Sequence record: PZ049694.1
Source: a phage
Strand: one strand, 5' to 3'
DNA: 64,000 nt
The translations under genes were made by a program, and so were the position numbers. Positions 1 through 64,000 of this stretch are shown one piece after another. The notes below the pieces were generated by a model. That model searched no databases and was not told where the DNA came from. It saw only the letters and a list, made by a program, of their open reading frames with translations. Positions within the stretch are counted from its first letter, which is position 1, and the number at the start of each line of letters is the position of its first letter.

Positions 1-125
1 GACACAATACCAGCCATAAGGTCCCGTTGAGTTGGAAAAACACGAGAATCTTTATTAGCATTCTCGTTTAAAAGGTCTTTATTAGTTTTATGAATCAATC
101 CTTCAATTTCTTTTTCAATTGTCAT
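1..125 (-). CDS. 5' part of a CDS running off the left edge (N-terminus MTIEKEIEGLIHKTNKDLLNENANKDSRVF...)
   Basis: ATG at 125..123 overlaps the TGA stop of gene 49 (ATGA coupling); frame stays open to position 1; sits where T4 has the gene downstream of 49 (pin region), identity not verified. Confidence 0.55.
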   Translation of the reverse strand, partial: MTIEKEIEGLIHKTNKDLLNENANKDSRVFPTQRDLMAGIV

Positions 126-595
126 TTTAAACTCTTTCTAAGCTGCTTTTTGAATGAAGCTATTAATTGTGTTTTAGTATCAGATTCATTATATTCAAAT
201 CCTCTTTGAAGCATCTCAGCCATCATTTCCTCTTTACCTAGTCTTGAGAACTCTTTAGTTTTGTCTGGAACAAAATTAGGATGGATATTATTATCAGAAT
301 AATCTTGTTTCAAATAAGCAAGAAGAGCTTCAAGCCATTCGAGGTAGTCGACATCACGTCCTTTAAGACCGGAACGGTTGAACTTATGCTTCATTTGACC
401 TTCTGCTGCGTTGCACAGATTACAGAGTAATCCACGAACTCTACCGGCTTTTGGCCCGTTTAATTCATGGTCGTGGTCAAGATGGTTACCTTGAACATCA
501 GGGTCTAATTCACGGTGGCAAATAGGACACTTACCATTCTGTGCATCATAAAATTTTTGTTTTTCTTCTTTATATTTTGCGCCTGATAATAACAT
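122..595 (-). CDS. 49: recombination endonuclease VII (junction-resolving enzyme)
   Basis: 157 aa; matches recalled T4 gp49 along its length (GKC.IC.REL.PDVQ.NHLDHDHELNGPKAG.VRGLLCNLCNAAEG, C-terminal KKQLRKSLK). Confidence 0.9.
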   Translation of the reverse strand: MLLSGAKYKEEKQKFYDAQNGKCPICHRELDPDVQGNHLDHDHELNGPKAGRVRGLLCNLCNAAEGQMKHKFNRSGLKGRDVDYLEWLEALLAYLKQDYSDNNIHPNFVPDKTKEFSRLGKEEMMAEMLQRGFEYNESDTKTQLIASFKKQLRKSLK

Positions 596-624
596 GATAA
601 ACCCTTACCTTAAATAGATAAGGG

Positions 625-632
625 TATTTATA
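625..632 (-). promoter_or_regulatory. T4-type late promoter TATAAATA upstream of gene 49
   Basis: minus-strand TATAAATA about 30 nt upstream of the gene 49 ATG. Confidence 0.45.
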
Positions 633-634
633 AT

Positions 635-814
635 TTAATAAATGTTATAAAAGTCACGATGGAAACGTTTGTATTGGCGAATCATTCTTTTAGTAGGACG
701 TGTTACCGAAATGATTGAAGTCCTCATGTTCGGATTGTTTGGAGCACCAATTATAACAAATTTCCAAGATTTTTGACCGTTTGTTCTTTCGCCAAAAAAT
801 AATGCAGTTTTCAT
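635..814 (-). CDS. small basic protein, 59 aa (not in ORF track)
   Basis: ATG 814..812, TAA 637..635; MKTALFFGERTNGQKSWKFVIIGAPNNPNMRTSIISVTRPTKRMIRQYKRFHRDFYNIY; paralogous C-terminus with ORF 1239..1409. Confidence 0.45.
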   Translation of the reverse strand: MKTALFFGERTNGQKSWKFVIIGAPNNPNMRTSIISVTRPTKRMIRQYKRFHRDFYNIY

Positions 815-823
815 AATAGGCCC

Positions 824-1237
824 TTAACTTAAACGTCTTTCTAAATATTCAATGTATTCCGCTGCGGCTTGCATCAGATTACCTTCATAACCGTCATTAT
901 TTTCTTGGGCGGCTAATTTAGCTAAAGCATAAGAAATACGTTCACCTTCGAATTCGCCAAGTCCACCATCACAAACTACTTGGTCAATTTCTTCGAGTTC
1001 ATCTATTGAATGGGATTCCCAGAAGCACCAAAGAGAAGTATCACGGTCATAGATGCAAAGTTTCTCACCTGTGTTCAACATCACTTCGATAATGCCATGG
1101 TCGCCATAACCATCTTCGGTAGTAGTACCAATTACCTTGATGATCGTATCTTTCTTTAATTCAGGAAACTTATCTTGGAGTTCTTCGTCTTCTTTAACAA
1201 TCTTGAACCATTTACCGCGAGTTTCAGAAATATTCAT
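824..1237 (-). CDS. hypothetical protein, 137 aa
   Basis: ORF in minus-strand early gene chain, tightly packed with neighbours. Confidence 0.6.
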   Translation of the reverse strand: MNISETRGKWFKIVKEDEELQDKFPELKKDTIIKVIGTTTEDGYGDHGIIEVMLNTGEKLCIYDRDTSLWCFWESHSIDELEEIDQVVCDGGLGEFEGERISYALAKLAAQENNDGYEGNLMQAAAEYIEYLERRLS

Positions 1238-1238
1238 A

Positions 1239-1409
1239 TCAATATTCTCTATAAAAGTTACGATGAGAACGTTTAGCTTTGCGAAGCTGACGTTTAGTAG
1301 GACGAACTGTAAATGGTTGTCCAGAGAAAAAATTTGGTTCAGTTTTAATCAACACATACCAATCGTGTTCGCCGCTTTTTAATAAACGATATAACAATTT
1401 AACTTGCAT
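1239..1409 (-). CDS. small basic protein, 56 aa (start trimmed to ATG MQVKLLYRLL)
   Basis: track ORF begins at TTG; first ATG has a GGAAGAG Shine-Dalgarno; C-terminus FTVRPTKRQLRKAKRSHRNFYREY resembles ORF 635..814. Confidence 0.45.
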   Translation of the reverse strand: MQVKLLYRLLKSGEHDWYVLIKTEPNFFSGQPFTVRPTKRQLRKAKRSHRNFYREY

Positions 1410-1537
1410 AATAATCTCTTCCCATTTCCATATCAATTAATTCATTTATTGAAGGTTCATCATAACACGTTTCTTCGTCATTGTAAACTGTTTCGACGTC
1501 TGGCTCGACTGTCTCCCATCGAGCCGAATACCACGGT

Positions 1538-1846
1538 TTAACGGTCATACCAATAACTACTTACTTCAAAATCGGGTTCGCCATCTTCCCAGAACCATGG
1601 GCCAACCGGATGCCAATCGCCATGCTTATCTTCTTCATATTCTATAGATTCAAGCCCAACGTATTGCCATTGGACTTCATAAGCAGTGCCGCCGATTACA
1701 ACAGTGTTCTCACCATATGGGTTAGCCACGGCAAAGTCAATACCTTCTTCCTTTGCCAGGGCAACCATGTATTCGTATAGTTTATATTCCAGGTCATCTT
1801 TGTTGCCATCGCCTAGATAAATTGTTTGTCCGTCTAATTCACTCAT
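1538..1846 (-). CDS. hypothetical acidic protein, 102 aa
   Basis: ORF; 4-nt overlap with upstream gene. Confidence 0.6.
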   Translation of the reverse strand: MSELDGQTIYLGDGNKDDLEYKLYEYMVALAKEEGIDFAVANPYGENTVVIGGTAYEVQWQYVGLESIEYEEDKHGDWHPVGPWFWEDGEPDFEVSSYWYDR

Positions 1847-2031
1847 AATTCCACCATAAATTCAAATAGCTGGTCACGTACACAAGTATCAGTCCAACCC
1901 CATTCATTGGCTTCTTCTTTTAACCAATCCGGGAGATTTACCAATACGGTTTCTTTACTAGGCGCAGGAGTATAAAACTCACTTGCAAACTCTCTTGCGC
2001 ATGTTTCATAAGCTTTATCAAATTCGGTCAT
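1843..2031 (-). CDS. hypothetical protein, 62 aa
   Basis: ORF; ATGA overlap with upstream peptide gene. Confidence 0.5.
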   Translation of the reverse strand: MTEFDKAYETCAREFASEFYTPAPSKETVLVNLPDWLKEEANEWGWTDTCVRDQLFEFMVEL

Positions 2032-2189
2032 TTAAAGTTCCAGAATGAAGCACCAACCAGAAATAAAGGCCAACAAATCATAGACGTCAACCACCAACAA
2101 AAGTCACCTGAATCATCTAATTTAGCTAGGGTCTTAGCATAACCAATACCTATGATAAGATACAAAACAACCAACATTAATTCAATCAT
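2028..2189 (-). CDS. small hydrophobic (single-TM) peptide, 53 aa (not in ORF track)
   Basis: ATG 2189..2187 overlaps the nrdC TGA and its own TGA overlaps the next ATG; MIELMLVVLYLIIGIGYAKTLAKLDDSGDFCWWLTSMICWPLFLVGASFWNFK. Confidence 0.45.
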   Translation of the reverse strand: MIELMLVVLYLIIGIGYAKTLAKLDDSGDFCWWLTSMICWPLFLVGASFWNFK

Positions 2190-2449
2190 TTGAAATACGC
2201 TCGCAGTTGGTCAAATCCACCAATATGACTTCCGTCAGGAGCAAACACTTGAGGCATAGTCAATCCGATTTGTGATTCACGTCCAAGCTTAACCAGAAGC
2301 TCAGCAATTTTCTCATCATCAAAAACACCTTTTTCCGGCATAACATTAATGAATTCGAATGGCTGTTTCTTAACGGTCAGCAATCGTTTCGCATTATCGC
2401 AATAAATGCATTTATGAATAGTAGAGTCATAACCATACACTTTAAACAT
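2186..2449 (-). CDS. nrdC: glutaredoxin/thioredoxin NrdC
   Basis: MFKVYGYDS.IHKC.YCDNAKRLL... with CxxC active site; matches recalled T4 NrdC; start trimmed to MFKVYGYD. Confidence 0.85.
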   Translation of the reverse strand: MFKVYGYDSTIHKCIYCDNAKRLLTVKKQPFEFINVMPEKGVFDDEKIAELLVKLGRESQIGLTMPQVFAPDGSHIGGFDQLRAYFK

Positions 2450-2855
2450 TATTTTTCCTTTCATCGATTAAATATGCAATGCCAAATACAATACATGTAA
2501 TAAAACCTGTGATACAGATAGAAACCAACAACACTGTACCAAAGAACCAAATCAAGTTATCTTTAGTAGTTTGTTTGATATCCATCTCACGAATTTCTAT
2601 AGCTATCGTATCACCTTTATTCAGAAGCGTATAAAACGACGGTGATACATGCCTGTCAAAAACACGGCCTTGTTCATCTTTATAAACTGCAATAAATTCC
2701 AATTTAGAATATTTTCCTGTAGATTGGCCTGAGATTAATTCCACTACCTCCACAGGAATTACTTTAGTTTCCATGTAAGTATTCTGGCTGTTCCAAATGA
2801 ATGGAATGATGGCAAAAACTAAAGCTGCAATAAAGCAACGAAGGCTATATCTCAT
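2442..2855 (-). CDS. membrane protein (N- and C-terminal TM segments), 137 aa
   Basis: ORF with hydrophobic segments at both ends. Confidence 0.55.
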   Translation of the reverse strand: MRYSLRCFIAALVFAIIPFIWNSQNTYMETKVIPVEVVELISGQSTGKYSKLEFIAVYKDEQGRVFDRHVSPSFYTLLNKGDTIAIEIREMDIKQTTKDNLIWFFGTVLLVSICITGFITCIVFGIAYLIDERKNNV

Positions 2856-3160
2856 TATAATGTTCTCTCAAATTTGTGGAAGCATTTACGGCATTTCAAT
2901 TTCAAGTTATCAGTGGTCCAGTTAACCAGTTGGACTTGGATAGTTCCACATTCCGGACATGGATGTTTTGCTGCCGATTTGGCAGCATTTTCACGTCGTT
3001 CAACCATTTTCATTATTTCGTTCCATGCCGGAGGAACGAACTCTTCTTCACCGTGGATTTTATCTCGCTGAACAAATTCAATCTTTGAACTATCGTCAAT
3101 AAACTTAACCAAGCCATGATTAGTGCTCATATCAATATCCTCTAAAAGACGTAGTTTCAT
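2855..3160 (-). CDS. zinc-ribbon protein, 101 aa
   Basis: CPECG...CRKC Cys4 pattern. Confidence 0.55.
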   Translation of the reverse strand: MKLRLLEDIDMSTNHGLVKFIDDSSKIEFVQRDKIHGEEEFVPPAWNEIMKMVERRENAAKSAAKHPCPECGTIQVQLVNWTTDNLKLKCRKCFHKFERTL

Positions 3161-4110
3161 TATAACACCTCAATGGCATTTCGTAAGCCATCCGCTTTCG
3201 CATTCAGAGCTTTTAACGATTTAGTTTGTTCTGCAATCTGGGCTTCGACTTCTTTCAGACGAGATTTGAGATATTCGCGTTCTTCTCTTAAGTTATCAAC
3301 TTTTTCTGCTTTAGGCTCTTTAATAGGCTTAGGCTTATACTCATTAGGGTTCTTCAACTTAATTTGAATGCGAGAACTGTATAACATTGAACCGTTATCT
3401 TCGGTTTCGCTGAACATTTCAACAACATCCATAGTCTGTAATATCATACGAAGTTTATAAGACAGCGAACTAACGGTTTTGTTGCGCTTATTAATTTCTT
3501 CGGCTTTCATGGTACCGAGATTACGTGAGTAGTAATAAGGAACCTGGATATCAATTGACAATGATGCGTTACCATTACCAGTTGGTTTGAATACTGCAGT
3601 AACCCAATCTTTAACATGAACTTTATTTGTACGACCGTCGCCGCCTGTGAATAATTTACGTGAATGTTTAAAAAGCATATTCACTTGGTTATTGAATTCA
3701 CAAGCAAATTTATCAGCAAATTTAGTTTCAGGAATGGTAGATAACCAATCAGCCAAATGAGTCTTTTTAACATCGTTAATAATAGTAAATTCAACTAAAT
3801 CAGTTTTAGATGTCACAGATTTAATAAAGCTCGGCTTCATAAAGTTTTTAATGTTATCGCGAGCTACAGTAGAAGATAATAAACGAGAACGTTTGAACCA
3901 TTGAAGCAGTGTCCCTAATGAATGAGAATACGCATTCTGAGTATCTTTACAGATATGATTTTCTTGGCCTGTGTATGTACCAAAATCGCGAAGAATACCA
4001 CTTACTACAACTCGGTGTGGAACATCAAATCCTAATGAACCAGAAGCACGTTGGGCATGAACGTTAGCGATAAGACCTGCAAAATAATCAACATAATGTG
4101 AACGTGTCAT
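3160..4110 (-). CDS. hypothetical protein with C-terminal coiled coil, 316 aa
   Basis: ORF with GAGAGG Shine-Dalgarno; Lys/Glu-rich heptad-like C-terminus. Confidence 0.6.
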   Translation of the reverse strand: MTRSHYVDYFAGLIANVHAQRASGSLGFDVPHRVVVSGILRDFGTYTGQENHICKDTQNAYSHSLGTLLQWFKRSRLLSSTVARDNIKNFMKPSFIKSVTSKTDLVEFTIINDVKKTHLADWLSTIPETKFADKFACEFNNQVNMLFKHSRKLFTGGDGRTNKVHVKDWVTAVFKPTGNGNASLSIDIQVPYYYSRNLGTMKAEEINKRNKTVSSLSYKLRMILQTMDVVEMFSETEDNGSMLYSSRIQIKLKNPNEYKPKPIKEPKAEKVDNLREEREYLKSRLKEVEAQIAEQTKSLKALNAKADGLRNAIEVL

Positions 4111-4138
4111 AATATTTTCCTCTCGTTAAGATAGAAAG

Positions 4139-4168
4139 ATTATACTCCAACCATCCTTGGTTGTAAAC
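4139..4168 (-). promoter_or_regulatory. T4 early-type promoter (GTTTAC -35, TATAAT -10) with inverted repeat (PeSL-like)
   Basis: minus strand GTTTAC, 18-nt spacer, TATAAT; ccaacc/ggttgg arms in the spacer. Confidence 0.5.
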
Positions 4169-4172
4169 TGAT

Positions 4173-5105
4173 TTATGATTTTAATGCATTCATTGCGTTA
4201 AAAAGTTTAGAGTACTGCAACTGGAGCTTGGTAACTACTTGTTGAGCATCACGAAGCTTAGCTTGTGCTTTGTCAAGTTCAACAGACAGTTGGTCCACAG
4301 TGCCTTTGATTTGATTATAATAGTAATCTTCGGCAGGAAGAAGACCGTTAGAGATTTCCAGTTTAGTCGACGGTGTGCCGTTAAACATAACAGGTTGTGC
4401 TGAAGCTGCATTAATCTTACCGATAGTTGGGGCGACAATAATTGACGCTTCGAACGTTGCATTTTCCTTTTTAAGATTTTGATAGTATTCAGAGTCTTTG
4501 TGCCACCATGGCGCAGGAACCTTTTTACCAATAGATACACGAGCCTGGATAGCGATATGGCCCTTATTCTTGATAGGGTTGATAATATTAAGCTCACGAG
4601 AATAAATTGCTTTAATCTGGTGAATATTATCACCTAGCACTTCCAACGCTTGGTGGAATACACGAGCAACGTTATCATTCTTAGGTTTATACGTAAGAGT
4701 GAACTCGTTCTCACTGATAACCATGATTTCCAACTTATCGTAAGTATATTTCAAATGTTTCATGTTAATTGCTTGAGGACGAATACGAGAAGCAATGGCC
4801 ATCAGATTGTTAAGGTTATTCCGGAACTGCTTAGCGAAATATTGTCCTTCACCGCCAATACAAAAATTACGAAGTTTCTGTTTGGCTAATAAACGGCTGA
4901 ACTCACCATTTTTAATGAACTCTTTAACGGGTGTGTTAGTAACGCATTCAAATTGAGTAAACTTACGAGAATTAATCCCATAATACGAACAGATTTCCTC
5001 AATCTCTTCAGGAGTCTTTACAGGCATACGGATAGGATTAGGTCCTGGGGTATATGCGTTCGAGGTAAATTCTTTGATAAGTTCTCTACGTGTAATAGAA
5101 GCCAT
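4173..5105 (-). CDS. hypothetical protein with C-terminal coiled coil, 310 aa
   Basis: ORF; GAGGA Shine-Dalgarno; same promoter cassette sequence as at 4139. Confidence 0.6.
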   Translation of the reverse strand: MASITRRELIKEFTSNAYTPGPNPIRMPVKTPEEIEEICSYYGINSRKFTQFECVTNTPVKEFIKNGEFSRLLAKQKLRNFCIGGEGQYFAKQFRNNLNNLMAIASRIRPQAINMKHLKYTYDKLEIMVISENEFTLTYKPKNDNVARVFHQALEVLGDNIHQIKAIYSRELNIINPIKNKGHIAIQARVSIGKKVPAPWWHKDSEYYQNLKKENATFEASIIVAPTIGKINAASAQPVMFNGTPSTKLEISNGLLPAEDYYYNQIKGTVDQLSVELDKAQAKLRDAQQVVTKLQLQYSKLFNAMNALKS

Positions 5106-5131
5106 TTTATATTCCTCATGTTGAAAAATTT

Positions 5132-5160
5132 ATTATACTCCAACCATCCTTGGTTGTACA
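5132..5160 (-). promoter_or_regulatory. early-type promoter cassette (same sequence family as 4139..4168)
   Basis: ttatactccaaccatccttggttgta repeated; minus-strand -10 TATAAT. Confidence 0.4.
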
Positions 5161-6156
5161 TCATTCCTTAAGAAGTTTTACTACTTGAATAAGATTAGCT
5201 CGTTCTGTTTTATTTTTACCGTTTAAGCCTGCTAATCGTGAGATTTCATCATCAGTCTGTTGAATAGTTACATTAAGTTCGTTAATCAAAGCTTCAAAGT
5301 ATTTGATTTGCTCAGCATGTTTTGATTCAAATTTTTGAACCGGAATAACGTCTTGGTTTAGTTCATCAATAAGGTCTTTAAGAGCATCTTCTTGGTTGAT
5401 ATCATATTCAACTTCTTTTATTTCTTCAACGAGCTCGTCTTTATATCTAACGTCTTTTAGTCCTGGTGCTGGTCCTGAAATCTCTTCTTTAAGAGTACAA
5501 ACATATCCAATACGGTATCCAATACCGTCTCGCTTGATAACAACTTCGTCAATAAATCCACAATGTTTAAGACCGGAGCCGATTAGGTCAAAATATCCTT
5601 GACGTCGTCCTTCAAACGTTACACGAACTACTAAGACAGTTTTACCTGCAACCTTTTGAAGCTCACATTTATAAAAGTCTGTTGAACCTGAATAACGTGG
5701 ATGAGTTTTAAAGTTCATCTGACGATCTAGACCCATTTGTAAGCGTGCTGATACGGCCATAAAACGTGTTTGGTTCTCGTTAAGATGAGCAACAATCCAT
5801 TTCAAAGGCATTTTACACTGTTCACGACCGAACAAATCAGTACGTCCTAGATTACGCAGGATGTTGTTAGAGTTAATCATCGACAGAACGTTAAGTTTAT
5901 TCAGCGCGCTGAAGATTCCATCGGCCATTGATTTTCCGTAACCTTTACACGCTTTAATAAGCGCTCGCGGTAGATTAGTATAGATTTCAGACGGCATATG
6001 AAAATCAAATTTACTAGTCAGTAATTGATGAACTTGGATAGCAATTTGCTCATAATTAAGTGCTCTGCGATCATTATGGTCTTTAAACCACACTTTAATC
6101 TGTGAAGCACATAAACCGTTAATTTCATGTTTTACCGCATCAGATGTAATGCTCAT
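5161..6156 (-). CDS. hypothetical protein with C-terminal coiled coil, 331 aa
   Basis: ORF; third member of a loosely similar trio 3160..6156. Confidence 0.6.
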   Translation of the reverse strand: MSITSDAVKHEINGLCASQIKVWFKDHNDRRALNYEQIAIQVHQLLTSKFDFHMPSEIYTNLPRALIKACKGYGKSMADGIFSALNKLNVLSMINSNNILRNLGRTDLFGREQCKMPLKWIVAHLNENQTRFMAVSARLQMGLDRQMNFKTHPRYSGSTDFYKCELQKVAGKTVLVVRVTFEGRRQGYFDLIGSGLKHCGFIDEVVIKRDGIGYRIGYVCTLKEEISGPAPGLKDVRYKDELVEEIKEVEYDINQEDALKDLIDELNQDVIPVQKFESKHAEQIKYFEALINELNVTIQQTDDEISRLAGLNGKNKTERANLIQVVKLLKE

Positions 6157-6218
6157 AACTATTTCCTCAGATTGAATTGGAACTCAAAACCATTATAACC
6201 CGTCCTTGGGTAAAGCGT

Positions 6219-6746
6219 TTATGCGTGAACCGTCTTTAAACGTTCTTCAAATTTCCGAAGAGTACTAATACGTTCTGCTTTCTGTTTTGTATAGTTTGCA
6301 ATACGTTCTGAAGTGAGAGCGTATCGTTCGTTTACTGTTTCTTTCATGAAGTCAGGGATTTCACGAGAAGCTTTAATTTCATCAAACTTATCGAGTACTG
6401 CCTGGTCTTCAGCGATTAAATTTTCGTACATCTCGATATCTTTCTTGATAAACTCGATATCTTCCTGGGTTACTTTGGATAAACGAGATGCTTTATCCTT
6501 TTTGTACTGCTCGTTAGTTTCACGAGACCAGAATAATGTACGTTTTTTGTTAGTGTTTTTGTAGACTTCCACAATTCCAACTGAATCGATGATAGCAATC
6601 CAATTCCAGCGAGATTTGAAAATCTGACCTCCGTCCACGGTAATCTCGTTACCATAAGCAACGTCATTAAAGAACTTGCTTTGTGCTTCAGATTTAAATT
6701 TACCGTCGTTATAATTTACCAGGTTGAAAATATCTTTAGCGTTCAT
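6219..6746 (-). CDS. hypothetical protein, 175 aa
   Basis: ORF in early gene chain. Confidence 0.6.
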   Translation of the reverse strand: MNAKDIFNLVNYNDGKFKSEAQSKFFNDVAYGNEITVDGGQIFKSRWNWIAIIDSVGIVEVYKNTNKKRTLFWSRETNEQYKKDKASRLSKVTQEDIEFIKKDIEMYENLIAEDQAVLDKFDEIKASREIPDFMKETVNERYALTSERIANYTKQKAERISTLRKFEERLKTVHA

Positions 6747-6804
6747 GTTTTACCTCCAGTAGTTGATAGGTCTATAATAACATAACCATAGACCTTGTAA
6801 ACAA

Positions 6805-7092
6805 CTAAAAGAAACTTTTTTCGGTATTTTTTCCACTGAACCAAACCGATTTCGGAATTTTCTGTAATTTTTCAGATTTAAGTTTCTCTTCCTGTTCTTT
6901 CTTATATGCATCCTTGTCGTACTGGAACAACTCTAAGGCATTCTTTTGTAGACGGTCTAAGGTAATTAAGGCTTTAGTTTTTCCTTTCAAGGAAGAGTCC
7001 TGGCGAACCTCCTCGCTATATTGCATCGTAGAACTAACCATACGATGTGCATAGAGTTCGACTGCGGCTTTAATTTTTTGCATAAAATCCAT
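6805..7092 (-). CDS. hypothetical protein, 95 aa
   Basis: ORF with AGAGGA Shine-Dalgarno. Confidence 0.5.
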   Translation of the reverse strand: MDFMQKIKAAVELYAHRMVSSTMQYSEEVRQDSSLKGKTKALITLDRLQKNALELFQYDKDAYKKEQEEKLKSEKLQKIPKSVWFSGKNTEKSFF

Positions 7093-7230
7093 AACATATC
7101 CTCTTTGATTTGTACATCATTATTTTTAAATATTTCTATGCCCTCAGTAGGTTCCTGGTGTCCTTCTTTGAGGTAAGCCATATGATTATTCATCTTTATG
7201 GCTTTTGTTACCTCAGAACTTCCTATAAGC

Positions 7231-8232
7231 TTATTTCAGTAAAGTTACTTCAGAGATTTCCTCCCAACCATCTTTATCAGTTGAAATAAAATCTGCTACG
7301 TAAAGAGCCGTACGTAATGATACATTGCGAAGACGAGATACGTTAGCCTTCATCCAGGACAATGCTTTATACGTTTCTGCATCCGTCAGACCACGTTTCT
7401 GCATCATGTCAGTAGATAATATTACATCTTCAACTCGAACCATAATCTCTTCATTAGAGTGTACTCCAAGGTCGAGATACACTGAACGAGATACTAAAGC
7501 TTGAAGGTGTGGGGCAAGTTTCGAACCGCGTTCTAACTCTTTATCGATATCAACGTTTGTAATGAAAACGATAGTACCTTCAAACTCAAATTCTTTATCA
7601 ATACCCTTATCATCGAGATAAGATGACGCAGTGCTCCAACAAACTTTGCGTTTATCTCCAGTATCTAATGCTGCTTTAAGAAGGTTCAAGATGTCCATAT
7701 CTGAGAATACGTCAACGTCGTCGATTAAGAGAACGCTGTCTGCATCACGGTTGAGCCAAAGTTGTTCGTAAAGGCCGATACCAGAGATTTTACCATTAAT
7801 GCTTTTGTATTTGATGAAACCATTATCATTAGCGTTATTAAGTGCTTTATCCAGAGAATACGTCTTACCAATACCAGCTGCACCTGAAATAATGAGTGAA
7901 CGAATTTTACCATCGATAATGCCATTCGTCATCATGTTCATTACTTTAAAGCGTTTGTTGATACGAGTTTTCATATCTTCAGTGCTTTCAACGACTGCAA
8001 CTGGTGATGTCTCAACTCCTTCCATTACGATGTCTGATTTGAAGACCCATACTCCACGTTCAGAACCGTCAATCATAACGAAGATTTTACCATCACCTAA
8101 GTGGGAACATTCAGGATTAAGCTTTGCCGGGAACCAGGTCTTTGTGGCAACATAAGAACCAGAGATTTCGTTATTACGATAGATACCTTTTTTGATTTGA
8201 ACGTTGAACATTTTATTCTCCAATTTACTCAT
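7231..8232 (-). CDS. P-loop ATPase (AAA-like), 333 aa
   Basis: Walker A GAAGIGKT, Walker B VLLIDDVD, sensor-like FITN. Confidence 0.7.
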   Translation of the reverse strand: MSKLENKMFNVQIKKGIYRNNEISGSYVATKTWFPAKLNPECSHLGDGKIFVMIDGSERGVWVFKSDIVMEGVETSPVAVVESTEDMKTRINKRFKVMNMMTNGIIDGKIRSLIISGAAGIGKTYSLDKALNNANDNGFIKYKSINGKISGIGLYEQLWLNRDADSVLLIDDVDVFSDMDILNLLKAALDTGDKRKVCWSTASSYLDDKGIDKEFEFEGTIVFITNVDIDKELERGSKLAPHLQALVSRSVYLDLGVHSNEEIMVRVEDVILSTDMMQKRGLTDAETYKALSWMKANVSRLRNVSLRTALYVADFISTDKDGWEEISEVTLLK

Positions 8233-8298
8233 TTCGTTTCGATAGGTCTATAGTATCATATCCTAAAAGCATGTACACTACTTTTTTAAAAATATTTT

Positions 8299-8327
8299 AA
8301 CCCCCTAAAGGGACCCGAAGGTCCCCA
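8299..8327 (-). terminator. stem-loop (UUCG-type) after the 8331..8612 stop
   Basis: minus strand gggaccTTCGggtccc followed by tttaggggg; near-copy of the element at 26622..26652. Confidence 0.4.
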
Positions 8328-8330
8328 CAT

Positions 8331-8612
8331 TTACTTATCGCACTTAGCAACATAATTAGGCATATCACAGAATACGGAGCGAGTAACTACTCGGCCCTTT
8401 GACCATGCTTCAGTTGCTTGTCCGGCTGTGCTATTAATATAGCTTGATCTAATGTTCTCAATACCCTGAGAATGTGAGGCATTTACCGAACCATTAGAAG
8501 ACCCAGAAGACTGGTTACCGCCAGCTCCTGCACTACCGCTGGCTGCACCCGTGGTAGCACCAACAGAGAATGCCATCATTACTGCGAATAAACCAATTAC
8601 TAATTTTTTCAT
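8331..8612 (-). CDS. secreted Gly/Ser-rich protein with signal peptide, 93 aa
   Basis: N-terminal MKKLVIGLFAVMMAFSVGA signal-like segment; two Cys near C-terminus. Confidence 0.6.
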   Translation of the reverse strand: MKKLVIGLFAVMMAFSVGATTGAASGSAGAGGNQSSGSSNGSVNASHSQGIENIRSSYINSTAGQATEAWSKGRVVTRSVFCDMPNYVAKCDK

Positions 8613-8643
8613 ATTTACCTCAAGTTAATGGTTATTTATCTAC

Positions 8644-9657
8644 TTATTTATAGTAAGAATTATGATTTTCGAGATAGACTTGTTCAAGGAAGTCATCCCA
8701 GAAACTCATATCTACTTTTTGTTGCATACCGTTCTTGGCCGCTTGTTCTGACGCATGTTCAACTTGGTCAACGATATCTTCTAGGAATTCTTGTACAGTT
8801 TTAAACGTATGTTTACCAAGCTTAACATCGAGAATAAATGGAGCATCCTGAAGTGGGTAAACCAAGTCACCAGTTTTGTAAATTTCCAATAGTTGGAGTC
8901 CACCACGACAAGCATGACTTAGAGCTTTCCAGTCAATGCCCTCATTCGCTTCAGCCTTACGAGCACGTTCGCCATATTCAGCATCAAGTTTATTCAAAGA
9001 CTGCTTAAGCTCAATAAGAGAAAGTGTTGTCTGATATTTACGACCCAACACGGTATAGAACGTTTGCGGGCCTGTTTTCTCGTGGTTATGGAATACCCAT
9101 TCACAGAACTCGTTTTCAGGGAGTCTGTGTTTGATATCTTCTACCTTAGTACGACGAAGTCTATCAGGGATTCCTTCTTGATAGTCGACCCACTGGTCAG
9201 GGATTTGATTAACTACTTTCAATACATCACGTAATGCGGCCAAACGAGAACCCTTGACACCGTATTTAGAAGCTTGCTTGCGGACATATCCTAAATAGGA
9301 TTTCATGTTAGTTGTATAAAACCGTGAACGATTGTCTTGGATAAATTTCCATACATCAGGCAAATCAGATTTAACCACTAGTTCAGGCGGAGTGTGAAGC
9401 ATATCCAATGCTACAGTTTCACCATCTGCTGCTAATTTAAAGAAATACTTAAGACTGTACAGTTCATGGTCAATATCATCTTTGGTGTTTTTAGATGATG
9501 TGTTGTTAGTGTTTTTACTCATATGCTCTTTAACATTTCCGATAAGAATATCGCGAGCAGGAGGAACAAAGATTTCTTTAAAATCGACGTCAGATTCAGG
9601 AGTAGACGTTCCATAAAGGTGGCTACCAAAGTAGCCTTTCATAATTGTTTTCATCAT
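8644..9657 (-). CDS. nucleotidyltransferase-fold protein (Pol-beta superfamily), 337 aa
   Basis: N-terminal GSHLYGTSTPESDVDF matches the G[GS]x(9-13)Dx[DE] NTase signature; ATGA overlap with upstream membrane-protein gene. Confidence 0.65.
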   Translation of the reverse strand: MMKTIMKGYFGSHLYGTSTPESDVDFKEIFVPPARDILIGNVKEHMSKNTNNTSSKNTKDDIDHELYSLKYFFKLAADGETVALDMLHTPPELVVKSDLPDVWKFIQDNRSRFYTTNMKSYLGYVRKQASKYGVKGSRLAALRDVLKVVNQIPDQWVDYQEGIPDRLRRTKVEDIKHRLPENEFCEWVFHNHEKTGPQTFYTVLGRKYQTTLSLIELKQSLNKLDAEYGERARKAEANEGIDWKALSHACRGGLQLLEIYKTGDLVYPLQDAPFILDVKLGKHTFKTVQEFLEDIVDQVEHASEQAAKNGMQQKVDMSFWDDFLEQVYLENHNSYYK

Positions 9658-10127
9658 TTAGCCTTATATTCAAGAGTAGGACAGACTTTTTCTTTACGAG
9701 CTTTAAGGTATTCACCTATTAATGATTTCTTACGTTCAATAGGTCCAAGTCCATTTTTAATTCGTTCTTGGTTTTGTGCAATGAACTCAATTTCTTTATA
9801 ATATTTTCTGTCGTTATATTTGTCTAACAACCAAGACGGACCAATTACCAACCCGGCAGAAATAAAAGCCATGACTGCTACCATTAAAATGCCTACGCCA
9901 ATTGAGGCTGGAACTAATGTCCATAGACTGCTAAAAACAAAGAATCTAGTTAAAATTTCCTGGCCAATGATTGTTACTGCTGCTAAAATCGCAAATCCGA
10001 TAATTGAAACAGACAATACTGGGATTAACGTTTTCCAAAAATAAGCACACAACGTTTTAGGGCGATTCCATGTACTATTGAACGCGGCATAAATTTTAAA
10101 GTGCCAAGAGTTTTCATTGATAATCAT
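9654..10127 (-). CDS. multi-pass membrane protein, 157 aa
   Basis: two to three hydrophobic helices then a basic C-terminal tail; translationally coupled to the NTase-fold gene. Confidence 0.6.
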   Translation of the reverse strand: MIINENSWHFKIYAAFNSTWNRPKTLCAYFWKTLIPVLSVSIIGFAILAAVTIIGQEILTRFFVFSSLWTLVPASIGVGILMVAVMAFISAGLVIGPSWLLDKYNDRKYYKEIEFIAQNQERIKNGLGPIERKKSLIGEYLKARKEKVCPTLEYKAK

Positions 10128-10136
10128 AATAATTCC

Positions 10137-10664
10137 TTATTTCAAAGTCGGGATAATAGAATCAAGATAAGCTTTAAGAGCTACAGCTTCGTCTTTGGTA
10201 AATGTAGTAACATGTGAACGTAAATCATCATTTTGGCGAATAGTTACGACATCACCATCTTCATAAGAATTCATGACTGCCAAAGTCGTGGTATAGTTTG
10301 GAGCTATTGGATTAATAATGTAAGCACCACGACTGATACCCCATTTAAGTTTAGCCTTTTCAGGTGGTTCGGATTCCAAGAATTCTTTCACCTTAGCAAC
10401 GAATGTTTTCCAGTTATCGATAGAAAGGCATTTGTCTTCAGTTTCGATATTAGCACCGTTATAAAGCCCATGATAAAAACGAGCCTGAAGGTCTCCACCA
10501 ATATTAATTGCCGATGCATGACCAGGCGGATTGAGTTTCAAAATCTCGTCTAGTTCCATAGGACAAATAGTAATACCATCATCTTCCTGAGTCAGAACGT
10601 ATACATTACCACGTTTTTCGATAGTCAAATCACCGAACAGTTCGGTTGTTTCAATTACAGTTTT
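10137..10664 (-). CDS. hypothetical protein, 175 aa (start at MKTVIETT)
   Basis: ORF; start trimmed to the ATG following the upstream stop. Confidence 0.55.
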   Translation of the reverse strand, partial: KTVIETTELFGDLTIEKRGNVYVLTQEDDGITICPMELDEILKLNPPGHASAINIGGDLQARFYHGLYNGANIETEDKCLSIDNWKTFVAKVKEFLESEPPEKAKLKWGISRGAYIINPIAPNYTTTLAVMNSYEDGDVVTIRQNDDLRSHVTTFTKDEAVALKAYLDSIIPTLK

Positions 10665-10668
10665 CATA

Positions 10669-10848
10669 TTATTCACCAATTAAAGTTTCAACAAAATTCA
10701 CCAAATCATTCTGACGAGAATCAACTTGTTTTTCATAAAAGTCTCCACAGTCATTTACTGCATGATAAGCTACATCATTTAAATCTGAATCAGCTTCACG
10801 TAAGTCATGGATAAGGTCCATCAATTTATTAGCTTGTTCACGGGTCAT
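10669..10848 (-). CDS. small protein, 59 aa (not in ORF track)
   Basis: MTREQANKLMDLIHDLREADSDLNDVAYHAVNDCGDFYEKQVDSRQNDLVNFVETLIGE; ATG overlaps the TGA of the upstream micro-ORF. Confidence 0.4.
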   Translation of the reverse strand: MTREQANKLMDLIHDLREADSDLNDVAYHAVNDCGDFYEKQVDSRQNDLVNFVETLIGE

Positions 10849-10955
10849 TTTACCATACTCGTTTCAATAAGATTCACTATGCCGTTTACCATGTTATAAG
10901 TAAACATCGGATAATTGTATTGTACTACAACATAAGCGATAAGCAAAAGTTTCAT
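10845..10955 (-). CDS. hydrophobic micro-ORF, 36 aa
   Basis: GGAGAACAAA then ATG; MKLLLIAYVVVQYNYPMFTYNMVNGIVNLIETSMVK; ATGA-coupled to next ORF. Confidence 0.3.
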   Translation of the reverse strand: MKLLLIAYVVVQYNYPMFTYNMVNGIVNLIETSMVK

Positions 10956-10974
10956 TTTGTTCTCCGTTTGTTTT

Positions 10975-11013
10975 GATAGGACTACTATAACATAGTCCTA
11001 CCAAGATGTAAAC
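10975..11013 (-). promoter_or_regulatory. PeSL-like early promoter (GTTTAC -35, TGnTATAGT -10) with 10-bp inverted repeat around the -10
   Basis: gataggacta...tagtcctatc arms flank the -10; -35 abuts the upstream stop codon. Confidence 0.5.
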
Positions 11014-11249
11014 TACCGATTGTGTTTTAAATGTTGATAAAGTTCTTCAACTTGTTTAGGGTCCAAAACAATTAGGTCATTTTCTTGGCGAAGATAAATC
11101 CATCCCTTATCCCCAGGACCATTTTTACAAAACATCACCGTCGTCATATCGTCATCTTCAGCGCTTTCAGGTAAAAGTTCAAGTACACCGTCTTCAGATT
11201 TTCCAGTATAATCGTAAAGCATAATATCCTCACATAATCTCGTTAACAT
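11013..11249 (-). CDS. hypothetical acidic protein, 78 aa
   Basis: ORF in early chain. Confidence 0.5.
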   Translation of the reverse strand: MLTRLCEDIMLYDYTGKSEDGVLELLPESAEDDDMTTVMFCKNGPGDKGWIYLRQENDLIVLDPKQVEELYQHLKHNR

Positions 11250-11409
11250 ACATTTGCAATTCGGAGTGGGCTTCGGCCATCTTTTTCATAGCTCTGTTAA
11301 TGTCGATGTCTCCATCTTCGCAACCATGAGCATTTTCCCAATCAGATACCGCATTAGCGTACTCTTCAATCAAAAACATTAACTTAGAAATTTTTTCTTT
11401 ACGTGACAT
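11230..11409 (-). CDS. hypothetical protein, 59 aa (start at MSRKEKISKL)
   Basis: track ORF runs through the promoter/terminator; internal ATG has a GAGGAG Shine-Dalgarno. Confidence 0.5.
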   Translation of the reverse strand: MSRKEKISKLMFLIEEYANAVSDWENAHGCEDGDIDINRAMKKMAEAHSELQMYVNEIM

Positions 11410-11413
11410 AACG

Positions 11414-11465
11414 TTCTCCTCTAGTAAGTAAGGACTACTATAACACAACCTGAGGAGAAGTAAAC
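11414..11465 (-). promoter_or_regulatory. PeSL-like early promoter whose hairpin pairs the downstream Shine-Dalgarno
   Basis: GTTTAC, 17-nt spacer, TATAGT; spacer arm ttctcctc pairs with gaggagaa (the Shine-Dalgarno of 11230..11409). Confidence 0.5.
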
Positions 11466-11473
11466 TGATAGAT

Positions 11474-11505
11474 GCCAAAAAGCCCCAACCATAAGGAAGG
11501 GGCTA
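11474..11505 (-). terminator. rho-independent terminator after rI
   Basis: minus strand agcccc-ttccttatggtt-ggggct then TTTTT; near-copy of the terminator at 27324..27355. Confidence 0.65.
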
Positions 11506-11510
11506 GTAAA

Positions 11511-11813
11511 TTAGATAGATGTAGGCTCTAATTTTATTTTCATGAACTCGGCAAATTGTCTGGCAGTTTTTATGCCTTGTTCATGACATTCAAATGCATC
11601 ATCACAGGGGCTATTTTTGTAATGCTTTACCATATACTTATAGAATTTTTCAGAATTCTCGACATTTTGAATTTCAAACAAAGTATATACGTTTTTAATC
11701 CCTGATTCCATAAAGTTGTCAAAATATGGGTCGGTGTACGCAGTACCAACGATAGGAGTTGTTGCTGCAAAAAACCCCAGCATCGCCATGACAGCTATCG
11801 CTCTTAAGGCCAT
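11511..11813 (-). CDS. rI: lysis-inhibition regulator (antiholin) rI
   Basis: signal-anchor N-terminus and DP.FD.FMESGI..VY.LFE...E.S..FY.......KN.PC...FEC...G motif matching recalled T4 rI; sits next to tk as in T4. Confidence 0.85.
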   Translation of the reverse strand: MALRAIAVMAMLGFFAATTPIVGTAYTDPYFDNFMESGIKNVYTLFEIQNVENSEKFYKYMVKHYKNSPCDDAFECHEQGIKTARQFAEFMKIKLEPTSI

Positions 11814-11825
11814 ATAGGCCTCCTG

Positions 11826-12038
11826 TTAATTTTGGCCAGTATTTATTTTTCGCCTTTGGACGGCCTTAACATCTGTGAGGTATTTTTCCAGCTTGCGCTT
11901 GCGTGTATAATCAGCTTTAGAACCAGTTTGACGGATATCCTCGTTTAAATGAGAAATAGAATGTCCTAATTCTCTTCGGATTTCATCCAGTTGGGTTACA
12001 GTAAGATTACGAAGTTGTCTTTCGTTTAATTGCTGCAT
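11826..12038 (-). CDS. hypothetical basic protein, 70 aa
   Basis: ORF between tk and rI. Confidence 0.5.
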
Positions 12039-12065
12039 ATATACCTCTTGGTTAGATATTAGTAT

Positions 12066-12647
12066 TTATAACAACCCTGTCAAATCATTCCAATGCTTCC
12101 GGCATAATGACACATATCTATCAGTATCACCAATTTCAATTTGACTGCCATCTGTAATTGGAAGTCCGTCTTCCGTGACTCTAGCTACCATTGTGGCCTT
12201 TTTACCGCAATGACAGACACCTTTAAGTTCAACAAGCTTATCGGCAATAGCCATTAATGCTTGAGAACCTTCAAATAGATTACCTTTAAAATCTGTTCGT
12301 AGTCCATATGCCATTACCGGCACATTGTATACGTCAACAATACGACTAAGTTGATACACCTTTTCAGTAGTTAAGAATTGAGCTTCGTCAACAAATACAC
12401 AATGAATATCCTTTTGTGCTGCAGCCCATTTATAGAATTCAAAGATATCCATGTCTTTTGTAATTATATTGGCGTCCTGACGAATACCAATACGAGAGAC
12501 TATTTCACCTTTTGAATCGCGAGTATCAATAGCCGGTTTAAGAACTAATACACCCATGCCACGTTCTTTATAGTTATGTGCGGCTGTAAGTAATGAAGCA
12601 GACTTACCAGCGTTCATAGCGGCATATGTAAAAATTAAACTAGCCAT
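12066..12647 (-). CDS. tk: thymidine kinase
   Basis: 193 aa; P-loop MNAGKS, VDEAQF, CxCG zinc motif; matches recalled T4 tk. Confidence 0.9.
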   Translation of the reverse strand: MASLIFTYAAMNAGKSASLLTAAHNYKERGMGVLVLKPAIDTRDSKGEIVSRIGIRQDANIITKDMDIFEFYKWAAAQKDIHCVFVDEAQFLTTEKVYQLSRIVDVYNVPVMAYGLRTDFKGNLFEGSQALMAIADKLVELKGVCHCGKKATMVARVTEDGLPITDGSQIEIGDTDRYVSLCRKHWNDLTGLL

Positions 12648-12837
12648 AAGAGTCCTTAGTTAAATTTTCTAAATATGTTTCTAAATCATTTTCGGCTTTA
12701 TCGATAGATTTTACTAATTCGTAGTATGTTTCAGCATCTCCATAATCCGAAGCCAATTCAAAAGATAAATCTCGTTCTAAACTAATAATTTCGCTGATTA
12801 AAAATCGTATTTCATTCTTTTGTTCGCGAGTAATCAT
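12640..12837 (-). CDS. hypothetical acidic protein, 65 aa
   Basis: ORF; overlapping stop/start with neighbours. Confidence 0.5.
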   Translation of the reverse strand: MITREQKNEIRFLISEIISLERDLSFELASDYGDAETYYELVKSIDKAENDLETYLENLTKDSYG

Positions 12838-13040
12838 AAGGAATTTATATAATCAATAAGTTCTTGTTCTTTATCGTCGAAATCTTTACACAGTTCTTCG
12901 TATTCGTCGGTATTAAAAGGACCGCATTCATCGCAAACTTTTTCCAATTCACTATTTTTATCCATAACTTCGTGAATAAGAGAAAACAGTCTGTCTTTTT
13001 GTTCTTTACTTAAACTCATAACCATGTCACCTTTAAGCAA
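12834..13040 (-). CDS. hypothetical acidic protein, 68 aa
   Basis: ORF. Confidence 0.5.
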   Translation of the reverse strand: MLKGDMVMSLSKEQKDRLFSLIHEVMDKNSELEKVCDECGPFNTDEYEELCKDFDDKEQELIDYINSL

Positions 13041-13243
13041 TATTCTTCTACATGTTGTTTACGGCCTTTCTTATCGATAAAAGTATATTCAACGAATGTT
13101 CCGATGTAGTCTTTATCTACATCATGTGGACTATTAATTGGACATTTGGTACGACAAATGCGTTCCCATTGACGAATAATTACTGCCTTATTCTTTGGGT
13201 CATATGGATGTGGATAATGTATATTCATAATAATGGTTCCCAA
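13016..13243 (-). CDS. hypothetical protein, 75 aa
   Basis: ORF. Confidence 0.45.
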   Translation of the reverse strand: MGTIIMNIHYPHPYDPKNKAVIIRQWERICRTKCPINSPHDVDKDYIGTFVEYTFIDKKGRKQHVEEYCLKVTWL

Positions 13244-13722
13244 TCAACAATCACAATTTCTAGTTTAGTGGAATACGTATCTAAAATCTCTTCGATGACA
13301 TCCCAGTTTCCACCACCAATACCTGCACCAATTCTTGGCATATAAATTACAGGCTTTGTTATCTTATTCTTTCCGAATTCATTTAATTCTATTATACAAT
13401 TCATTAAAGCATAGTACTCAAAATTAGGTCCCGGCTCAAACTGTGTATAAAGATTAAAGCAATAAGCTTTATGGGTCTTAAAATATTTTTCATAAACCGA
13501 ATAAGTCCCGAGTTTAGACTTGTCTCCGAATTCGGTTTGAAGTTTATCGGCTTCTAAAATTTTTGGATAAGCCTTTGCTAATTGTCCTGCCACACCAGCG
13601 CCCATTGTATGAAAACAATTACACCCATGAGCAATATTATTACCTTTAGAAAACAGGGCGACAATATCGCCCTTGATATAGTTTTTAATCACTTGCTGCA
13701 AGTCCTCTAGTATAAGAGTCAA
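13225..13722 (-). CDS. macro-domain protein (ADP-ribose binding/processing fold), 165 aa
   Basis: GDIV...NIAHGCNCFHTMGAGVAGQL resembles the macro N..GGGV.A motif; second glycine-rich loop PRIGAGIGGG. Confidence 0.6.
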   Translation of the reverse strand: MTLILEDLQQVIKNYIKGDIVALFSKGNNIAHGCNCFHTMGAGVAGQLAKAYPKILEADKLQTEFGDKSKLGTYSVYEKYFKTHKAYCFNLYTQFEPGPNFEYYALMNCIIELNEFGKNKITKPVIYMPRIGAGIGGGNWDVIEEILDTYSTKLEIVIVDWEPLL

Positions 13723-14032
13723 CTAGACGGTCCACCATAGAATTGCATGCTGCCTTATCTTTAGGTTCCGCCACCGAGCATTCTAATATTTGCCATTTTT
13801 TATAGTATCTTTTAATTAAGGTAGACGCCTTGAACCTACTAGACGCCCCATCTTTTTCTCCGTCTTTATACGCATATAACAATTTTTGTGAAAAATCTAC
13901 TTTACACTCTTGACTTTGACCACAATAATCAGATGCCGTTCTGTTTGTATACTCCGTTACATCAGTATATGTAGTATTAGCAAGAGCGTTAAATGAAACC
14001 AAGCCAACTATTAAAGCCAACATTTTGGTCAT
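13685..14032 (-). CDS. secreted Cys-containing protein with signal peptide, 115 aa
   Basis: MTKMLALIVGLVSFNALA signal peptide; four Cys. Confidence 0.55.
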   Translation of the reverse strand: MTKMLALIVGLVSFNALANTTYTDVTEYTNRTASDYCGQSQECKVDFSQKLLYAYKDGEKDGASSRFKASTLIKRYYKKWQILECSVAEPKDKAACNSMVDRLVDSYTRGLAASD

Positions 14033-14571
14033 TCTTTTATTTCCAGTAGTTTGTTTGATTTAAGGTAATTAGCCTTTTCTAGGACTTCAGAAGCATATTT
14101 ACTTCCAGCACTCGTCTTCCATCCCGCATTATATGAGGATATAGCTTTTCTTATATCCCCGTTATGTATATTTAACCAATAAGAAAATTCGATATAAGCC
14201 CATCTGGCTGAATTAGACCGCTTAGATAGCATTTTCTTAATTTGGGCATCAGACATATTATAACCAAGCCGGTTAATTCTTGCCCTCATTGTTGGTAGAT
14301 AATTTTGGAACATTCCATACGCATGGTGACCTTTCTTATCTTTAAGATTAATACCGGCAGATGATTCCTGCCATAGTATTGCGGCCATTATGTATCCAAG
14401 TCCTTTCTTATGCATATTTTCATGCGTTTTAAATTTTCCATCCTTAGAAAACTGTTCCCCAAACTGATAAGCATAATTCAAGTTATCGAGTTGGACATTA
14501 CTAAAAGTATGCTCGGAGCTATGTGCTGATAACGAAAGAGCAAATAGACCAGCGAGTAGTGCTTTTCTCAT
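14029..14571 (-). CDS. periplasmic lytic transglycosylase (SLT domain) with signal peptide
   Basis: signal peptide; SLT motifs QESSAG (catalytic Glu-Ser), GMFQ, SYNAGW. Confidence 0.65.
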   Translation of the reverse strand: MRKALLAGLFALSLSAHSSEHTFSNVQLDNLNYAYQFGEQFSKDGKFKTHENMHKKGLGYIMAAILWQESSAGINLKDKKGHHAYGMFQNYLPTMRARINRLGYNMSDAQIKKMLSKRSNSARWAYIEFSYWLNIHNGDIRKAISSYNAGWKTSAGSKYASEVLEKANYLKSNKLLEIKE

Positions 14572-14579
14572 GTTTACCT

Positions 14580-15038
14580 CTAGATTTTAATCACTGCTTT
14601 AGAAGCTTTTCCTGGTAGTCGTTTACTGTTAATAATAGCCATTCTGCATTGAAGAGTCTTCATTTTGAATGCTGGATTTTCGCGACAAACTGTAAGTCCT
14701 AGCCAAAGATTTCCATCAGTTATTTCTAAACGGCCTGGACGATATTCGACACCTTCGACAAAATCTTCATCAACATCTGGACGTGCCGGCATTGATAAAA
14801 ATTCTGCAACTTCTTTAACATGATTTTTTACTTTACGAAATAATTCAAAAACGTAGTTCTCATCTATTTCTCTCTGGATAGCACGATCTAAGAGATGTTG
14901 AGAATACTTGATATGAAAGCCTGGTAGTCCAAGAGACTTTGCAGCATCTTTTATACCGGCATTTATTTTGCGGAACTCCGTTTCAAAGATTCGACGGAGT
15001 TTATTACGGCGGATAAAAACGTCAGAATTGATAGTCAT
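14580..15038 (-). CDS. regB: RegB site-specific endoribonuclease
   Basis: 152 aa; MTIN..VFIRRNKLRR.FE.EFR.IN...KYSQHLLDRAIQREIDE.YVFELF...RLPGKASKAVIK matches recalled T4 RegB. Confidence 0.88.
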   Translation of the reverse strand: MTINSDVFIRRNKLRRIFETEFRKINAGIKDAAKSLGLPGFHIKYSQHLLDRAIQREIDENYVFELFRKVKNHVKEVAEFLSMPARPDVDEDFVEGVEYRPGRLEITDGNLWLGLTVCRENPAFKMKTLQCRMAIINSKRLPGKASKAVIKI

Positions 15039-15046
15039 TTTTGATT

Positions 15047-15096
15047 TCTCCTCTAGTTGACAGGTCTATAGTAACACAACTAGAGGAGAAGTAAAC
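15047..15096 (-). promoter_or_regulatory. PeSL-like early promoter with 13-bp stem pairing the regB Shine-Dalgarno
   Basis: GTTTAC, 17 nt, TACTAT; arms tctcctctagttg / caactagaggaga; the 3' arm holds the regB GAGGAG. Confidence 0.55.
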
Positions 15097-15437
15097 TACT
15101 CTTTGAAAGGAATTAACTTTTTAACTGCTTTAGATACTTCGTCACGAACCTGGTGGAAGTTCTTGAGCTGTTCAAGGCGTTGTTCGTAATACGCAATCTC
15201 ATCTTCTTCAAGACAATCGTCAGCGTCTTCTTTCAGATATGCCTTGTACTCATTAAAGAGGGCCCATAGGCGATTCTCAAAGTCATCAAGGCTTTGAATT
15301 TTCTTGTGCTTCGGAACAAGGCCAAAAGGATTGCTTTCAGTTATGCGTCGAGATGCTTCATAATGAGTTCCAAAGCCTGATAGGATTTGAGCCATTAGTA
15401 TTTTTCCTCTGGTCGAAATACCGCACGGCATGCCCAC
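15096..15437 (-). CDS. hypothetical protein, about 100-113 aa
   Basis: ORF; start uncertain (possibly MAQILSGF). Confidence 0.5.
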
Positions 15438-15661
15438 ATGCTGGCTTCTTTTAGATGTTGCTTAGCATACTTAAGAGCCTGCACTGCATCCATATCTTCT
15501 TTGGTTTGTTGCTCTGATTCATTTTCTTTCAAGATATATGCTTCTTCAATCAGAGCATCAAACATCAATCCAAGACGGACTTCTGCGTCTTTAATAGCGT
15601 TCACTTTACTGATTTTATCATCGGTATGTGGCTTGTAGCCTTTGATGTCTTCAATCGACAT
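15395..15661 (-). CDS. hypothetical protein, about 88 aa (start MSIEDIKGY)
   Basis: internal ATG with GAGGA Shine-Dalgarno; upstream part of track ORF overlaps the preceding gene. Confidence 0.4.
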
Positions 15662-15875
15662 AAGGAATTTCCTCATCGGTGGCAAGGTCATATTCAACCA
15701 ATTGGATAGGCTCATTAATACCATATCCGCGTACAGTGATATCAGTTGTCGGATATTTTCCAGTAATATCACCCGTTCTAAATGCTTCAATGAATGATTG
15801 CTCGCCTGAGCAACTAAACCAGGCGGCAAAACATTTTAAAACATCTTCGGACCCTTCTATAATCAATTTAGCCAT
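15651..15875 (-). CDS. hypothetical acidic protein, 74 aa
   Basis: ORF; start overlaps the GrcA-like stop. Confidence 0.5.
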   Translation of the reverse strand: MAKLIIEGSEDVLKCFAAWFSCSGEQSFIEAFRTGDITGKYPTTDITVRGYGINEPIQLVEYDLATDEEIPYVD

Positions 15876-16237
15876 TATAGACTCTCAGTAAAGGTGCGAG
15901 CGATAACGTCGCGCTGCTGTTCCGGAGTCAGAGAGTTAAAGCGAACTGCATAACCAGATACACGGATGGTCAGCTGCGGATATTTTTCAGGATGCTTAAC
16001 TGCATCTTCCAGAGTTTCACGACGCAGAACGTTAACGTTCAGGTGTTGACCACCTTCAATTTTAACTTTAGGTTGTTGTTCAATTTCAATTTCACGAGCA
16101 TTCAAACCGTAGAAAATTTCCGGGTCTACAATATCGTCTTCTTTAAAAGTCTTAGAGACAATAATCCGGGCTTGAATACCGTCTTCAAAATAAATAGTGC
16201 CTTTATGTGCACCTTCAAGAATTTGATATGCTTTCAT
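15875..16237 (-). CDS. grcA: GrcA-like autonomous glycyl-radical cofactor (PFL C-terminal domain homolog)
   Basis: 120 aa; glycyl-radical signature RVSGYAVRF; C-terminal half matches recalled E. coli GrcA/YfiD ([45 protein letters not shown]). Confidence 0.8.
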
Positions 16238-16243
16238 ATAACC

Positions 16244-16552
16244 TCAATTAGAAAATAAATTTATCCAAGATTTTTCTTTAATCAAAAATGGGTCGGAATT
16301 AAACGCCATTAAACTTTGAGTAATTAATCCCTTAAATGGTCCATCAATAAATTCCATTTTGAAATGCGGAATACTAGTCATCAACCGTGCATTAGGAGCA
16401 GTACAAAGAACCTGCTGACCTGCGAATGGACCTTTAGTCAAACGATATCGTTTAGGTTTAAAATGGTAAATCTCGTAATTTTCTACAAGAGCCCTTTTAT
16501 TGCATACTGGACTGTTATAACAATACTCAAAAACTTCAATAGTGGTCATCAT
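16244..16552 (-). CDS. hypothetical Cys-containing protein, 102 aa (start MMTTIEVF)
   Basis: ATGATG start overlaps the upstream TGA (ATGA coupling). Confidence 0.5.
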   Translation of the reverse strand: MMTTIEVFEYCYNSPVCNKRALVENYEIYHFKPKRYRLTKGPFAGQQVLCTAPNARLMTSIPHFKMEFIDGPFKGLITQSLMAFNSDPFLIKEKSWINLFSN

Positions 16553-17088
16553 TGCATTCCAATCACAAAAAATTGAGGACGAGCAGTACCGCCTATGCAA
16601 TATTTGCTTTTGCAGCAGTGCTGTACTGATTTAATATGGACATTGTAAATCTTATCCATATCAGGAGCTTTAATAGGCTCGTCAATTATGTATAGAATAC
16701 GAGAAAGCGTTAATCCACGGAATTTAGAACCTTCATTGCCAATAAAACTACGGACAGAATCAGTAAATAAACGGAATCGAATATCATCGCTAGAATAACG
16801 AGAAAATTCTTTTTTAATATTGCCAACAGAAATTTTAGCATAAGCTGAAGTATTAGAAAGAACAATAACTGTTCCACCGTCGTACAGCCAATTAACAGCA
16901 AAATTAGTTACTGCAGTCGATTTACCTGATTGTCTGCCGCCGTCTAAACGAAGTGTACAGTACTGCTTGAGTACGTCTTCAAATGGCGGGATATAACCAT
17001 TCTTACAAATTTCTTCTACTCTAGCATCAGAATGGTGTGTAAAAGCATTCATCAGGGATAGATAAGGCCCAGTTAAAAATGTTCTCAT
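16549..17088 (-). CDS. small P-loop NTPase, 179 aa (start trimmed to ATG MRTF)
   Basis: Walker A GGRQSGKST, Walker B-like LYIIDEP; track ORF begins at GTG inside a non-coding spacer. Confidence 0.55.
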   Translation of the reverse strand: MRTFLTGPYLSLMNAFTHHSDARVEEICKNGYIPPFEDVLKQYCTLRLDGGRQSGKSTAVTNFAVNWLYDGGTVIVLSNTSAYAKISVGNIKKEFSRYSSDDIRFRLFTDSVRSFIGNEGSKFRGLTLSRILYIIDEPIKAPDMDKIYNVHIKSVQHCCKSKYCIGGTARPQFFVIGMQ

Positions 17089-17260
17089 TTTATTCTCTCT
17101 AGGTTGGGGCCATTCCGTGGCACATGTTAGGTCCTTCGACTCGCTATGTAAACCCATTACCGCACTTGGGCTCGACCTTATTACAGGTTGGAAAAGGTAC
17201 ATCACTCAGAGGACTCGACGTTCATAAGGAGAGGTTGCGTTTCCCTTTATTAGGCAAGAA

Positions 17261-17590
17261 TTATACTCTAGGCTTTTGAGCTTGTTTGGTATTGGATTCC
17301 CATGCGGCTTTGGTAATTTTGTTAGCGGCATAACCAAAGGCACTAGATAGAACACCTTTAGAGTTGAATACATCCAATCCAATAAGTACACTTGCTGTGT
17401 TAAATTTAGGAGCAAAGTACGCATTAGTTTTAGAAAGAGCTTTTTTCAATTCAGGGTCTTGAACCAAGCCATCAAAAACGCCTTTACCATTTACTTTATA
17501 TGTTACTTTGGGATTTTTAGCTTCTTCGATAGCAGCTTTCTGTTCCGCAGATAATGTAACTTCAGTAATAAATTCTTGATATGTTTTCAT
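17261..17590 (-). CDS. internal-protein-like (ipII/ipIII family) with capsid-targeting leader
   Basis: N-terminus MKTYQEFITE, a T4-type 10-aa capsid targeting sequence ending in the gp21 protease site I-x-E. Confidence 0.6.
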   Translation of the reverse strand: MKTYQEFITEVTLSAEQKAAIEEAKNPKVTYKVNGKGVFDGLVQDPELKKALSKTNAYFAPKFNTASVLIGLDVFNSKGVLSSAFGYAANKITKAAWESNTKQAQKPRV

Positions 17591-17681
17591 TTTTGTTTCC
17601 TTGTTTGTTTTGATAGAGTAATTATACCATATTAATACTTAAGCGTAAACTGTTTAAGCTTTACCATCGCAACCTTTTTCC

Positions 17682-18095
17682 TTAGTAAATTGATTTACCA
17701 TAGTATTTGTACCAAGTAGGACGTTGAGCAATTTTTTCATCTAAACGAGCTTGACTTATCGCAATGGACGCTTCGGTCGGGACATAATTATTACGAAATT
17801 CGGCAGGGATGTCGGAAATATCTTGGACAGTCGTGTCCTTGATTTTGAAACCACGTTTCAAGCATTCAGCGATTAGCTCGATTTGACGTAAACGTAAAAA
17901 TTCGAGTTTGTCGTAAAAGAATGTTACGTGACCTGTGCCTAAGATAAATGCTGGAGAGATTTTAAAATCCTTTACACGTTTACCGTTTTGAACATGTTTA
18001 CGGACTGCACCAAATACGCGTGGTAATTCACGATACTCAGCCATAAGATGTTGGTCGGTCAGTTCAGAAACAAGTGTTAAATTGATACGAGTCAT
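17682..18095 (-). CDS. denV: endonuclease V (pyrimidine-dimer DNA glycosylase)
   Basis: [77 protein letters not shown] matches recalled T4 DenV; start trimmed to ATG. Confidence 0.92.
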
Positions 18096-18100
18096 AATTT

Positions 18101-18153
18101 CCTCCAAGTAGTTGATGAATGTATAGTATCAAAGTCCTTGGAGGAAGTAAACA
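18101..18153 (-). promoter_or_regulatory. PeSL-like early promoter whose hairpin pairs the denV Shine-Dalgarno
   Basis: GTTTAC, 18 nt, TACTAT; arms cctccaag / cttggagg; the arm downstream of the -10 contains the denV GGAGG. Confidence 0.5.
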
Positions 18154-18354
18154 CTATTTTTCTGAAGCGCCTGAAATATATTTTTCAAGACGTTGTTTCA
18201 TCAGCGAACCGTTCTTGGCGATTTCTTCCGGTTTATCGCACATACGCAACAAGGCTTCAAGCTTAACGATATCACTGGTGCGTTCAAATTTGCGAGTATC
18301 TATCTTACTAGCAAGTTCAGAAATACGTGCTAATAGACTTTCGGCTTCAACCAA
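18154..18354 (-). CDS. doubtful small ORF, 66 aa, TTG start
   Basis: open frame between e and denV with no in-frame ATG near its start. Confidence 0.25.
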   Translation of the reverse strand: MVEAESLLARISELASKIDTRKFERTSDIVKLEALLRMCDKPEEIAKNGSLMKQRLEKYISGASEK

Positions 18355-18431
18355 AGCTGCACCTAGCTTAGTTGCAAATGTGTCAGTAGCTTAGTTAAGA
18401 ATAGATTCTGATAAAAATTCACTATATGTTT

Positions 18432-18920
18432 TCATATATACGCTTTCCAAGTTCCTGTTTTAAATGTTGAGATTACGCGTTTAGCGCGATTAGGTGTCTG
18501 ACGATACCATTTAGATTGAGCTAGATTTACTGCCGCTTCATCCCAACGTTTCTGTTGAAGCATACGAAGAGAATTAGTAAAACCAGCGACGCCTGCTACG
18601 CCCATTTGGAAGACCATATTGACCAATGCACATCTACGAACCGCATCTAAAGAATCATATACCGGTTTAAGTTTAGCATTACCCAAGATTCCGCGAACGG
18701 CTTTATCAACGTCTTCATTAAATAGCTTTTCAGCCTCATCAAGGGTAATTGTACCGTTGCATTTACGTCCGATCATTCTGTCAAGTTCAGCTTTAGCTAC
18801 GGCTAAAGACGGGTTCTTTGTTACTAAATGACCTATGCCAATCGTCCAAAAGCCTTCAGTGTCTTTGTATAAAGTCAGTCTAAGACCTTCGTCATTACGA
18901 AGCATTTCAAATATATTCAT
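18432..18920 (-). CDS. e: endolysin (T4 lysozyme e)
   Basis: [27 protein letters not shown] with catalytic E11/D20/T26 positions conserved; matches recalled T4 e; GGGAGG Shine-Dalgarno can pair with an upstream CCTCC arm. Confidence 0.92.
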
Positions 18921-18954
18921 AATACCTCCCACGTTTATAGGAGGTATTTATTAC

Positions 18955-19413
18955 TTATAGGAGGGTAGTGAGCACCTTATATAATGATTTGCCCATTACA
19001 TATTCCCATTGAGAAGGTTTAATTAAAGCGAATGCATCAAATTCAGGAATCTGACGTCCGTCTGGGAATGTATGATAGGAATTACAAACACTGTTTCTGA
19101 ATTGCTCGTGCTCTACAGGGATGGTATATAGGAACAGATGAATATTCTTATTGTCTGAGTAATGATGTTCACCTAGGTCTTTCAGGAAGGCAGGGTCATA
19201 TTGTGTAAACCCAGTTTCTTCTTCGCATTCACGAATAGCGGCTTCAATAGGAGATTCGCCAGGCTCGACACGTCCTTTAGGAATATCCCACCGATGAGCT
19301 AAAGAACCTTTAGGACGAGAACCAGTTACACGCCCCATGAATAATTCTTTATCTTCGGTAAGGAAAATAATACCGGCTGATAGTTCTTTCACTTTATTTT
19401 TCTTACTCATCAT
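18955..19413 (-). CDS. nudE: Nudix hydrolase
   Basis: Nudix box GRVEPGESPIEAAIRECEEETGF; immediately upstream of e as in T4. Confidence 0.8.
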   Translation of the reverse strand: MMSKKNKVKELSAGIIFLTEDKELFMGRVTGSRPKGSLAHRWDIPKGRVEPGESPIEAAIRECEEETGFTQYDPAFLKDLGEHHYSDNKNIHLFLYTIPVEHEQFRNSVCNSYHTFPDGRQIPEFDAFALIKPSQWEYVMGKSLYKVLTTLL

Positions 19414-19654
19414 CTCGGTCCCATGATTTGACCATTAATTCGGACATAAATTCTTCAATGCGCGTTTCTTTAGATGGACTTTCACTATTAGAGACCGCAA
19501 GTTTGTAATCTGCAATAGGACAGAACATATCAAGGTCCATATTAAGGTCGTCTTTGATTTTTTCTTCTGACACATCTTTATCGTATGTATACAGATAACT
19601 ATCACACGATTCTGATTTAATGTAAATTGCTATACTCATCTCAAATTCCTGCAT
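19403..19654 (-). CDS. hypothetical acidic protein, 83 aa
   Basis: ORF overlapping both neighbours by a few codons. Confidence 0.45.
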   Translation of the reverse strand: MQEFEMSIAIYIKSESCDSYLYTYDKDVSEEKIKDDLNMDLDMFCPIADYKLAVSNSESPSKETRIEEFMSELMVKSWDRDDE

Positions 19655-20127
19655 TCGGTAATAAAACGTTCAACTTCATTATTCTTGGCTTTTATCTTGT
19701 CTTTATGTTCTTGTAAACTACTTTTAATAAGATTAATAATGATGCCTACAGTACCTCCACCAATTATACCGCCAATTATACTTACGATAGTAGATGCTAA
19801 TAAGATAGCGATAATATCTAGTACAGCAAAGGCACTTACTTTAGTACTAAAAAACCATACCGACGGTACAAATATAATCCATCCTGTTATCCATTGGCAC
19901 TTATTGAAAAACTTTTCAAGCTCAGCTTGAGTTGTTCGTATTACTTCATCGATAGGTTGATATCCATTAATGTATCTATTCACGATAATACCTGCTGGCT
20001 GGTCGATTTTAAATTCTTGGCAAATACGTTTCACTAAGTAGGATGGACATCCTGTCCAATCTACTGAATAGTATGAAATACCTTCGTTGCCATCGTCTAT
20101 ATTAGACCAATATGTTTTGTTAATCAT
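19636..20127 (-). CDS. membrane protein with C-terminal ERFITECR tail motif, 163 aa
   Basis: soluble N-domain, two hydrophobic helices, C-terminus ...NNEVERFITECRNLR; ATGA-coupled to upstream gene. Confidence 0.6.
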   Translation of the reverse strand: MINKTYWSNIDDGNEGISYYSVDWTGCPSYLVKRICQEFKIDQPAGIIVNRYINGYQPIDEVIRTTQAELEKFFNKCQWITGWIIFVPSVWFFSTKVSAFAVLDIIAILLASTIVSIIGGIIGGGTVGIIINLIKSSLQEHKDKIKAKNNEVERFITECRNLR

Positions 20128-20813
20128 TACCAGCCTTCCATAGGGAATTCCAGATAAACTTGAGCGTTGACACGAATTTCATTGGTAATCTTTTTAACTC
20201 GGTCTGTATTACGAGATACACGTCCGAACCAACGCCATCCATTACTAATTGCACGAGAACCAGTGTGCCATGTTTGCCAATCAAACTGAAGAAGAGTACG
20301 GTCCGGAGCTTCCCATTTCTCTAGTTCGCCTTTTTCGATTTTTTCGAGGACTTCTTTGTGCCACTGGCGATAGATAAGTTCGCCATCAGGAATCTGACTG
20401 AACTCCGCAGTTCCTGTTGCAAAATGAGTAGGACACACATCAGCATTAACAAGACCAAGAATATGTTCAGAATGGTAACGAGGGTTGTCATAATCAGGTT
20501 GTCCTGCAGTAATAAAATGTTGTCCTGTTGGAATATCTGGGCGTGGTACGTCATCATGGTGATATCCAGGAATAGCAGGATACCAACCAGGCATCAGCAT
20601 GTGGACTCGTGAATCAAATACTACATCCGAGACTTTCCAATCATCAGGAAGATTTTGGATAAAGCTACGAGTAATCGGGCCGCCATTATCAAAAGCAAAA
20701 TTCAAATCGCAGTTAAAGAACATAGGCTCGTTTTTAATCTGGTCGTTTTTAATCGCATGAGCAAAACCACCTACTGCACGAGCTTGACTATTAAACACTT
20801 TAGAACTATTCAT
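20127..20813 (-). CDS. possible 2OG-Fe(II) oxygenase-fold protein, 228 aa
   Basis: HxD candidate (GYHHDD) then distal His (WHTGSR) and RxS (GRVSR) at plausible spacing; assignment tentative. Confidence 0.35.
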   Translation of the reverse strand: MNSSKVFNSQARAVGGFAHAIKNDQIKNEPMFFNCDLNFAFDNGGPITRSFIQNLPDDWKVSDVVFDSRVHMLMPGWYPAIPGYHHDDVPRPDIPTGQHFITAGQPDYDNPRYHSEHILGLVNADVCPTHFATGTAEFSQIPDGELIYRQWHKEVLEKIEKGELEKWEAPDRTLLQFDWQTWHTGSRAISNGWRWFGRVSRNTDRVKKITNEIRVNAQVYLEFPMEGW

Positions 20814-20814
20814 A

Positions 20815-21120
20815 TTATTTTCCTCGACATTCTTTAATGAAATTTTCTAGATTGGTAGATTCAATAGCTTTTTTACGAGCTTCTGCGTGTTCTTCTTCGG
20901 ACAATTTACGTTTATAATTGACCCAGACATTATGGTCGAAACCAGTCGTGGCATATAATAACAATGCTCCAACGAATAGCAAAAACGGCGATAAGAATAC
21001 AAAACCAGGAACACCATCCATATCGTAAGCCTTTTGTAATACTGCAACAGAAAGAGCTACGTAAAAAGGTGATGCAAGTATTGTTAAAAGACCAATTCGG
21101 TTGGTTTCTGTTAATTTCAT
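20815..21120 (-). CDS. membrane protein with C-terminal ENFIKECR tail motif, 101 aa
   Basis: two hydrophobic helices; C-terminus ...NLENFIKECRGK. Confidence 0.6.
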   Translation of the reverse strand: MKLTETNRIGLLTILASPFYVALSVAVLQKAYDMDGVPGFVFLSPFLLFVGALLLYATTGFDHNVWVNYKRKLSEEEHAEARKKAIESTNLENFIKECRGK

Positions 21121-21176
21121 AATATTCTCCTCAAGTTGATAGGACTACTATAACATAGCCCTATCAGTTTGTACAC

Positions 21177-21395
21177 TTATTTTGACATTTCTTCGATGTC
21201 ACGACGATACCCATCACGAACTTCACGAAGAGCTTCAAGGCCACACATAGGCTCGATACCAGTAATGTGAACTTGATTAATCTGATACTCTACATCTTCT
21301 AACTGAGCGAAAACATAACGACGTTCTGCTGCACAACCAGGTTTAGCTTTACCGAAACGTTTATTCAAAGTAGTCATTTTTATATCTCCATTCAC
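21177..21395 (-). CDS. hypothetical protein, 72 aa
   Basis: ORF flanked by PeSL-like cassettes. Confidence 0.45.
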   Translation of the reverse strand: MNGDIKMTTLNKRFGKAKPGCAAERRYVFAQLEDVEYQINQVHITGIEPMCGLEALREVRDGYRRDIEEMSK

Positions 21396-21457
21396 TCATT
21401 TGTTTTGATAGGTCTATAGTATCAACAACTACAGACCTTGTAAACTGTTTTGTGAAA

Positions 21458-22414
21458 TTATTTGAAAGGTTTTACCATATGGAAATTTTGTTTGAAACGT
21501 TTTACGTAATCGTCGTGTCCTAAGCTTTGGTACATACTTACTACTTTGCTATAATTTTCCCAAGCGAACTCACGGAACCATCCTGATGTGATTGATGTAC
21601 AGACCTTTTCCAATGCCATCATGAAACTGGCTTCAGGGTTAATTTTAAAGTCATTAGGAATCTGAGAACGTTCTAACGCTAGTACACATGATTCTTCATA
21701 TACACCGGCCAATTTGACAATTTCTGGTAACGATTCGAACTTCTCGCGTGAGGTCATGACTTCAGAACCGTCTTTCATATAAAATGTATAAGCCGGACGG
21801 TCTGTTAGTGCAATGGCTTCATGAATAGTATCATGGTCATACGTATAGATGTCATCTTTAAAGAACGCACTTTTAGAAGTGTCAAGAACTGGGTGAGCAT
21901 AGTTCAAGGTTTCTTTCTGGCGTTTCAGCATAATTTCAGTAAGTTCATCGTTCAGTGTAACACCTTTACCACGAAGATACTGAATATGGTTCATAGTCTT
22001 TAAAAAGAATGGATTATTTTTCTTGAAACGATGAGACATCTTAATTGCAAGACATATCTCAGGAGTTGCCCAGTAAAACCCGTTCAAACGGTCTTTAGTC
22101 AAATTTTTCTTGGCGTATTTTAAAAGGTCATAAGAAGACGTGAAATCTTCAGGAGTGAGTTCACCTACTAATTCACGGACATTAGTGATTGCCGGAACAA
22201 TATATGCTTCAAAATGAGTTTCGCGTCCATTATGGAAGCATTTGAAAACTTGGACATCAGGGTTATCTTGGTGAACATATACACCCATCATTTGATTTTT
22301 GAATGCGTTCCAAGAACCTTGGTCCGCAATAAAGTCCCAATCGCTATTTTTGATAGCGCTAGAATCAATAAGACCGTGATAGTGAAGTGCACGAGAACCA
22401 ATAACTAACATCAT
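21458..22414 (-). CDS. hypothetical protein, possible divergent nucleotidyltransferase fold, 318 aa
   Basis: N-terminus MMLVIGSRALHYHG...SDWDF loosely parallels GS...SDVDF of ORF 8644..9657; GAGGA Shine-Dalgarno. Confidence 0.45.
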   Translation of the reverse strand: MMLVIGSRALHYHGLIDSSAIKNSDWDFIADQGSWNAFKNQMMGVYVHQDNPDVQVFKCFHNGRETHFEAYIVPAITNVRELVGELTPEDFTSSYDLLKYAKKNLTKDRLNGFYWATPEICLAIKMSHRFKKNNPFFLKTMNHIQYLRGKGVTLNDELTEIMLKRQKETLNYAHPVLDTSKSAFFKDDIYTYDHDTIHEAIALTDRPAYTFYMKDGSEVMTSREKFESLPEIVKLAGVYEESCVLALERSQIPNDFKINPEASFMMALEKVCTSITSGWFREFAWENYSKVVSMYQSLGHDDYVKRFKQNFHMVKPFK

Positions 22415-22438
22415 AATATTTTCCTCGGATTAATTAAC

Positions 22439-22690
22439 TTAAATTTCACGACATGCGATATTATATTCATCCCAGAGGTCATCGTGTGAAGCCTCTACCA
22501 ATGGAACGATTGTACCATTTATGTCTTCATTATAAGGGCAAATTGTACAGTGCGCATCTTCGAATCGGATACCTTTGTGTTCAGATTTTTTATAACGCAT
22601 ATCGAATATCTTTGCAAATTTTTCACGAGTAATGGTTTTACCAACCACTTTGGTTCCGATACTTTCGTAATAAATCATTGTGGACTCCAT
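22439..22690 (-). CDS. hypothetical Cys-containing protein, 83 aa
   Basis: ORF preceded by a PeSL-like cassette. Confidence 0.5.
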   Translation of the reverse strand: MESTMIYYESIGTKVVGKTITREKFAKIFDMRYKKSEHKGIRFEDAHCTICPYNEDINGTIVPLVEASHDDLWDEYNIACREI

Positions 22691-22740
22691 TTAATTTGAT
22701 AGGACTACTATAACATAGCCCTATCTTGTTGTAAACTGTT

Positions 22741-22938
22741 TTAGCAAGAATAACTAGACGATACCCAGCCTTGAACAGTGATACTATTGTGGGATAATGA
22801 GATCGCGTCCTGGAGATTCAGACCTGCGTTATCTTCAATCCATAACGTAACTTCTTCGCGTTCTTCTGTTGCAATTTGGAACAGGTTTTCCAGAGCAGCT
22901 ACTGCCGTACGTACAGCACAATCTAATTCACGAGACAT
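22741..22938 (-). CDS. small protein, paralog 3 of tandem family ending ...GWVSSSYSC
   Basis: 65 aa; shares N-terminal MS(K/R) and invariant C-terminal GW[VI][SA]SSxxC with 22948..23220 and 23230..23535. Confidence 0.55.
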   Translation of the reverse strand: MSRELDCAVRTAVAALENLFQIATEEREEVTLWIEDNAGLNLQDAISLSHNSITVQGWVSSSYSC

Positions 22939-22947
22939 ATGGTTTCC

Positions 22948-23220
22948 TTAGCAAGTGTGAGAAGATGCGATCCAACCACCAGTTTCGAGGCTTAGGTTGT
23001 AGTCGTATTGGTAAACGTCGGCCCATTCAGCATAGCCGTTTTTTGTACAACGTTCAAGGTCGGCTTTAAGCTGTCCGGGTGAATGATATGTTCCACCCAT
23101 ACCATAAGCTGGATACAAGTCGAATGTTGTGTTTTGTTTATCAGCAATTTCTTTGGCAGCCTCAATAGCTGCATAGATTTTTGCTACAGCTTCGGCCAGT
23201 TCGGTTTGTTCTTTAGACAT
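22948..23220 (-). CDS. small protein, paralog 2 of tandem family ending ...GWIASSHTC
   Basis: 90 aa; tandem with 9-nt spacers; AGGA Shine-Dalgarno. Confidence 0.55.
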   Translation of the reverse strand: MSKEQTELAEAVAKIYAAIEAAKEIADKQNTTFDLYPAYGMGGTYHSPGQLKADLERCTKNGYAEWADVYQYDYNLSLETGGWIASSHTC

Positions 23221-23229
23221 AATGATTCC

Positions 23230-23535
23230 TTAGCACATCGCAGAAGACGAAACCCAAGCACCTTCAGTAATAACGTAACCATTACCTTCACGCTTAACAT
23301 CGCCACCATTATTTTCAATTTCATCTTTCATCCACTGGGATACGATTTCACCCTTAGGATAATAAGTACGACCGCTACCATAATCACCTACAGAAAATGA
23401 TACGGCATATTGGTCCGCGATCTTTGTTGCTTCTTCTTCGATACGTTCAGCTTGATTCAGAAGTTTATAAATTGCATCTGAAGCGGATTTGGCATCATTA
23501 AACTCTGGTACTTTAATTTCAATAATCTTACTCAT
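23230..23535 (-). CDS. small protein, paralog 1 of tandem family ending ...AWVSSSAMC
   Basis: 101 aa; ATGA-coupled to upstream membrane-protein gene. Confidence 0.55.
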   Translation of the reverse strand: MSKIIEIKVPEFNDAKSASDAIYKLLNQAERIEEEATKIADQYAVSFSVGDYGSGRTYYPKGEIVSQWMKDEIENNGGDVKREGNGYVITEGAWVSSSAMC

Positions 23536-23891
23536 TTTCTACATTCCTTAATAAAGTTTTCGATTGTTTCATTTTCACGTCTAGCTAGGAGTTCATTATA
23601 ACTAATCATTTGAGAAGCGTAAACCTTTTTATTTTTCTTGTTATGGTTTATAAAATCGTAGTAAAAATAGACTACAGTACAAAATGATGCGATGGATGCA
23701 AAGGCTTGGGTATACCGTAAGTCCCGCCATTGGTCTATGAATCCGCCAGTGTTACCTATAAATCCTAATACAACTCCGTCAATAAGAAATCCAACTAATC
23801 CAAAGGCAAATCCCATGCCAATACTCATAATAAAAATTAGAATGTTCTCACCAAGAGAAGGCCATACGGTTAAGAGTTGAGGCTTTTGCAT
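23532..23891 (-). CDS. membrane protein with C-terminal ENFIKECR tail motif, 119 aa
   Basis: hydrophobic helices then ...ETIENFIKECRK. Confidence 0.55.
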   Translation of the reverse strand: MQKPQLLTVWPSLGENILIFIMSIGMGFAFGLVGFLIDGVVLGFIGNTGGFIDQWRDLRYTQAFASIASFCTVVYFYYDFINHNKKNKKVYASQMISYNELLARRENETIENFIKECRK

Positions 23892-24295
23892 CTTATTTCC
23901 TTAACGAATTCCATAGCTTCTTCATATTCATACTTTTTAACAGCTTCATCATACTGAGCTTGGGCTTTTGCGCACTGAACTTTCCACTCACGAACTCGGG
24001 CTCTGTGATGACGGCCTTGGTACCAATATCCCACCCAGTTAATAGGCATTAATAAAAATGGTACAATAAACGACCCGGCTATAATAAGTAAAAACACTGC
24101 ATCAGACGATATAACTTTATTGGAATCTAAAATAGCTCCTATAATCATAAAGATTAAAAATGCTAAAGCTAAAATAGGACCAAACAACACTTCATTAGGA
24201 ATTAATTTACGTTTGTATTCGTATGCCCAGGGCTTAATTGGCATGTACAGGGTTGGCTTTGACATATTCTCTACATTCCATAATAAATTGCTCAA
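23870..24295 (-). CDS. membrane protein with related C-terminal motif (EFVKEIRCK), 141 aa
   Basis: two hydrophobic helices; start may be an internal ATG. Confidence 0.5.
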   Translation of the reverse strand: MSNLLWNVENMSKPTLYMPIKPWAYEYKRKLIPNEVLFGPILALAFLIFMIIGAILDSNKVISSDAVFLLIIAGSFIVPFLLMPINWVGYWYQGRHHRARVREWKVQCAKAQAQYDEAVKKYEYEEAMEFVKEIRCKSLNS

Positions 24296-24851
24296 GGATT
24301 AAATTGTTAGTGAAATTAGGACTAACAACCATGGTTTCATAAAGCGCATCAATAGCACTTAAAGCATCAACTCTCTTAAGCAAAGGCTTGCCTTCATACA
24401 TAGTTTCAGAATCGACGATTAAAGTGAAGTAGTATTTTTTATTATTGACCAGAACTTCTGTATCAATATAAAACATGTTAGACCTTAAAAGCTTGTCTCT
24501 AAAGCCTACGTAATCATCTGAACGTTCACTGATATATTCCCATTCAGTGTTTAAACAACAAACAGACCACGTAGGAGCAACGAAATCAGTGAATCTAATA
24601 TCATGATCTGCAACTAATTTAGCAATAGCTCCGATATCATGAATCATAATACCTGGGGCTAATAAAGATTTTCGGCGATTTGCATATTCAGTTGTCTCAT
24701 AAGAAGCTGACCAGTACCATTTACGTCCAGTTGCAACATATCGTAATGAATCAACTAAAGACGTAGGTGGATTTACCTTATTTCGGAACTCTTCGAACAT
24801 TGAGTCAATATCATTATTTTGGTTTCGCATGTTAACTCCTTTATTATCCAA
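24234..24851 (-). CDS. hypothetical soluble protein carrying the same tail motif near its C-terminus (EQFIMECREYV), 205 aa
   Basis: ORF; motif lies 10 aa from the end. Confidence 0.5.
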   Translation of the reverse strand: MDNKGVNMRNQNNDIDSMFEEFRNKVNPPTSLVDSLRYVATGRKWYWSASYETTEYANRRKSLLAPGIMIHDIGAIAKLVADHDIRFTDFVAPTWSVCCLNTEWEYISERSDDYVGFRDKLLRSNMFYIDTEVLVNNKKYYFTLIVDSETMYEGKPLLKRVDALSAIDALYETMVVSPNFTNNLILEQFIMECREYVKANPVHAN

Positions 24852-24879
24852 AAGGAGGACCGGAGTCCTCCGTATTATT

Positions 24880-25473
24880 TTATTTCAAAGAGTTAATATA
24901 TTCTTGTACATCGGCAGAAGTGGTTTCGACACCGGTTGGAGTGCCATTGAACGTTTCAACACGAGTCAGAGTGTCTTCGATATCAACCTTAGTCAGTGCA
25001 GCGATTTCAATTACATCATCAGCCGTAGAGATACCAAGGGCATTAGCTGCTCGAGTTTCACGAATGTATTCGAGTTTGATTGCCAGGTTCTGACGAGCAT
25101 CGTCAAGTTCAACCACCTTACGAGCAATTTCAATTCGCATAGCGGCATACCCGTCAGCTTTTGTATTAAGTTGTTCGGCAGTTCGACGATACAGAAGACC
25201 AAGCTTGGCATGCATGGTAACATCTTGTCCTTCAGCCAGGAGCTTACGAATTTCACGTTCCTTAGAAGCGGCTTGCTTATTCTTTTCAATAACAAGTTCG
25301 CGAATACGTTTTTCTTCATTAATAGATTTAACAGAAGCCGTTTTTAGTTCTTTGATTTGGGTAATCAACTTATCTGCAGCTGCGTTATACTGTTCTTCGA
25401 CAGTCAGATTTTTAGCCATAGCAGTACCCAGTTTAGTGCGGATGAATTCAACAAGTTTCTTCAGTGTGTTCAT
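24880..25473 (-). CDS. coiled-coil protein, 197 aa (start trimmed to ATG MNTLKKL)
   Basis: track ORF starts at TTG; ATG has a GAAAGG Shine-Dalgarno; upstream TTTACA, 17 nt, TATAAT promoter with inverted repeat. Confidence 0.55.
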
Positions 25474-25543
25474 ATTATTACCTTTCAATTGGTGGTTTAT
25501 TATCCAATGAGAGCATTATACTCTGCTCTCAAGAGTTTGTAAA

Positions 25544-25771
25544 TTATTTTTTAATCAAATTAACATAAAACTTGGCGTCTTCGGGGTGCATGCCTTCGCA
25601 GTATTCTTCAACCATGAACTTCTTAACAGCTTCATAAGGACCACTCAGATTAAGCTCGGTTGTCCAGAACTTGGAATCTTGGACTGAATCGATACGAACT
25701 TCAGGGTGACGGTTGCGAATAACTTCTTCGGTGTATTCATAATCAACGACATCAATACTAACTGTAGCCAT
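25544..25771 (-). CDS. hypothetical protein, 75 aa
   Basis: ORF. Confidence 0.5.
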   Translation of the reverse strand: MATVSIDVVDYEYTEEVIRNRHPEVRIDSVQDSKFWTTELNLSGPYEAVKKFMVEEYCEGMHPEDAKFYVNLIKK

Positions 25772-25817
25772 TTTGTTTTCCTCTTGATTTGATAGGACTA
25801 CTATAACATAAACTTAC

Positions 25818-25982
25818 TTAGATGTAAATTATTTCAACGTCACCTTTAGCTGCTTTATAACCTTCAGCCCAAGATACAACAGAGTTTTTATCTGAGGATT
25901 CAAATTCAGGCATTGGGCTTTCGCCAATGTTCACACAGTATGTTTCTTCATTTTCGTCAAACCAAATAATTAAAGTAGTCAT
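25818..25982 (-). CDS. hypothetical protein, 54 aa (start MTTLIIWF)
   Basis: ATG with GAGGAG Shine-Dalgarno lies inside a 42-nt cassette repeated at 62427..62468. Confidence 0.5.
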   Translation of the reverse strand: MTTLIIWFDENEETYCVNIGESPMPEFESSDKNSVVSWAEGYKAAKGDVEIIYI

Positions 25983-26040
25983 TTTGTTTACTCCTCTGTA
26001 GTTGATAAGTCTATAGTAACACCGTCCTTGGCGTTTGTAC
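25977..26040 (-). repeat. PeSL-like promoter/5'-UTR cassette, copy 1 (42 nt identical to 62427..62468)
   Basis: agtcattttgtttactcctctgtagttgataagtctatagta is identical at both loci and includes the Shine-Dalgarno, ATG and second codon of the downstream gene. Confidence 0.6.
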
Positions 26041-26041
26041 A

Positions 26042-26545
26042 TCATTTATTTTTAATTTTGCAAATTTTTTCTGCTTCAGCAATTGCAGCGTCAATGATGC
26101 TTTGTGCAATTTTATTACTAGTTGACCTGGCAATCACACTAAGAACAATTTCTTTTTCTTCACCACCCCAACCCCAAGTCCTTTGTTCGTGGGTACCTTT
26201 AACTACAGCTGAAACTTCAACAGAACGTCCACCATCAGAAGTTTTAACATCTACAACCCAATCACCATCTTTCTCTTCTACCCTTGATTTATCCCAAGAA
26301 ATACTAATATATGATTCGCTGTCAATAGAAGTCGCCGGGTTTTTCTCTACCGTAAGACCTTCACTTTCCAGCCATTCAATAGTATTTGCGCATAAATCAG
26401 AAGAACACCTCATCGGAAACCGGCAAGATTTTTCACCTTTAGATGCTGCATCGTACATCTTTTCCAAAATACGCTTTTGCACGTTTTTAAAAATAGTTTC
26501 AGCGGATTCTTCAGATTTTTTATTCAGTTCAGTGTAAAGACTCAT
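26042..26545 (-). CDS. hypothetical protein, 167 aa
   Basis: ORF with GAGGAG Shine-Dalgarno. Confidence 0.6.
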   Translation of the reverse strand: MSLYTELNKKSEESAETIFKNVQKRILEKMYDAASKGEKSCRFPMRCSSDLCANTIEWLESEGLTVEKNPATSIDSESYISISWDKSRVEEKDGDWVVDVKTSDGGRSVEVSAVVKGTHEQRTWGWGGEEKEIVLSVIARSTSNKIAQSIIDAAIAEAEKICKIKNK

Positions 26546-26621
26546 AATATTCTCCTCATGTTTTAATAGGACTATAGTAACACATCTAGGGAAGAAGTAA
26601 ACAACTTTTTCAGTAAGTTAT

Positions 26622-26652
26622 AGACCCCCTAATGGGGACCGAAGTCCCCATT
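26622..26652 (-). terminator. double stem-loop element after the 26655..27281 stop
   Basis: minus strand tggggacTTCGgtcccca then ttaggggg; near-copy at 8299..8327. Confidence 0.4.
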
Positions 26653-26654
26653 CT

Positions 26655-27281
26655 TTACTTACGAGTTTTTGCATACTGAGCAGCGTCAGCAGCCAAACGA
26701 CCTGCCTGACGAAGTTTTTCTTTAATCGCATCGTGAAGTGGTTGAGTATACTTCAAACCTTCGATAGTCAAATAAAGACGATAAAGGTCTGGGGTATCAA
26801 GGTTGTTGATATGTTGGCCATTACGAAGACTGTTGAATTCACGAACGAGTGAAGATGTATCGGATTCAATATCACGAACAAGCGAAGATAGTTGTTTATA
26901 TTTTTTTTCCAGGCTAGAAGTATCAAACTTAAGAGCAGGAGCTTTAGGAGTTGCTTTTACTTCCGGCTTAGGCTCAGGTTTTGCTATTGCTTTAGGGGTC
27001 GCAGGTTTAGGAACGGTAGGAGCAGGTTTTACTTTAGGCGAACCCGATTTAGCAGAAACACCGCCACTAACAATATCTTTGAATGCTTTAGAAGCTCTGT
27101 AATATTCTTTTTGGCTGGAAGTGTCGATACCATACATGGCTTGAACGTTTTTGAAAAACTCTGTACTAGTTTTTGTACCAGAAATAGCATCGTAAGCAGC
27201 TTGCCATTTCTCTTTTGTCATACGTACACCGGCTTCGGTGATTACTTCCGTTTCGGCTAAAAATTCATTAAAAGTATACAT
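26655..27281 (-). CDS. internal-protein-like (ipIII-like) with capsid-targeting leader and Pro/Lys-rich repeat, 208 aa
   Basis: N-terminus MYTFNEFLAE resembles the 10-aa capsid targeting sequence ending L-x-E; KPAPTVPKPATPKAIAKPEPKPEVKATPKAP low-complexity tract. Confidence 0.55.
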   Translation of the reverse strand: MYTFNEFLAETEVITEAGVRMTKEKWQAAYDAISGTKTSTEFFKNVQAMYGIDTSSQKEYYRASKAFKDIVSGGVSAKSGSPKVKPAPTVPKPATPKAIAKPEPKPEVKATPKAPALKFDTSSLEKKYKQLSSLVRDIESDTSSLVREFNSLRNGQHINNLDTPDLYRLYLTIEGLKYTQPLHDAIKEKLRQAGRLAADAAQYAKTRK

Positions 27282-27316
27282 TGATGGTCCTTAGAAAGTA
27301 GGTTTATTGTTTACTA

Positions 27317-27324
27317 TATTTATA
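27317..27324 (-). promoter_or_regulatory. late promoter TATAAATA upstream of the ipIII-like gene
   Basis: minus-strand TATAAATA about 35 nt upstream of the ATG. Confidence 0.4.
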
Positions 27325-27355
27325 CAAAAAAGCCCCAACCTTTCGGAAGGGGCTA
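27324..27355 (-). terminator. rho-independent terminator
   Basis: minus strand agcccc-ttccgaaaggtt-ggggct then TTTTTT. Confidence 0.65.
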
Positions 27356-27397
27356 TATACCTTGTCGGGGTTTCCACCTACTAAGGCAAGTGTTTGT

Positions 27398-27470
27398 ACG
27401 AAACGCCGGGATTCGAACCCGGTTATTAAGCAGTTGACGCTACTCAATATTTTTAAAAGGCCATATCTCG
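27398..27470 (-). pseudogene. tRNA-like remnant: intact T-arm and acceptor-like pairing, degenerate D and anticodon arms
   Basis: minus strand ccgggTTCGAATcccgg T-arm then cgtttcg; candidate 5' strand cgagata pairs 6 of 7; no canonical cloverleaf could be drawn by hand. Confidence 0.3.
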
Positions 27471-27657
27471 ACCATATCCGAACGTTCCGTCAAAAACGCT
27501 ACTCGGCTTACGGCAAAGATATTTCCTCGAATCGGTAATTCTTTGCGCCGTTTCTGCTGTGATGTAAGGGGATATTAACAAATCATAAAGATTTATTAAG
27601 ACAAGTCCTTACTCAGGGAACATCAGTCCGACGACTTGCCGGTAGCGACCCGGCTTC
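27471..27657 (-). ncRNA. non-coding tract between tRNA genes and terminator; candidate small stable RNA(s)
   Basis: about 190 nt with no ORF on either strand; several hairpins (gccgg-gtcgcta-ccggc); T4 carries stable species 1/2 RNAs in its tRNA region (by analogy only). Confidence 0.25.
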
Positions 27658-28002
27658 TTATTTTGACATATCATCAATTTGTTCTCTACGTCTACGCCAT
27701 AGATTAATTACTTCATCAACACATTCAGCATTTGGTATATGACGACAATAGTATAGTGATTCGCGTTTCTGGAACCGATGTTGTAATGGAATTTCGTTTA
27801 AAAGGTCTTTACGGTCAAAGTATTCAAAACTAGTTAACCCGGAACGGTTTTTAAGAAACTTCCAATGTCCGAATTCATTTTGAAAATAGACATAATCAGC
27901 ATGCTGATACAGCGAATTAATTAACCTATCGGAAATAACTGTTTCACGTTCGTTAAAATAAAACGTTAAGTCATGAACTACCAGATAAATATTGCCTTTC
28001 AT
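27658..28002 (-). CDS. hypothetical protein, 114 aa (start trimmed to ATG MKGNIYLVV)
   Basis: track ORF N-terminus overlaps tRNA-Arg; internal ATG has a GAGGA Shine-Dalgarno. Confidence 0.5.
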   Translation of the reverse strand: MKGNIYLVVHDLTFYFNERETVISDRLINSLYQHADYVYFQNEFGHWKFLKNRSGLTSFEYFDRKDLLNEIPLQHRFQKRESLYYCRHIPNAECVDEVINLWRRRREQIDDMSK

Positions 28003-28020
28003 ATTTTCCTCACTTAAAGT

Positions 28021-28097
<77 letters not shown>

Positions 28098-28100
28098 GAT

Positions 28101-28175
28101 TGGTGACCCTGGCTGGTTTCGATCCAGCTACCTATCAGTTATGAGCTGACAGCTCTCCCATTGAGCTACAGGGCC
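28101..28175 (-). tRNA. tRNA with CAT anticodon (Ile2-type by T4 analogy, or Met), CCA encoded
   Basis: acceptor GGCCCTG/CAGGGTC, D-arm GCTC-AATGGGA-GAGC, anticodon arm GTCAG-CTCATAA-CTGAT, T-arm GCTGG-ATCGAAA-CCAGC; 3 nt from tRNA-Arg. Confidence 0.75.
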
Positions 28176-28254
28176 TAAATAACTTTCTATTATGAAAGGC
28201 ACTTTAGAGCACCTTTGGTAATAGAGGGTATGAATTAATAATAACACATAATTC

Positions 28255-28770
28255 TTAAAGCAAATCAATCATTTTAACAGTCGGCAAAACAATTTCTTCT
28301 TCAATATAAGCGAATTCAACACGTTCAACTACACGCAAGAAATCATAGTCGTAGTATTCAGAAGCATAGCCAAGAATATCAATAAGGCCTTGGGATATCT
28401 CATCGCCTTTCACAAAGAACAGGTCGAATACACGCGATTCGTCTTCTTCAGATTTATTACCAAGGTCGACTTCAATATCAAAGACCTTTTTAATGAATTC
28501 TGGATAAAGCTGGTCTGAGAACAGTCCTTCAACCAAGTATTCATAGATTAAAAGCGAGCAATCACTGAATGGTGTATTACCACAGTAACGTTCAGCTTTA
28601 GTGCTAGAATGACGACTCTTAAATTTCTTCAAGAGATATTTAAACTGTTGGAGCTCATGCTCTTCTACACCAAATAATGTTTTGGTTTTATAGTTGTCGC
28701 CGTCATTTTCCCAAGTAGTGACATCAATTACGTAACCTTTAGGAATTGTACTGCCTAAACAAATATTCAT
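28255..28770 (-). CDS. hypothetical acidic protein, 171 aa
   Basis: ORF upstream of the tRNA pair. Confidence 0.55.
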   Translation of the reverse strand: MNICLGSTIPKGYVIDVTTWENDGDNYKTKTLFGVEEHELQQFKYLLKKFKSRHSSTKAERYCGNTPFSDCSLLIYEYLVEGLFSDQLYPEFIKKVFDIEVDLGNKSEEDESRVFDLFFVKGDEISQGLIDILGYASEYYDYDFLRVVERVEFAYIEEEIVLPTVKMIDLL

Positions 28771-28774
28771 TTAC

Positions 28775-29065
28775 TCACCGTACCATATTAATGTAATTAT
28801 ATTCAATGCAACATAATTTCAAAGGATTCTTGAAAATATCATATTCAAGAGGACCTTTTTCTGTTTCAATAAAGAAATCAAAGTTCACACTATTAAATTT
28901 GCGGTCTTCCCAAAGTAATTTAACCTGTGAAGATGAACGGTCGACGTAAACCTTTTCAACTTCAAAGTGGGTCAAAATACCATAGTAATCGACTAGTGCT
29001 TTAGCTGCAGCTCGGTCGCTTTCATATCCATTCTCAACGGATTTTACCTTAGCATAAAGAATCAT
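28775..29065 (-). CDS. hypothetical protein, 96 aa
   Basis: ORF; ATGA overlap with upstream gene. Confidence 0.5.
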   Translation of the reverse strand: MILYAKVKSVENGYESDRAAAKALVDYYGILTHFEVEKVYVDRSSSQVKLLWEDRKFNSVNFDFFIETEKGPLEYDIFKNPLKLCCIEYNYINMVR

Positions 29066-29424
29066 GAATGTTCCACCATTTCAAAGGTATGAGCATCAAC
29101 AATATGATACCAGTCAAAATTTTCTTCTGCGTTTTTACAAATTTCGCGAAGAGCCTCAACAGTTTTTCCTGTAGCAACAAGGTCGTCAATACCGCCAAGA
29201 GGATAACAGTCGTAACCGGCAAACAGAAGGAAATTAATAGTTTCTGTAGGGGCCGGATGCAGTGTACCATTGTCATCGACTACTTCAAAGAACATATAAC
29301 CAGGCGATTTAGATTTAATCCAAGCCCATGCTTGAGCTGCTGAATCAAATGGTCTGCGTATCAAACGACAATCAGGGTCTTTAGAAGGATTTGCTTCAAA
29401 ATCCGCATATACGTGATATTTCAT
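29062..29424 (-). CDS. hypothetical protein, 120 aa (start MKYHVYADFE)
   Basis: ATG two nt after the upstream TAA. Confidence 0.5.
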   Translation of the reverse strand: MKYHVYADFEANPSKDPDCRLIRRPFDSAAQAWAWIKSKSPGYMFFEVVDDNGTLHPAPTETINFLLFAGYDCYPLGGIDDLVATGKTVEALREICKNAEENFDWYHIVDAHTFEMVEHS

Positions 29425-29425
29425 T

Positions 29426-29632
29426 TTACTCACCTTTTGCAATTTTATCCATAACGATAGCGATTAAGCCGATTAGAAATGCTACTACCAATGAGATAGA
29501 ATTTTCTGTTGTTGTCAGTAGTCCACAAATGAATCCTACAAACATCGAAAAACTAAAAGCCATTGAAGCAATTACTACAGCAACATTACGAATCAGTTCA
29601 GCGCGTTTCATTTTATTTCTCCATTTACTCAT
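29426..29632 (-). CDS. small two-helix membrane protein, 68 aa
   Basis: two hydrophobic segments; directly downstream of a PeSL-like promoter. Confidence 0.5.
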   Translation of the reverse strand: MSKWRNKMKRAELIRNVAVVIASMAFSFSMFVGFICGLLTTTENSISLVVAFLIGLIAIVMDKIAKGE

Positions 29633-29640
29633 TTTGTTTT

Positions 29641-29679
29641 GATAGGACTACTATAACATAGTCCTATCAGCGTGTAAAC
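29641..29679 (-). promoter_or_regulatory. PeSL-like early promoter (GTTTAC, 18 nt, TGtTATAGT) with 10-bp inverted repeat around the -10
   Basis: gataggacta / tagtcctatc arms, -10 in the loop. Confidence 0.55.
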
Positions 29680-29682
29680 TAC

Positions 29683-29970
29683 TTACAGAAGAGTTTTTGC
29701 AATAATTTTAAGCTGAGCTACAGAAATGTGCTTAGCTTTAAACAGTGCAGTCTCTTCAGCCGGAGAGATAACAATAGTAGCGCCATCTTTCTTAGCGGAC
29801 CACCCGTCTCCTAAGTAAACAGTACCTTTTACTTCTTCGCCGTCAGCTAGACTAATCATTGGTTTACCCTCACGGCCTTTGTTTGCTTTAATAACTTCGG
29901 AAGTAAGGGTTGCTTCAGTCAGAGTAGAAACGTTAGCAACAGGTGATATAAATTCTTTATAGGTTTTCAT
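29683..29970 (-). CDS. internal-protein-like (ipI-like) with 19-aa capsid-targeting leader
   Basis: 95 aa; MKTYKEFISPVANVSTLTE ends in the gp21-type site L-x-E; position upstream of 57B matches T4 ipI. Confidence 0.6.
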   Translation of the reverse strand: MKTYKEFISPVANVSTLTEATLTSEVIKANKGREGKPMISLADGEEVKGTVYLGDGWSAKKDGATIVISPAEETALFKAKHISVAQLKIIAKTLL

Positions 29971-29998
29971 TTTATTTCCTTGAGGTTGTTTATTTGAT

Positions 29999-30034
29999 AG
30001 GATGATAGTAACACACCATCATCCTTATGTAAAC
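29999..30034 (-). promoter_or_regulatory. PeSL-like early promoter (GTTTAC, 18 nt, TACTAT) with inverted repeat
   Basis: aggatgat / atcatcct arms around the -10. Confidence 0.5.
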
Positions 30035-30047
30035 TGTTTTGTGAAAA

Positions 30048-30733
<686 letters not shown>

Positions 30734-30737
30734 TTTA

Positions 30738-31472
30738 TTACCTTAAGATTGTTTCAATTTTAGAATAAAGCTCTTCTAAAGAGCCGTCGTTTGTAATAAC
30801 TAAATCGCCTTCTTCAATAGGCAACCCAGCTTCTGTAATATGTTTATCGGTGGATTCCGTACCAGAGCGAACCACATGAATAACTGTAGCACCCATCGCT
30901 CTAGCGGTTTCCATTTCATGGACTTGACGTGTATCGGTTACGACATAGTAATCGAAATCACTTCCAATATAATCCATATAGTTTAATGCAAAAAGTTTAA
31001 CCCAATACATACGGTCAAATAAATTAACGACAACATCCGTACCGAGGGCTTGCATAAGACGGCGGATTGACCATGTGTCGTTGATATTATTTATAGCTTC
31101 ACGCAGGGCTTCATATGGTTTAATATCTAGATACGAATATCCACCTTCTAACGATGATAATACTTTAACATTATTAATTGGTAAATATTGACTTTGCAAA
31201 TAAATTAGCGCTTCTTCCAATAATTCAATAACATCCAACTTATTGAGATTTAATGGTGTTTCACGGTCGTATCCAATGCCTTCAAAGTATTCGTATTTCA
31301 ACTCTGTGAATACATCAGGGTTTTCAGCATGCCTACGTCCCCAGGCTATTGCTAGAGCGTCTTTAATCGGATATGCCAATTGGTATTTTACGGATTTAAA
31401 GTTTGAATTGATGTAATCGGCAGTGGTGTCTTTACCACTACGTTTGATGCCGCTTAAAAAGATTAGCTCCAT
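30738..31472 (-). CDS. 1: deoxynucleoside monophosphate kinase gp1
   Basis: 244 aa; P-loop GIKRSGKDT; DRMYWVKLFAL and C-terminal ITNDGSLEEL match recalled T4 gp1. Confidence 0.9.
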   Translation of the reverse strand: MELIFLSGIKRSGKDTTADYINSNFKSVKYQLAYPIKDALAIAWGRRHAENPDVFTELKYEYFEGIGYDRETPLNLNKLDVIELLEEALIYLQSQYLPINNVKVLSSLEGGYSYLDIKPYEALREAINNINDTWSIRRLMQALGTDVVVNLFDRMYWVKLFALNYMDYIGSDFDYYVVTDTRQVHEMETARAMGATVIHVVRSGTESTDKHITEAGLPIEEGDLVITNDGSLEELYSKIETILR

Positions 31473-31525
31473 AGGTTTTCCTCATATAATTTATGAGTGA
31501 TTATAACATACGGAGCTAGAAGCGA

Positions 31526-32110
31526 TTAACGCAAGGAAGGGTGTCTAGAAATGGATTTAGATTCGACTGCTTGACGTGGTTGTTGAGATACAATGACTTC
31601 GCCATCCTTTTCTATCGTCATATATGCGTAGTGAATAGTTGCTACGCACGTAACAGCAGGGTCAGAGTCTTCAGTGTAACTAAATTCAATTTCACTCAAA
31701 TCAGAAATCCATGGTTTATAGAAATTTGCCGTCAAAACTACTTCGGTCTTATTGTTGTTTAAAATGTGCAAAGTAACAAACTCAGGACCATCAGAGTGGG
31801 CCGTATTATGTCCGGTTATATAGTTATTAGTGCTGAGCATCCATTTATACATGTTCATCCAGGACGTCATGTCTTCATCAACTATAAATCGTACAACAAA
31901 AGGGTCGTATTCAAATGTGGTGCCTGCACGCATCGCACGTCCTAACCCCATTGTGCCTGTCACAGTTTCAACAACAGGAATTCTCACACCTGGTAATGGA
32001 GCCGTTTGGGCATTGAGCACAAAACCTGAAGTTCGTGTACTATCTGGGATATCCACAACAAAGTTTGTTATATTTGTTTGGTTAAAAATCTGTCTCGCTG
32101 GACGAGTCAT
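31526..32110 (-). CDS. 3: tail completion / sheath stabiliser gp3
   Basis: synteny 1-3-2-4; start trimmed to ATG with GAGGTG Shine-Dalgarno; length about 194 aa versus about 176 recalled for T4. Confidence 0.75.
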   Translation of the reverse strand: MTRPARQIFNQTNITNFVVDIPDSTRTSGFVLNAQTAPLPGVRIPVVETVTGTMGLGRAMRAGTTFEYDPFVVRFIVDEDMTSWMNMYKWMLSTNNYITGHNTAHSDGPEFVTLHILNNNKTEVVLTANFYKPWISDLSEIEFSYTEDSDPAVTCVATIHYAYMTIEKDGEVIVSQQPRQAVESKSISRHPSLR

Positions 32111-32212
32111 AAGCACCTCAAAAACGCTTTAATAAAAATGCAGTATAATGGTTTTAGGTCTCTTCCATTAATCTGGTTCAACGGAATATCAGAAGAACGG
32201 AAGAGAATAGAA

Positions 32213-33034
32213 TTAAGATTTCCAAACAGTATTCGCAGAGAAACGTTTTCCTTTTGACATAAACTGCTGAGTAGGTAACATGATTATGTTAGCCCAGTCT
32301 TTAGGAGCTATTTCTGTTATTGTTCCTCTAATGTGGCCTGGCAGGTATGCTTTAATCATTTTGTCAGCACCTTGAAATCCTTTCACTTTGCTCCAGTCTA
32401 TCTTCAACTTCGTGTTATTAGTAATAGTAGTTGTGCTAGCATATTGCTTCAGCAATTCTTCAAGAAACTGTTGTCGTGCTTTAGGTGGGATATAGTGCAA
32501 GTTTAACCCATACATCAAATTATGTTTACCTAATCCTAAATAAATAATCAAAGGATATCGGTCCCAGTATGGCAGAGTATCTTTATGTTTAGCATCATAC
32601 ACGTAAGTATAAATTTTGCCTGGCGTAGGCTTGACTACTTTATGACCTTTTACACTTTTCTTAATTGTTTCAACAAACCACTTAGATGATTTGTTGTTTA
32701 CTGCTGCGCCTTCATTTCTAATCTTTTCTCGTATTGAACTGCGAAACGAGTTTATCATCAGAAGTTGACGTTCTTGCTTATTGAGTTTATTTTTAGGTTT
32801 AGATTCAAGCGTTTCAATTTTCTGTGCAGTCTTAATAGATGATGCATATCTAGACATTGCAGATGTAAATGACGAGTATTTTATTCCTTTTGATTCTGCA
32901 AATGCTTTTGCAGTGATTCCTTTCTCTTTAGCTTTCTTGTATTCTAATCCTATCTCAATCCATTTTCTTTCATTCATAGACTGAGCAATCTTAGGGGCTT
33001 GTACGCCTTCAGATATAATTTGGAATATGCTCAT
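32213..33034 (-). CDS. 2: DNA end-protector gp2
   Basis: 273 aa; synteny and size match T4 gp2. Confidence 0.8.
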
Positions 33035-33036
33035 AA

Positions 33037-33486
33037 TTACCCCTTGTATCCGAGTTTTCTAAGACCATCTTCGGTTAGAACTCGAAATTTTATATTTCTC
33101 TTTTCAGCAACAGCTGCGGCAGCTTTCCATTTGTCACAGTTCACAGACCAGGTATATATTTCATTCATATAACGTTTCTTTGCTGCAGTCGTAAGATTTA
33201 CAGGCTTAATAGGCGGCTGAGTTTCTTTCTTTGGTTTTATTTCTACAAAGAACTCTTGACCTGATGCATCTTTCATCCATATGTCCATGTAGTATCGACG
33301 TTTCTTACCTTCAGCATTACAAAAATATGGAATTACTGCTGTTTCACTACCCCATGCAATAATTTCTGGATTTTTATCTAACCATTCGAAAAAGAATTTT
33401 TCCCAGTTTGAACGATACGTTATTTTGGTATGGTCTCCACGGTATTTTTTTAAATTTTTTGGGACCCATTTACCAGAGTAGGCCAT
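33037..33486 (-). CDS. 4: head completion protein gp4
   Basis: [44 protein letters not shown] matches recalled T4 gp4; start trimmed to that ATG (149 aa). Confidence 0.85.
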
Positions 33487-33497
33487 GTTGTCCTCCT

Positions 33498-33520
33498 TAT
33501 AAATAGTATTATTATTTATA
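33498..33520. promoter_or_regulatory. divergent pair of late promoters (TATAAATA on both strands) between gene 4 and gene 53
   Basis: plus TATAAATA 33498..33505 (gene 53) and minus TATAAATA 33520..33513 (gene 4), each with a downstream Shine-Dalgarno. Confidence 0.55.
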
Positions 33521-33547
33521 CCAATTTCATATTGGAAGGAGACTATC

Positions 33548-34123
33548 TTGTTATTTACATTCTTCGACCCAATAGGATATAGTGCTAAAACAGTTAATAA
33601 GAACGCACCTACTATTCCTATGACAGACATATTTCGTAACTATAAAGAGTACTTTAAGCGTGTTGCTGCCAATTATAGATTACGTTCTTATTACATTAAA
33701 GGCTCTCCGCGTCCTGAAGAACTAGCGAATATCATTTATGGCAACCCTCAATTATACTGGGTCCTTTTGATGTGTAATGACAACTATGATCCGTATTATG
33801 GTTGGATTACATCTCAGGAAGCAGCGTATCAAGCTTCTATTCAGAAATATGCTAATGCTGGCGGTGACCAAATTCTTTATCATATTAACGAGAACCGTGA
33901 GAAATTTTACAATTTGGTTTCATATCCGGACGAGCCTTTAGTGTGGTACGATAAAGGTGATGAAGCTCGTAAGTATCCGCAATATAAAGGACCTTTAGCT
34001 GCAGTAGATACTTATGAAGCGGCAGTATTAGATAATGAAAAACTTCGTAAAATAAAAATTGTTGCAAAAGAAGATATAAACTCGTTTATCACAGATTTGA
34101 TTCGTGAGATGGAGATTGCATAA
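33548..34123 (+). CDS. 53: baseplate wedge protein gp53
   Basis: 191 aa; MLFTFFDPI.Y.AKTVNKNAPTIPMTDIFRNYK.YFKR matches recalled T4 gp53; apparent TTG start with GGAAGGAG Shine-Dalgarno. Confidence 0.88.
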   Translation: MLFTFFDPIGYSAKTVNKNAPTIPMTDIFRNYKEYFKRVAANYRLRSYYIKGSPRPEELANIIYGNPQLYWVLLMCNDNYDPYYGWITSQEAAYQASIQKYANAGGDQILYHINENREKFYNLVSYPDEPLVWYDKGDEARKYPQYKGPLAAVDTYEAAVLDNEKLRKIKIVAKEDINSFITDLIREMEIA

Positions 34124-35856
34124 TGGAAATGATTAGCAGTAGCCTTAATTGGTTCGTGGGTGTTGTCGAGGACAGAATGGACCCGTTAAAACAAGGGCGA
34201 GTTCGAGTTCGAGTCGTTGGTCTTCATCCAGCGCAGAGAACACAAGGTGATGTACAAGGTATTCCTACAGAAAAACTTCCATGGATGACTGTTATTCAAC
34301 CTATTACGTCTGCATCAATGTCAGGTATTGGTGGTTCTGTTACAGGTCCTGTTGAAGGAACTCGAGTATATGGTCATTTCTTAGACAAATGGAAAACAAA
34401 CGGGATTGTACTTGGCACATACGGCGGAATAGTACGTGAAAAGCCTAATAGACTTGAAGGTTTTTCAGACCCGACAGGCCAGTATCCGCGACGTTTAGGT
34501 AATGATACGAACGTACTAAACCAAGGTGGTGAAGCTGGTTATTATTCGAACTCTAACGTAATTCAAGATAACAACTTGGATTATGGTATAAACCCAGACG
34601 ATACAGATTTAGCAAATATTCCAGAAGATGATGACCCTAATTTTACAATAACGGAAATGTTACGTCGTGACGAAGGTCTTCGTGATAAAGTGTATTGGGA
34701 CCATCTCGGATATCCTACAGTAGGTATTGGTCACCTTATCGTAATGGAAAAGACCCGAGATATGTCTCGAATTAATAAATTGTTATCTGATCAAGTAGGG
34801 CGTGAAGTAACAGGAAATCCGGGAACTATTACATTAGAAGAAGCAACAGCGTTATTTGAGAAGGACCTTGCTAAGATGCAGAAAGACATTCGTTCTAATT
34901 CTAAAGTAGGTCCTGTTTATGCTAAAATGAACAGATCTCGCCAAATGGCATTAGAAAACATGTGCTTCCAGATGGGCGTTGGTGGTGTAGCAAAATTCAA
35001 TACTATGCTTAAAGCAATGGCCACAGGTGATTGGAAAACCGCATACAAATCCGGACGCGATTCATTATGGTTCCAACAGACTAAAGGGCGTGCTTCACGT
35101 GTAACAACAATTATTTTAACCGGTAACATGGAATCATACGGTGTTCCTGTTAAAACACCGCCTTCACCGGGAGTTGGTGCTGATTTAGTTACTAGAAATA
35201 CCGATCCAGAAGACCCGGCTGGTCCTCCTGTTCCATTAGATTCACGTATCCTTTTTAAAGAACCGGAATCAAGTTATCGTGGTGAGTATCCATACGTTCA
35301 TGCTATGGAAACAGAAAGCGGTCATATCCAAGAATTTGACGATACTCCAGGTAATGAACGTTATCGCTTAGTTCATCCAACAGGGTCATATGAGGAAGTT
35401 TCTCCGTCTGGACGTCGTACTCGTAAAACTGTAGAAGACCTTTTTGACATTACTAATGGCGATGGGAACTTCTTGATTTCTGGCGATAAGCTTGTTAACG
35501 TTGGTGCTAATGAAATATATTATAACATGGCAGACCGCCTCCATCAAATAGACGGCAATGACACAATCTTTATTCGTGGTAATCAAACTAAAACTGTTGA
35601 AGGCGATGGAACTCTTTACGTTAAGGGCAATATCAAAATAGTTGTTGACGGAAATGCCGATATTCTTGTTAAAGGTGATGCTAAAACTCAGGTCGAAGGG
35701 AATCATGATTACACCGTAAACGGAAACGTTAAATGGACTGTTAATGGTAATGTTGATATGACTGTTGCTGGGGATTGGGCAGAAACAATGTCTACAATGA
35801 GCTCAGTAGCTTCAGGACAATACACTGTTGACGGATCTCGTATTGATATTGGGTAA
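34123..35856 (+). CDS. 5: baseplate hub / cell-puncturing device with lysozyme domain gp5
   Basis: 577 aa; N-terminal OB domain, central lysozyme domain (ITEMLRRDEGLRDKVYWDHLGYPTVGIGHL) and C-terminal repetitive beta-helix. Confidence 0.9.
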   Translation: MEMISSSLNWFVGVVEDRMDPLKQGRVRVRVVGLHPAQRTQGDVQGIPTEKLPWMTVIQPITSASMSGIGGSVTGPVEGTRVYGHFLDKWKTNGIVLGTYGGIVREKPNRLEGFSDPTGQYPRRLGNDTNVLNQGGEAGYYSNSNVIQDNNLDYGINPDDTDLANIPEDDDPNFTITEMLRRDEGLRDKVYWDHLGYPTVGIGHLIVMEKTRDMSRINKLLSDQVGREVTGNPGTITLEEATALFEKDLAKMQKDIRSNSKVGPVYAKMNRSRQMALENMCFQMGVGGVAKFNTMLKAMATGDWKTAYKSGRDSLWFQQTKGRASRVTTIILTGNMESYGVPVKTPPSPGVGADLVTRNTDPEDPAGPPVPLDSRILFKEPESSYRGEYPYVHAMETESGHIQEFDDTPGNERYRLVHPTGSYEEVSPSGRRTRKTVEDLFDITNGDGNFLISGDKLVNVGANEIYYNMADRLHQIDGNDTIFIRGNQTKTVEGDGTLYVKGNIKIVVDGNADILVKGDAKTQVEGNHDYTVNGNVKWTVNGNVDMTVAGDWAETMSTMSSVASGQYTVDGSRIDIG

Positions 35857-35859
35857 TAT

Positions 35860-36375
35860 ATGGCACAAATACTTCCTTTAAATACCGACTTAGGAGAAGA
35901 CATGGAAGGGGCGTCTATTGACGTCCTTTTTACTCCACAGTTAGAACCAACCGAAACTTTAGTGTCAATAAATATAACAGATTATGAACCGACAAAAGGC
36001 ATTACGGTAGATGGTAATCGTTTATATGGAACATATGAAAGTGTGTTTAGCTTTTCTTCGGATGCATTGAAATACCGATTAAATGATGATTTTGAAACCG
36101 CATCTTCATGGGATGATTTACCAAAAGATGAATCCACACAGTTATATTTGTGGAGAGCTCCTCAGAATCTTCGTAAAGTGTTTAGTTATACGGTTGAAAT
36201 GATTTATAACTACCAAGAAGAAAGTTCATCAGGCGGTTCTAGAAGTGACTCTGGTGCAGAACCTCCGCCAGCTCCAGTACAAAAAACTCTTACTAAGGTT
36301 TATACAAAAACTATAGTAGGAAATTGGAGCAAATGGGCTCAACAATTACGAAACTATGTTTATGTGAGGCCGTGA
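35860..36375 (+). CDS. hypothetical protein in the gene 5.1 position, 171 aa
   Basis: ORF between gene 5 and the PAAR gene. Confidence 0.6.
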
Positions 36376-36377
36376 AA

Positions 36378-36671
36378 ATGTCTGGCTTAAGTTACGACAA
36401 GTGCGTTACAACAGGTCATGAAGCATGGCCTCCTACTGTAATAAATGCTTCTCAATCTAAAGTGTTCACCGGTGGTATTCCTGTTCTTGTGGCAGGAGAC
36501 CAAATAACACCTCATACAGAAATTAAAAAACCATACGAGACTCATGGAGGTGTTACTGAACCTCGTACATCTAAAGTATACGTCACCGGTAAAAAGGCCG
36601 TTCAAATGGCCGACCCAATTTCATGCGGGGATACTGTTTCTCAGGCCTCGTCAAAAGTCTTTATAAAATAG
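36378..36671 (+). CDS. 5.4: spike-tip PAAR-like protein (gp5.4 position), 97 aa
   Basis: start trimmed to ATG after a GAGG Shine-Dalgarno; size and position between 5 and 6 match T4 gp5.4. Confidence 0.65.
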
Positions 36672-36679
36672 GAATTAAA

Positions 36680-38653
36680 ATGGCAAACACTCCTGTAAAT
36701 TATCAATTAACACGAACAGCGAATGCTATTCCCGAGATTTTTATCGGGGGCACATTTGCCGAAATCAAACAGAACATTATCGAATGGCTCAATGGACAGA
36801 ATGAATTTCTTGATTATGATTTTGAAGGTTCGCGTTTAAACGTATTGTGTGACCTTTTAGCATATAACACTCTTTACATCCAACAGTTCAGTAATAGTGC
36901 AGTGTATGAAAGTTTTATGCGTACTGCAAACTTGCGTAGTTCTGTTGTACAAGCGGCTCAAGATAACGGATATCTGCCTTCATCTAAATCAGCAGCACAA
37001 ACAGAAATTATGCTCACATGTACAGATGCATTAAATAGAAACTATATCACCATTCCACGTGGCACTCGTTTCTTAGCATACGCTAAAGATACTTCTGTTA
37101 ACCCGTATAACTTTGTTTCTACTGAAGATGTCATTGTAGTTAAAGACAAAAATAACCAATATTTTCCACGTCTTCGATTAGCTCAAGGACGTATTGTTCG
37201 CACTGAATTAACATTTGATAGATTAAAACCTATCATTATTCGTGATAAGAATATTGACCGTAATTTGGTTAAGTTGTATGTTGACGGAGCAGAATGGATT
37301 AACTGGACTCGTAAGTCGATGGTTCACGCTGGTTCTACGTCAACAATCTATTATATGCGTGAAACAGTTGATGGGAACACCGAATTTTATTTTGGTGAAG
37401 GCGAAATCTCTATTAACACATCAGAAGGTGCGTTAACATCTAACTACATTGGCGGCCTTAAACCTGTTCAGGGTTCTAAAATCGTAATTGAGTATATTTC
37501 TACTAACGGCGCAGATGCTAACGGTGCTGTAGGATTTTCTTATGCTGATACATTAGCTAATATCACGGTAATCGGTATTAACGAGAACCCTAGCAACAAC
37601 CCGGACTTTGTCGGGGCCGATGGTGGTGGTGACCCTGAAGATATTGAACGTATCCGCGAATTAGGCACAATTAAACGCGAAACTCAACAACGTTGTGTAA
37701 CAGCTTCCGACTATGACACATTCGTCTCTGAGCGGTTTGGTTCTATTATTCAAGCGGTTCAAACATTCACAGATTCATCTAAACCAGGGTACGCATTTAT
37801 TGCTGCTAAACCTAAGTCTGGGTTGTATTTGACTTCTGTTCAACGTGATGATATCAAAAACTATTTAAATGATTATAACTTAGGGACTATTACACCTGTT
37901 GTTATTTCGCCTGATTATTTGTTTATCAAAATGAATATCAAAGTTACGTACGCTTTGAATAAACTCCAGGAATCAGAACAATATCTTGAAGGGCAGATTA
38001 TTAATAAAATAGACCGTTATTATATTGAAGATGTAGAAATTTTTAACTCATCGTTTGCAAAATCTAAAATGCTAACTTATGTCGATGATGCAGATATTTC
38101 TATTATTGGTTCTTCAGCTACTATTCAAATGGTTCGCGAAGTACAAAACTTCTATAAAACGCCTGAGGCCGGTATTAAATACAATAATCAGATTAAAGAT
38201 AGATCGATGGAATCTAATATATTCTCGTTTGATTCACACAGACCTAATCCAGAAAATGCAAACGAAACTATTAAATACGGTGTTCGCATAGTATCTTCTG
38301 ACCGTAATGATCGTGGCATAGGTCAAGTTATTATTGGTCCATTTGCAGACGGTGATGTTGTTGAAAACGAAAATATACAACCTTATACAGGTAATGATTT
38401 TAATAAACTTACTGTTACTGACGGACGAAACAAATACTATTCAATTGGTGAAGTGAATTATCCTGCCGATTCGATTTATTGGAACATTGCTAAAATTGAC
38501 CTCACTTCAGACCGTTTTGAAGTTCAAACAATTGAACTTTATTCCGACCCTGCAGATGATATTATTTTTACAAAGGATGGTTCTTTAATCGTATTCGAAA
38601 ATGACTTACGTCCTCAGTACTTAACTATAGATTTGGAGCCTATTTCACAATGA
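36680..38653 (+). CDS. 6: baseplate wedge protein gp6
   Basis: 657 aa from ATG MANTPVNYQL; synteny and size match T4 gp6. Confidence 0.85.
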   Translation: MANTPVNYQLTRTANAIPEIFIGGTFAEIKQNIIEWLNGQNEFLDYDFEGSRLNVLCDLLAYNTLYIQQFSNSAVYESFMRTANLRSSVVQAAQDNGYLPSSKSAAQTEIMLTCTDALNRNYITIPRGTRFLAYAKDTSVNPYNFVSTEDVIVVKDKNNQYFPRLRLAQGRIVRTELTFDRLKPIIIRDKNIDRNLVKLYVDGAEWINWTRKSMVHAGSTSTIYYMRETVDGNTEFYFGEGEISINTSEGALTSNYIGGLKPVQGSKIVIEYISTNGADANGAVGFSYADTLANITVIGINENPSNNPDFVGADGGGDPEDIERIRELGTIKRETQQRCVTASDYDTFVSERFGSIIQAVQTFTDSSKPGYAFIAAKPKSGLYLTSVQRDDIKNYLNDYNLGTITPVVISPDYLFIKMNIKVTYALNKLQESEQYLEGQIINKIDRYYIEDVEIFNSSFAKSKMLTYVDDADISIIGSSATIQMVREVQNFYKTPEAGIKYNNQIKDRSMESNIFSFDSHRPNPENANETIKYGVRIVSSDRNDRGIGQVIIGPFADGDVVENENIQPYTGNDFNKLTVTDGRNKYYSIGEVNYPADSIYWNIAKIDLTSDRFEVQTIELYSDPADDIIFTKDGSLIVFENDLRPQYLTIDLEPISQ

Positions 38654-41600
38654 CAGTAAAAGCGCCAGCAGTCACAAGTCTCAGAATATCCAAGTTGTCC
38701 GCTAACCAAGTTCAAATACGCTGGGATGACGTTGGTGCTAATTTCTACTATTTCGTAGAAATCGCTGAGACTAAAACGGCAGACGGGGAAATAATTCCCC
38801 CTGCCAACTACAGATGGATAAATTTAGGATATACTCCTAATAGCAATTGGTTCGAAAGTAGCTTAGACCCATTAACTTCTTATATTATTCGTGTATCAAC
38901 TGCCGCCGAAGGCTTCGAGAGATCTGATTGGGTATACACCGAAATATTTGAATCATTTCAGACCAACGCGTATACATTTCAACATATGATTGAAATGCAA
39001 TTGGCTAACACTTTTATTAGAGAAAAATTTACAAATAACAACACGGCTTATGTCGATTTTAATAACGACACTATAATGGCAGCTCTAATGAATGAATCGT
39101 TCCAATTTAGCCCTGCTTATGCGGATATTTCATCTATTAAAAATTTCATTATTGGCGAAAATGAGTATCATGAAATTCAAGGTTCGATTCAACAGGTGTG
39201 TCATGATATAAACCGCGTTTATTTGATGGAATCCGAAGGAATTCTTTATTTGTTTGAACGGTACCAGCCTGTGGTTAAAGTCTCTAATGATAAGGGACAA
39301 ACCTGGAAATCGGTTAAATTGTTTAATGACCGTGTAGGGTACCCTGTATCAAGAACAGTGTATTACCAGACAGATCACACCACGTATGTTCTTGGGTATG
39401 ATAAATTATTTTACGGCCGTAAATCAACTGACGTTCGTTGGTCTGCTGATGATGTGAGATTTAGTTCTCAAGATATAACATTTGCTAAAATTGGCGACCA
39501 ATTAAATTTAGGATTTGATGTAGAAATATTTGGTAACTACGCATCATTACCTGCTAACGTATCGCGTATTGCAGAAGCTATCGTTTGCAATGACGATTAT
39601 GTATACGTTGCTGCTCGAGATAAAGTTCGTTTTATTAAAACTAGTAATGCCCCTATTGATTCGGACCCATTATCTCCGACATATTCCGAACGTTTGTTTG
39701 AACAAGAAACATTTAACATCACAGGTAACCCTAAGGCAGTTTGCTATAAAATGGATTCTGTTGGTGGTAAAATATTTGCACTGATTATCGGTGAAGTTGT
39801 TAATCTTAATGACGACCCGAGGACCACTCCTATTGTTGATTCTGTTGATAAGGGTGTTTACGTTCTAGACCATGATGCTGGCACATTTAAACGTGTGTTT
39901 GGTAATACTGAAGAAGAACGCCGTCGTATTGAACCTGGGTACACCAGTATGTCTACTGATGGTGTTGAGTTATCTATTTCATCTAGTAATTTTAAATTTT
40001 TAGAATCAGATATTGTTGATGACCCAAAAACACAAGTCAAATACGGTTTAATCGGTGCTGTTAAATATGAGTATCCTCGCGAATGGTTGGCTGATAAACA
40101 TTATCATATGATGGCATTTATTTCAACTGAAGACTCTCAATGGGAATCGTTCACTCCCCAACCGATGGAATACTATGCTGAGCCATTCTTTAGTTATTCT
40201 AGAAAGTCTGGTACTCGTTGTTGGATTAATAACTCAGACAAGGTCGTTGTAATTTATTCTGATTTACTTTACACTAAGGTTATTGAGAGTCATCCACTTA
40301 GTTCTCCAGACCGTGAAGTTCATGAATATTGGAAGGACGGTGACTGTACAATAGTGATGCCTAACGTAGATTTCACCGGATTTAAAAAATATGCATCCGG
40401 CATGATTTTCTATAAAGCATCAGGTGAGATTATTTCTTATTATGATTTTAGTTACCGTGTTAGAGATAATGTTTCTATAATTTGGAAGCCTACTAATGTA
40501 TTCTTAACAGCATCGTTACAAAACCAAGAAAAAGATACCACATGGTCTCCTGTGGAAGAGAACGGTATTGCGGACCCAGATTTACGACCATTGCTCACTA
40601 CAATGATGCCGGAGTCTTATCTTTTAGATAATACAAACTTCGAAGCATTCTGCGAGGCTTATATTCAGTATCTTTCTGACGGCTATGGGACCCATTATAA
40701 CAACCTTTTAAATCTTATTAAAAATCAATATCCGCGAGAAGAACATGCGTGGGAATATTTATGGTCTGAGATTTATAAACGAAACATTTACTTAAACGCC
40801 GAAAAACGCGATTTAGTGTCTCGTTTCTTTGAATCAAGAAGTTATGACTTCTATTCAACTAAAGGAACTGAAGCATCATATAAATTCTTGTTTAAAGTGC
40901 TTTATAATGAAGATGTTGAAATTGAAATTGAATCTAGTTCCGGGACCGAATATGATATCATCATTGAATCTGATTCGTTGACAGAAGATTTGGTCGGACA
41001 AACCATATACACCGCTACAGGACGTTGTAATGTGACGTATATCGAGAGAAGTTACTCTAAAGGTAAATTACAATGGGCTGTAACAATTCACAACCTCTTA
41101 GGTCGTTTAATCCAAGGACAGGAAGTTAAAGCTGAAAGACTCCCTGGTTTTGAAGGTGAAATTGTTCGTGGTATTAAAGGTAAAGAGCTTTCTCAGAACA
41201 ACATCGATTACATAAATCGTGGTAGAGCATACTACGTAATGAAGATTAAATCTAAACTTCCATCATCTCGTTGGAAATCAGACGTATTACGTTTTGTTCA
41301 TCCGGTTGGATTTGGATTTATCGCAATTACCCTTCTCACAATGTTTATTAACACCGGATTAACACTTAAACATGTTGAAACCATTATTAATAAATACAAA
41401 AACTATAAGTGGGATTCTGGATTACCGACTAAATATGCAGACCGAGTGGCTAAATTAGACCCACAAGGAAATGTTGAGTTTGACCCTATTACAGGTGAAG
41501 CGATATATGAAATAGGCCCTATGGCTGGTCAAGATTATCCATTGCCTGAAGATTATAACGCTGAAAACAATAACTCCATATTTCAAGGTCAACTTCCATC

Positions 41601-41748
41601 GGAACGACGTAAACTGATGAGCCCATTATTTGATGCGTCCGGAACAACATTCTCTAGATTTAGAGATTTGGTTGAACAGCGGTTAATCGATAATGTAGGA
41701 AATCCAAGAGACCCCGTGAATCCACCACAGGTTAAATTAGATGAATGA
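38650..41748 (+). CDS. 7: baseplate wedge protein gp7
   Basis: 1032 aa, same length as T4 gp7; ATGA overlap with gp6. Confidence 0.85.
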   Translation: MTVKAPAVTSLRISKLSANQVQIRWDDVGANFYYFVEIAETKTADGEIIPPANYRWINLGYTPNSNWFESSLDPLTSYIIRVSTAAEGFERSDWVYTEIFESFQTNAYTFQHMIEMQLANTFIREKFTNNNTAYVDFNNDTIMAALMNESFQFSPAYADISSIKNFIIGENEYHEIQGSIQQVCHDINRVYLMESEGILYLFERYQPVVKVSNDKGQTWKSVKLFNDRVGYPVSRTVYYQTDHTTYVLGYDKLFYGRKSTDVRWSADDVRFSSQDITFAKIGDQLNLGFDVEIFGNYASLPANVSRIAEAIVCNDDYVYVAARDKVRFIKTSNAPIDSDPLSPTYSERLFEQETFNITGNPKAVCYKMDSVGGKIFALIIGEVVNLNDDPRTTPIVDSVDKGVYVLDHDAGTFKRVFGNTEEERRRIEPGYTSMSTDGVELSISSSNFKFLESDIVDDPKTQVKYGLIGAVKYEYPREWLADKHYHMMAFISTEDSQWESFTPQPMEYYAEPFFSYSRKSGTRCWINNSDKVVVIYSDLLYTKVIESHPLSSPDREVHEYWKDGDCTIVMPNVDFTGFKKYASGMIFYKASGEIISYYDFSYRVRDNVSIIWKPTNVFLTASLQNQEKDTTWSPVEENGIADPDLRPLLTTMMPESYLLDNTNFEAFCEAYIQYLSDGYGTHYNNLLNLIKNQYPREEHAWEYLWSEIYKRNIYLNAEKRDLVSRFFESRSYDFYSTKGTEASYKFLFKVLYNEDVEIEIESSSGTEYDIIIESDSLTEDLVGQTIYTATGRCNVTYIERSYSKGKLQWAVTIHNLLGRLIQGQEVKAERLPGFEGEIVRGIKGKELSQNNIDYINRGRAYYVMKIKSKLPSSRWKSDVLRFVHPVGFGFIAITLLTMFINTGLTLKHVETIINKYKNYKWDSGLPTKYADRVAKLDPQGNVEFDPITGEAIYEIGPMAGQDYPLPEDYNAENNNSIFQGQLPSERRKLMSPLFDASGTTFSRFRDLVEQRLIDNVGNPRDPVNPPQVKLDE

Positions 41749-42745
41749 TTCAAGTGTTATCTATCGTGCAATAGTTACATCAAAATTTAGAACAGAGAAA
41801 ATGCTGAATTTTTATAATTCAGTTGGGGATGGAGATGATAAGAACTCCATTTATATTACGTTTGGACGTTCAGAGCCTTGGGCGTCAAATGAAAATGAGG
41901 TGGGCTTCGCCCCACCTTATCCTACAGATTCTGTTCTTGGTGTTACTGATATGTGGACCCATATGATGGGTATCGTTAAAGTTTTACCTTCAATGTTAGA
42001 TTCTGTTATTCCTAGACGTGATTGGGGAGATGTGCGATATCCAGACCCTTACACGTTTAGAATTAACGATATAGTCGCATGTAATACTGCTCCGTACAAC
42101 GCGACAGAAGTTGGAGCCGGTTGGTTAATTTACCGTTGTTTAGATGTCCCTGACGTAGGGCTCTGTTCAATAGAATCTTTAGATAATAAAGATGAATGTC
42201 TTAAATTAGGTGGTAAATGGACCCCGTCTGTTCGTTCTATGTCTCCTCCTGAAGGCAGAGGCGATGCTAATGGGGTTATCGAAACCGGTGATGGATATAT
42301 TTGGGAATATCTTTATGAGATTCCTGCCGATGTGTCAATTAACCGTTGCACTAACGAATATCTTGTAGTTCCATGGCCGGAAGAAATTAAAGAAGACCCC
42401 ACCCGTTGGGGATATGAAAATAACTTAACTTGGCAACAAGATGACTACGGCTTGATTTACCGTGTTAAAGCTAATACGATGCGGTTTAAAGCATATTTTG
42501 ATTCTGTTTATTTCCCTGAGGCAGCTTTGCCTGGTAACAAGGGTTTTAGACAGATATCAATTATCGCAAACCCGTTAGAAGCTAAGAAAAATCCAAATGA
42601 CCCTAATGTTAAAGCAGAAAAGGATTATTACGACCCTAGAGACCTGCAACGTCATTCTGGTGAAATGATTTATATGGAAAACCGCCCACCTGTTATTATG
42701 GCAATGGACCAAACAGAAGAAATTAACATTTTGTTTATGTTTTAA
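41741..42745 (+). CDS. 8: baseplate wedge protein gp8
   Basis: 334 aa; synteny and size match T4 gp8. Confidence 0.85.
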   Translation: MNDSSVIYRAIVTSKFRTEKMLNFYNSVGDGDDKNSIYITFGRSEPWASNENEVGFAPPYPTDSVLGVTDMWTHMMGIVKVLPSMLDSVIPRRDWGDVRYPDPYTFRINDIVACNTAPYNATEVGAGWLIYRCLDVPDVGLCSIESLDNKDECLKLGGKWTPSVRSMSPPEGRGDANGVIETGDGYIWEYLYEIPADVSINRCTNEYLVVPWPEEIKEDPTRWGYENNLTWQQDDYGLIYRVKANTMRFKAYFDSVYFPEAALPGNKGFRQISIIANPLEAKKNPNDPNVKAEKDYYDPRDLQRHSGEMIYMENRPPVIMAMDQTEEINILFMF

Positions 42746-42748
42746 TTA

Positions 42749-42775
42749 GGGAGCCTTCGGGCTCCCATTTTTGTA
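42749..42775 (+). terminator. rho-independent terminator after gene 8
   Basis: gggagcc-TTCG-ggctccc then ATTTTTGT. Confidence 0.6.
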
Positions 42776-42777
42776 TC

Positions 42778-42785
42778 TATAAATA
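42778..42785 (+). promoter_or_regulatory. late promoter TATAAATA upstream of gene 9
   Basis: TATAAATA 33 nt upstream of the gene 9 ATG. Confidence 0.5.
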
Positions 42786-42817
42786 GAATATAATATCGGA
42801 CAACAAAAGGCAGAATT

Positions 42818-43690
42818 ATGGCATTTTTTAAGCAAACTCCTAAACAATTAATCGATACCGGCGAAATTGGTAATGCCTCAACAGGTGATATCTTATTCGA
42901 CGGTGGTAATAAAATAAATGACGATATCAACGCTATTTACAATGCATTTGGCGATCAACGTAAAATGGCCGTAGCAGATGGAACCGGACCTACAGGTCAA
43001 ACTATTCATGCCACAGGTTATTATCAAAAAGGAAAGGCGGTCGATTATCAAACTCCTATTAAACCCGGCACCATGCATGATATTGATGCTTCTGATGGCG
43101 GTGTGATTGTTATTATTGACCGTCCTGAATTAGGTGACTCTGTAGAATTCATAAACTCTAATGGGTCTATTTCTGTTAACAATCCTTTAAGTATCCAAGT
43201 AACCGATGGTTCAATTAAAGGCGTTCTTAATAATCTTGTTATTTCCACCCCTTATACCCATGTTGTTCTTCGTTGTATTGAACTTAATGGGCCGACTTCA
43301 GTATGGAATTATTCTACTGATAGCATGTTTGGGCAGAAAGAATCTCCTGTCGATGGGACTTGGAGTCTTACAGGAAACACAGTTTCTATTCCTCTGTTTT
43401 ATCGCACAGATTATAACATGGCTAAATTGCTTGTTACATGCCAATCCGCCGACGGTAGAAAAATAAAAACATGCGAAATAAATATTCTAATAGATACAAT
43501 TAACTCAGAAGTTCTTTCTACCGAATTTGCAGTAATGCGAGTTGGTAATGTAGATGAAACCGACGAGATTGCTAATATTAGCTTTAGTATTATTAACAAC
43601 TTTGTTACTATGACGATTACATCTGATATTATTGGATTACGTTCGGCAGTTAAAATTATCTCAACTCAGAAAATTGGGGTCGCTCAATAA
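42818..43690 (+). CDS. 9: baseplate wedge / long-tail-fibre socket protein gp9
   Basis: 290 aa; synteny and size match T4 gp9. Confidence 0.85.
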   Translation: MAFFKQTPKQLIDTGEIGNASTGDILFDGGNKINDDINAIYNAFGDQRKMAVADGTGPTGQTIHATGYYQKGKAVDYQTPIKPGTMHDIDASDGGVIVIIDRPELGDSVEFINSNGSISVNNPLSIQVTDGSIKGVLNNLVISTPYTHVVLRCIELNGPTSVWNYSTDSMFGQKESPVDGTWSLTGNTVSIPLFYRTDYNMAKLLVTCQSADGRKIKTCEINILIDTINSEVLSTEFAVMRVGNVDETDEIANISFSIINNFVTMTITSDIIGLRSAVKIISTQKIGVAQ

Positions 43691-45495
43691 TGAAACAAAA
43701 TATTAAAATTGGTAACGTCGTTGATGACGGACAAGGCGATTACCTTCGTCGAGGTGGTGAAAAAATAAATGAGAACTTTGACGAAATCTATTATGAATTA
43801 GGTGATGGTGAAGTTCCTTATGCCGCCGGCGCATGGAAGACTTATGATGCGGCTGATGGTCTTAATCTTAATGCCGCTTGGGGTAAATCTTATGCAATTA
43901 ATACTACTTCTGGGCGAGTTTCGGTAAATCTTCCTAAAGGGACAATTGCAGACTATAATAAAGTTATTCGTGCTCGTGACGTATTTGCAACTTGGAACAT
44001 TAACCCTGTTACTTTAATTCCGGCAAATGGAGACACGATTAAAGGTTCTTCATCTCCGGTAGAAATTAACGTCCAGTTCTCTGATTTAGAATTAGTTTAT
44101 TGTGCTCCTGGACGTTGGGAATACATCAAGAACAAACAAATTGATAAAATAGTTAGCTCTGACATTAGTAATGTTGCTCGTAGAGAATATCTGGTTGAAA
44201 CCCAAGGTCAGACCGATTTCATGGATGTTTTTAACGGGACCTCTTATAATGTTAACAACATTCGCGTAAAACATCGTGGCAACGAATTGTACTATGGTGA
44301 TGTATTCAGTGATAATAGTGATTTTGGTTCTCCAGGCGCTAATCCTGGTGAACTGGTTGCACTCGATGGATTTAATATTAGATTACGCCAACCGTGTAAT
44401 GTTGGGGACACTGTACAAATTGAGACATTCCTAGATGGTGTTTCTCAGTGGCGTAGTTCATATACTCGTCGCCAAGTTCGCATTTTAGATAGTAAATTGA
44501 CTGCTAAAAAGTCTATTGACGGAAGTATTTACGTCACTGATTTGAGTACGTTCAGGTCTATTCCATTTACAGCATTTGGTATTAATCCTACAGAACCACC
44601 TAACCCGAATTCATTAGAAGTTCGCTTCAATGGTATTCTCCAAGAATTAGCTGGTACTGTTGGAACTCCTATTTTCCGTTGTGAAGGTGTGGATGCTGAT
44701 TCTGAAGAGTCATGCACTAATCTCGGTGGGACGTGGACTCAATCGTATACAGATTATGCGATTGAATATACTGATAATATCCCTAGCGCAATTCTATTTG
44801 ACCGTCAATTTGAAGACCAAGACATTATTACCATCACATGGTTTAATAACGATTTAGGAACTCTTCTCGAAATGGAAGAAATCCTTGATGTCGCTGATGA
44901 GAAATATGTTTCTCAAGGGTCTAACATTGAAATTACTGGTGACGTTGCATTAACCGATTTCGATAAAATTGGATGGCCTAATGTAGAACCTGTTCCTAAG
45001 TATGAACGTGAATTCTCGACTATCTCAGCAATATTTGATACAATTTATCCTGTCGGGACTATTTACGAAAATGCGGTTAACCCTAATAATCCGGCAACTT
45101 ATTTAGGTTTTGGTTTGTGGAAAATTTGGGGACAAGGCAAAGTATTAGCAGGTTGGAATGACGACGCATCCGATCCTAATTTTGCATTAAATAATAATGA
45201 CCTTGACGTCAATGGTAACCCTACTCATACCGCAGGTGGTACCGTTGGTGTAACAACCATCACATTAGAAAATGCTGATTTACCAGCTACACAAACCGAT
45301 GAAAAGGTTCTTATTTCTGATGATAATGGTACAGTAATTATAGGCGGTTGCCAATATGACCCGGATGAAGAAGGTCCTATTTACACTAAATATCGTGAAG
45401 ACCATGCAAAGACTAATGGATCTCATGTTCCAGCGCGTTCTATAACTAATATTCAGCCATCTATAACTGTATACCGTTGGGTAAGGATTGCATAA
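43690..45495 (+). CDS. 10: baseplate wedge / short-fibre attachment protein gp10
   Basis: 601 aa; synteny and size match T4 gp10. Confidence 0.85.
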
Positions 45496-46154
45496 TGACT
45501 GTACTTAATACAAAGGCGGGAGTTATTTCCCGTCATGCTGATTTTTTGAATTACAGAAAAAATCCAGCTCAAATTGATGTTTTAAACAACCAAGCTGTAG
45601 GTTCCGTGACTATTTCTCAGTTAGCTCGCGGTTTTTATGATGCTAACGTAGAATCTGCAATAAATGATGTCCATAATATGGCACGAGCTGATATTGGTAC
45701 TGTTGTCACAAACACTTCAGGCGTATCGCCTGAAGGTACAGCACAAGTTGATTATTGGACTTTTTCTGGTGATGTTCTCGACGATACTTTGACCACTGGA
45801 ACGCCAGTCGTTATTAACGTATTTGGACTTGCTGTTAAAGCAACAATCGGTATGACTGATAACGAATTAACGGCACAAGTTCGTATAGCTTTACAAGAAG
45901 CCATTGCTAATCAAATCGCTATTTCTTCTTATAAAGACCATCCGTCTGAAGGTAATAAACTTCAGGTGACATATTTAGATAACCAACGTCATGTGTTGCC
46001 AACATATGCTTCGTTTGGTGTAACAATTTCGCAAGAAATTTTGTCTGAAGCAAAATCCGGATACGGAACATGGAATTTATTAGGTGCCCAAACGGTTACT
46101 CTTGATAACCATGATACTCCTACCGTTTTCTACCACTTTGTGAGAGCCTCATGA
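45495..46154 (+). CDS. 11: baseplate wedge protein gp11
   Basis: 219 aa from [16 protein letters not shown]; TAATG overlap with gp10; [15 protein letters not shown] matches recalled T4 gp11. Confidence 0.85.
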
Positions 46155-47734
46155 GTAATAACAATACATACCAACACGTTTCAAATGAATCTATTTACGT
46201 TGAATTCGACCCTACTGGGTCGAATTTTCCAGATACAGTCACTAATGTCCAAGCCGCATTAGCTGCTATTTCTCCTTCAGGTGTTAATGGCGTACCGGAA
46301 GCAACAACTACTACACCTGGAATTATTCAAATAGCCACTCCACAAGAAGTTATTGATGGATTAGATAATAGTAAAGCTGTTACTCCGGCATCACTGAATG
46401 CTCGTCTACAATATCCTAATGCAACCGAAACTCAATATGGTTTAACTCGTTATGCTACTGAAGATGAAGCAGTAGCCGGAGCTATTGACGATGCATCAAT
46501 TACTCCGCTTAAATTGAATCAAAAAATAGACAATGTATTCCAGACAAAAGTATCAACAGAAGCAACAAATGGTGTAATTAAAATTTCAACTTCTGCTGCG
46601 GCATTAGCTGGTTCTGACGATACAACGGCAATGACTCCGTTAAAAACGCAACAATTAGCAATTAAACTTATTTCGCAAATTGCTCCAAATAATAGTGACG
46701 CCACCGAATCTATTACAGGTGTTGTTCGTTTAGCTACAGTTGCACAAGCACAACAAGGCACCCTGCGTGAAGGCTATGCAATTTCACCTTATACCTTTAT
46801 GAATTCAGTAGCATCAGAAACTAATAAAGGTGTCGTTAAACTAGGGACACAGACTGAAGTAAATAGTAACAACTCTTCAGTTGTAGTGACCGGCGCAACA
46901 TTAAACGGGCGTGGGGCTACAACTTCTTTACGTGGAGTTGTTCGTTTAACTACACAAGCGGGTAGCCAATCAGGTGGTGATGGTTCTTCTGCCCTTGCTT
47001 GGAATGCTGATGTTATCCACCAACGAGGCGGTCAAACTATTAATGGCACTCTTCGCATTAATAATACGTTGACGGTTGGTTCTGGTGGTGCTAATATAAC
47101 GGGTAATGTCAATATGACCGGTGGTTATATTCAAGGCAATCGTATTGTGACTCAAAATGAATTAGACCGAATTCTTCCAGTTGGCGCTATTACAATGTGG
47201 GCTGCAGATAGTTTGCCGAGTTCGGACTGGCGTTTCTGTCACGGTGGGACCGTTTCTGCTTCAGAATGTCCGGTATATGCTTCCAGAATTGGGACACGAT
47301 ATGGTGGTAGTTCTTCTAACCCAGGCTTGCCCGATATGCGTGGATTATTTGTTCGCGGCTCCGGTCGTGGTAACCATTTAACTAACCCTAATGTTAATGG
47401 TAATGACCAATTCGGTAAGCCTCGTCTGGCGGTAGGTTGTACCGGTGGATATGTTGGTGAGGTGCAAAAACAACAGATGTCATATCATAAGCATGCTGGC
47501 GGTTTTGGTGAACATGACGATGCAGGAGCATTCGGTAATACTCGTCGTTCAAACTTTGTTGGTACTCGTAAAGGACTTGACTGGGATAACCGTTCGTATT
47601 TTACTAACGATGGATATGAAATTGATCCAGCGTCTCAGCGTAACTCTAAATATACCCTGAATCGTCCAGAATTAATTGGAAATGAAACTCGCCCATGGAA
47701 TATTTCTTTAAACTATATCATTAAGGTAAAATAA
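46151..47734 (+). CDS. 12: short tail fibre gp12
   Basis: 527 aa, same length as T4 gp12; ATGA overlap with gp11. Confidence 0.85.
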
Positions 47735-49182
47735 TGACTGATATAACTCTGGTAGATTTACCATATGTTGACGGCCCACCAGACGCGGGTCAGAGTCGTA
47801 TTGAATGGATTAAAAACGATGAAGAAATAACAGGTGCTGACACAAAATACGGTTCTGAAGGTGTAATGAACCGTCCTATTGTTGAAGTTCAACGTAACGT
47901 AGAAGCGTTAGATGTTAATATTAAAACTATAGCATCTTCTTTGAATACGGCCAATGAAGATATCAAAGCTATTCAAGGTATTTTAGATGTTTCTGGGGAT
48001 GTTGATGCTCTTGCACAGATAGGCCAGAACACCCAAGATATCGATGTCATTAAAGTCACAGTTCAAACCCATGCCAGTGAATTGAATGATTTGAATGAAC
48101 ATATTGATGCGAATACTGACGATATTGGTGTTTATAATCAGGAAACAGATTCAGTTTATAGAACGGTTCGTAACGACCTGCTTTGGATTAAAAATGAATT
48201 AGGACAATATACCGGTCAAGATATTAATGGGGTTCCTACTCCAGGAAATGATAGCACTGGTATGAAACGCCGTATTATGACTAATAGCTCCGTAATTGTT
48301 GACCACGGTGTTCGATTAACTGATTTGGAAACTAAATTTGCTGATTCTGACGTCGGCTCTTTAACTGTTGAAGTTGAACACTTGCGCGAAGAAATGGGGC
48401 CTCGCACTTCTTTCACTACTCCAGTGTTTAGTCGTCTTTCCGGTATTGATTTAACTTTGTCGCGTCAAAATGCTGACTTGGATGGCATTAAACAGTCTAT
48501 TGGGTATCCTAATACGACTTCTATTATTACTACAACTAATGCGAATAGTTCAGCAATAAACGACATTAATCTTGAGCTCAATCAATCTGGTGGTATTAAA
48601 CCTCGTTTGACTACAGTAGAAACTGCCATTGGCGCCGATGATTTGCCTACTACAATCCAAGGACGTATTAAACTCAATACTGATGCTATCGGAGCATTGA
48701 ATACTGTTGTCGGCTCTGATTCTTCGTCAGGATTGCGTTTTAATGTGTCATGGTTAAATAACGTAGTTGGTGTTGACGCTTCAGGTGGGAAACCGGAACC
48801 AGACGGCTCTTTGCTTTATCGTACTCGAGAGCTTGAAGGAACTATCGGTGGGCTGAGTAATGACATTCAGAACATTCAAACTGATGTTGGGACTAATTCC
48901 ACAGGAATTAAGGGTTCTGTAAACACATTAAATACTCTTATAAATGGCACCAACCCAAATGGTTCGACTGTTGAAGAACGTGGTATATTGCCTACAGTTA
49001 AAAGTCATGATACGACAATTAATGGTTTAACTTCTAGAATTGCTACTCTTGAAACTGATTTGGCCGCTGCAGAAGCTGAAATCCAAACTCTTAAGGACGC
49101 TGGATATATTGAAGATGCTCCTTCAGACGGTAAATTCTATGTTCGCAAAGATGGTGCATGGGTTGAACTTCCTACAGCTTAA
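47734..49182 (+). CDS. wac: fibritin (whisker) wac
   Basis: 482 aa; N-terminal [17 protein letters not shown]; long coiled-coil; C-terminal foldon-like GYIEDAPSDGKFYVRKDGAWVELPTA. Confidence 0.88.
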   Translation: MTDITLVDLPYVDGPPDAGQSRIEWIKNDEEITGADTKYGSEGVMNRPIVEVQRNVEALDVNIKTIASSLNTANEDIKAIQGILDVSGDVDALAQIGQNTQDIDVIKVTVQTHASELNDLNEHIDANTDDIGVYNQETDSVYRTVRNDLLWIKNELGQYTGQDINGVPTPGNDSTGMKRRIMTNSSVIVDHGVRLTDLETKFADSDVGSLTVEVEHLREEMGPRTSFTTPVFSRLSGIDLTLSRQNADLDGIKQSIGYPNTTSIITTTNANSSAINDINLELNQSGGIKPRLTTVETAIGADDLPTTIQGRIKLNTDAIGALNTVVGSDSSSGLRFNVSWLNNVVGVDASGGKPEPDGSLLYRTRELEGTIGGLSNDIQNIQTDVGTNSTGIKGSVNTLNTLINGTNPNGSTVEERGILPTVKSHDTTINGLTSRIATLETDLAAAEAEIQTLKDAGYIEDAPSDGKFYVRKDGAWVELPTA

Positions 49183-49187
49183 TGAAA

Positions 49188-49203
49188 AGGGCCTTCGGGC
49201 CCT
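49188..49203 (+). other. UUCG-loop hairpin after wac (no U-tract)
   Basis: agggcc-TTCG-ggccct. Confidence 0.35.
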
Positions 49204-49214
49204 AAAGGATTTAT

Positions 49215-50141
49215 ATGTCAGGTTATAATGCACAAAACCCTAAAGAATTAAAGGACGTAATATTACGTCGTTTAGGCGCTCCTATTGTAAATGTTGAATT
49301 AACTACAGACCAAATTTATGATTGTATTTCACGAGCGTTAGAACTTTATGGCGAATACCATTTTGACGGGTTGAATAAAGGTTTCCACGTATTTTTTGTT
49401 GATGACGAAGAAAAATACCGTCATGGTGTATTTGATATGCGTGGTTCTAATGTATTTGCTGTAACAAGAATTATAAGAACAAATGTTGGCTCTATTACTT
49501 CAATGGATGGTAATGCAACTTATCCATGGTTCACTGATTTCCTTTTAGGAATGGCAGGTGTTTCAGGTGGTATGGGTAGTAATTGTGGTAAATTCTACGG
49601 CCCGAACGCTTTTGGCGCTGATCTCGGGTATTATTCTCAATTAGTATCTTATATGGGTATGCTTCAAGATATGATTGCTCCTCTTCCAGATTTTTGGTTT
49701 AACTCTGCAAACGAGCAATTAAAAGTGATGGGTAACTTTAGACAGAAAGATGTCATTATCGTTGAATCATACGTTCGCTCTTATATCGAGACCCATAAGA
49801 TGGTAGGAAATACAGTAGGGTACGGACAGGTCGGTCCTCGTGATTCATGGTCTATTTCTGAACGTTATGATAATCCAGACCATAATTTGGTCGGACGTCG
49901 AGTTGGTGAAGATCCTGCAACTAAACAAGGCGCATATAACAACCGCTGGGTTAAAGATTATGCAACTGCATTAGCTAAAGAGCTTAATGGACAAATTCTT
50001 GCTAAACATCAAGGTATGATGTTACCTGGTGGCGTCACTGTCGATGGTGTTCGATTAATTGAAGAAGCTCGTTTAGAGAAAGAAGCTTTACGAGAAGAGT
50101 TATATTTACTGGACCCTCCTGCAGGTATTTTGGTAGGTTAA
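49215..50141 (+). CDS. 13: neck protein gp13
   Basis: 308 aa; synteny and size match T4 gp13. Confidence 0.85.
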
Positions 50142-50142
50142 T

Positions 50143-50907
50143 ATGGCAACTTATGATAAAAATCTTTTCGCCAAACTAGAAAATCGTGGTGGGTATTCTC
50201 AAACAAATGAGACCGAAATCCTCAATCCATTTGTCAATTTTAATAATTATGAGAATAGTCAGACATTAGCCGATGTTCTAGTGGCAGAAAGCATACAGAT
50301 GCGCGGTATTGAATGTTTTTATGTTCCACGTGAATATGTTGCCGTGGACCTTATCTTTGGTGAGGACCTTAAAAATAAATTTACTAAAGCATGGAAATTT
50401 GCTGCATATCTGAACTCTTTTGAAGGTTATGAAGGAGCGAAATCCTTCTTCAGCAACTTCGGAATGCAAGTTCAAGACGAAGTTACATTATCTATTAACC
50501 CGGGTCTTTTCAAACACCAGGTCAACAATCAGGAGCCCAAGGAAGGTGATTTAATATACTTCCCAATGGACAATAGTTTGTTTGAGATTAACTGGGTTGA
50601 ACCATATGACCCATTCTATCAAGTAGGTAAAAATGCGATTCGTAAAATTACTGCAGGCAAGTTTATTTACTCTGGCGAAGAAATCAATCCGGTGCTTCAG
50701 AAAAATGAAGGTATCAATATACCTGAATTTAGTGACTTGGAACTTAACCCTGTTAGAAATCTTGACGGTATCCATGACATTAATATCGATGAATATTCTG
50801 AAGTTGAGCAAATCAATTCAGAGGCAAGTGAATACGTTGAGCCGTATGTAGTAGTTAACAACCGTGGTAGACAAAATTCACCATTTGACGATGGGTTTAT
50901 GAATTAA
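50143..50907 (+). CDS. 14: neck protein gp14
   Basis: 254 aa; synteny and size match T4 gp14. Confidence 0.85.
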
Positions 50908-50958
50908 TAAATAGATAAGATAAGCAAACACCGGTCGAAAGGCCGGTTAGGAGAAATG

Positions 50959-51780
50959 ATGTTTGGCTATTTTTACAACTCGTCGTTCAGGCGATATATC
51001 ACAATGATGGGCGATTTGTTTTCAAATATCCAAGTTAACCGTCAATTGTCTACAGGCAATAAATTAATTAGAGTTCCTATTACGTATGCATCTAAAGAGC
51101 ACTTTATGATGAAACTTAATAAATGGACCTCTATAAACTCACAAGAAGATGTGGCTAAAGTCGAAACTATTCTACCACGTATAAATCTCCAAATGGTAGA
51201 TTTCGTTTATAACCCGACGTTTAAAACGAATATATTGAATAACTCTCTTTTGAGTAAATCGACTAAGGATATTGTAGACCAATACAACCCATCACCAATT
51301 AAAATGATTTTTGAACTGAGCATCTTTACTCGTTATGAAGATGATATGTTCCAAATCGTTGAGCAAATTATTCCATATTTTCAGCCGCATTTTAATACGA
51401 CTATGATTGAGCAATATGGGCAGGATATTCCATTTGAAAGGGATATTAAAGTCGTATGGATGGCAGCAGCAATGGATGAACAAATAGACGGTGATAATTT
51501 ATCCCGTCGACGTTTAGAGTGGTCATTAACATTTGAAGTAAATGGATGGATGTATCCTCCGGTAGGCGCAGCTGAAGGCCTTATTAAAACGACTTATCTT
51601 GATTTTCATGCTAATGAGCGAGACCTTCAAACAGCCGCCAGTGTTTTTGAATCAGTTGATACAGAAATTAAACCGAGAGACGTTGAAGCACAAGATTGGA
51701 ATGGTGAAGTTGAACAAACTTATACTCATGATATTCCAATCCCGACTCCACCAACCCCTCCTGGTCCTAGAAAACAATAA
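50959..51780 (+). CDS. 15: tail sheath stabiliser / terminator gp15
   Basis: MFGYFYNSSFRRY N-terminus; AGGAG Shine-Dalgarno; second ATG chosen. Confidence 0.85.
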   Translation: MFGYFYNSSFRRYITMMGDLFSNIQVNRQLSTGNKLIRVPITYASKEHFMMKLNKWTSINSQEDVAKVETILPRINLQMVDFVYNPTFKTNILNNSLLSKSTKDIVDQYNPSPIKMIFELSIFTRYEDDMFQIVEQIIPYFQPHFNTTMIEQYGQDIPFERDIKVVWMAAAMDEQIDGDNLSRRRLEWSLTFEVNGWMYPPVGAAEGLIKTTYLDFHANERDLQTAASVFESVDTEIKPRDVEAQDWNGEVEQTYTHDIPIPTPPTPPGPRKQ

Positions 51781-51789
51781 GAGGTAAAT

Positions 51790-54106
<2,317 letters not shown>

Positions 54107-54133
54107 AAATAAAGCAAATTAAGAGGAATTAAA

Positions 54134-56116
54134 ATGGCACTTCTCTCTCCGGGCGTTGAGCTCAAAGAAACTACCGTACAGAGTACTGTAGTTAATAACT
54201 CCACTGGTACTGCTGCCCTGGCTGGAAAATTCCAATGGGGACCTGCATTCCAGATTAAACAAATCACTGATGAAGTTGCATTGGTTGATATGTTTGGTAC
54301 TCCTAATACAGATACAGCAGATTATTTCATGTCTGCTATGAACTTCCTTCAATATGGTAATGACCTTCGTGTTGTACGCGCAGTTGATCGTGATACTGCT
54401 AAGAACTCATCTCCTGTAGCAGGCAATATTGAATTCACAATCTCTGCTGCTGGTAGTAACTATGCAGTTGGTGATAAAATTATCGTTAAGTATTTGACCG
54501 AAACTGTTGAAGCAGATGGTTATGTCACTTCAGTTGATGTCGATGGTAAAATTCTTAACATTTATATCCCGACCGGTAAAATTATTGCTCGTGCAAAAGA
54601 AATTAACGAATATCCGGCATTGGGTTCTAACTGGACCGCCGAAGTTGCCAGTTCTTCTTCTGGACTTTCTGGCGTTATTACAATTGGTTCTATCGTAACC
54701 GATTCCGGTATTCTGTTAACTGAAGTTGAAACTTCTGAAGAAGCTATTACTTCTCTAACTTTCCAAGAATCTATTAAAAAATATGGCGTCCCAGGCGTAG
54801 TTGCTCTTTATCCTGGTGAACTTGGCGACCAGCTCGAAATTGAAATCGTATCTAAAGCAGACTACGACAAAGGTGCTTCAGCCCAGTTAAAAATTTATCC
54901 TGATGGTGGTACTCGCGCATCTACTGCTAAAGCAATATTTGGGTATGGCCCACAAACTGATGACCAATATGCAATTATCGTTCGTCGTAACGATGCTGTA
55001 GTTCAGAGCGTAATTCTTTCTACTAAACGTGGTGAACGCGATATTTATGGTAGTAATATCTTTATTGATGATTTCTTTGCTAAAGGCGCAAGCAATTATA
55101 TTTTCGCTACTGCACAAGGTTGGCCAAAAGGTTTCTCTGGCGTAATCAAACTGGGTGGTGGCTTATCATCTAATGAAACGGTTGACGCTGGTGATTTAAT
55201 GGAAGCTTGGGATTTGTTTGCTGACCGCGAATCTGTTAATGCGCAGTTGTTTATTGCCGGTTCTTGTGCAGGTGAATCTTTAGAAGTTGCTTCTACAGTT
55301 CAGAAACATGTTGTAGCAATTGGTGATTCTCGCCAAGATTGCTTGGTTCTTTGCTCACCGCCACGTGCAACTATAGTCGGTATTCCTGTTAATCGTGCAG
55401 TTGATAATCTGGTTGATTGGCGTACTGCGTCAGGAACTTACACTGATAATAACTTTAATGTAAGTTCTACTTACGCTGCTATTGACGGTAACTATAAATA
55501 TCAATATGACAAATATAATGATGTGAATCGCTGGGTTCCATTAGCTGCTGATATTGCTGGTCTTTGTGCTCGCACAGACAATATTTCTCAGCCTTGGATG
55601 TCTCCAGCCGGTTATAACCGTGGTCAAATTCTTAACGTTATTAAGCTTGCAATAGAAACTCGTCAACCGCAGCGTGATCGTTTGTATCAGGAAGCTATTA
55701 ACCCTGTTACTGGTACCGGTGGTGATGGGTATGTTCTGTACGGTGATAAAACTGCCACTTCTGTTCCTTCACCATTTGACCGTATTAACGTTCGTCGTTT
55801 GTTCAATATGGTTAAAACGAACATTGGTTCAGCATCTAAATATCGCCTGTTTGAATTGAACAACGCATTTACTCGTTCTTCTTTCCGTACAGAGACTTCT
55901 CAATATCTACAGGGTATTAAAGCTCTTGGTGGTGTATATAACTTTAAAGTTGTTTGTGATACTACCAATAACACCCCAGCAGTTATCGACCGTAATGAAT
56001 TTGTAGCTACTTTCTACTTACAACCAGCCCGCTCGATAAATTATATTACGTTGAACTTTGTAGCAACAGCAACTGGTGCCGATTTCGACGAACTAATTGG
56101 TGCTGTAGGTGCCTAA
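54134..56116 (+). CDS. 18: tail sheath protein gp18
   Basis: 660 aa; MALLSPGVELKETTVQSTVVNNSTGTAALAGKFQWGP; synteny and size. Confidence 0.9.
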   Translation: MALLSPGVELKETTVQSTVVNNSTGTAALAGKFQWGPAFQIKQITDEVALVDMFGTPNTDTADYFMSAMNFLQYGNDLRVVRAVDRDTAKNSSPVAGNIEFTISAAGSNYAVGDKIIVKYLTETVEADGYVTSVDVDGKILNIYIPTGKIIARAKEINEYPALGSNWTAEVASSSSGLSGVITIGSIVTDSGILLTEVETSEEAITSLTFQESIKKYGVPGVVALYPGELGDQLEIEIVSKADYDKGASAQLKIYPDGGTRASTAKAIFGYGPQTDDQYAIIVRRNDAVVQSVILSTKRGERDIYGSNIFIDDFFAKGASNYIFATAQGWPKGFSGVIKLGGGLSSNETVDAGDLMEAWDLFADRESVNAQLFIAGSCAGESLEVASTVQKHVVAIGDSRQDCLVLCSPPRATIVGIPVNRAVDNLVDWRTASGTYTDNNFNVSSTYAAIDGNYKYQYDKYNDVNRWVPLAADIAGLCARTDNISQPWMSPAGYNRGQILNVIKLAIETRQPQRDRLYQEAINPVTGTGGDGYVLYGDKTATSVPSPFDRINVRRLFNMVKTNIGSASKYRLFELNNAFTRSSFRTETSQYLQGIKALGGVYNFKVVCDTTNNTPAVIDRNEFVATFYLQPARSINYITLNFVATATGADFDELIGAVGA

Positions 56117-56128
56117 TAAGACGCCTGA

Positions 56129-56156
56129 TGGGCTATTTCGGTAGCCCATATAAATA
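56129..56156 (+). promoter_or_regulatory. hairpin plus late promoter TATAAATA between genes 18 and 19
   Basis: gggcta-tttcgg-tagccc hairpin 56129..56148 immediately followed by TATAAATA 56149..56156. Confidence 0.5.
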
Positions 56157-56228
56157 TACTATATCGTTTAAAAATTAATTCTATGGGCCTCCGGTTAATC
56201 CTAAGCCCATATTACTACAGAGGCTAAT

Positions 56229-56720
56229 ATGTTTGTAGATGACGTAACTCGTGCCTTCGAATCAGGTGATTTCGCTCGCCCTAACCTGTTCGAAGTAGAA
56301 ATCTCTTATCTTGGGCAAAACTTTAGCTTCCAGTGTCGTGCTACGGCTCTTCCTGCTGCGATTGTTGAAAAGGTTCCTGTTTCTTATATGAACCGTAAAA
56401 TTAACGTGGCTGGTGATCGTACATTCGATGATTGGACTATTACGGTAATGAACGATGATGCTCATAGCATTCGTCAGAAATTTGTTGATTGGCAAGGTAT
56501 TGCAGCAGGACAAGGTAATGAAATTACCGGTGGAAAACCTGCTGAATATAAAAAGACTGCTATCGTTCGTCAATTTGCTCGTGATGCTAAAACGGTCACT
56601 AAAGAAGTTGAAATTGTCGGCTTGTGGCCTACTAACGTTGGTGAAGTATCTCTTGACTGGGACAGCAATAACGAGATTGAAACGTTCGAAGTAACTCTTG
56701 CTCTTGATTGGTGGGAATAA
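56229..56720 (+). CDS. 19: tail tube protein gp19
   Basis: 163 aa; synteny and size match T4 gp19. Confidence 0.88.
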   Translation: MFVDDVTRAFESGDFARPNLFEVEISYLGQNFSFQCRATALPAAIVEKVPVSYMNRKINVAGDRTFDDWTITVMNDDAHSIRQKFVDWQGIAAGQGNEITGGKPAEYKKTAIVRQFARDAKTVTKEVEIVGLWPTNVGEVSLDWDSNNEIETFEVTLALDWWE

Positions 56721-56725
56721 TCTGG

Positions 56726-56776
56726 TTGGGGAGAAATCCCCAGCTTCCCGTGATGACGGAGAAGTCCATATAAATA
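56726..56776 (+). promoter_or_regulatory. hairpin (GAAA loop) plus late promoter TATAAATA upstream of gene 20
   Basis: tgggga-gaaa-tcccca 56726..56741; TATAAATA 56769..56776. Confidence 0.5.
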
Positions 56777-56804
56777 TAACTATAATTCCCATTCGGAGAA
56801 TACA

Positions 56805-58376
56805 ATGAAATTTAATATCTTAAGTTTGTTTGCTCCATGGGCAAAAATGGACGAACGTGATTACAAAGACCAAGAAAAAGAAAATTTAGAATCTATCACC
56901 ACACCAAAATTAGACGACGGCGCTAAAGAATACGAAGTATCTGAAAATGAAGCACAGCAAACATATAATGCTATGTTTCAGAGAATGTTCGGTAGTCAAG
57001 AACCAGGGCTCAAATCAACCCGTGAATTAATCGATACGTATCGAAATTTGATGACGAACTATGAAGTGGATAACGCGGTCTCTGAAATAGTTTCCGATGC
57101 TATCGTGTATGAAGATGATACAGAAGTCGTTTCTATAAATTTAGACAACACAAAATTTAGTCCAAATATCAAATCAATGATGTTGGATGAATTTAACGAA
57201 GTGTTAAATCATTTATCTTTCCAACGTAAAGGTTCAGATCATTTTAGACGTTGGTATGTGGATTCTCGAATTTTCTTCCATAAAATTATTGACCCTAAAC
57301 GCCCTAAAGAAGGTATTAAAGAGCTTCGTCGTTTAGACCCACGTCAAGTTCAATATGTCCGTGAAGTTATTACAACCACTGAAGCCGGTGTTAAAATAGT
57401 CAAGGGTTATAAAGAATATTTCATTTATGACACATCACACGAATCTTATGCTTGTGATGGTCGCATATATGAAGCTGGCACAAAAATAAAAATCCCTAAA
57501 GCCGCGATTGTTTATGCCCATTCTGGTTTAGTTGATTGTTGTGGTAAAAATATCATCGGTTATTTGCATCGGGCTATTAAGCCAGCGAACCAATTAAAAC
57601 TTCTTGAGGATGCCGTAGTAATTTATCGTATTACTCGTGCTCCTGATCGTCGTGTATGGTACGTTGATACAGGTAATATGCCTTCAAGAAAAGCAGCAGA
57701 ACATATGCAACATGTTATGAATACTATGAAAAACCGTATTGCATATGATGCTACTACAGGCAAGATTAAAAACCAGCAGCATATTATGTCGATGACCGAA
57801 GATTATTGGTTACAACGACGTGATGGTAAAGCAGTAACAGAAGTTGACACATTACCGGGTGCAGATAATACTGGAAATATGGAAGATGTACGTTGGTTCC
57901 GTAATGCGCTTTATATGGCTTTACGTATTCCTATTACCCGTATTCCAAGTGACCAAGGTGGTATACAGTTTGATGCTGGTACTTCTATTACGCGAGATGA
58001 ATTGTCATTTGGTAAATTTATTCGTGAGCTGCAACATAAATTTGAAGAGATATTCCTAGACCCGCTTAAAACTAATTTAATTCTTAAAGGAATTATTACA
58101 GAAGATGAGTGGAATGATGAAATAAATAATATTAAGATAAAATTTCATCGGGATAGTTATTTCTCGGAATTAAAGGATGCTGAGATTCTGGAGCGTCGCA
58201 TTAATATGCTTCAGATGGCCGAACCATTTATTGGTAAATATATTTCTCACAGAACAGCTATGAAAGATATTCTTCAGATGTCTGACGAGGAAATTGAACA
58301 AGAGGCTAAGCAAATTGAAGAAGAGTCGAAAGAGGCTCGTTTCCAAGACCCCGACCAAGAACAAGAGGATTTTTAA
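56805..58376 (+). CDS. 20: portal vertex protein gp20
   Basis: 523 aa; synteny and size match T4 gp20. Confidence 0.9.
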
Positions 58377-58612
58377 TGGACGATTTAATTCAAGCTATTA
58401 AATCAAACGACCTCGTTGCTACTCGAAAGTTTTTTGAAAGTGCAATGGCAGAAAAAACGGTTCGTTTGATTGAAGCACGCAAAGCAGAAATCGCGTCTCA
58501 ATTTTTGATTGAAGGCGAAGAACCTGAAGAAGAAAAGAAAGCTAAAGCTTCGGAAGACGACGCTGATGAAGGCGATGACGACGAAGACGAAGATGATGAG
58601 GACGATGAATAA
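58376..58612 (+). CDS. 67: prohead core protein gp67
   Basis: 78 aa with poly-acidic C-terminus ([18 protein letters not shown]); ATGA overlap with gp20. Confidence 0.8.
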
Positions 58613-59037
58613 TGTATCTTATCCCTGAATCTTATGAATTGGTACTCGAAAATGTCGAAGCACTTATTCCTGAAGCACAGGGCCGAATCGATGCATTGTC
58701 TTCTGCTCTCGATATTGACGATATAAATACTATTATCGAGAACATGCTTGAAACTGAAACGGATTTAGCTGTTGCAATGGCTTCCATTATTAATGAAGAA
58801 CAGTTAAATGAGTTTATTGTTAAACATGTTTCTTCTCGTGGTGAAGTCACCCGCACTAAAGACCGTAAAACTCGCGAACGTAACGCGTTCCAAACAACTG
58901 GTCTTTCTAAAGCAAAACGTAGACAAATCGCTCGTAAGGTCGTTAAAGCTAAAAAAGCTAACCCTTCAGGCCAAGTTAAAGGCTTGCGTAAGCGTAAAAA
59001 AGCTCTTAAACGTCGTAAAGCATTAGGATTAAGCTAA
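58612..59037 (+). CDS. 68: prohead core protein gp68
   Basis: 141 aa, basic C-terminal tail; synteny. Confidence 0.8.
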
Positions 59038-59678
59038 TGAATAAACCCGAGTTACTTATTGAAACTTGGGGTCAACCCGGTGAGATTATTGATGGCGTTC
59101 CAATGTTGGAATCTCATGATGGAAAAGATTCTGGCTTAAAACCAGGGCTTTATATAGAAGGTATTTTTCTTCAGGCAGAGGTTGTTAACCGAAATAAACG
59201 TTTATATCCTAAACGTGTTTTGGAAAAAGCAGTAAGTGACTATATTAAAGAACAAGTTGCAACCAAACAAGCCCTTGGAGAATTAAACCATCCACCTCGT
59301 GCAAATGTTGACCCTATGCAAGCCGCTATCATTATTGAAGATATGTGGTGGAAAGGAAACGATGTATATGGACGTGCTAGAATTATTGAAGGCGACCATG
59401 GTCCCGGTGATAAATTAGCTGCTAATATACGAGCTGGTTGGATTCCAGGTGTTTCCTCTCGTGGTCTTGGTTCTTTAACCGACACCAATAAAGGGTACCG
59501 TATCGTGAACGAAGGATTTAAATTAACCGTCGGCGTAGATGCCGTATGGGGACCTTCTGCTCCAGATGCTTGGGTTACTCCTAAACAAATATCAGAATCA
59601 GAAAATTCGGTGGAAATCACCAAAAACAGTGCTGACGAAGCATTTAAAGCTCTCGCAGAGAGTTTAAAAGCATTATAA
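59037..59678 (+). CDS. 21: prohead core protease gp21
   Basis: 213 aa; synteny and size match T4 gp21. Confidence 0.88.
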   Translation: MNKPELLIETWGQPGEIIDGVPMLESHDGKDSGLKPGLYIEGIFLQAEVVNRNKRLYPKRVLEKAVSDYIKEQVATKQALGELNHPPRANVDPMQAAIIIEDMWWKGNDVYGRARIIEGDHGPGDKLAANIRAGWIPGVSSRGLGSLTDTNKGYRIVNEGFKLTVGVDAVWGPSAPDAWVTPKQISESENSVEITKNSADEAFKALAESLKAL

Positions 59679-59711
59679 ATAATAATGTAATCTAAACCAC
59701 AGGACACTAAA

Positions 59712-60524
59712 ATGATCAAAGAACAACTTTTGAAAGAAGCTCAGAATATCGAGACTTCAGTTGCTCTTAATAGTGTTTTCGAATCAGTAGAACTGTCTCC
59801 GGACGTTAAAGCTAATTTCAGCACTGTATTCGAAGCCACCGTTAAGCAGGAAGCAGTCAAACTAGCTGAATCTCATATCAAAGCTATCGCCGAAAAAGCC
59901 GAAGAAGAAGTTGAAAAGGCTAAAGAAGATGCTGAAGAGAAAGCTGATAAAAAATTGGCTGAACAAGCTTCTAAATTCCTGGACCATCTTGCAAAAGAAT
60001 GGCTCGCAGAAAACCAAATCGCAGTTGATAAAGGCATTAAAGCTGATTTGTTCGAATCCATGCTTGGTGGTCTGAAAGAACTGTTTGTTGAACATAACGT
60101 TGTTGTTCCAGAAGAATCTGTAGATGTTGTAGCAGAAATGGAAGAAGAGCTGGCCGAACATAAAGAAGAAACCGCTCGTTTGTTCGAAGAAGTTACCAAA
60201 CGTGATGCATATATCAATTACGTTCAGCGTGAAACCGCTATTAATGAAAGCGTAAAAGACCTGACTGAATCTCAGAAAGAAAAAGTTATTGGCCTGGTTG
60301 AAGGTATGGATTATTCTGACGCATTTGGTACTAAGTTAACTGCTATTGTAGAAATGGTTAAAGGTTCTACTAAAGAAGAAGCCGATATTACCGAAAGTAT
60401 AAATACAGTTGACAATGACGCTGCCGGTCTTAATTTTGTTGCCGAAGCAGTTGACACTACCACAACTCAGGTAGAACAGAATTCTAATGTAAGTTTATAT
60501 GCGAAAGTCGCATCTCGTTTCTAA
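59712..60524 (+). CDS. 22: prohead core scaffold protein gp22
   Basis: 270 aa, highly charged coiled-coil; synteny. Confidence 0.88.
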   Translation: MIKEQLLKEAQNIETSVALNSVFESVELSPDVKANFSTVFEATVKQEAVKLAESHIKAIAEKAEEEVEKAKEDAEEKADKKLAEQASKFLDHLAKEWLAENQIAVDKGIKADLFESMLGGLKELFVEHNVVVPEESVDVVAEMEEELAEHKEETARLFEEVTKRDAYINYVQRETAINESVKDLTESQKEKVIGLVEGMDYSDAFGTKLTAIVEMVKGSTKEEADITESINTVDNDAAGLNFVAEAVDTTTTQVEQNSNVSLYAKVASRF

Positions 60525-60541
60525 TTTAAAGGTTAACACAA

Positions 60542-62110
60542 ATGACTACTATCAAAACTAAAGCTCAGCTCGTAGACAAATGGAAAGAACTGCTGGAAGG
60601 TGAAGGCCTGCCGGAAATCGCTAATAGCAAGCAGGCTATTATCGCTAAAATCTTCGAAAACCAGGAAAAAGATTTCGAAGTATCCCCTGAATATAAAGAC
60701 GAGAAAATCGCTCAGGCGTTTGGTTCTTTCTTGTCCGAAGCTGAAATTGGCGGTGACCATGGTTATAATGCTCAGAACATCGCAGCGGGTCAAACCTCTG
60801 GTGCAGTAACCCAAATTGGGCCGGCAGTTATGGGTATGGTTCGACGTGCTATTCCTAATCTGATCGCTTTTGATATTTGTGGTGTTCAGCCTATGAACAG
60901 CCCGACCGGTCAGGTATTTGCTCTCCGTGCAGTATATGGTAAAGACCCTATCGCTGCTGGCGCTAAAGAAGCTTTCCATCCGATGTATGCCCCAGACGCG
61001 ATGTTCTCTGGTCAGGGTGCTGCTAAGAAATTCCCAGCTCTGGCTGCTGACACTACTACTGTTGTAGGTGATATCTATACTCACTTCTTCCAAGAAACTG
61101 GTACTGTATATCTGCAAGCTTCTGCTGTCGTAACACTTGATTCTGGTGCAACTGATGCAGCTAAATTAGATGCAGAAGTTAAGAAACAAATGGAAGCTGG
61201 TGTACTGGTAGAAATCGCTGAAGGTATGGCTACTTCTATCGCTGAACTCCAGGAAGGTTTCAACGGTTCTACCGATAACCCATGGAATGAAATGGGCTTC
61301 CGTATCGATAAACAAGTTATCGAAGCTAAATCTCGCCAGCTGAAAGCTGCTTACTCTATCGAATTAGCACAAGACCTCCGTGCAGTACACGGTATGGATG
61401 CTGATGCTGAACTGAGCGGTATTCTGGCTACAGAAATTATGCTAGAAATCAACCGTGAAGTTGTTGATTGGATTAACTACTCTGCACAGGTTGGTAAATC
61501 TGGTATGACCCTGACTCCGGGTTCTAAAGCTGGTGTATTTGACTTCCAGGACCCGATTGATATCCGTGGTGCTCGTTGGGCCGGTGAAAGCTTTAAATCT
61601 CTGTTGTTCCAGATTGATAAAGAAGCAGTTGAAATTGCTCGTCAAACCGGTCGTGGTGAAGGTAACTTCATTATCGCTTCCCGTAACGTAGTTAACGTAC
61701 TGGCTTCAGTTGATACTGGTATTTCTTACGCTGCACAGGGCCTGGCTTCTGGTTTTAATACCGACACTACTAAATCTGTATTTGCCGGTGTACTTGGTGG
61801 TAAATACCGCGTATACATCGACCAGTATGCTAAACAGGATTACTTCACCGTTGGTTACAAAGGCGCTAACGAAATGGATGCAGGTATTTACTATGCTCCT
61901 TACGTTGCACTTACCCCACTGCGTGGTTCCGATCCTAAGAACTTCCAGCCGGTAATGGGCTTTAAAACTCGTTACGGTATCGGTGTTAACCCGTTTGCTG
62001 AAAGTTCCCTGCAGGCTCCAGGTGCTCGCATCCAGTCCGGTATGCCGTCTATCCTGAACAGCCTTGGTAAGAACGCTTACTTCCGCCGTGTATATGTAAA
62101 AGGCATCTAA
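60542..62110 (+). CDS. 23: major capsid protein gp23
   Basis: 522 aa; MTTIKTKAQLVDKWKELLEGEGLPEIANSKQAIIAKIFENQEKDFE matches recalled T4 gp23. Confidence 0.93.
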   Translation: MTTIKTKAQLVDKWKELLEGEGLPEIANSKQAIIAKIFENQEKDFEVSPEYKDEKIAQAFGSFLSEAEIGGDHGYNAQNIAAGQTSGAVTQIGPAVMGMVRRAIPNLIAFDICGVQPMNSPTGQVFALRAVYGKDPIAAGAKEAFHPMYAPDAMFSGQGAAKKFPALAADTTTVVGDIYTHFFQETGTVYLQASAVVTLDSGATDAAKLDAEVKKQMEAGVLVEIAEGMATSIAELQEGFNGSTDNPWNEMGFRIDKQVIEAKSRQLKAAYSIELAQDLRAVHGMDADAELSGILATEIMLEINREVVDWINYSAQVGKSGMTLTPGSKAGVFDFQDPIDIRGARWAGESFKSLLFQIDKEAVEIARQTGRGEGNFIIASRNVVNVLASVDTGISYAAQGLASGFNTDTTKSVFAGVLGGKYRVYIDQYAKQDYFTVGYKGANEMDAGIYYAPYVALTPLRGSDPKNFQPVMGFKTRYGIGVNPFAESSLQAPGARIQSGMPSILNSLGKNAYFRRVYVKGI

Positions 62111-62133
62111 TCTTAATTGATTAAATCTTATTT

Positions 62134-62165
62134 TGGGAGACTTCGGTCTCCCATTTTTGGTTTTA
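62134..62165 (+). terminator. rho-independent terminator after gene 23
   Basis: tgggagac-TTCG-gtctccca then TTTTTGGTTTT. Confidence 0.7.
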
Positions 62166-62432
62166 TTTCTGTGCAATTTCGATGTAAGTTTTCAAAATAT
62201 TTTGCCAATTAGGCATACCTTCTTGGACATATGCTAGAGAACCGTCTTTGTTTTTGAATGATGCAAGTTTATCAGTGGCCCAATAACCTTTAGCTCGAGC
62301 TTCAGAATCAACTTTCATCCATACTTTGTTGAAGGCATTACCATTAACTTTTGCACCATATTTTTCTACTAACTTAACTGCTTCAGCTTCTAGAACTTTT
62401 AAAGTATCTCGTAAGAAACGTGCTTTAGTCAT
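62163..62432 (-). CDS. small early-type gene between 23 and 24 on the opposite strand, 89 aa
   Basis: ORF MTKARFLRDTLKVLEAEAV... preceded by the PeSL cassette copy with GAGGAG Shine-Dalgarno. Confidence 0.6.
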   Translation of the reverse strand: MTKARFLRDTLKVLEAEAVKLVEKYGAKVNGNAFNKVWMKVDSEARAKGYWATDKLASFKNKDGSLAYVQEGMPNWQNILKTYIEIAQK

Positions 62433-62492
62433 TTTGTTTACTCCTCTGTAGTTGATAAGTCTATAGTATCACATACCAAATACGTTGTAAAC
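62427..62492 (-). repeat. PeSL-like promoter/5'-UTR cassette, copy 2 (42 nt identical to 25977..26018)
   Basis: identical 42-nt block including Shine-Dalgarno and ATG; minus-strand GTTTAC, 18 nt, TACTAT. Confidence 0.6.
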
Positions 62493-62498
62493 AATCTT

Positions 62499-62506
62499 TA
62501 TAAATA
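62499..62506 (+). promoter_or_regulatory. late promoter TATAAATA upstream of gene 24
   Basis: TATAAATA 28 nt upstream of the gene 24 ATG. Confidence 0.5.
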
Positions 62507-62533
62507 ATCTATATCACATAAGGAAAAAATGCA

Positions 62534-63817
62534 ATGAGTAAAATCCAAAAATTATTGCGTGAATCTACAACGTCTACTAGCAACTCAATTGGTCGCCCAA
62601 ATCTCGTTGCTTTGACTCGCGCTACGACTAAATTAATATATTCTGACATTGTAGCAACACAAAGAACTAATCAACCTGTTGCTGCTTTTTATGGTATCAA
62701 ATATCTTAACCCAGATAACGAATTCACATTTAAAACTGGCGCTACTTATGCGGGTGAAGTTGGATATGTAGACCGAGAAAAAATTACTGAGCTAACAGAA
62801 GAATCAAAAGTCACACTAAATAAAGGTGATTTTTTCAAATATAATAATATCGTCTATAAAGTGTTAGAAGATACACCATTTGCAGATATTCAAGAAAGTG
62901 ATCTAGAACTAGCTCTTCAGATTGCAGTCGTTCATTTAAAGGTACGGTTATTTTCAGATGCAGCGGTAACAAGCAAATTTGAAAGCTCCGATAGCGAAAT
63001 TTCTGATGCAAGATTCCAGATTAATAAATGGCAAACTTCAGTCAAATCACGTAAACTTAAAACTGGCCTCACGGTCGAATTAGCGCAAGATTTGGAAGCG
63101 AATGGATTTGATGCCCCTAACTTCTTAGAAGATTTGCTTGCTACTGAAATGGCTGATGAAATTAATAAAGATATTCTTCAGTCTTTAATTACTGTATCGA
63201 AACGTTATAAAGTTACTGGAATTACCGATACCGGATTTATTGACTTGAGCTATGCATCCGCTCCAGAAGCAGGTCGTTCATTATATCGAATGGTGTGTGA
63301 AATGGTATCGCACATTCAAAAAGAGACGACTTATACTGCAACGTTTTGTGTAGCCTCAGCTCGTGCGGCTGCTATTCTTGCTGCTTCCGGTTGGTTAAAA
63401 CATAAGCCAGAAGATGACAAGTATCTTTCACAAAATGCTTATGGATTCTTGGCAAATGGATTACCTCTTTACTGCGATACCAACAGTCCGTTAGATTATG
63501 TTATTGTAGGTGTTGTAGAAAATATCGGCGAAAAAGAAATTGTAGGGTCCATCTTTTATGCTCCATACACTGAAGGAGTAGATTTAGATGACCCGGAACA
63601 TGTCGGTGCTTTTAAAGTTGTAGTTGATCCAGAAAGCTTGCAACCGTCTATTGGATTATTGGTTAGATATGCTTTATCAGCAAATCCTTACACAGTAGCA
63701 AAAGACGAAAAAGAAGCGAGAATAATCGATGGTGGGGACATGGATAAAATGGCAGGACGTTCAGACTTGTCTGTTTTACTCGGTGTTAAGCTACCAAAAA
63801 TTATCATTGATGAATAA
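62534..63817 (+). CDS. 24: capsid vertex protein gp24
   Basis: 427 aa, same length as T4 gp24; gp23-like fold expected from synteny. Confidence 0.9.
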   Translation: MSKIQKLLRESTTSTSNSIGRPNLVALTRATTKLIYSDIVATQRTNQPVAAFYGIKYLNPDNEFTFKTGATYAGEVGYVDREKITELTEESKVTLNKGDFFKYNNIVYKVLEDTPFADIQESDLELALQIAVVHLKVRLFSDAAVTSKFESSDSEISDARFQINKWQTSVKSRKLKTGLTVELAQDLEANGFDAPNFLEDLLATEMADEINKDILQSLITVSKRYKVTGITDTGFIDLSYASAPEAGRSLYRMVCEMVSHIQKETTYTATFCVASARAAAILAASGWLKHKPEDDKYLSQNAYGFLANGLPLYCDTNSPLDYVIVGVVENIGEKEIVGSIFYAPYTEGVDLDDPEHVGAFKVVVDPESLQPSIGLLVRYALSANPYTVAKDEKEARIIDGGDMDKMAGRSDLSVLLGVKLPKIIIDE

Positions 63818-63821
63818 AACA

Positions 63822-63848
63822 AAAGGGACCGTAAGGTCCCTTTTTCGT
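63822..63848. terminator. bidirectional terminator between gene 24 and convergent rnlB
   Basis: aaagggacc-GTAA-ggtcccttttt, with A/T runs on both sides. Confidence 0.6.
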
Positions 63849-64000
63849 TATGATACTAATTCAATCCATGCAGGACGCAGAACATCTTGCACCATTCGGA
63901 CTAATTCTTTCTTAACAAGATTCGGATTATCAGATGTTGTTAATACAATACCTTCACGAGAAGTTTCTTCCAGAATATCTTGAACAGTCAATCCCATCAC
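63848..64000 (-). CDS. rnlB: RNA ligase 2 (Rnl2), C-terminal part; gene continues past the right edge
   Basis: minus-strand C-terminus MGLTVQDILEETSREGIVLTTSDNPNLVKKELVRMVQDVLRPAWIELVS matches recalled T4 Rnl2 C-terminus. Confidence 0.85.
   Translation of the reverse strand: MMGLTVQDILEETSREGIVLTTSDNPNLVKKELVRMVQDVLRPAWIELVS

Follow-up and report, generated by a model that had tools for sequence, protein, structure and literature searches.

A 64,000-nucleotide stretch of phage DNA (PZ049694.1, hereafter the window) carries an open reading frame at 8644..9657 with a nucleotidyltransferase-like N-terminus, whose start overlaps the end of a gene for a small membrane protein. This arrangement raises the question of whether the enzyme makes a nucleotide signal for its neighbor or has a function of its own. 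The window derives from a T4-like coliphage and is 99.6% identical to phage JQD51 over positions 7000-11000. The minus strand carries every gene of the region around ORF 8644..9657, and all coordinates below likewise refer to minus-strand features. The ORF begins with MMKTIMKGYFGSHLYGTSTPESDVDF and encodes 337 aa, or 336 aa from its second ATG. It shares 94% identity with T4 NrdC.11 over the full length, and its place between mobD.1 and nrdC.10 matches too. On sequence grounds we assign it as nrdC.11 of a T4-like phage; both the gene and its family are already known. The T4 protein (Y05G, NP_049709) is listed as 'Uncharacterized 38.9 kDa protein in nrdC-mobD intergenic region' and annotated in RefSeq as 'nucleotidyltransferase'.

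The nucleotidyltransferase call made in the first-pass annotation proved correct. The protein matches the RlaP family of the Pol-beta superfamily (PF10127) with an E-value of 2.3e-12 and 47.6 bits (cut-off 23). The next-best nucleotidyltransferase Pfam family reached 13.7 bits, leaving RlaP as the sole family above threshold. The RlaP match spans residues 7-136, corresponding to profile positions 23-143 of 249, and covers the N-terminal core only. A profile of the enzyme family aligned by hhalign to canonical short RlaPs with 93.7% probability (E 1.9e-7, 85 columns), and phrog_388, 'nucleotidyltransferase', was matched at E 4.6e-137. Among 40 homologs of 34-94% identity (alignment A1), the catalytic signature residues G11-S12 (9622..9627) and D23 and D25 of the D23-x-D25 motif (9583..9591) are invariant. 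The third carboxylate, D85 (9403..9405), is at least 90% conserved.

An AlphaFold2 model of the protein (mean pLDDT 91.4) displays a Pol-beta nucleotidyltransferase core and a helical domain. The fold comparison proposed in the earlier annotation bore this out, as every significant solved structural neighbor is a Pol-beta nucleotidyltransferase whose second domain is helical. The core (approximately residues 1-118, 9304..9657) is the region that aligns to the RlaP profile and to solved nucleotidyltransferases. The C-terminal domain (residues 119-337, 8647..9303) comprises a long helix, a beta-rich insert and a helical bundle with invariant R231, K244, H248 and R251 (8905..8967); a long terminal helix (317-336) closes the helical domain. 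This remainder had been described as mostly helical. The helices are indeed present, but the modeled beta-rich insert (residues 155-209, 9031..9195) means that it is not helical throughout. Sequence searches of solved structures using the single protein and profiles A1, A3 and A4 found no relative. Among the structures compared, in which no RlaP was included, the closest solved fold was Hailong HalB (PDB 9dbh, ~217 aa), an oligodeoxyadenylate synthase whose partner is the membrane channel HalA, at 16% identity and with no profile-level sequence similarity to NrdC.11. Kanamycin nucleotidyltransferase/ANT(4'), from a group of small-molecule-modifying enzymes, and the nucleotidyltransferase-like protein 3c18 gave 8-11% identity, TM-scores of 0.24-0.37 and no sequence-family match. 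A CD-NTase, cGAS, OAS or CBASS-like synthase was also considered as a candidate and rejected: Pfam and PADLOC gave no match, and none of the top structural matches has a fold of this kind.

A 2025 preprint named T4 NrdC.11 an RlaP of cluster 5 (PMC12776372), whereas the characterized Pseudomonas enzymes PfRlaP and PaRlaP belong to similarity cluster 1a. PfRlaP and PaRlaP add 1-2 NMP to an RNA 3'-OH before ligation, with a preference for Mn2+ (PMC12776372). Bacterial RlaPs accept dATP as a donor; the two assayed enzymes leave DNA and protein unmodified and improve the aminoacylation of a repaired tRNA missing one nucleotide (PMC12776372). The PfRlaP crystal structure consists of an N-terminal nucleotidyltransferase and a C-terminal helical domain, the last helix of which packs back on the N-terminal domain (PMC12776372). 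The same role in RNA repair has been predicted for phages, and co-distribution with RNA ligases has been reported (PMC7824862). NrdC.11 resembles the RlaPs in its GS/DxD/acidic triad and, judging from its model, probably in its two-domain layout (N-terminal nucleotidyltransferase, C-terminal helical domain); the RNA-repair context of some cellular relatives would also fit the family. In contrast, it is ~80 residues longer than canonical RlaPs (~250 aa), and its C-terminal domain with the beta-rich insert cannot be aligned with the canonical form.

In a part of their loci, cellular full-length relatives (31-53% identity) lie beside RtcB, Ro60 or canonical RlaP, an RNA-repair context. Of 80 cellular loci, 14 have an RNA-repair marker no more than 6 kb away. 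RtcB accounts for 10, Ro60/TROVE for 3, a PseT-like gene for 3 and an RnlA-like gene for 1, and in some cases a single locus has more than one marker. At a 3.5-kb clustering threshold, RtcB was counted at 6 and TROVE at 4 cellular loci. By clustering, 17/80 loci have a canonical RlaP immediately downstream. This count was used in place of a phmmer tally of short-RlaP neighbors (33/80), which is inflated by the query gene through the shared core. In phages, an RNA ligase or kinase occurs within 5 kb of the enzyme gene in only 3 of 78 loci, and none is adjacent in T4-like phages. The window itself ends within rnlB (RNA ligase 2), ~54 kb from nrdC.11, where the C-terminal 50 codons (63851..64000) were identified by tblastn with T4 RnlB (88% identity, E 2.7e-23). 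Full-length RnlB, PseT and RnlA are all encoded by the nearest genome.

The best explanation for NrdC.11 is, in our assessment, a putative function as an RlaP-type RNA 3'-end repair nucleotidyltransferase, with a probability of about 0.6. An RNA substrate, the addition of one or two nucleotides and a role in counter-defense are suggested by bacterial RlaPs from another subcluster together with the genomic context. The first-pass annotation had raised a nucleotide-modifying counter-defense enzyme as an alternative, and this comes close to the explanation we favor. Two divalent metals would be held by D23, D25 and D85, and broken RNA would be extended at its 3'-OH by one or two nucleotides without a template. 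The enzyme may act mainly on tRNA halves shortened by a nucleotide through a host anticodon nuclease, for example RloC. Phage PseT (polynucleotide kinase/phosphatase) and the RNA ligases RnlA and RnlB could then reseal the full-length tRNA. A T4 deletion covering nrdC.11-mobD.3 is viable (PMC9825161), which fits an accessory role.

The 157-aa membrane protein (9654..10127) belongs to PHROG 944 (phrog_944, E 2.9e-52). Hydropathy analysis indicates 2-3 hydrophobic segments within residues 29-102 (9822..10043), followed by a charged tail. Its family alignment contains an N-terminal SWH...LCxYFW motif and a C-terminal K-x-CP motif, with C27, Y29, K147 and C149 invariant. The protein has no Pfam or PDB relative. 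The gene overlap seen in the first pass is real when the enzyme is read from its first ATG, which overlaps the TGA of the membrane gene by 4 nt (AAATGATGAAA). It shrinks to 1 nt in the nearest GenBank record, in which the enzyme gene starts at the second ATG.

An enzyme next to a membrane protein had been taken to resemble a synthase with its effector. In such a two-gene module, a nucleotide or oligonucleotide made by the enzyme would control the membrane protein in a CBASS- or Hailong-like manner, for instance in superinfection exclusion or lysis control. Beyond the gene order and the stop/start overlap in the window, a survey of viral loci offers it some backing. The two genes are directly adjacent in 15/78 loci and joined by a 4-nt overlap in 13/78, and 45 of the 46 loci carrying the membrane family have it upstream on the same strand, within ~2.6 kb. 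However, 24 of 71 neighboring gene pairs in this genome overlap, and a 4-nt overlap is commonplace. Another, variable gene separates the membrane gene from the enzyme in ~30 viral loci, and the membrane family is missing from 32/78 viral and all 80 cellular enzyme loci. Conversely, ICP1, Kuravirus IMEP8 and Aeromonas phage 65 carry the membrane family with no enzyme nearby. T4 retains its 94% identical NrdC.11, and the 16-kb region there contains no gene of the membrane family; the slot upstream is filled there by the HNH homing endonuclease gene mobD. No CD-NTase, SMODS or PADLOC matches were obtained, and the PHROG 944 profile retrieved only unrelated proteins from PDB sequences (best E 0.87), neither a HalA chain nor any other solved relative. 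We therefore regard a module of this kind as very improbable. Across phages, the slot just upstream of nrdC.11 is a site of variable insertion, and the overlap reflects the usual dense packing of genes, not a signaling pair. The membrane protein is probably an independent early gene.

HalB being the closest solved fold, taken with the order of membrane gene and then enzyme, is the basis for a Hailong-like reading. The PHROG-944 protein and NrdC.11 would form a Hailong-like pair, or NrdC.11 would counter a host Hailong system, with a short oligonucleotide gating the membrane channel. We give this reading very little credence; HalA and the PHROG-944 protein show no similarity in profile-sequence comparison, and PHROG-944 is not a conserved neighbor of the enzyme. 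The reading concerns the subset of phages in which both genes overlap. According to a review, the oligo-dA made by HalB keeps the HalA channel closed, and its synthesis is tyrosine-primed. As a counter-defense measure, NrdC.11 might thus be a HalB-like, template-independent synthase that, for example, replenishes the oligo-dA holding a host HalA channel closed. Acceptance of dATP by bacterial RlaPs would suit such an activity, as would the invariant or nearly invariant Y15, Y124, Y132 and Y228, given the priming of HalB on a tyrosine. Yet similarity to HalB is undetectable by sequence, profiles included, and bacterial RlaPs require an RNA 3'-OH and add only 1-2 nucleotides. The top structural rank of HalB may itself reflect a comparison set without any RlaP structure, and we find an oligo-dA synthase scarcely credible. 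A change of substrate, although unlikely, is easier to envisage: NrdC.11 might serve host takeover by nucleotidylating intact host tRNA or RNA ends (MenT-like), AMPylate a protein (DrrA/GlnE-like) or modify a small molecule (KNTase/ANT-like). Its family-specific C-terminal domain could set another specificity, and the lack of an adjacent RNA ligase in T4-like phages points the same way. This is countered by RlaP as the only family recognized, by bacterial RlaPs leaving protein and DNA unlabeled and by the RtcB, Ro60 and canonical RlaP genes adjoining cellular full-length relatives. The structural scores for ANT, DrrA and GlnE are superfamily-level only (8-16% identity). RNA 3'-end repair remains our preferred reading of NrdC.11.

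The genes downstream of the enzyme are as first described: a Gly/Ser-rich protein with a signal-peptide-like N-terminus, then a protein with weak P-loop/AAA similarity. The latter (7231..8232, 333 aa) is the nrdC.10 ortholog (77% identity to T4 nrdC.10, phrog_1250). Its AAA_22/AAA_16 Pfam matches are weak and below cut-off, and its family flanks 37/78 viral enzyme loci. The Gly/Ser-rich protein (8331..8612, 93 aa), identified by hydropathy, sequence and phrog_2243, is encoded by an extra gene between nrdC.11 and nrdC.10 relative to T4. It occurs in 103 phage records, versus 1518 for the NrdC.11 enzyme, and lies near the enzyme in 2/78 viral loci; it is a sporadic accessory gene. A host origin was considered for this protein and rejected: the match to a YbgS-like Pfam family is weak and below cut-off, and E. 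coli genomes gave nothing at the DNA level. Upstream of the membrane gene lies the mobD.1 (Y05I) ortholog (10137..10679), with Pfam domains T4_y05I_N and T4_y05I_C and 43% identity to T4 mobD.1. A promoter/terminator scan of 7000..11600 gave counts no higher than those of shuffles and did not inform operon structure, and an NCBIfam search with five proteins of the region returned 0 matches. The membrane gene, the Gly/Ser-rich protein and the AAA-like NrdC.10 would be neighbors in a hyperplastic early region rather than parts of a single machine.

RNA repair was first demonstrated in T4, where PseT and RnlA counteract the anticodon nuclease PrrC. Should NrdC.11 restore nucleotides removed by RloC-type nucleases, the phage repair kit would be complete. 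Repair of RloC damage, if true, would explain the retention of nrdC.11 in more than 1500 phage genomes. The repair proposal has already appeared in print as a prediction, and assays exist for bacterial relatives, so the window contributes no new kind of system. What the analysis does is remove the synthase-plus-effector reading of the enzyme and membrane genes.

The first-pass annotation also pointed to ORF 21458..22414 (318 aa) as a nucleotidyltransferase-like paralog of the enzyme. The nucleotidyltransferase likeness is probable: G6-S7 (22394..22399), D25-x-D27 (22334..22342) and E69 (22208..22210) are invariant, and a predicted model (mean pLDDT 90.8) points to a nucleotidyltransferase fold. 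Paralogy with ORF 8644..9657 was rejected, given a best BLASTP E-value of 2.6, an hhalign probability of 0.2% and different Pfam families. Its only Pfam matches are DUF7277 (PF23942, E 9.9e-28) and DUF7275 (PF23940, E 4.3e-79). The DUF7275 profile also gave a weak match to the RNase L KEN domain that is not significant (E 0.068). By Foldseek, the model matched MenT1 (8an4) with an E-value of 4.4e-3, probability 1.0 and a target-normalized TM-score of 0.50 over 185 columns; 5uvd and tm1012 were further best PDB matches. Identity to MenT1 (Rv0078A), a tRNA-nucleotidyltransferase toxin, is 9%, with the GS, DxD and Glu elements conserved in the phage protein. An additional C-terminal domain of ~130 residues, strongly conserved and part of DUF7275, sets the phage protein apart from MenT1. 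An uncharacterized MenT-like nucleotidyltransferase family, DUF7277/DUF7275, is thereby flagged in the same phage.

The enzyme gene (8644..9657, minus strand) encodes a protein with 94% identity to T4 NrdC.11 (NP_049709), labelled a nucleotidyltransferase in RefSeq. The reading frame and its N-terminal sequence were as given in the first-pass annotation, and the nucleotidyltransferase motif singled out there is no chance match: the product matched Pfam PF10127 (RlaP; E 2.3e-12, 47.6 bits, cut-off 23) and phrog_388 'nucleotidyltransferase' (E 4.6e-137). As the ortholog of a named T4 gene, already annotated and placed in the literature in a family with assayed bacterial members, the enzyme is already known. 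The gene was detected by tblastn in 1518 phage records, nearly full length in 1444, and among 1.8 billion cluster representatives, searched exhaustively, 3454 relatives reached E ≤ 1e-3, of which 813 also passed E ≤ 1e-30. Alignment of 40 homologs (34–94% identity) showed G11, S12, G16, S22, D23, D25, Y132, R231, K244, H248, R251 and P268 to be invariant and D85 to be at least 90% conserved, a set that comprises the Pol-beta triad and, in the second domain, a cluster of conserved basic side chains. The PF10127 match was limited to residues 7–136 (profile positions 23–143 of 249), and profile-profile comparison with canonical short RlaPs (93.7% probability, E 1.9e-7) covered only 85 N-terminal columns. 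Since both matches stop at the N-terminal part, the phage protein reads as a long form (about 310–340 aa) with a diverged second domain.

The AlphaFold2 model of the enzyme is confident (mean pLDDT 91.4, pTM 0.74). From the N-terminus, an alpha/beta nucleotidyltransferase core is followed by a long helix, a beta-rich insert (residues 155–209) and a helical bundle that closes with a long terminal helix. The insert (window 9031..9195), which separates the long helix from the C-terminal bundle, falls where the family alignment is least conserved and could, judging from the model, serve substrate binding as a module peculiar to the long form. Foldseek comparison of the model with the PDB returned nothing at E ≤ 0.001; its leading hits, with E about 3e-3 and probability 0.99, were kanamycin nucleotidyltransferase/ANT(4'), the nucleotidyltransferase-like protein 3c18, Hailong HalB, Tam41, LinB, AadA and MNT. 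CD-NTase, OAS and CCA-adding enzymes were absent from the top matches, as was cGAS. Searches by sequence, with the single protein and with family profiles, found no solved relatives, and PADLOC gave no match.

Escherichia phage vB_EcoM_JQD51 was 99.6% identical to window 7000–11000, and many other Tevenvirinae coliphages were 92–98% identical. The region is the counterpart of the T4 nrdC–mobD early region. All genes around the enzyme lie on the minus strand, in the transcription order tk, rI, several small ORFs, mobD.1 (Y05I; 10137..10679), the membrane gene (9654..10127), the enzyme, a Gly/Ser-rich gene (8331..8612) and the nrdC.10 homolog, encoding a P-loop protein (7231..8232). The neighbours described at first pass were recognizable: the 157-aa membrane protein has hydrophobic segments within residues 29–102 followed by a charged tail, and the 93-aa Gly/Ser-rich protein, described as secreted, starts with a signal-peptide-like segment. 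The Gly/Ser-rich gene is sporadic (103 phage records); the nrdC.10 protein is encoded together with the enzyme at 37 of 78 viral loci, with no other link between the two. The membrane protein belongs to PHROG 944 (phrog_944), with homologs in 1090 phage records, and has no relative in Pfam or among solved structures. Conserved motifs lie at opposite ends of the protein (N-terminal SWH...LCxYFW, C-terminal K-x-CP), and C27, Y29, K147 and C149 are invariant in the family alignment. Besides the window gene (9654..10127), the family was observed in loci L004 (4001–4420), L005 (3923–4345) and L006 (3992–4456), and is spread well beyond T4-like phages (ICP1 gp169, Kuravirus IMEP8, a jumbo Yersinia phage).

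That enzyme and membrane protein form a synthase-plus-membrane-effector module, the link envisaged by the first-pass annotation, is very improbable. The stop/start overlap exists: in AAATGATGAAA the enzyme's first ATG and the upstream TGA overlap by 4 nt, or by 1 nt from the second ATG, where the nearest GenBank record starts the enzyme. Overlapping neighbours are ordinary in the window, occurring in 24 of 71 adjacent same-strand gene pairs (ten by exactly 4 nt). T4 keeps NrdC.11 with the HNH homing endonuclease mobD in the upstream slot, and no membrane-family gene was found in its 16-kb region. In a varied set of 78 enzyme-bearing viral loci, the membrane gene lay directly upstream in 15 (13 with the 4-nt overlap), was separated by another, variable gene in about 30 and was absent from 32. 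Vibrio phage ICP1 (gp169), Kuravirus IMEP8 and Aeromonas phage 65 carry family members with no enzyme gene close by, and the family was absent from all 80 cellular enzyme loci. These five observations argue against a functional pair, and the proposed link is not supported. Where many T4-like phages conserve the upstream position, the best reading is synteny inherited around a hot spot for insertions. The slot directly upstream of nrdC.11 differs between phages (L013, L018, L020–L042, positions 3300–5004), holding mobD in T4 and L013, a ProQ_C-like protein in L045, and unrelated 140–185-aa soluble proteins in Klebsiella, Enterobacter and Citrobacter phages; most of these genes overlap the enzyme start by 4 nt. 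The HalB fold match is the sole support both for such a module and for the slightly more remote idea that the enzyme makes oligo-dA as HalB does, perhaps to counter Hailong, and may simply reflect that no RlaP structure was among those compared.

We favour, with a probability of about 0.6, a reading in which NrdC.11 would add nucleotides to RNA 3' ends without a template, patching tRNA halves that lack a nucleotide, with PseT and RNA ligases then restoring the patched tRNAs and neighbouring gene products playing no part. The analysis itself establishes the family, the catalytic residues, the fold, the gene neighbourhoods and the presence of ligase and kinase genes; we infer this substrate, this product and a role in counter-defence. 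Action on a different substrate (intact tRNA in the manner of MenT, proteins by AMPylation, or some small molecule) is unlikely, if the most credible of the alternatives. Bearing on RNA 3'-end repair, a 2025 preprint that also describes a PfRlaP crystal structure reports that RNA was the only E. coli macromolecule labelled by two Pseudomonas RlaPs, which require a 3'-OH for the addition of one or two NMPs, also accept dATP, do not act on DNA, and favour Mn2+ and, in a tRNA mimic, its broken end (PMC12776372). These enzymes increased the aminoacylation of a repaired tRNA from whose anticodon loop one nucleotide had been missing, and T4 NrdC.11 is a member of RlaP family cluster 5 (PMC12776372). 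A jumbo-phage comparative study predicted that RlaP puts back nucleotides cut out by nucleases such as RloC before ligation, and found RNA ligase distribution mirrored by that of RlaP (PMC7824862). T4 with a deletion from nrdC.11 to mobD.3 is viable (PMC9825161).

Cellular neighbourhoods provided independent support for an RNA-repair role. In 80 cellular loci encoding full-length relatives (31–53% identity), a canonical RlaP (PF10127 E 3e-51, whole profile) lay directly downstream in 17; RtcB was present within 3.5 kb in 6, Ro60/TROVE in 4, and an RtcB, Ro60, PseT-like or RnlA-like gene within 6 kb in 14. The arrangement of a long NrdC.11-like enzyme then a short RlaP (loci including L089, L101, L117, L122, L135, L139, L151 and L161), often with RtcB and Ro60/TROVE nearby, has the look of RNA-repair operons that carry two distinct RlaP-family enzymes in tandem. 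A ligase beside the enzyme gene was rare in phages (3/78 viral loci). The last 150 bases of the window (63851..64000) are the C-terminal 50 codons of rnlB (RNA ligase 2), 88% identical to T4 RnlB, and JQD51 encodes RnlB, PseT and RnlA (76%, 75% and 67% identity to T4); the repair partners are present in the phage lineage.

The second ORF (21458..22414, minus strand, 318 aa) matched DUF7277 (E 9.9e-28) and DUF7275 (E 4.3e-79); no literature mention of either was found. Earlier taken for a paralog of NrdC.11, it showed no similarity to it by BLASTP and 0.2% probability by profile comparison, and is therefore not one. Its nucleotidyltransferase-like N-terminus was borne out by an invariant motif (G6, S7, D25, D27 and E69 in 35 homologs), a confident model (mean pLDDT 90.8) and its best solved matches: the MenT1 tRNA-nucleotidyltransferase toxin (probability 1.0, target-normalised TM 0.50), then the nucleotidyltransferase-like protein 5uvd, tm1012, Cid1 and CCA-adding enzymes. 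Four small predicted membrane proteins (19636..20127, 20815..21120, 23532..23891 and 23870..24295), none with a Pfam match, share a C-terminal motif (ERFITECR, NFIKECR, NFIKECR, EFVKEIRC), which suggests a paralogous set flanking this gene. Three small ORFs (22741..22938, 22948..23220 and 23230..23535), without significant Pfam matches, have a common C-terminal W-[VI]-[SA]-S-S-x-x-C and are apparent tandem paralogs.

Elsewhere in the window, a Macro-domain protein (PF01661, E 3e-6, above cut-off; 'phosphatase' in related records) is encoded at 13225..13722 in the tk–vs region. The 64 kb contain only two tRNA genes, Arg-TCT and Met-CAT, side by side on the minus strand (28021..28175). Product names in the JQD51 GenBank record (PV204681.1; L165 16212–66000, L167 79000–125000) appear offset by one CDS: for instance, 'nucleotidyltransferase' falls on the 93-aa gene, 'thymidine kinase' on a 70-aa gene beside tk, and the 'RNA ligase' and 'polynucleotide kinase' labels each stand one row ahead of the true genes.

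Follow-up and report, generated by a model that had tools for sequence, protein, structure and literature searches.

The window, that is, the whole 64,000-nucleotide stretch of phage DNA analysed (sequence record PZ049694.1), is 99.4% identical to a Mosigvirus-type (RB69-like) phage and contains, between tk (12066-12647) and regB (14580-15038), a block of three minus-strand ORFs. Their products are orthologous to T4 Tk.4 (83% identity), Vs (66%) and Vs.1 (83%), and the T4 order tk–tk.1–tk.2–tk.3–tk.4–vs–vs.1–regB is kept. An earlier sequence-only reading had described them as encoding a macro-domain protein, a secreted Cys protein and a secreted lytic transglycosylase; the ORFs, the motifs it quoted and the tk and regB flanks are all present, but it did not recognise the ORFs as tk.4, vs and vs.1 and left the 'Cys protein', which is Vs, unnamed. 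Relatives were detected by tblastn over 50,697 phage records in 2,793 (macro), 796 (Vs, all from phages of enterobacterial hosts) and 2,054 (Vs.1), and, as judged from sequence, the three ORFs are real genes and not chance ORFs. They represent tk.4 (adfM), vs and vs.1, early genes of T4, in their Mosigvirus form, are packed via overlapping stop and start codons (the vs start ATG overlaps the vs.1 stop as ATGA), and are probably co-transcribed with regB; a scan for sigma-70-like promoters and MotA boxes found no site between regB and vs.1.

The macro gene (13225..13692, minus strand) encodes a stand-alone macro domain of 155 aa with no export signal and with the motifs GDIV...NIAHGCNCFHTMGAGV and PRIGAGIGGG. 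Its start had been placed at 13722, 30 nt too far upstream: TTG 13722 is merely the first TTG of a mechanically called ORF and was rejected in favour of GTG 13692, which aligns with the ATG of T4 tk.4, lies 10-11 nt downstream of a GAGGA box as in T4, and shares bases with the vs stop (GTGATTAA). The macro ORF is 468 nt long in 99%-identical contigs, and its true start is probably GTG 13692, to go by these sequence features. The protein is 83% identical to T4 Tk.4 across 155/155 residues and is encoded at the same genomic position, between tk.3 and vs, and so is the orthologue of AdfM, as T4 Tk.4 is now called; both have 155 aa and share the family-invariant residues, including N-L-Y-T-Q. The two differ in genus (Mosigvirus, not Tequatrovirus), in start codon (GTG, not ATG) and at Gly127, where T4 has Lys.

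The macro-domain assignment held in profile searches. Pfam Macro (PF01661) matched at 27.6 bits against a gathering cut-off of 22, with residues 32-146 of the 165-aa ORF aligned to profile positions 2-117 of 118, and PHROG 335 matched at 3.7e-66. When the macro family profile was compared with the PDB, the top matches (1e-16 to 3e-10) were TARG1 (1.2e-16), BT1257 (2e-16), SCO6735 (1.3e-14) and the DarG proteins of Mtb (4e-13) and T. aquaticus (3e-10), with Poa1p also among them, whereas viral MacroD-like nsp3 reached just 2e-4; sequence search with the protein itself gave BT1257 at 4.5e-10 and yeast Poa1p at 1.9e-8. On this sequence evidence the macro protein belongs to the ALC1-like, TARG1/DarG/SCO6735 class. 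Among its closest solved relatives are SCO6735 and BT1257, which are likewise stand-alone ALC1-like macrodomains of ~150-160 aa but are cellular, not phage, proteins, and SCO6735 has a 'mobile loop' five residues longer (PMC9411070). It is of the same macro fold class as the DarG macrodomain (PDB 5M31, 5M3E, 5M3I), and presumably acts likewise on ADP-ribose linked to thymidine in ssDNA, but lacks the C-terminal DarT-binding domain. PADLOC DarG matched at 3.3e-8 over the macro part only, and NCBIfam NF048014 (DarG) at 29.9 bits against a 250-bit equivalog cut-off over model positions 4-146 of 338, the protein ending at residue 155. Its gene has vs and tk.3 (DUF7202) as neighbours and no adjacent darT. 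By neither score nor neighbourhood does the protein qualify as a DarG antitoxin. A plasmid search with the macro protein returned stand-alone macro proteins only and no DarG.

A further difference from DarG lies in the active site. Gln84 (codon 13441..13443, minus strand), invariant in 35 homologues and located inside the N-x-Y-T-Q motif, occupies the position of the catalytic Lys in TARG1 (K84) and DarG (K80). In the profile-PDB alignment Gln84 corresponds to TARG1 K84 (of 'LITK') and Gly126 to TARG1 D125, so that neither the catalytic Lys nor the Asp of the TARG1/DarG class is present. SCO6735 has Gln85 at the catalytic Lys position, and this residue is essential (PMC9411070). By sequence, the Gln84 site of the macro family appears to match this SCO6735 variant, the equivalence of Gln84 and Gln85 being transitive via TARG1 K84 and not from a direct alignment. 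The uniform occurrence of Gln, not Lys, at this position would therefore place the AdfM family with SCO6735-type enzymes and not with DarG, which bears on the idea of 'stolen antitoxins' and on the choice of mutants.

At the other end of the block, vs.1 (14029..14571, minus strand) encodes a 180-aa protein with a predicted signal peptide (14518..14571, minus strand; residues 1-16/18, MRKALLAGLFALSLSA(HS), by heuristic) and a predicted SLT/GH23 (family-1 lytic transglycosylase) fold. The motifs WQESSAG, YGMFQN and SYNAGW, together with a downstream Tyr, correspond to the Glu-Ser, G-L-M-Q-like and A-Y-N-x-G signature of family-1 transglycosylases, and 47 homologues show no variation at residues E69, S71, G86, Q89, N90, Y147, N148, G150 and Y159. 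Glu69 (codon 14365..14367, minus strand), in a W-Q-E-S-S motif at a helix end, is the candidate catalytic acid. The earlier SLT assignment stands on these motifs and on the fold, but profile evidence for it fell short: Pfam SLT (PF01464) scored 19.6 bits (E = 6.9e-4), below the gathering threshold of 21.3, and PDB searches with Vs.1, by single sequence and by profile HMM, retrieved no lytic transglycosylase. Some Vs.1 orthologues carry a precomputed PF01464 match, and structure comparison of predicted Vs.1, whose AF2 model is of low confidence at the N-terminus (pLDDT about 61-63), was the sole PDB route to a lytic transglycosylase and returned the lysozyme-like SLT fold.

Export of Vs.1 and Vs was called with a home-made heuristic for n-h-c peptides with an A-x-A or lipobox site, which was passed by 53 of the 62 distinct Vs.1-like ORFs (failures being mostly mis-called starts) against a background of 8% of other ORFs. 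We propose that Vs.1 is an exported small lytic transglycosylase with Glu69 as candidate acid; a literature search found no tested function of vs.1. Compared with family-1 lytic transglycosylases such as Slt70, MltE, MltF, MltC and EtgA, it would be a minimal single domain of ~160 mature residues, very divergent (14-17% identity) and of putative activity; its gene is an early phage gene that encodes neither the endolysin nor the tail lysozyme.

The middle gene, vs (13685..14032, minus strand; 'valyl-tRNA synthetase modifier'), encodes 115 aa, falls in PHROG 1256 (6.7e-35) and shares with T4 Vs its length, its position and the invariant C-terminal SMVDRLVDSY-x-RGL, so that the question of export applies equally to both. 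Its hydrophobic N-terminus has the n-h-c pattern of a Sec signal peptide (13979..14032, minus strand; residues 1-18, MTKMLALIVGLVSFNALA followed by NTTY), with a predicted ALA/N cleavage site by the same heuristic. Both proteins therefore have the signal-peptide-like N-termini that the sequence-only reading had ascribed to them. The heuristic called an export signal in all 49 distinct Vs-like ORFs (a lipobox in four), and two Cys pairs occur throughout (C37, C43, C85 and C96 in the window). Both pairs lie in loops of helix-turn-helix elements, as would suit oxidative folding, and Vs is predicted to be a small, disulfide-stapled four-helix protein, probably exported. T4 Spackle, which inhibits the gp5 tail lysozyme in the periplasm, is likewise a small, signal-peptide-bearing, all-helical early protein, a likeness to Vs that is one of analogy only.

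A Vs-like gene lies directly 3' of vs.1 in 50 of 70 loci, and in published T4 data vs and vs.1 are both depleted in LB and in M9, whereas tk.4 matters solely on DarTG2. Adjacency, export signals and this common fitness signature together suggest an exported Vs.1–Vs pair, whose genes would form a unit separate from the macro gene, possibly a periplasmic cassette of two genes, ancient in T4-like phages and relevant to growth especially in minimal medium. Vs might then not be, or not only be, a ValRS modifier, and we tentatively propose that it is an exported partner of Vs.1 acting as regulator, inhibitor or targeting factor; its classical association with ValRS would be a second function or would follow loss of compartment integrity. 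If so, T4-like phages would have a conserved early cassette that remodels peptidoglycan in the periplasm, measurably affects fitness and lends itself to direct testing; and should Vs prove to be exported and to work with Vs.1, a functional label that has stood in the T4 genome for 50 years would need revisiting.

Export of Vs conflicts with its textbook cytoplasmic role, and no report of it was found in the literature. We regard it as rather unlikely that Vs is purely a cytoplasmic ValRS modifier, its N-terminus lacking signal-peptide function and its place next to vs.1 merely reflecting inherited gene order. The N-terminal sequences of the 49 homologues diverge, yet n-h-c/AXA character is kept in them, one lineage having switched to a lipobox (LSGC), and the two Cys pairs at helix-turn-helix loops also speak against a cytoplasmic protein. 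Distant homologues in Acinetobacter phages keep signal and Cys pairs while dropping the SMVDRLVDSY motif. Moreover, predicted mature Vs (97 aa) has a mass of 10,992 Da, which we take to be the size of the classical ValRS-bound factor, and this equality would imply signal cleavage. The cytoplasmic role is the one annotated in T4 and in hundreds of genomes, and gene order is generally conserved among T4-like phages. PMC8076793 bears on both sides: it cites the classical biochemistry in which a ~10-kDa phage factor was bound to ValRS, and it describes N-terminally tagged Vs produced in the cytoplasm as insoluble, the latter again at odds with a cytoplasmic protein.

As to the macro protein, its most likely role is counter-defence against DarT2, in agreement with the earlier suggestion that it might reverse an ADP-ribosyl mark of host defence. 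T4 tk.4 was named adfM (anti-DarT factor Macrodomain) in a 2025 preprint, where it was the sole significant T4 gene on a DarTG2 host (46 TA sites, mean 288.0 falling to 45.3, log2FC -2.64, adjusted p 0) and where a clean tk.4 knockout made T4 DarTG2-sensitive (bioRxiv 10.1101/2025.11.20.689424); this requirement on a DarTG2-expressing host applies to the T4 allele. T2 and T4 without adfN or adfA stay DarTG2-resistant (PMC11825919). SCO6735 cleaves ADP-ribose from thymidines in DNA, and cells are rescued by it from DarT (PMC9411070). In the proposed mechanism, the host DarT2 toxin would ADP-ribosylate thymidines in single-stranded phage DNA and so block replication, and the macro protein, which is cytoplasmic and an orphan relative of the macrodomain of the DarG antitoxin, would hydrolyse ADP-ribose off the thymidine base and reverse the damage, probably with a Gln-type active site like that of SCO6735 and unlike the Lys of DarG and TARG1. 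Orthology, fold class and active-site make-up are established for the window protein and the T4 genetics come from the preprint, whereas the chemistry of the hydrolase step on DNA we infer. The window thus adds a further orthologue of a counter-defence gene newly characterised in T4.

It is improbable that the protein counters DarT2, or another ADP-ribose system, without catalysis, by binding the toxin or sequestering an ADP-ribose-derived ligand. Its lack of the catalytic Lys and Asp of TARG1/DarG would be in keeping with this, as would the finding that DarT is still inhibited in vitro, through interaction, by the catalytically dead mutants SCO6735 Q85A, DarG K80A and TARG1 K84A (PMC9411070) and the example of AdfB, another phage anti-DarT factor, which acts by binding (PMC11481870). 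However, SCO6735, which shares this Gln, is highly active as an ADP-ribosylglycohydrolase on DNA (PMC9411070), no variation is seen between phage lineages in the complete set of ADP-ribose-binding loops or in the N-x-Y-T-Q motif, as expected of an enzyme, and the DarT-binding domain through which DarG extends beyond its macro part is missing.

Highly improbable is a role in phage physiology, in which the macro protein would erase Alt/ModA/ModB marks or hydrolyse ADP-ribose-1''-phosphate or O-acetyl-ADP-ribose. Reversal of Alt/ModA/ModB marks, to which the sequence-only reading had pointed, is unlikely because these are arginine-linked and the TARG1/DarG class acts on acidic-residue or nucleic-acid ADP-ribose linkages, arginine not being among its substrate classes. 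The likeness to Poa1p, which is an ADP-ribose-1''-phosphate phosphatase, and the annotation of T4 tk.4 as 'phosphatase; A1pp motif' favour such a role; T4 RNA repair is not known to yield ADP-ribose-1''-phosphate. SCO6735 and TARG1 do also de-modify proteins (PMC9411070), but in published T4 data tk.4 insertions are cost-free in LB or M9 without DarTG2 (log2FC -0.07), and the sole conditional phenotype reported for tk.4 is that on DarTG2.

That all three genes form one envelope-directed module, as the sequence-only reading had it, is barely credible despite the conserved vs.1-vs-tk.4 order (all three genes in 47 of 70 loci; in 53 the macro gene follows vs.1 within 3 kb) and the overlapping reading frames, since an export signal was found by the heuristic in 0/54 macro homologues against 49/49 for Vs and 53/62 for Vs.1, the fitness signatures of tk.4 and of vs/vs.1 differ, Acinetobacter T4-like phages keep vs.1-vs with no macro gene within the 5-kb flank downstream of vs.1, and the macro family occurs in many phage groups without a Vs match. 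Lacking an export signal, the macro protein falls outside such a module, which is thereby largely refuted for its gene; only vs.1 and vs look like one. We think it likely that the block is a Mosigvirus tk.4/vs/vs.1 segment in which a counter-defence macro protein adjoins a separate, exported vs.1–vs unit. Apart from the loose end of Vs, this is already known, and ordinary, the macro and SLT assignments having been made in 2003–2006.

Lastly, an Rfam scan of 11500-16000 matched no RNA family, and the macro gene contains, 20-38 nt into its coding sequence (13655..13673, minus strand), a hairpin rich in G+C, GGGCGAT-ATT-GTCGCCC, with a U-rich run behind it. It scored as a terminator-like match (-13 kcal/mol), is conserved in T4 and shows pair-preserving substitutions in related phages, and by its sequence resembles an intrinsic terminator or attenuator; the annotation of phage vB_EcoM_NBG1 labels it 'terminator'.

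The three ORFs lying between tk and regB are the orthologues of T4 tk.4, vs and vs.1 (83%, 66% and 83% identity to Tk.4, Vs and Vs.1, respectively), a set of T4-type genes already known. The sequence-only reading had placed all three ORFs, whose quoted motifs are indeed all present, and had missed these identities. Over the surrounding 3.1 kb, which has every gene on the minus strand, the phage shares 99.4% identity with Escherichia phage vB_EcoM_JQD51 and 97–99% with many RB69-like phages, classed as Mosigvirus (Straboviridae, Tevenvirinae). Pfam and PHROG scans identified thymidine kinase (tk, 12066–12647, minus strand), the tandem paralogues tk.1 and tk.2 (12640–12837 and 12834–13040, minus strand; both matching DUF7438 and PHROG 653), a DUF7202 protein and RegB (14580–15038, minus strand), with the macro ORF (13225–13692), vs (13685–14032) and vs.1 (14029–14571) among them. 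The T4 reference genome has the identical order tk, tk.1, tk.2, tk.3, tk.4, vs, vs.1, regB. Only 8 nt separate regB from vs.1, whose start is preceded by a GAGG box; the vs ATG overlaps the vs.1 stop (ATGA), and the GTG at 13692 that starts the macro ORF overlaps the vs stop (GTGATTAA). Given these overlaps and the short gap, and since scanning between regB and vs.1 found no promoter-like site, regB, vs.1, vs and the macro gene are probably co-transcribed and in part translationally coupled.

The macro ORF had been started at 13722, a TTG that is only the first possible start codon. GTG 13692 matches the T4 protein start, has a GAGGA box 10–11 nt upstream in both this phage and T4, and gives the 468-nt ORF length seen in metagenomic contigs of 99% identity. 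A strong hairpin (13655–13673, minus strand; GGGCGAT-ATT-GTCGCCC, −13 kcal/mol) with a U-rich run behind it sits 20–38 nt into this coding sequence. It is kept in T4, shows pair-preserving changes among related phages (AAG to AAA with CTG to TTG; GTC to ATC), is missing where the encoded peptide is not KGD[IL][VI]AL, and is labelled a terminator in one GenBank record; it might act as an attenuator, transcriptional or translational, between vs and tk.4. Also inside the macro gene, at 13413 (minus strand), is a MotA-box-like middle-promoter motif (TATGCTTTA, 13-nt spacer, TAGAAT) that could drive tk.3 through tk.

The macrodomain assignment was borne out by Pfam Macro (27.6 bits, threshold 22). 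By sequence alone, the nearest solved structures were BT1257 (4.5e-10), yeast Poa1p, SCO6735, DarG and TARG1. A profile built from 35 homologues matched TARG1 (1.2e-16), BT1257 (2e-16), SCO6735 (1.3e-14), Poa1p (3e-13) and DarG of M. tuberculosis (4e-13) and T. aquaticus (3e-10) far better than coronavirus nsp3 macrodomains (no better than 2e-4), which places the protein, on profile evidence, in the ALC1-like/TARG1–DarG class. Matches to DarG models were confined to their N-terminal macro part (PADLOC, 3.3e-8; NCBIfam equivalog, 29.9 bits against a cut-off of 250), so the protein is a stand-alone ('orphan') macrodomain. DarG in the strict sense was rejected on two defining features: the protein lacks the C-terminal DarT-binding domain, and no darT was found among the neighbouring genes.

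Across the 35 aligned homologues 16 positions do not vary, among them H22, G23, N25, C26, an N80-x-Y82-T-Q84 motif and a P119-x-I-G-x-G loop. Where TARG1 has catalytic Lys84 and Asp125, the phage family aligns Gln84 and Gly126. SCO6735 carries Gln85 at the site of TARG1 K84 and DarG K80, and its activity is abolished by Q85A and by Q85E; the enzyme is efficient at stripping thymidine-linked ADP-ribose from DNA and can rescue cells from DarT (PMC9411070). The phage active site thus appears to be of the SCO6735 type, an equivalence that is transitive via TARG1 rather than from direct alignment.

In T4, the record describes tk.4 as 'phosphatase; contains A1pp phosphatase motif', a match already reported in a comparative study of 2006 (PMC1524935). 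DarTG2 resistance persists in T2 and in T4 after loss of adfN, and in T4 after loss of adfA and adfN together, from which a further anti-DarTG2 factor had been predicted (PMC11825919). In a 2025 HIDEN-SEQ preprint, tk.4 alone among T4 genes reached significance when the host expressed DarTG2 (46 TA sites; a fall in mean reads from 288.0 to 45.3, log2FC −2.64, adjusted p 0), and a clean knockout sensitised T4 to DarTG2; the authors noted an AlphaFold likeness to the DarG macrodomain and renamed the gene adfM (10.1101/2025.11.20.689424). The counter-defence role suggested for the macro domain from sequence agrees with this knockout result. As an AdfM orthologue, the protein would remove ADP-ribose from thymidine, a reaction stated as likely for AdfM in the preprint; thymidine-linked ADP-ribose is its most likely target, as for SCO6735 and DarG. 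A housekeeping role, such as removing Alt or Mod marks made by the phage itself, is disfavoured because T4 tk.4 insertions carry no cost in LB or M9 without DarTG2 (10.1101/2025.11.20.689424). At 15395–15829 (minus strand), some 1.7 kb upstream from the macro gene, is an orthologue of T4 vs.4/Acb2, an anti-CBASS nucleotide sponge, conserved over its C-terminal ~88 codons (Pfam Acb2_Tad1_hairpin, 2.6e-17), so that this early region carries at least two counter-defence genes.

Vs.1 scored just below the Pfam SLT threshold (19.6 against 21.3) and HMM searches of PDB gave no match. An AlphaFold2 model from 47 homologues was confident (pLDDT 90, pTM 0.83). The SLT domain call made from sequence was right. 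E69 and S71 (W-Q-E-S-S), G86/Q89/N90 (Y-G-M-F-Q-N), Y147/N148/G150 (S-Y-N-A-G) and Y159 are invariant in the family and correspond to family-1 lytic transglycosylase motifs. A classical signal, positive charge then a hydrophobic stretch, is predicted at its N-terminus. A marginal SLT match of vs.1 was noted in 2006, earlier PSI-BLAST having tied it to lysozyme (PMC1524935); our literature search found no report assaying Vs.1 activity.

In the supplementary T4 data of the HIDEN-SEQ preprint (10.1101/2025.11.20.689424), the reads per TA site for regB, vs.1, vs and tk.4 averaged, respectively, 178.6, 22.6, 26.6 and 289.6 in the LB control; 403.0, 11.9, 5.0 and 275.0 in M9; and 267.3, 9.4, 9.9 and 288.0 in M9 glucose with empty vector at 30 °C. 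Insertions in vs.1 are thus as depleted as those in vs, about 10-fold below the neighbours in liquid LB and 25–55-fold in M9 (Extended Data Table 6), a signature common to both genes and absent from regB and tk.4. The preprint highlights vs alone (log2FC −2.19, adjusted p 0; vs.1, −0.87, adjusted p 0.155). Depletion in vs.1 could be mere polarity on vs, but insertions in regB, likewise upstream with no promoter-like site between, are not depleted.

Vs was identified by PHROG 1256 (6.7e-35) besides its identity to T4 Vs. The family is tiny (1.8 billion proteins yielded 7 representative clusters), and all 796 phage records found by tblastn are from phages of enterobacterial hosts. Vs is modelled as a bundle of four helices (overall pLDDT 84, >90 over most of the mature part) with residues 1–17 unstructured, C37/C43 flanking the helix 1–2 turn and C85/C96 the helix 3–4 turn; structure comparison gave no specific relative. 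Its N-terminal stretch (MTKMLALIVGLVSFNALA|NTTY) is organised n-h-c, and predicted cleavage at the A-L-A site would leave 97 aa (10,992 Da). Vs is named after a phage factor that binds cytoplasmic valyl-tRNA synthetase. The factor is reported to be of about 10 kDa, the predicted mature size, which would imply cleavage. His-tagged T4 Vs expressed in the E. coli cytoplasm was insoluble (PMC8076793).

Among 70 distinct viral contigs encoding a Vs.1 relative, whose ORFs were searched with HMMs of the three families, 56 had a Vs-like ORF (in 50 of them immediately next to vs.1 and co-oriented with it), 53 had a macro ORF within 3 kb downstream of vs.1, and 47 had all three genes. Several ORFs after vs.1 that fell below the HMM threshold resemble Vs in their length, signal and Cys pairs and have its C-terminal motif C-x2-Y-[RK]-x2-L-[ML]-x2-[YF]-x-G-L; one from an Acinetobacter phage aligned to the Vs profile with 4/4 Cys in register (hhalign E = 3e-5, probability 73%). 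A simple signal-peptide heuristic was positive for 49/49 distinct Vs-like ORFs and 53/62 Vs.1 (failures mostly mis-called starts), against a background of 115/1,464 (8%) for other same-strand ORFs, and for 0/54 macro ORFs. The proposed small envelope-directed module may hold for Vs.1 and Vs; the macro gene was wrongly grouped with them. The Cys spacing of Vs is conserved (C-x5/6-C ... C-x8/10-C), and in one lineage of T4-like phages (IMG/VR contigs L035–L039 and L060, ~5549–5875) the homologue directly after vs.1 has a lipobox (L-S-G-C; MKKLFVLLVVFALSGC...) where others have an A-x-A signal peptide; the L039 copy of the gene is cut short at 65 aa. Signal character kept in divergent sequence, the lipobox switch, the paired Cys and the fixed placement after Vs.1, a predicted exported muralytic enzyme, are difficult to square with a Vs confined to the cytoplasm. 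An exported Vs.1–Vs cassette is a tentative proposal that we consider rather unlikely, and the export question is a modest, testable curiosity beyond the already-known genes.

In Aeromonas phage 44RR2.8t, other small ORFs, one lipoprotein-like, replace vs, with vs.1 and tk.4 still nearby. Further small proteins with N-termini of signal-peptide or lipoprotein type follow vs.1/vs in one Acinetobacter and one Aeromonas T4-like phage (loci L004, 3785–4210, and L003, 3799–4239), the Acinetobacter one just upstream of rI; exported early proteins may have a hotspot here. In the most divergent set of T4-like contigs (L064–L071, IMG/VR), the order vs.1 ... vs ... macro is retained, with a 131–134-aa ORF lacking a signal peptide between vs.1 and the Vs-like gene (~5500–6500).

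Follow-up and report, generated by a model that had tools for sequence, protein, structure and literature searches.

Hairpins that sequester a ribosome-binding site (RBS) and enclose an internal late promoter are known from T4 e, soc, 49, I-TevI, and related endonuclease genes (PMC3014915; PMC2988022), and a 2010 review noted that the known internal-promoter cases "are all late genes" (PMC2988022). A sequence-only reading of the DNA analysed here, a stretch of 64 kb from a phage (the window), placed similar hairpins at early genes and correctly cited T4 e and gene 49 as precedent (PMC3014915; PMC2988022). The regB and denV genes of the window resemble T4 e, soc, 49, and I-TevI (and also segB and Aeh1 mobE) in that their Shine-Dalgarno (SD) sequences are predicted to lie in a stable helix on RNA initiated upstream, and in that the promoter lies, by motif position, inside the hairpin, its own transcripts being without the 5' arm. 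However, the promoters of regB, denV, and a small open reading frame (ORF 11230..11409) are of the early sigma-70 type (GTTTAC, 17-18 nt, TAnnnT), whereas those of the T4 genes are gp55 late promoters (TATAAATA). The genes concerned here are early, and among the loci of the window only e has a late-promoter-like sequence, AATAAATA, by its 5' arm. The proposed timing is also reversed, since translation would be limited to the first minutes rather than postponed until late times.

A second related system is the promoter-early stem-loop (PeSL) cassette of T4-type phages (Arbiol et al. 2010; Comeau et al. 2014; PMC2839356), which has been read as a terminator or attenuator and as a recombination site. 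Like PeSLs, the regB and denV cassettes are short and intergenic, with a strong sigma-70-like early promoter, a stem-loop between or over the hexamers, and an SD and ATG at the 3' end, and the same cassette is found at different genes. Seven hairpins of the window that leave the SD free (see below) fit the PeSL description, lying upstream of the start site with the SD outside. At regB and denV, in contrast, the SD is part of the 3' arm, which is located downstream of the predicted start site, and no U-tract follows the stem.

In Bacillus subtilis, long isoforms initiated upstream of internal sigma-B promoters fold and occlude the RBS (McCormick et al. 2021, PMC8208050); initiation at the internal promoter leaves out the 5' portion of the structure and raises translation up to 100-fold, as seen with DMS-MaPseq and reporters (PMC8208050). 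Those cases are cellular, depend on an alternative sigma factor, and involve long-range structures that often reach into the upstream ORF, whereas regB and denV would use a local hairpin of 10-14 bp in a cassette of <60 nt and the host sigma-70 holoenzyme. IS10 and IS50 are likewise said to guard their transposase from outside transcription by 'fold-back inhibition', reportedly described by Davis, Simons, and Kleckner in 1985 and by Krebs and Reznikoff in 1986, which silences read-through transcripts only. There, a transposable-element end is set against host promoters, unlike the timing of a phage operon. The abstract of a 1986 paper by Valerie et al. is said to state that the sequences before ipIII, ipII, denV, and orf61.9 can form stable stem-loops, and orf61.9 is presumably regB. 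The bare structures are probably not new and may have been seen in 1986; what seems to be new is the reading in terms of early-promoter-dependent translation, the covarying conservation across T4-like phages, and the frequency of the design in T4. As judged from sequence, the regB and denV design is probably the known T4 late-gene mechanism applied to early promoters.

The regB and denV cassettes and related loci in the window

Between 14 and 19.5 kb, the window shares 99% identity with Escherichia phage vB_EcoM_JQD51 and ~97% with Mosigvirus genomes (such as mar005P1 and ATK47); therefore, the DNA is that of an RB69-like T4-type phage (Mosigvirus) and not of T4 itself. According to the annotation of a relative and the ORF list, regB, denV, e, and the small ORF 11230..11409 lie on the minus strand in a packed early region, where the following features were located.

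15091..15096, minus strand: regB -35 hexamer GTTTAC, from the early-promoter motif scan
15077..15090, minus strand: regB 5' arm (anti-SD) TTCTCCTCTAGTTG, within the 17-nt promoter spacer
15068..15073, minus strand: regB -10 hexamer TACTAT, in the hairpin loop; predicted start site at ~15061
15046..15059, minus strand: regB 3' arm CAACTAGAGGAGAA, including the SD GGAG (15051..15048); ATG at 15038
14580..15038, minus strand: regB coding sequence, endoribonuclease RegB, 152 aa
18147..18152, minus strand: denV -35 hexamer GTTTAC, from the early-promoter motif scan
18137..18146, minus strand: denV 5' arm (anti-SD) TTCCTCCAAG, opening the 18-nt spacer
18123..18128, minus strand: denV -10 hexamer TACTAT, in the hairpin loop
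18099..18108, minus strand: denV 3' arm CTTGGAGGAA, including the SD GGAGG (18105..18101); ATG at 18095
17682..18095, minus strand: denV coding sequence, endonuclease V, 137 aa
11410..11465, minus strand: cassette of ORF 11230..11409, a weak third case, with GTTTAC (11465..11460), 17 nt, TATAGT (11442..11437), and ATG at 11409
11477..11504, minus strand: terminator-like hairpin AGCCCC..GGGGCT followed by TTTT, just upstream of the 11465 promoter
18921..18948, minus strand: hairpin of e (lysozyme), 5' arm 18948..18937 with CCTCC, 3' arm 18932..18921 with GGGAGG; ATG at 18920
18432..18920, minus strand: e (lysozyme) coding sequence

The regB intergenic region reads, on the minus strand, TAG TTTAC TTCTCCTCTAGTTG TGT TACTAT AGACCTGT CAACTAGAGGAGAA ATCAAAA ATG, and the stop codon TAG of the upstream vs.3-like ORF (15098..15096) shares the first base of the regB -35 hexamer. 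The first 14 nt of the 17-nt spacer are perfectly complementary to the 14 nt of the leader that hold the SD, giving a 14-bp stem (15090..15077 with 15059..15046) around a 17-nt loop with the -10 hexamer in it. The hairpin over the -10 that had been claimed from sequence, pairing spacer with SD, is indeed present and is 1 bp longer than noted. The minimum free energy (MFE) of the 58-nt segment was -21.6 kcal/mol (z -4.25; 0/200 shuffles as stable). Its stem is the longest perfect inverted repeat (loop of 3-30 nt) in the whole 64 kb, and no stem of ≥13 bp arose in 20 dinucleotide shuffles of the window.

The spacer-SD hairpin claimed for denV was also found, again with the -10 in its loop and with a stem of 10 bp (18146..18137 with 18108..18099) where 8 had been noted; its MFE was -17.8 kcal/mol (z -5.33; 0/200 shuffles as stable), and its arms differ from those of regB, as had been claimed of the loci. 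Since perfect 10-bp repeats arise by chance (6 were observed in the window against 2.35 ± 1.5 expected), the denV case needs further evidence, both comparative and on specificity. The CCTCC/GGGAGG pairing proposed upstream of e exists as part of a 12-bp stem (MFE -15.6 kcal/mol, z -4.86), and the late-promoter-like AATAAATA ends where CCTCC begins; the e hairpin is the already known late-gene version of the design.

At ORF 11230..11409, the arms TTCTCCTC (11459..11452) and GAGGAGAA (11421..11414) enclose the -10 TATAGT in a weak hairpin (MFE -13.5 kcal/mol, z -1.0), and 34/200 shuffles fold as well. This cassette is a near-copy of the regB cassette with the inner stem broken; therefore, the two are not independent cases. 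Since the terminator-like hairpin at 11477..11504 lies upstream, read-through into the ORF would already be reduced. The three relatives available for comparison are near-identical, with arms unchanged, and carry no covariation information. The pairing claimed for this locus is thus present, whereas it lacks significance on its own and has a terminator upstream of it.

Both the regB and the denV cassettes are compact, measuring 57-58 nt from the -35 hexamer to the ATG. According to motif positions and predicted start sites, the 5' arm lies between GTTTAC and TACTAT at both genes and the 3' arm begins 2 nt past the predicted start site. Since it is in the promoter spacer, the 5' arm cannot be in transcripts begun at that promoter; the claim that RNA from the local promoter is without it fits the motif positions. 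Folding agreed with the expected difference between read-through and promoter-proximal RNA: in the long (read-through) RNA of regB and denV the probability that the SD is unpaired, P(SD unpaired), was 0.00, with the AUG outside the helix, versus ~0.4 in the short form, a value typical of other genes in the window and not exceptionally open. Leaders begun at the predicted start sites were unstructured (0 kcal/mol), and the stems themselves proved stable in RNA folding, with the energies given above.

The genes upstream of regB are tightly packed, with early promoters for it at 17650 and 18152, and denV is directly downstream of e. A terminator scan found no intrinsic terminator between the upstream promoters and regB or denV, and neither hairpin scored as terminator-like. 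From this layout, read-through RNA into both genes is plausible. An Rfam covariance-model scan of the whole window at gathering score returned two tRNAs only (28024..28175).

Specificity within the window

To define early promoters, the window was scanned for GTTTAC with ≤1 mismatch, a spacer of 16-18 nt, and TAnnnT, followed by an SD and ATG, which gave 20 sites, all on the minus strand. Each site was split at its predicted start site into a "promoter" and a "leader", and the duplex between the two was compared with those formed by shuffled promoters. Pairing was seen at 3/20 sites only: regB (-23.4 kcal/mol) and denV (-20.3 kcal/mol), where 0/300 shuffled promoters did as well in either case, and, marginally, ORF 11230..11409 (-15.3 kcal/mol, p = 0.023). 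Across the 20 sites there was no overall cognate excess in the promoter x leader duplexes (p = 0.18). Since only three of the 20 promoters use the design, it is locus-specific here and not a property of every early promoter. P(SD unpaired), calculated in a -100..+40 context for the 49 mapped genes with a recognisable SD, fell below 0.01 in six, and regB, denV, ORF 11230..11409, and e are four of these six.

Seven other early promoters of the window (-35 at 30034, 29679, 22736, 21445, 21176, 11013, and 6802) have hairpins across the -10 that are as strong (-13 to -18 kcal/mol; 0/300 shuffles each), in which the spacer pairs with the -10 and discriminator and the SD is left free. Therefore, SD control cannot be deduced from the mere presence of a hairpin over the -10, and some selective force unrelated to the SD exists on promoter hairpins. 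The distinguishing feature of regB and denV is that the SD itself forms the 3' arm. The seven SD-free hairpins were absent from the sequence-only reading.

Comparison across T4-like phages

Viral contigs were scanned with RegB and DenV, which yielded 16 loci and then 43 regB loci (in a wider scan) and 80 denV loci; 55 distinct promoter-leaders of T4-like phages (30 regB and 25 denV) were compared. The same architecture with other arms was found upstream of regB and denV in the relatives, and the 5' arm was always upstream of the expected start site. There are at least 10 different arm sequences, for example, CTCTAGTTG/CAACTAGAG, CTCTTGACTG/CAGTTAAGAG, and CTGTAAG/CTTACAG, with CTTTTAGT/ACTAAAAG, CCGTTTG/CAAACGG, and CCTCATTTG/CAAATGAGG as further differing pairs. 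At regB, the T4 type is TTTTCCTCTTGACTG/CAGTTAAGAGGAGAA, with two G-U pairs, and relatives have TTTCTCCTCTTTATG/CATAAAGAGGAGAAA, ATCTCCTGTAAG/CTTACAGGAGA, ATCTCCTTTTAGT/ACTAAAAGGAGAT, and CTCCTCTTG/CAAGAGGAG; in ATCCTCATTTG/CAAATGAGGAT the SD itself is altered and the anti-SD is altered to match. The denV arms include TCTCCTGTAG/CTACAGGAGA (T4 included), TCTCCGTTTG/CAAACGGAGA, and TCTCCTGTG/CACAGGAGA. Other phages show a second layout at denV, in which the anti-SD has shifted so as to overlap the 3' end of the -10 hexamer and the discriminator, a position that also precedes the start site, and pairs with the SD plus the spacer as far as the ATG (ATGTCCTCC/GGAGGACAT, AGTGTTCTC/GAGAACACT, and GATGTCTTCC/GGAGGACATC). 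That both layouts place the anti-SD upstream of the expected start is, as far as the sequences go, hard to explain save by a promoter-dependent logic.

The sequence-only reading had held that the arms change between loci and yet stay complementary, and the comparison bears this out. Among 44 distinct arm types, cognate promoter x leader duplexes averaged -15.7 kcal/mol versus -9.9 kcal/mol for non-cognate ones, and the cognate mean was reached in 0/100000 permutations. Because the arms were misaligned in a plain MAFFT alignment of the regB leaders, covariation was scored on a gapless alignment of 25 sequences anchored on the arms. In this alignment, changes on both sides occurred at 13/15 pairs, and the position next but one to the SD core showed all four Watson-Crick pair types. 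Since such an alignment leans toward structure, the covariation score of 0.418 was set against shuffles (0.154 ± 0.019; 0/500) and against partners slid by 1-3 columns (0.08-0.13) to compensate. In the predicted long isoform, P(SD unpaired) was <0.05 for 26/30 distinct regB and 21/25 distinct denV promoter-leaders, while the median for the short isoform (regB 0.39, denV 0.36) was like that of ordinary genes. The 3' arm was the SD in 47 of the 55 promoter-leaders; in the most distant RegB relative (40% identity), the pairing was absent. Taken together, these comparisons favour selection for structure.

T4 denV has the same arms, ATCTCCTGTAG/CTACAGGAGA, as regB in another group of phages; therefore, some of the apparent covariation is cassette exchange and not in-place compensatory mutation. 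Folding of the sense and antisense strands did not differ over the 44 promoter-leader types (Wilcoxon p = 0.68), and since most stems are pure Watson-Crick, a structure in the sense-strand RNA is not proven over one at the DNA level. Where the arms are imperfect, sense-strand G-U pairs outnumber A-C mismatches 20 to 3, which is suggestive only. For T4 regB, the folding energies were -21.6 (sense) versus -12.2 (antisense).

Probable promoter-dependent translation and alternative explanations

Whatever the sequence-only reading predicts at the level of sequence held here. We consider it fairly probable, judging from these sequence features, that translation of regB and denV is promoter-dependent, such that only RNA from their own promoters is translated. 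The spacer of a sigma-70-type T4 early promoter carries an anti-SD segment, which continues past the SD complement over several further bases that correspond to those immediately 5' of the SD. RNA that comes from promoters farther upstream (read-through of early or middle transcription and, for denV, late e transcripts as well) would have both arms and would fold co-transcriptionally into a hairpin of 10-14 bp that buries the SD; the 30S subunit could then not bind, and RegB, blocked by structure, could not cut the buried GGAG. RNA from the own promoter would start ~7 nt past the -10, at the 5' edge of the 3' arm, and would have no anti-SD, its leader being unstructured and translated; in the case of regB, this RNA would also be open to RegB autoregulation through cleavage of its own SD. 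Synthesis of RegB and DenV would be limited to the short period in which the genes' own immediate-early promoters fire, though the genes stay on long later transcripts, and the expected outcome would be a pulse of both proteins during the 2-3 min of early-promoter firing. RegB is inhibited by secondary structure (PMC1702504; PMC3014915), and in T4-related phages it cuts its own SD (PMC3014915).

These two properties of RegB would also suit a hairpin whose main role is to hide the GGAG of the SD in long read-through RNA and spare the polycistronic delayed-early and middle mRNAs, with the block to translation as a side effect. RegB cuts GGAG, and some GGAU, in early SDs (PMC3014915; PMC1702504), and GGAG or GGAU is inside the stem at all loci studied. 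Moreover, T4 motB.2, which has one of the only two GGAU sites between genes that RegB cuts (PMC1702504), also has a promoter-embedded anti-SD. Yet the denV hairpin is the most widely conserved, while the T4 denV SD resists RegB through its 3' context (PMC1702504), and shielding does not account for an anti-SD that always lies upstream of the local start site. A hidden SD blocks the ribosome too, and the two effects are inseparable from sequence; we regard shielding as an unlikely main role, and possibly as an effect additional to promoter-dependent translation, since it is an equally direct consequence of the same structure. There is a smaller chance that the cassettes are ordinary PeSLs, whose stem-loop attenuates or terminates upstream transcription and gives homology for gene shuffling, the overlap with the SD being incidental. 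Stem-loops of T4-type phages do lie between the -35 and -10 or over the -10, and one of them cut expression of a downstream lacZ like a strong terminator (PMC2839356; PMC4122927); the seven SD-free hairpins of the window and the identical cassettes before different genes in different phages are also in keeping with this. However, in the published cases the whole stem-loop precedes the start site and excludes the SD, the stems here are followed by AATCAAAAATG (regB) and ATTATG (denV) and not by a U-tract, and neither termination nor recombination would require the 3' arm to be the SD in 47/55 promoter-leaders and two layouts.

It is improbable that the inverted repeat acts in DNA, either as a cruciform or hairpin that modulates promoter opening or by binding a dimeric phage protein that turns early promoters off. 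In its favour, the -10 is at the centre of the repeat, the pairing of most stems is entirely Watson-Crick and equally good on both strands, and the shut-off of T4 early promoters is unexplained (PMC3014915; PMC2988021). But the arms differ at every locus and in every phage, leaving no common protein site, the excess of G-U pairs over A-C mismatches and the folding of T4 regB favour the sense strand, and a role in DNA gives no reason for one arm being the SD. Very improbable, in our estimate, is translational coupling, in which the SD of read-through RNA is opened only when a ribosome finishes the upstream gene and translation is proportional rather than silent. Coupling through hairpin melting is known in phage and operon mRNAs, and here only 5-7 nt separate the upstream stop codon from the 5' arm (more in the relatives). 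At that distance, however, a terminating ribosome would open at most ~2 bp: with the stop codon in the A site, the entry channel would reach ~+11 to +13, that is, GTTTAC and 0-2 bases of the arm, and 8-12 bp would stay intact (unwinding geometry as in PMC8208050). Repression in the B. subtilis analogue persisted despite upstream translation (PMC8208050). As a general account, the idea that pyrimidine-rich spacers happen to complement purine-rich SDs deserves almost no weight. Although 10-bp perfect repeats are not rare in such a window, ORF 11230..11409 is within chance expectation (34/200 shuffles), and SDs form duplexes of about -10 kcal/mol even with non-cognate spacers, the regB stem is longer than any in the shuffles, and the complementarity runs 5-9 bases past the SD core and covaries across phages. 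For regB and denV, chance pairing is refuted by the permutations, the covariation, and the shuffles; it is possible for ORF 11230..11409 alone.

Other candidate functions were also considered. An intrinsic (Rho-independent) terminator was rejected, as there is no U-run and the regB and denV stems are followed in the RNA by AAUCAAAAAUG and AUUAUG, respectively. A common protein operator is excluded because the arms differ everywhere. Stems of this kind are generally too short for RNase III, and an RNase III site is unlikely.

Occurrence of the design in T4 and its possible significance

T4 is the textbook case of timed expression, and promoter shut-off and RegB account for only part of the sharp stop in the synthesis of many of its early proteins. 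If the ability of an RNA to be translated depends on its promoter of origin, as promoter-dependent translation of regB and denV would imply, this would be a third, purely cis-acting layer, and genes such as regB (encoding a RelE-like RNase), alc, and denV would be limited to a brief burst of expression despite continued transcription of the long operons. The design fits within <60 nt and travels with the promoter cassette; it could move between genes by the recombination proposed for PeSLs and would be attractive as a compact part for synthetic operons.

A census of T4 (NC_000866) covered 1-99 kb and 119-169 kb. Seven of the 39 sites with an early promoter, SD, and ATG, or about one in five, had a promoter-embedded anti-SD (p ≤ 0.005), namely regB, denV, motB.2, nrdC.8, ndd.4, alc, and alt.-3, with stems of 13-19 bp; 30.8, modB, and mrh.2 were weaker cases. 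More tentatively, and with the odds somewhat against it, the promoter-embedded anti-SD could be a general, cassette-borne rule of T4-type phages, by which a set of early proteins would be translatable only from immediate-early RNA, which would contribute to the abrupt fall in early protein synthesis that sets in a few minutes after infection and would protect long delayed-early and middle mRNAs against being cut by RegB at such junctions. The design is cassette-specific yet unusually persistent at regB and denV. In T4, ipII and ipIII have the SD-free type of hairpin, and the window orthologue of T4 nrdC.8 (ATG 6746) has the SD-free type instead of the promoter-embedded anti-SD seen in T4.

Promoter cassettes shared between loci

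Comparison of the T4 denV promoter (65413 in NC_000866) with the regB promoters of five loci from the viral-contig scans (L113, L119, L122, L123, and L137) showed one shared cassette, i.e., the compact unit running from promoter to ATG. The arms of the hairpin, ATCTCCTGTAG/CTACAGGAGA, are identical between T4 denV and the five regB promoters, and the loop is nearly so. The presence of a common cassette before T4 denV and before regB of another phage group indicates that whole promoter-Shine-Dalgarno (SD) cassettes have probably been swapped among genes or phages. Within the window, minus-strand promoters at 4168 and ~5170 (ATG 5105) have the same 24-nt spacer plus -10, AACCAAGGATGGTTGGAGTATAAT, and a small hairpin (CAACCA/TGGTTG) lies between the hexamers in this repeat; the pair is a duplicated cassette.

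A distinct mode of fusing terminator with promoter is seen at denV in jumbo-phage relatives. On four phage contigs of 345-378 kb (L040, L042, L045, and L046), a terminator hairpin lies 60-100 nt upstream of denV, and its stem includes the following promoter's -35, TTGAC (GGGTTGACTTCGGTCAGCCCTTTTTGCTATAAT).

Early-promoter hairpins that exclude the SD

Strong hairpins were also found at seven further early promoters on the minus strand of the window (-35 at 30034, 29679, 22736, 21445, 21176, 11013, and 6802), with strengths of -13 to -18 kcal/mol that were reached in 0 of 300 shuffles. In these hairpins, e.g., GATAGGACTA-TGTTA-TAGTCCTATC, the partner of the spacer is the -10 together with the conserved discriminator, and the SD is left unpaired by the hairpin. 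All seven match the description of PeSL, the promoter-early stem-loop cassette of T4-type phages, in which the stem-loop lies upstream of the start site and the SD outside it. They are also similar in appearance to the T4 promoters of ipII, ipIII, dmd, ipI, mobD.2, and 30.7.

Other structured elements in the window

Two further features were recorded:
24850..24880, minus strand: intrinsic-terminator-like hairpin, GGAGGAC-TCCG-GTCCTCC then TTTT, upstream of ATG 24830 and immediately before its SD
28024..28175, minus strand: a pair of neighbouring tRNA genes, the sole Rfam matches in the window

The SD of ATG 24830 is predicted to pair with sequence further upstream (probability unpaired, 0.008), and the promoter-embedded design, with the -10 in the loop and the SD in the 3' arm, is absent at this minus-strand site. 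Only six inverted repeats of at least 10 bp occur in the window; among these is a 16-nt repeat (15504..15563; 94% complementary, 28 nt apart) within the vs.4-like coding region a short way upstream of regB.

Annotation of related genomes

Throughout the early region of GenBank PV204681.1, product names appear shifted or misassigned against CDS coordinates; for example, a 213-nt ORF adjoining the genuine tk (582 nt) is labelled 'thymidine kinase', and a 957-nt ORF inside the early-gene region is labelled 'major capsid protein'. The coordinates of this region are usable and its product names are not. In T4 (NC_000866), the annotated ndd.4 start, ATG 166764, overlaps a GGAGG whose spacing to the in-frame ATG 166749 is ideal, and the true start may lie five codons downstream of the annotated one.

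Follow-up and report, generated by a model that had tools for sequence, protein, structure and literature searches.

The analysed stretch of phage DNA, hereafter called the window, comprises 64 kb and carries on its minus strand an open reading frame of 120 amino acids at positions 15875..16237, which starts with ATG and includes a TAA stop codon. Both the coordinates and the length assigned to this ORF in the original prediction were exact. Residues 92-100 of the deduced protein (15938..15964, minus strand) represent the glycyl radical signature RVSGYAVRF, as read from the translation and from alignments to the E. coli protein GrcA/YfiD (PDB entry 6owr) and to PflB (1h16). This motif had been described as the end of the ORF; it is present as claimed, although 20 residues still follow it. 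It was found without variation in all 11 phage and host proteins that were aligned. Gly95, encoded by 15953..15955, aligned with G102 of YfiD and G734 of PflB and is the predicted radical site of the phage protein.

Profile searches assigned the protein to the GrcA family. The Pfam model Gly_radical (PF01228) matched residues 60-101 with an E value of 2.2e-18 and a score of 67 bits, compared to a cut-off of 22, and no domain besides Gly_radical was found in the 120-aa ORF. The NCBIfam model TIGR04365 (GrcA) aligned with residues 20-120 (E=2.1e-46), but the score of 157.3 bits missed the equivalog cut-off of 170 bits. As profile positions 25-126 were all aligned, we attribute the missing bits to the divergence of the N-terminal half. 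The product is a divergent phage-type member of the GrcA family rather than a strict equivalog. As a stand-alone protein of 120 aa it has the size typical of this family (InterPro IPR011140, TIGR04365), whose members comprise about 120-130 aa. Among known structures, 6owr was matched with an E value of 7.8e-43 and PflB with an E value of 1.7e-26, the latter over PflB residues 659-759, and the phage protein family phrog_1209 of the PHROG collection covered ORF residues 1-120 with profile positions 1-121 of 121 (E=1.5e-62). The original prediction of a GrcA/YfiD-type glycyl radical spare-part protein had named a lack of significant similarity to GrcA or PFL as the result that would speak against it. 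The Pfam, TIGR04365 and PDB matches confirm a similarity of the ORF product to GrcA far beyond chance.

At the DNA level, identity of the ORF amounts to 97.2% with RB69 vs.6 and to 99.7% with its counterpart in phage F2, and the 16 kb around it share 98.4% identity with Escherichia phage vB_EcoM_JQD51 (Tevenvirinae). The deduced protein is 94% identical to T4 Vs.6 (Y06I). Homologous DNA was detected in 1,556 phage records, T5-like phages among them, and the T4 and F2 orthologues are already called GrcA in RefSeq. Judged by sequence and synteny with RB69 and T4, the ORF is vs.6 of a T4-like (Tevenvirinae) coliphage and the orthologue of T4 Y06I, and a T4-like phage had also been envisaged as its carrier. 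Among T4 specialists this gene and its biochemical role are textbook-level knowledge. Since both are already known, the finding at this level is the correct recognition of vs.6/Y06I.

In the window, vs.6 is located between vs.7 and vs.5 on the same strand, a position which is kept in RB69, T4, F2 and JQD51. The gene order denV ... vs.8, vs.7, vs.6, vs.5, vs.4, regB, vs.1 on a single strand is as in RB69 and T4, and vs.6 is part of a minus-strand block of early-type genes. The upstream neighbour is a vs.7 homologue of 102 aa and unknown function (16244..16552, minus strand), identified by synteny with RB69 and JQD51 and by a match to PHROG 2049 (9.5e-49); a Pfam match was not found for it. Its TGA stop codon (16244..16246) lies 6 nt upstream of vs.6 and overlaps a Shine-Dalgarno-like GAGG (16242..16245, minus strand), which is placed 4 nt 5’ of the vs.6 ATG; the minus strand reads AATTGAGGTTATATG in this region. 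Downstream, a vs.5 homologue of 74 aa and unknown function (15651..15875, minus strand; ORF list, RB69 synteny, PHROG 1986 with 8e-39) begins at 15875, its start codon sharing 1 nt with the vs.6 stop codon (TAATG). The last three codons of vs.6 together with the stop codon (GAG AGT CTA TAA, 15875..15886, minus strand) were identified in a map of mismatches to E. coli as phage-specific synonymous codons, which are common to several phage genera, and the same GAGAGTCTATAA is present at the vs.6 3’ end in RB69, KP15 and GAP161. These codons may serve the ribosome-binding site of vs.5 and translational coupling to this gene. A promoter scan of positions 14000-18300 returned 12 promoter-like sites compared to 13 expected by chance. 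The arrangement TTTACG-17-TATAAT at 17649..17621 on the minus strand represents a candidate early promoter.

Codon alignment with E. coli grcA divided vs.6 into two very different halves. In residues 61-120, all 60 positions agree with E. coli GrcA and 54 of them use the identical codon, so that the match of the C-terminal half to GrcA had been understated by the original prediction. Within residues 1-59, only 20 of the 58 aligned residues (34%) are identical, with a DNA identity of 49%. Residues 22-60 align with GrcA residues 28-67 at 35% identity (BLASTP E=1e-6), and the C-terminal half is, as had been noticed, clearly more host-like than the N-terminal half (100% compared to 35% amino acid identity for residues 22-60). 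The mismatch map revealed a razor-sharp boundary at codon 60/61, upstream of which about 50% of the bases differ. Codons 61-117 (15887..16057, minus strand), corresponding to E. coli grcA codons 68-124 and encoding the glycyl radical domain, constitute a host-derived tract which deviates from E. coli grcA at 3 of its 171 nt, in each case synonymously. Over the same 171 nt, RB69 differs at 2 positions, T4 at 1 and EC.W14-2, a Tequatrovirus, at none, and the 5’ boundary is the same in the five coliphages compared (T4, RB69, F2, EC.W14-2 and the window). GC3 rises from 22% in the 5’ half to 39% in the 3’ half, and the overall GC content reaches 48% in codons 60-120 (183 nt, tract included) compared to 38% in the whole window.

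In all 5,426 complete E. coli genomes the tract is 97.7-98.2% identical to that of the window. When the 64-kb window was compared with these genomes, the sole match was 15867-16060, to grcA and more weakly to the grcA paralogue pflB, and E. coli-like DNA outside this segment was not detected in the window. As the tract is 98% identical to grcA at the nucleotide level compared to 79% for pflB, the donor was grcA and not pflB. Assignment of the three tract differences to an E. coli allele was rejected, since none of the 5,426 genomes was closer than 3 mismatches. Codons 1-60 (16058..16237, minus strand) form the phage-lineage N-terminal half, whose nucleotide identity of about 47-49% to each of 81 host grcA genes is at noise level, and which is conserved in T4-like genera with 57-97% nucleotide identity. 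By these comparisons, it is a version of the GrcA N-terminal half that has long belonged to the phage lineage, with synonymous sites near saturation relative to the host. The suggested host origin of the gene thus holds for the tract of codons 61-117, whereas codons 1-60 belong to an old phage lineage.

To set this similarity against the divergence among hosts, grcA genes from 80 species of Enterobacterales and Pasteurellales were aligned with nine phage copies. This set consisted of the best 80 loci matching E. coli GrcA, K. pneumoniae not being among them; grcA of Klebsiella (K. pneumoniae complex) and of Cronobacter was added separately via homologous proteins and their encoding contigs. 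Synonymous distances (dS) are those of Nei and Gojobori. Among the 80 species, the median identity in the 171-nt tract is 83% and values of at least 95% occur only inside a genus, different enterobacterial genera differing by 7-29%. Tract identity to E. coli amounts to 98.2% for the window, 98.8% for RB69 and 99.4% for T4, compared to about 91-92% for the next genus; E. coli and Citrobacter share 92.8% identity when codons 61-120, the complete 3’ half, are compared. For the window and T4, a dS of 0.42 was obtained in the 5’ half compared to 0.073 in the tract, and the corresponding values for RB69 and T4 are 0.39 and 0.024. The tract dS to E. coli is 0 for T4 and 0.073 for the window, whereas E. 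coli and Citrobacter, the nearest other genus, are separated by 0.63 in the 5’ half and 0.38 in the tract. Had the 43 synonymous sites of the tract diverged with a dS of 0.42, the window and T4 should show about 18 synonymous differences there, compared to the three that were seen. Likewise, the same codon was kept for 10 of 20 conserved residues in the N-terminal half compared to 54 of 60 in the C-terminal half (Fisher p=0.0004). Since synonymous sites are near-identical as well, the low tract divergence does not result from purifying selection on the protein, and the host-like tract is more than an effect of strong conservation.

The original prediction had proposed acquisition of the gene from a host followed by divergence of its N-terminal part. 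In this history, the whole of grcA was captured once, the C-terminal half was then frozen by purifying selection and the N-terminal half diverged fast. It would account for the homology to GrcA over nearly the whole length, which includes residues 20-120 in the TIGR04365 alignment and a significant BLASTP match of the N-terminal half (E=1e-6), and for the very strong constraint on the C-terminal half, whose protein sequence is invariant across the aligned phages and hosts. However, purifying selection on a protein sequence does not hold synonymous sites constant, as the codon counts given above would require, and a tract dS to E. coli of 0-0.07 contrasts with the 0.38 that separates E. coli from its nearest other genus. 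Moreover, phage genera that differ in the host type of their tract have the N-terminal half in common. A single capture of the whole gene would have given both halves the same synonymous age; as the two halves differ in dS between the window and T4 (0.42 versus 0.073), this history is unsupported. The heterogeneity of synonymous sites in effect refutes it, and we consider it improbable.

Comparison with Klebsiella phages provided a second host type. In Klebsiella phage OU509536, the tract shares 94.7% identity with a Klebsiella allele compared to 87% with E. coli, and coliphage tracts share 84-87% identity with Klebsiella grcA. Coliphage and Klebsiella phage tracts differ by 23 mismatches, compared to 22-24 mismatches between grcA of E. 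coli and that of Klebsiella. In their 5’ halves, the genes from the two phage groups are 72-73% identical at the nucleotide level and related to no host, and the boundary (…AAAATT followed by GAAGG…) is alike in both groups. A Klebsiella-type tract behind the same boundary implies at least two independent recent host-to-phage replacements. The direction from host to phage follows from the similar divergence of both host gene halves between genera and by the host-like base composition of the tract.

A search with the E. coli tract found 377 phage records with at least 99% identity and 266 with 95-99%, while Klebsiella phages were listed at 86-89%. The E. coli-type matches listed came from phages with names referring to Escherichia, Shigella and some further hosts. 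Conversely, the Klebsiella tract found 110 phage records with at least 95% identity and coliphages at 85-88%; among the listed records with at least 95%, all were Klebsiella-named phages, one isolated on Raoultella. The E. coli-type tract is also present in T4-like phages (Tequatroviruses) isolated on Hafnia, Citrobacter and Yersinia, indicating that the tract follows the main host of a phage lineage and not every isolation host. KP15, GAP161, Pet-CM3-4, Cognac and the T5-like phage DT57C carry old tracts with 73-85% identity and no particular host, which implies that conversion is not universal. The 116-kb record EC.W14-2, with a 100% E. coli-type tract, was considered as a third, T5-like event and rejected, as it is an incomplete Tequatrovirus.

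Altogether, these data lead us to regard vs.6, with a probability of roughly 85%, as the gene of a GrcA-type spare part and as a mosaic, in which an old 5’ half is joined to a tract that was recently overwritten from host grcA by gene conversion. Codons 61-117 would have been overwritten by homologous recombination with chromosomal grcA, independently in Escherichia- and Klebsiella-infecting lineages, and the radical-bearing domain would thereby stay identical to the spare part of the current host. The host-to-phage conversion of the radical domain is probably recent and recurrent. Regarding the coliphages, one conversion that was subsequently spread by phage-phage recombination would fit their low tract divergence equally well. 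We see slightly better than even odds for ongoing concerted evolution, in which the phage recombination machinery repeatedly re-copies the tract from the grcA gene of the current host while the phage-specific N-terminal half is protected. If this holds true, the radical domain would be kept compatible with the local PflA and identical to the PFL repair part of the local host, and vs.6 would represent a natural, datable recorder of the recent host genus of a phage lineage. A paper describing the vs.6 mosaic or a host-genus-specific tract was not found in the searchable literature, which does not prove novelty, and the sharply bounded host-genus-specific tract is possibly unreported so far.

AlphaFold predicted the same strand order and a short helix in the N-terminal halves of the phage and the E. 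coli protein, with pLDDT values around 90. A folded phage N-terminal half as opposed to a disordered one in the host was therefore rejected, since both received the same confident small beta domain. Free YfiD has been reported to be disordered by NMR, with which the models of both the phage and the host N-terminal half are at odds. A Foldseek search with the N-domain gave KOW/SH3-like matches only, all of them non-significant (E>0.1). The phage model matched 6owr with an E value of 6.5e-6 and glycyl radical domains of other enzymes with about 1 Å rmsd over 41-45 residues, at moderate pLDDT values of 43-80 in the C-terminal half. In this model, the C-terminal half is predicted to adopt the fold of PflB residues 693-759, consisting of a strand, the radical loop and the C-terminal helix.

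T4 Y06I and E. coli YfiD receive their radical from the PFL activating enzyme and restore oxygen-cleaved PFL (Wagner et al. 2001, BBRC 285:456, Knappe group, as cited in PMC8683613), and that article presents them as the only two validated spare-part proteins. In YfiD, residues 61-127 form a structured C-terminal domain that stands in for the lost PflB C-terminus, while residues 1-60 are dispensable for catalysis, although without them YfiD does not bind cleaved PFL measurably and is not fully activated. Because of its 94% identity to Y06I, and because its residues 61-120 equal the structured part of YfiD that bears the radical, we infer the repair function for the protein encoded in the window as well; by analogy, it would obtain its radical from PFL activase and rescue cleaved PFL. 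The reliance on the host activating enzyme put forward in the original prediction is in line with the activation of Y06I by E. coli PFL-AE, as stated in PMC8683613.

According to the mechanism shown for Y06I and assumed for the protein of the window, oxygen destroys the Gly734 radical of host PflB, and the chain is cut at Gly734. The phage protein would bind the cleaved PflB, the host radical-SAM activase PflA would put a glycyl radical on its Gly95, and the phage C-terminal domain would replace the lost PflB C-terminus, so that conversion of pyruvate to acetyl-CoA and formate would be restored. Since T4-type phages shut off host gene expression, the host would be unable to make more GrcA. The likely benefit of a phage-borne copy would be to keep fermentative energy and acetyl-CoA supply going during microaerobic infection in the gut.

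As the N-terminal half governs binding and activation in YfiD, the divergent phage version could change the target or the kinetics. With its host-identical radical domain and phage-specific N-terminal half, the phage protein might act as a decoy or hijacker that competes with GrcA or PflB for PflA, or that sits on PFL, redirecting or damping fermentation. The N-terminal half is indeed only 35% identical to that of the host and devoid of the host NSFWLL segment. Furthermore, we know of no in vivo phenotype of vs.6, and none was found in the searchable literature. Nevertheless, the AlphaFold architecture of this half is alike in the phage and host proteins, and T4 Y06I, 94% identical to the protein studied here, restored cleaved PFL in vitro according to PMC8683613, which makes such a role very unlikely.

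A function as spare part for the phage’s own anaerobic ribonucleotide reductase NrdD was also considered. NrdD, too, is cut at its glycyl radical by oxygen, and the phage encodes this enzyme, its N-terminus being located at the left edge of the window (1..~126, minus strand). NrdG, the phage activase for NrdD, is presumably encoded beyond this edge. However, the radical domain shows 100% identity with that of GrcA and 79% nucleotide identity with pflB, structure and sequence searches gave PFL-class glycyl-radical enzymes only, NrdD being absent, and Y06I works with PFL and PFL-AE according to PMC8683613. We therefore regard this function as extremely unlikely. Finally, contamination with host DNA or a chimeric assembly, to which the host-like GC content of the tract and the lack of further E. 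coli-like DNA in the window might point, has a negligible probability and is excluded by the number of independent genomes, as the tract occurs at 95% identity or above in more than 640 independently sequenced phage genomes, its junction lies in frame inside a conserved gene, and it carries 3 private differences from each of the 5,426 E. coli genomes.

With the overwriting of the radical domain from host grcA as the preferred reading, the tract would represent an exceptionally clear example from nature of a strictly lytic phage undergoing homologous recombination with the host chromosome. If conversion is recurrent, such exchange occurs often enough to keep a gene segment homogeneous, the tract can be used as a sequence marker of the recent host genus of a T4-like phage, and a simple experimental system for studying grcA-to-vs.6 exchange becomes available. 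Moreover, a PFL repair part encoded by a phage is relevant to the question of how lytic phages maintain fermentation of their host in a gut with fluctuating oxygen.

Among the known systems, T4 vs.6 is the orthologue of the gene, with which it shares the length of 120 aa, the position between vs.7 and vs.5, the 1-nt overlap of its stop codon with the vs.5 start codon and the point at which the phage-type 5’ half gives way to the E. coli-type 3’ tract. Of the seven amino acid differences between the two proteins, six are in the N-terminal half and one is in the tract (T4 R73H). The T4 tract has 0 synonymous differences from E. coli whereas that of the window has 3, and the gene content around vs.6 in the window is RB69/JQD51-like and not T4-like. 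E. coli GrcA (6owr) is likewise a stand-alone glycyl-radical domain protein, and phage residues 61-120 equal GrcA residues 68-127, loop and C-terminal helix included. However, the N-terminal half of the phage protein comprises 7 residues fewer, does not contain the NSFWLL segment and shares only 35% identity (residues 22-60), and while grcA adjoins ung/eamB under host regulation, vs.6 is situated in a phage early-type block. The C-terminal glycyl radical domain of PflB (1h16 and others) has the same fold and the same motif and is that part of PflB which the spare part replaces, but PflB is an enzyme of 759 aa.

GrcA-like genes of other phages, found in Demerecviridae such as DT57C and in Krischvirus, Slopekvirus, Pseudotevenvirus and Karamvirus, also code for small proteins that carry this glycyl radical domain. 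In contrast to vs.6 of the window, their radical-domain DNA is old, with 73-85% identity to any host grcA, and the DNA of their N-terminal halves shows a very distant relationship or none (38-49% nucleotide identity for DT57C and Cognac). Outside this gene family, the closest analogue is intragenic recombination between host and phage, which has reportedly been described for psbA of cyanophages (Zeidner et al. 2005; Sullivan et al. 2006). This system is similar in that a metabolic gene is present in both phage and host and its segments are swapped by homologous recombination, giving rise to mosaic genes. It concerns another gene, another host and another phage group, and vs.6 differs from it by one sharply bounded tract of 171 nt that reaches 100% identity to the host.

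The N-terminal half of vs.6, the 120-aa glycyl-radical ORF of GrcA type, was modelled with AlphaFold, in which residues 1-50 (16088..16237, minus strand) form a small beta domain predicted with confidence (pLDDT about 85-91). Residues 1-60 of E. coli GrcA (YfiD) are likewise modelled as a small, confident beta domain with pLDDT of about 85-91, whereas NMR of the free protein has found the same residues of YfiD to be disordered. The N-terminal beta domain may fold only once it is bound to cleaved pyruvate formate-lyase (PFL). Foldseek searches with this domain returned only KOW/SH3-like matches, none of which was significant.

At the other end of the gene, the megablast alignments with E. coli extend 8 nt beyond the vs.6 stop codon (15867..15874), into the start of the neighbouring vs.5. 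These 8 nt align with sequence 3' of E. coli grcA once a gap of one nucleotide is allowed (E. coli TAAGGCT versus phage TAATGGCT), and may be either a remnant of an original host segment that reached past the gene end or a chance match. Regarding the Klebsiella comparison, the representative GrcA cluster sequence for the K. pneumoniae complex reads SLTSEQQ at a position where SLTPEQQ is otherwise invariant, and of the nine mismatches between the Klebsiella GrcA reference and the Klebsiella-type phage version of codons 61-117, one is due to this replacement.

In the public record of the related Escherichia phage vB_EcoM_JQD51 (PV204681.1) product names appear to be shifted by one CDS over the whole stretch. 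The 225-nt vs.5 CDS is labelled 'Glycyl radical protein' and the 363-nt vs.6 CDS 'hypothetical protein'; 'Thymidine kinase' is assigned to a 213-nt CDS adjoining a tk-sized CDS of 582 nt.

Among the neighbouring genes, the vs.4 homologue (15395..15661, minus strand), the second gene downstream of vs.6, matches the Pfam family Acb2_Tad1_hairpin (E=8.2e-18), which comprises phage sponges that soak up cyclic-nucleotide immune signals (anti-CBASS Acb2). The vs.8 homologue (16549..17088, minus strand) is a protein of unknown function with weak terminase-like similarity, to PHROG 2 (E=1e-6) and, below the cut-off, to Pfam Terminase_6N (E=0.009). The region weakly matched is the N-terminal ATPase part of the T4-type terminase large subunit, and this similarity hints at an NTPase-like fold of the P-loop kind.

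Encoded at the window's left edge is the N-terminal end of NrdD, the anaerobic ribonucleotide reductase (1..~126, minus strand; MTIEKEIEGLIHKTNKDLLNENANKDSRVFPTQRDLMAGIV...), adjoined by a gp49 endonuclease VII-like ORF (about 130-700, minus strand). The phage thus has a second glycyl-radical protein, ~15.7 kb from vs.6. The activase of NrdD, NrdG, is presumably phage-encoded, in contrast to vs.6, which would rely on the host activase PflA.
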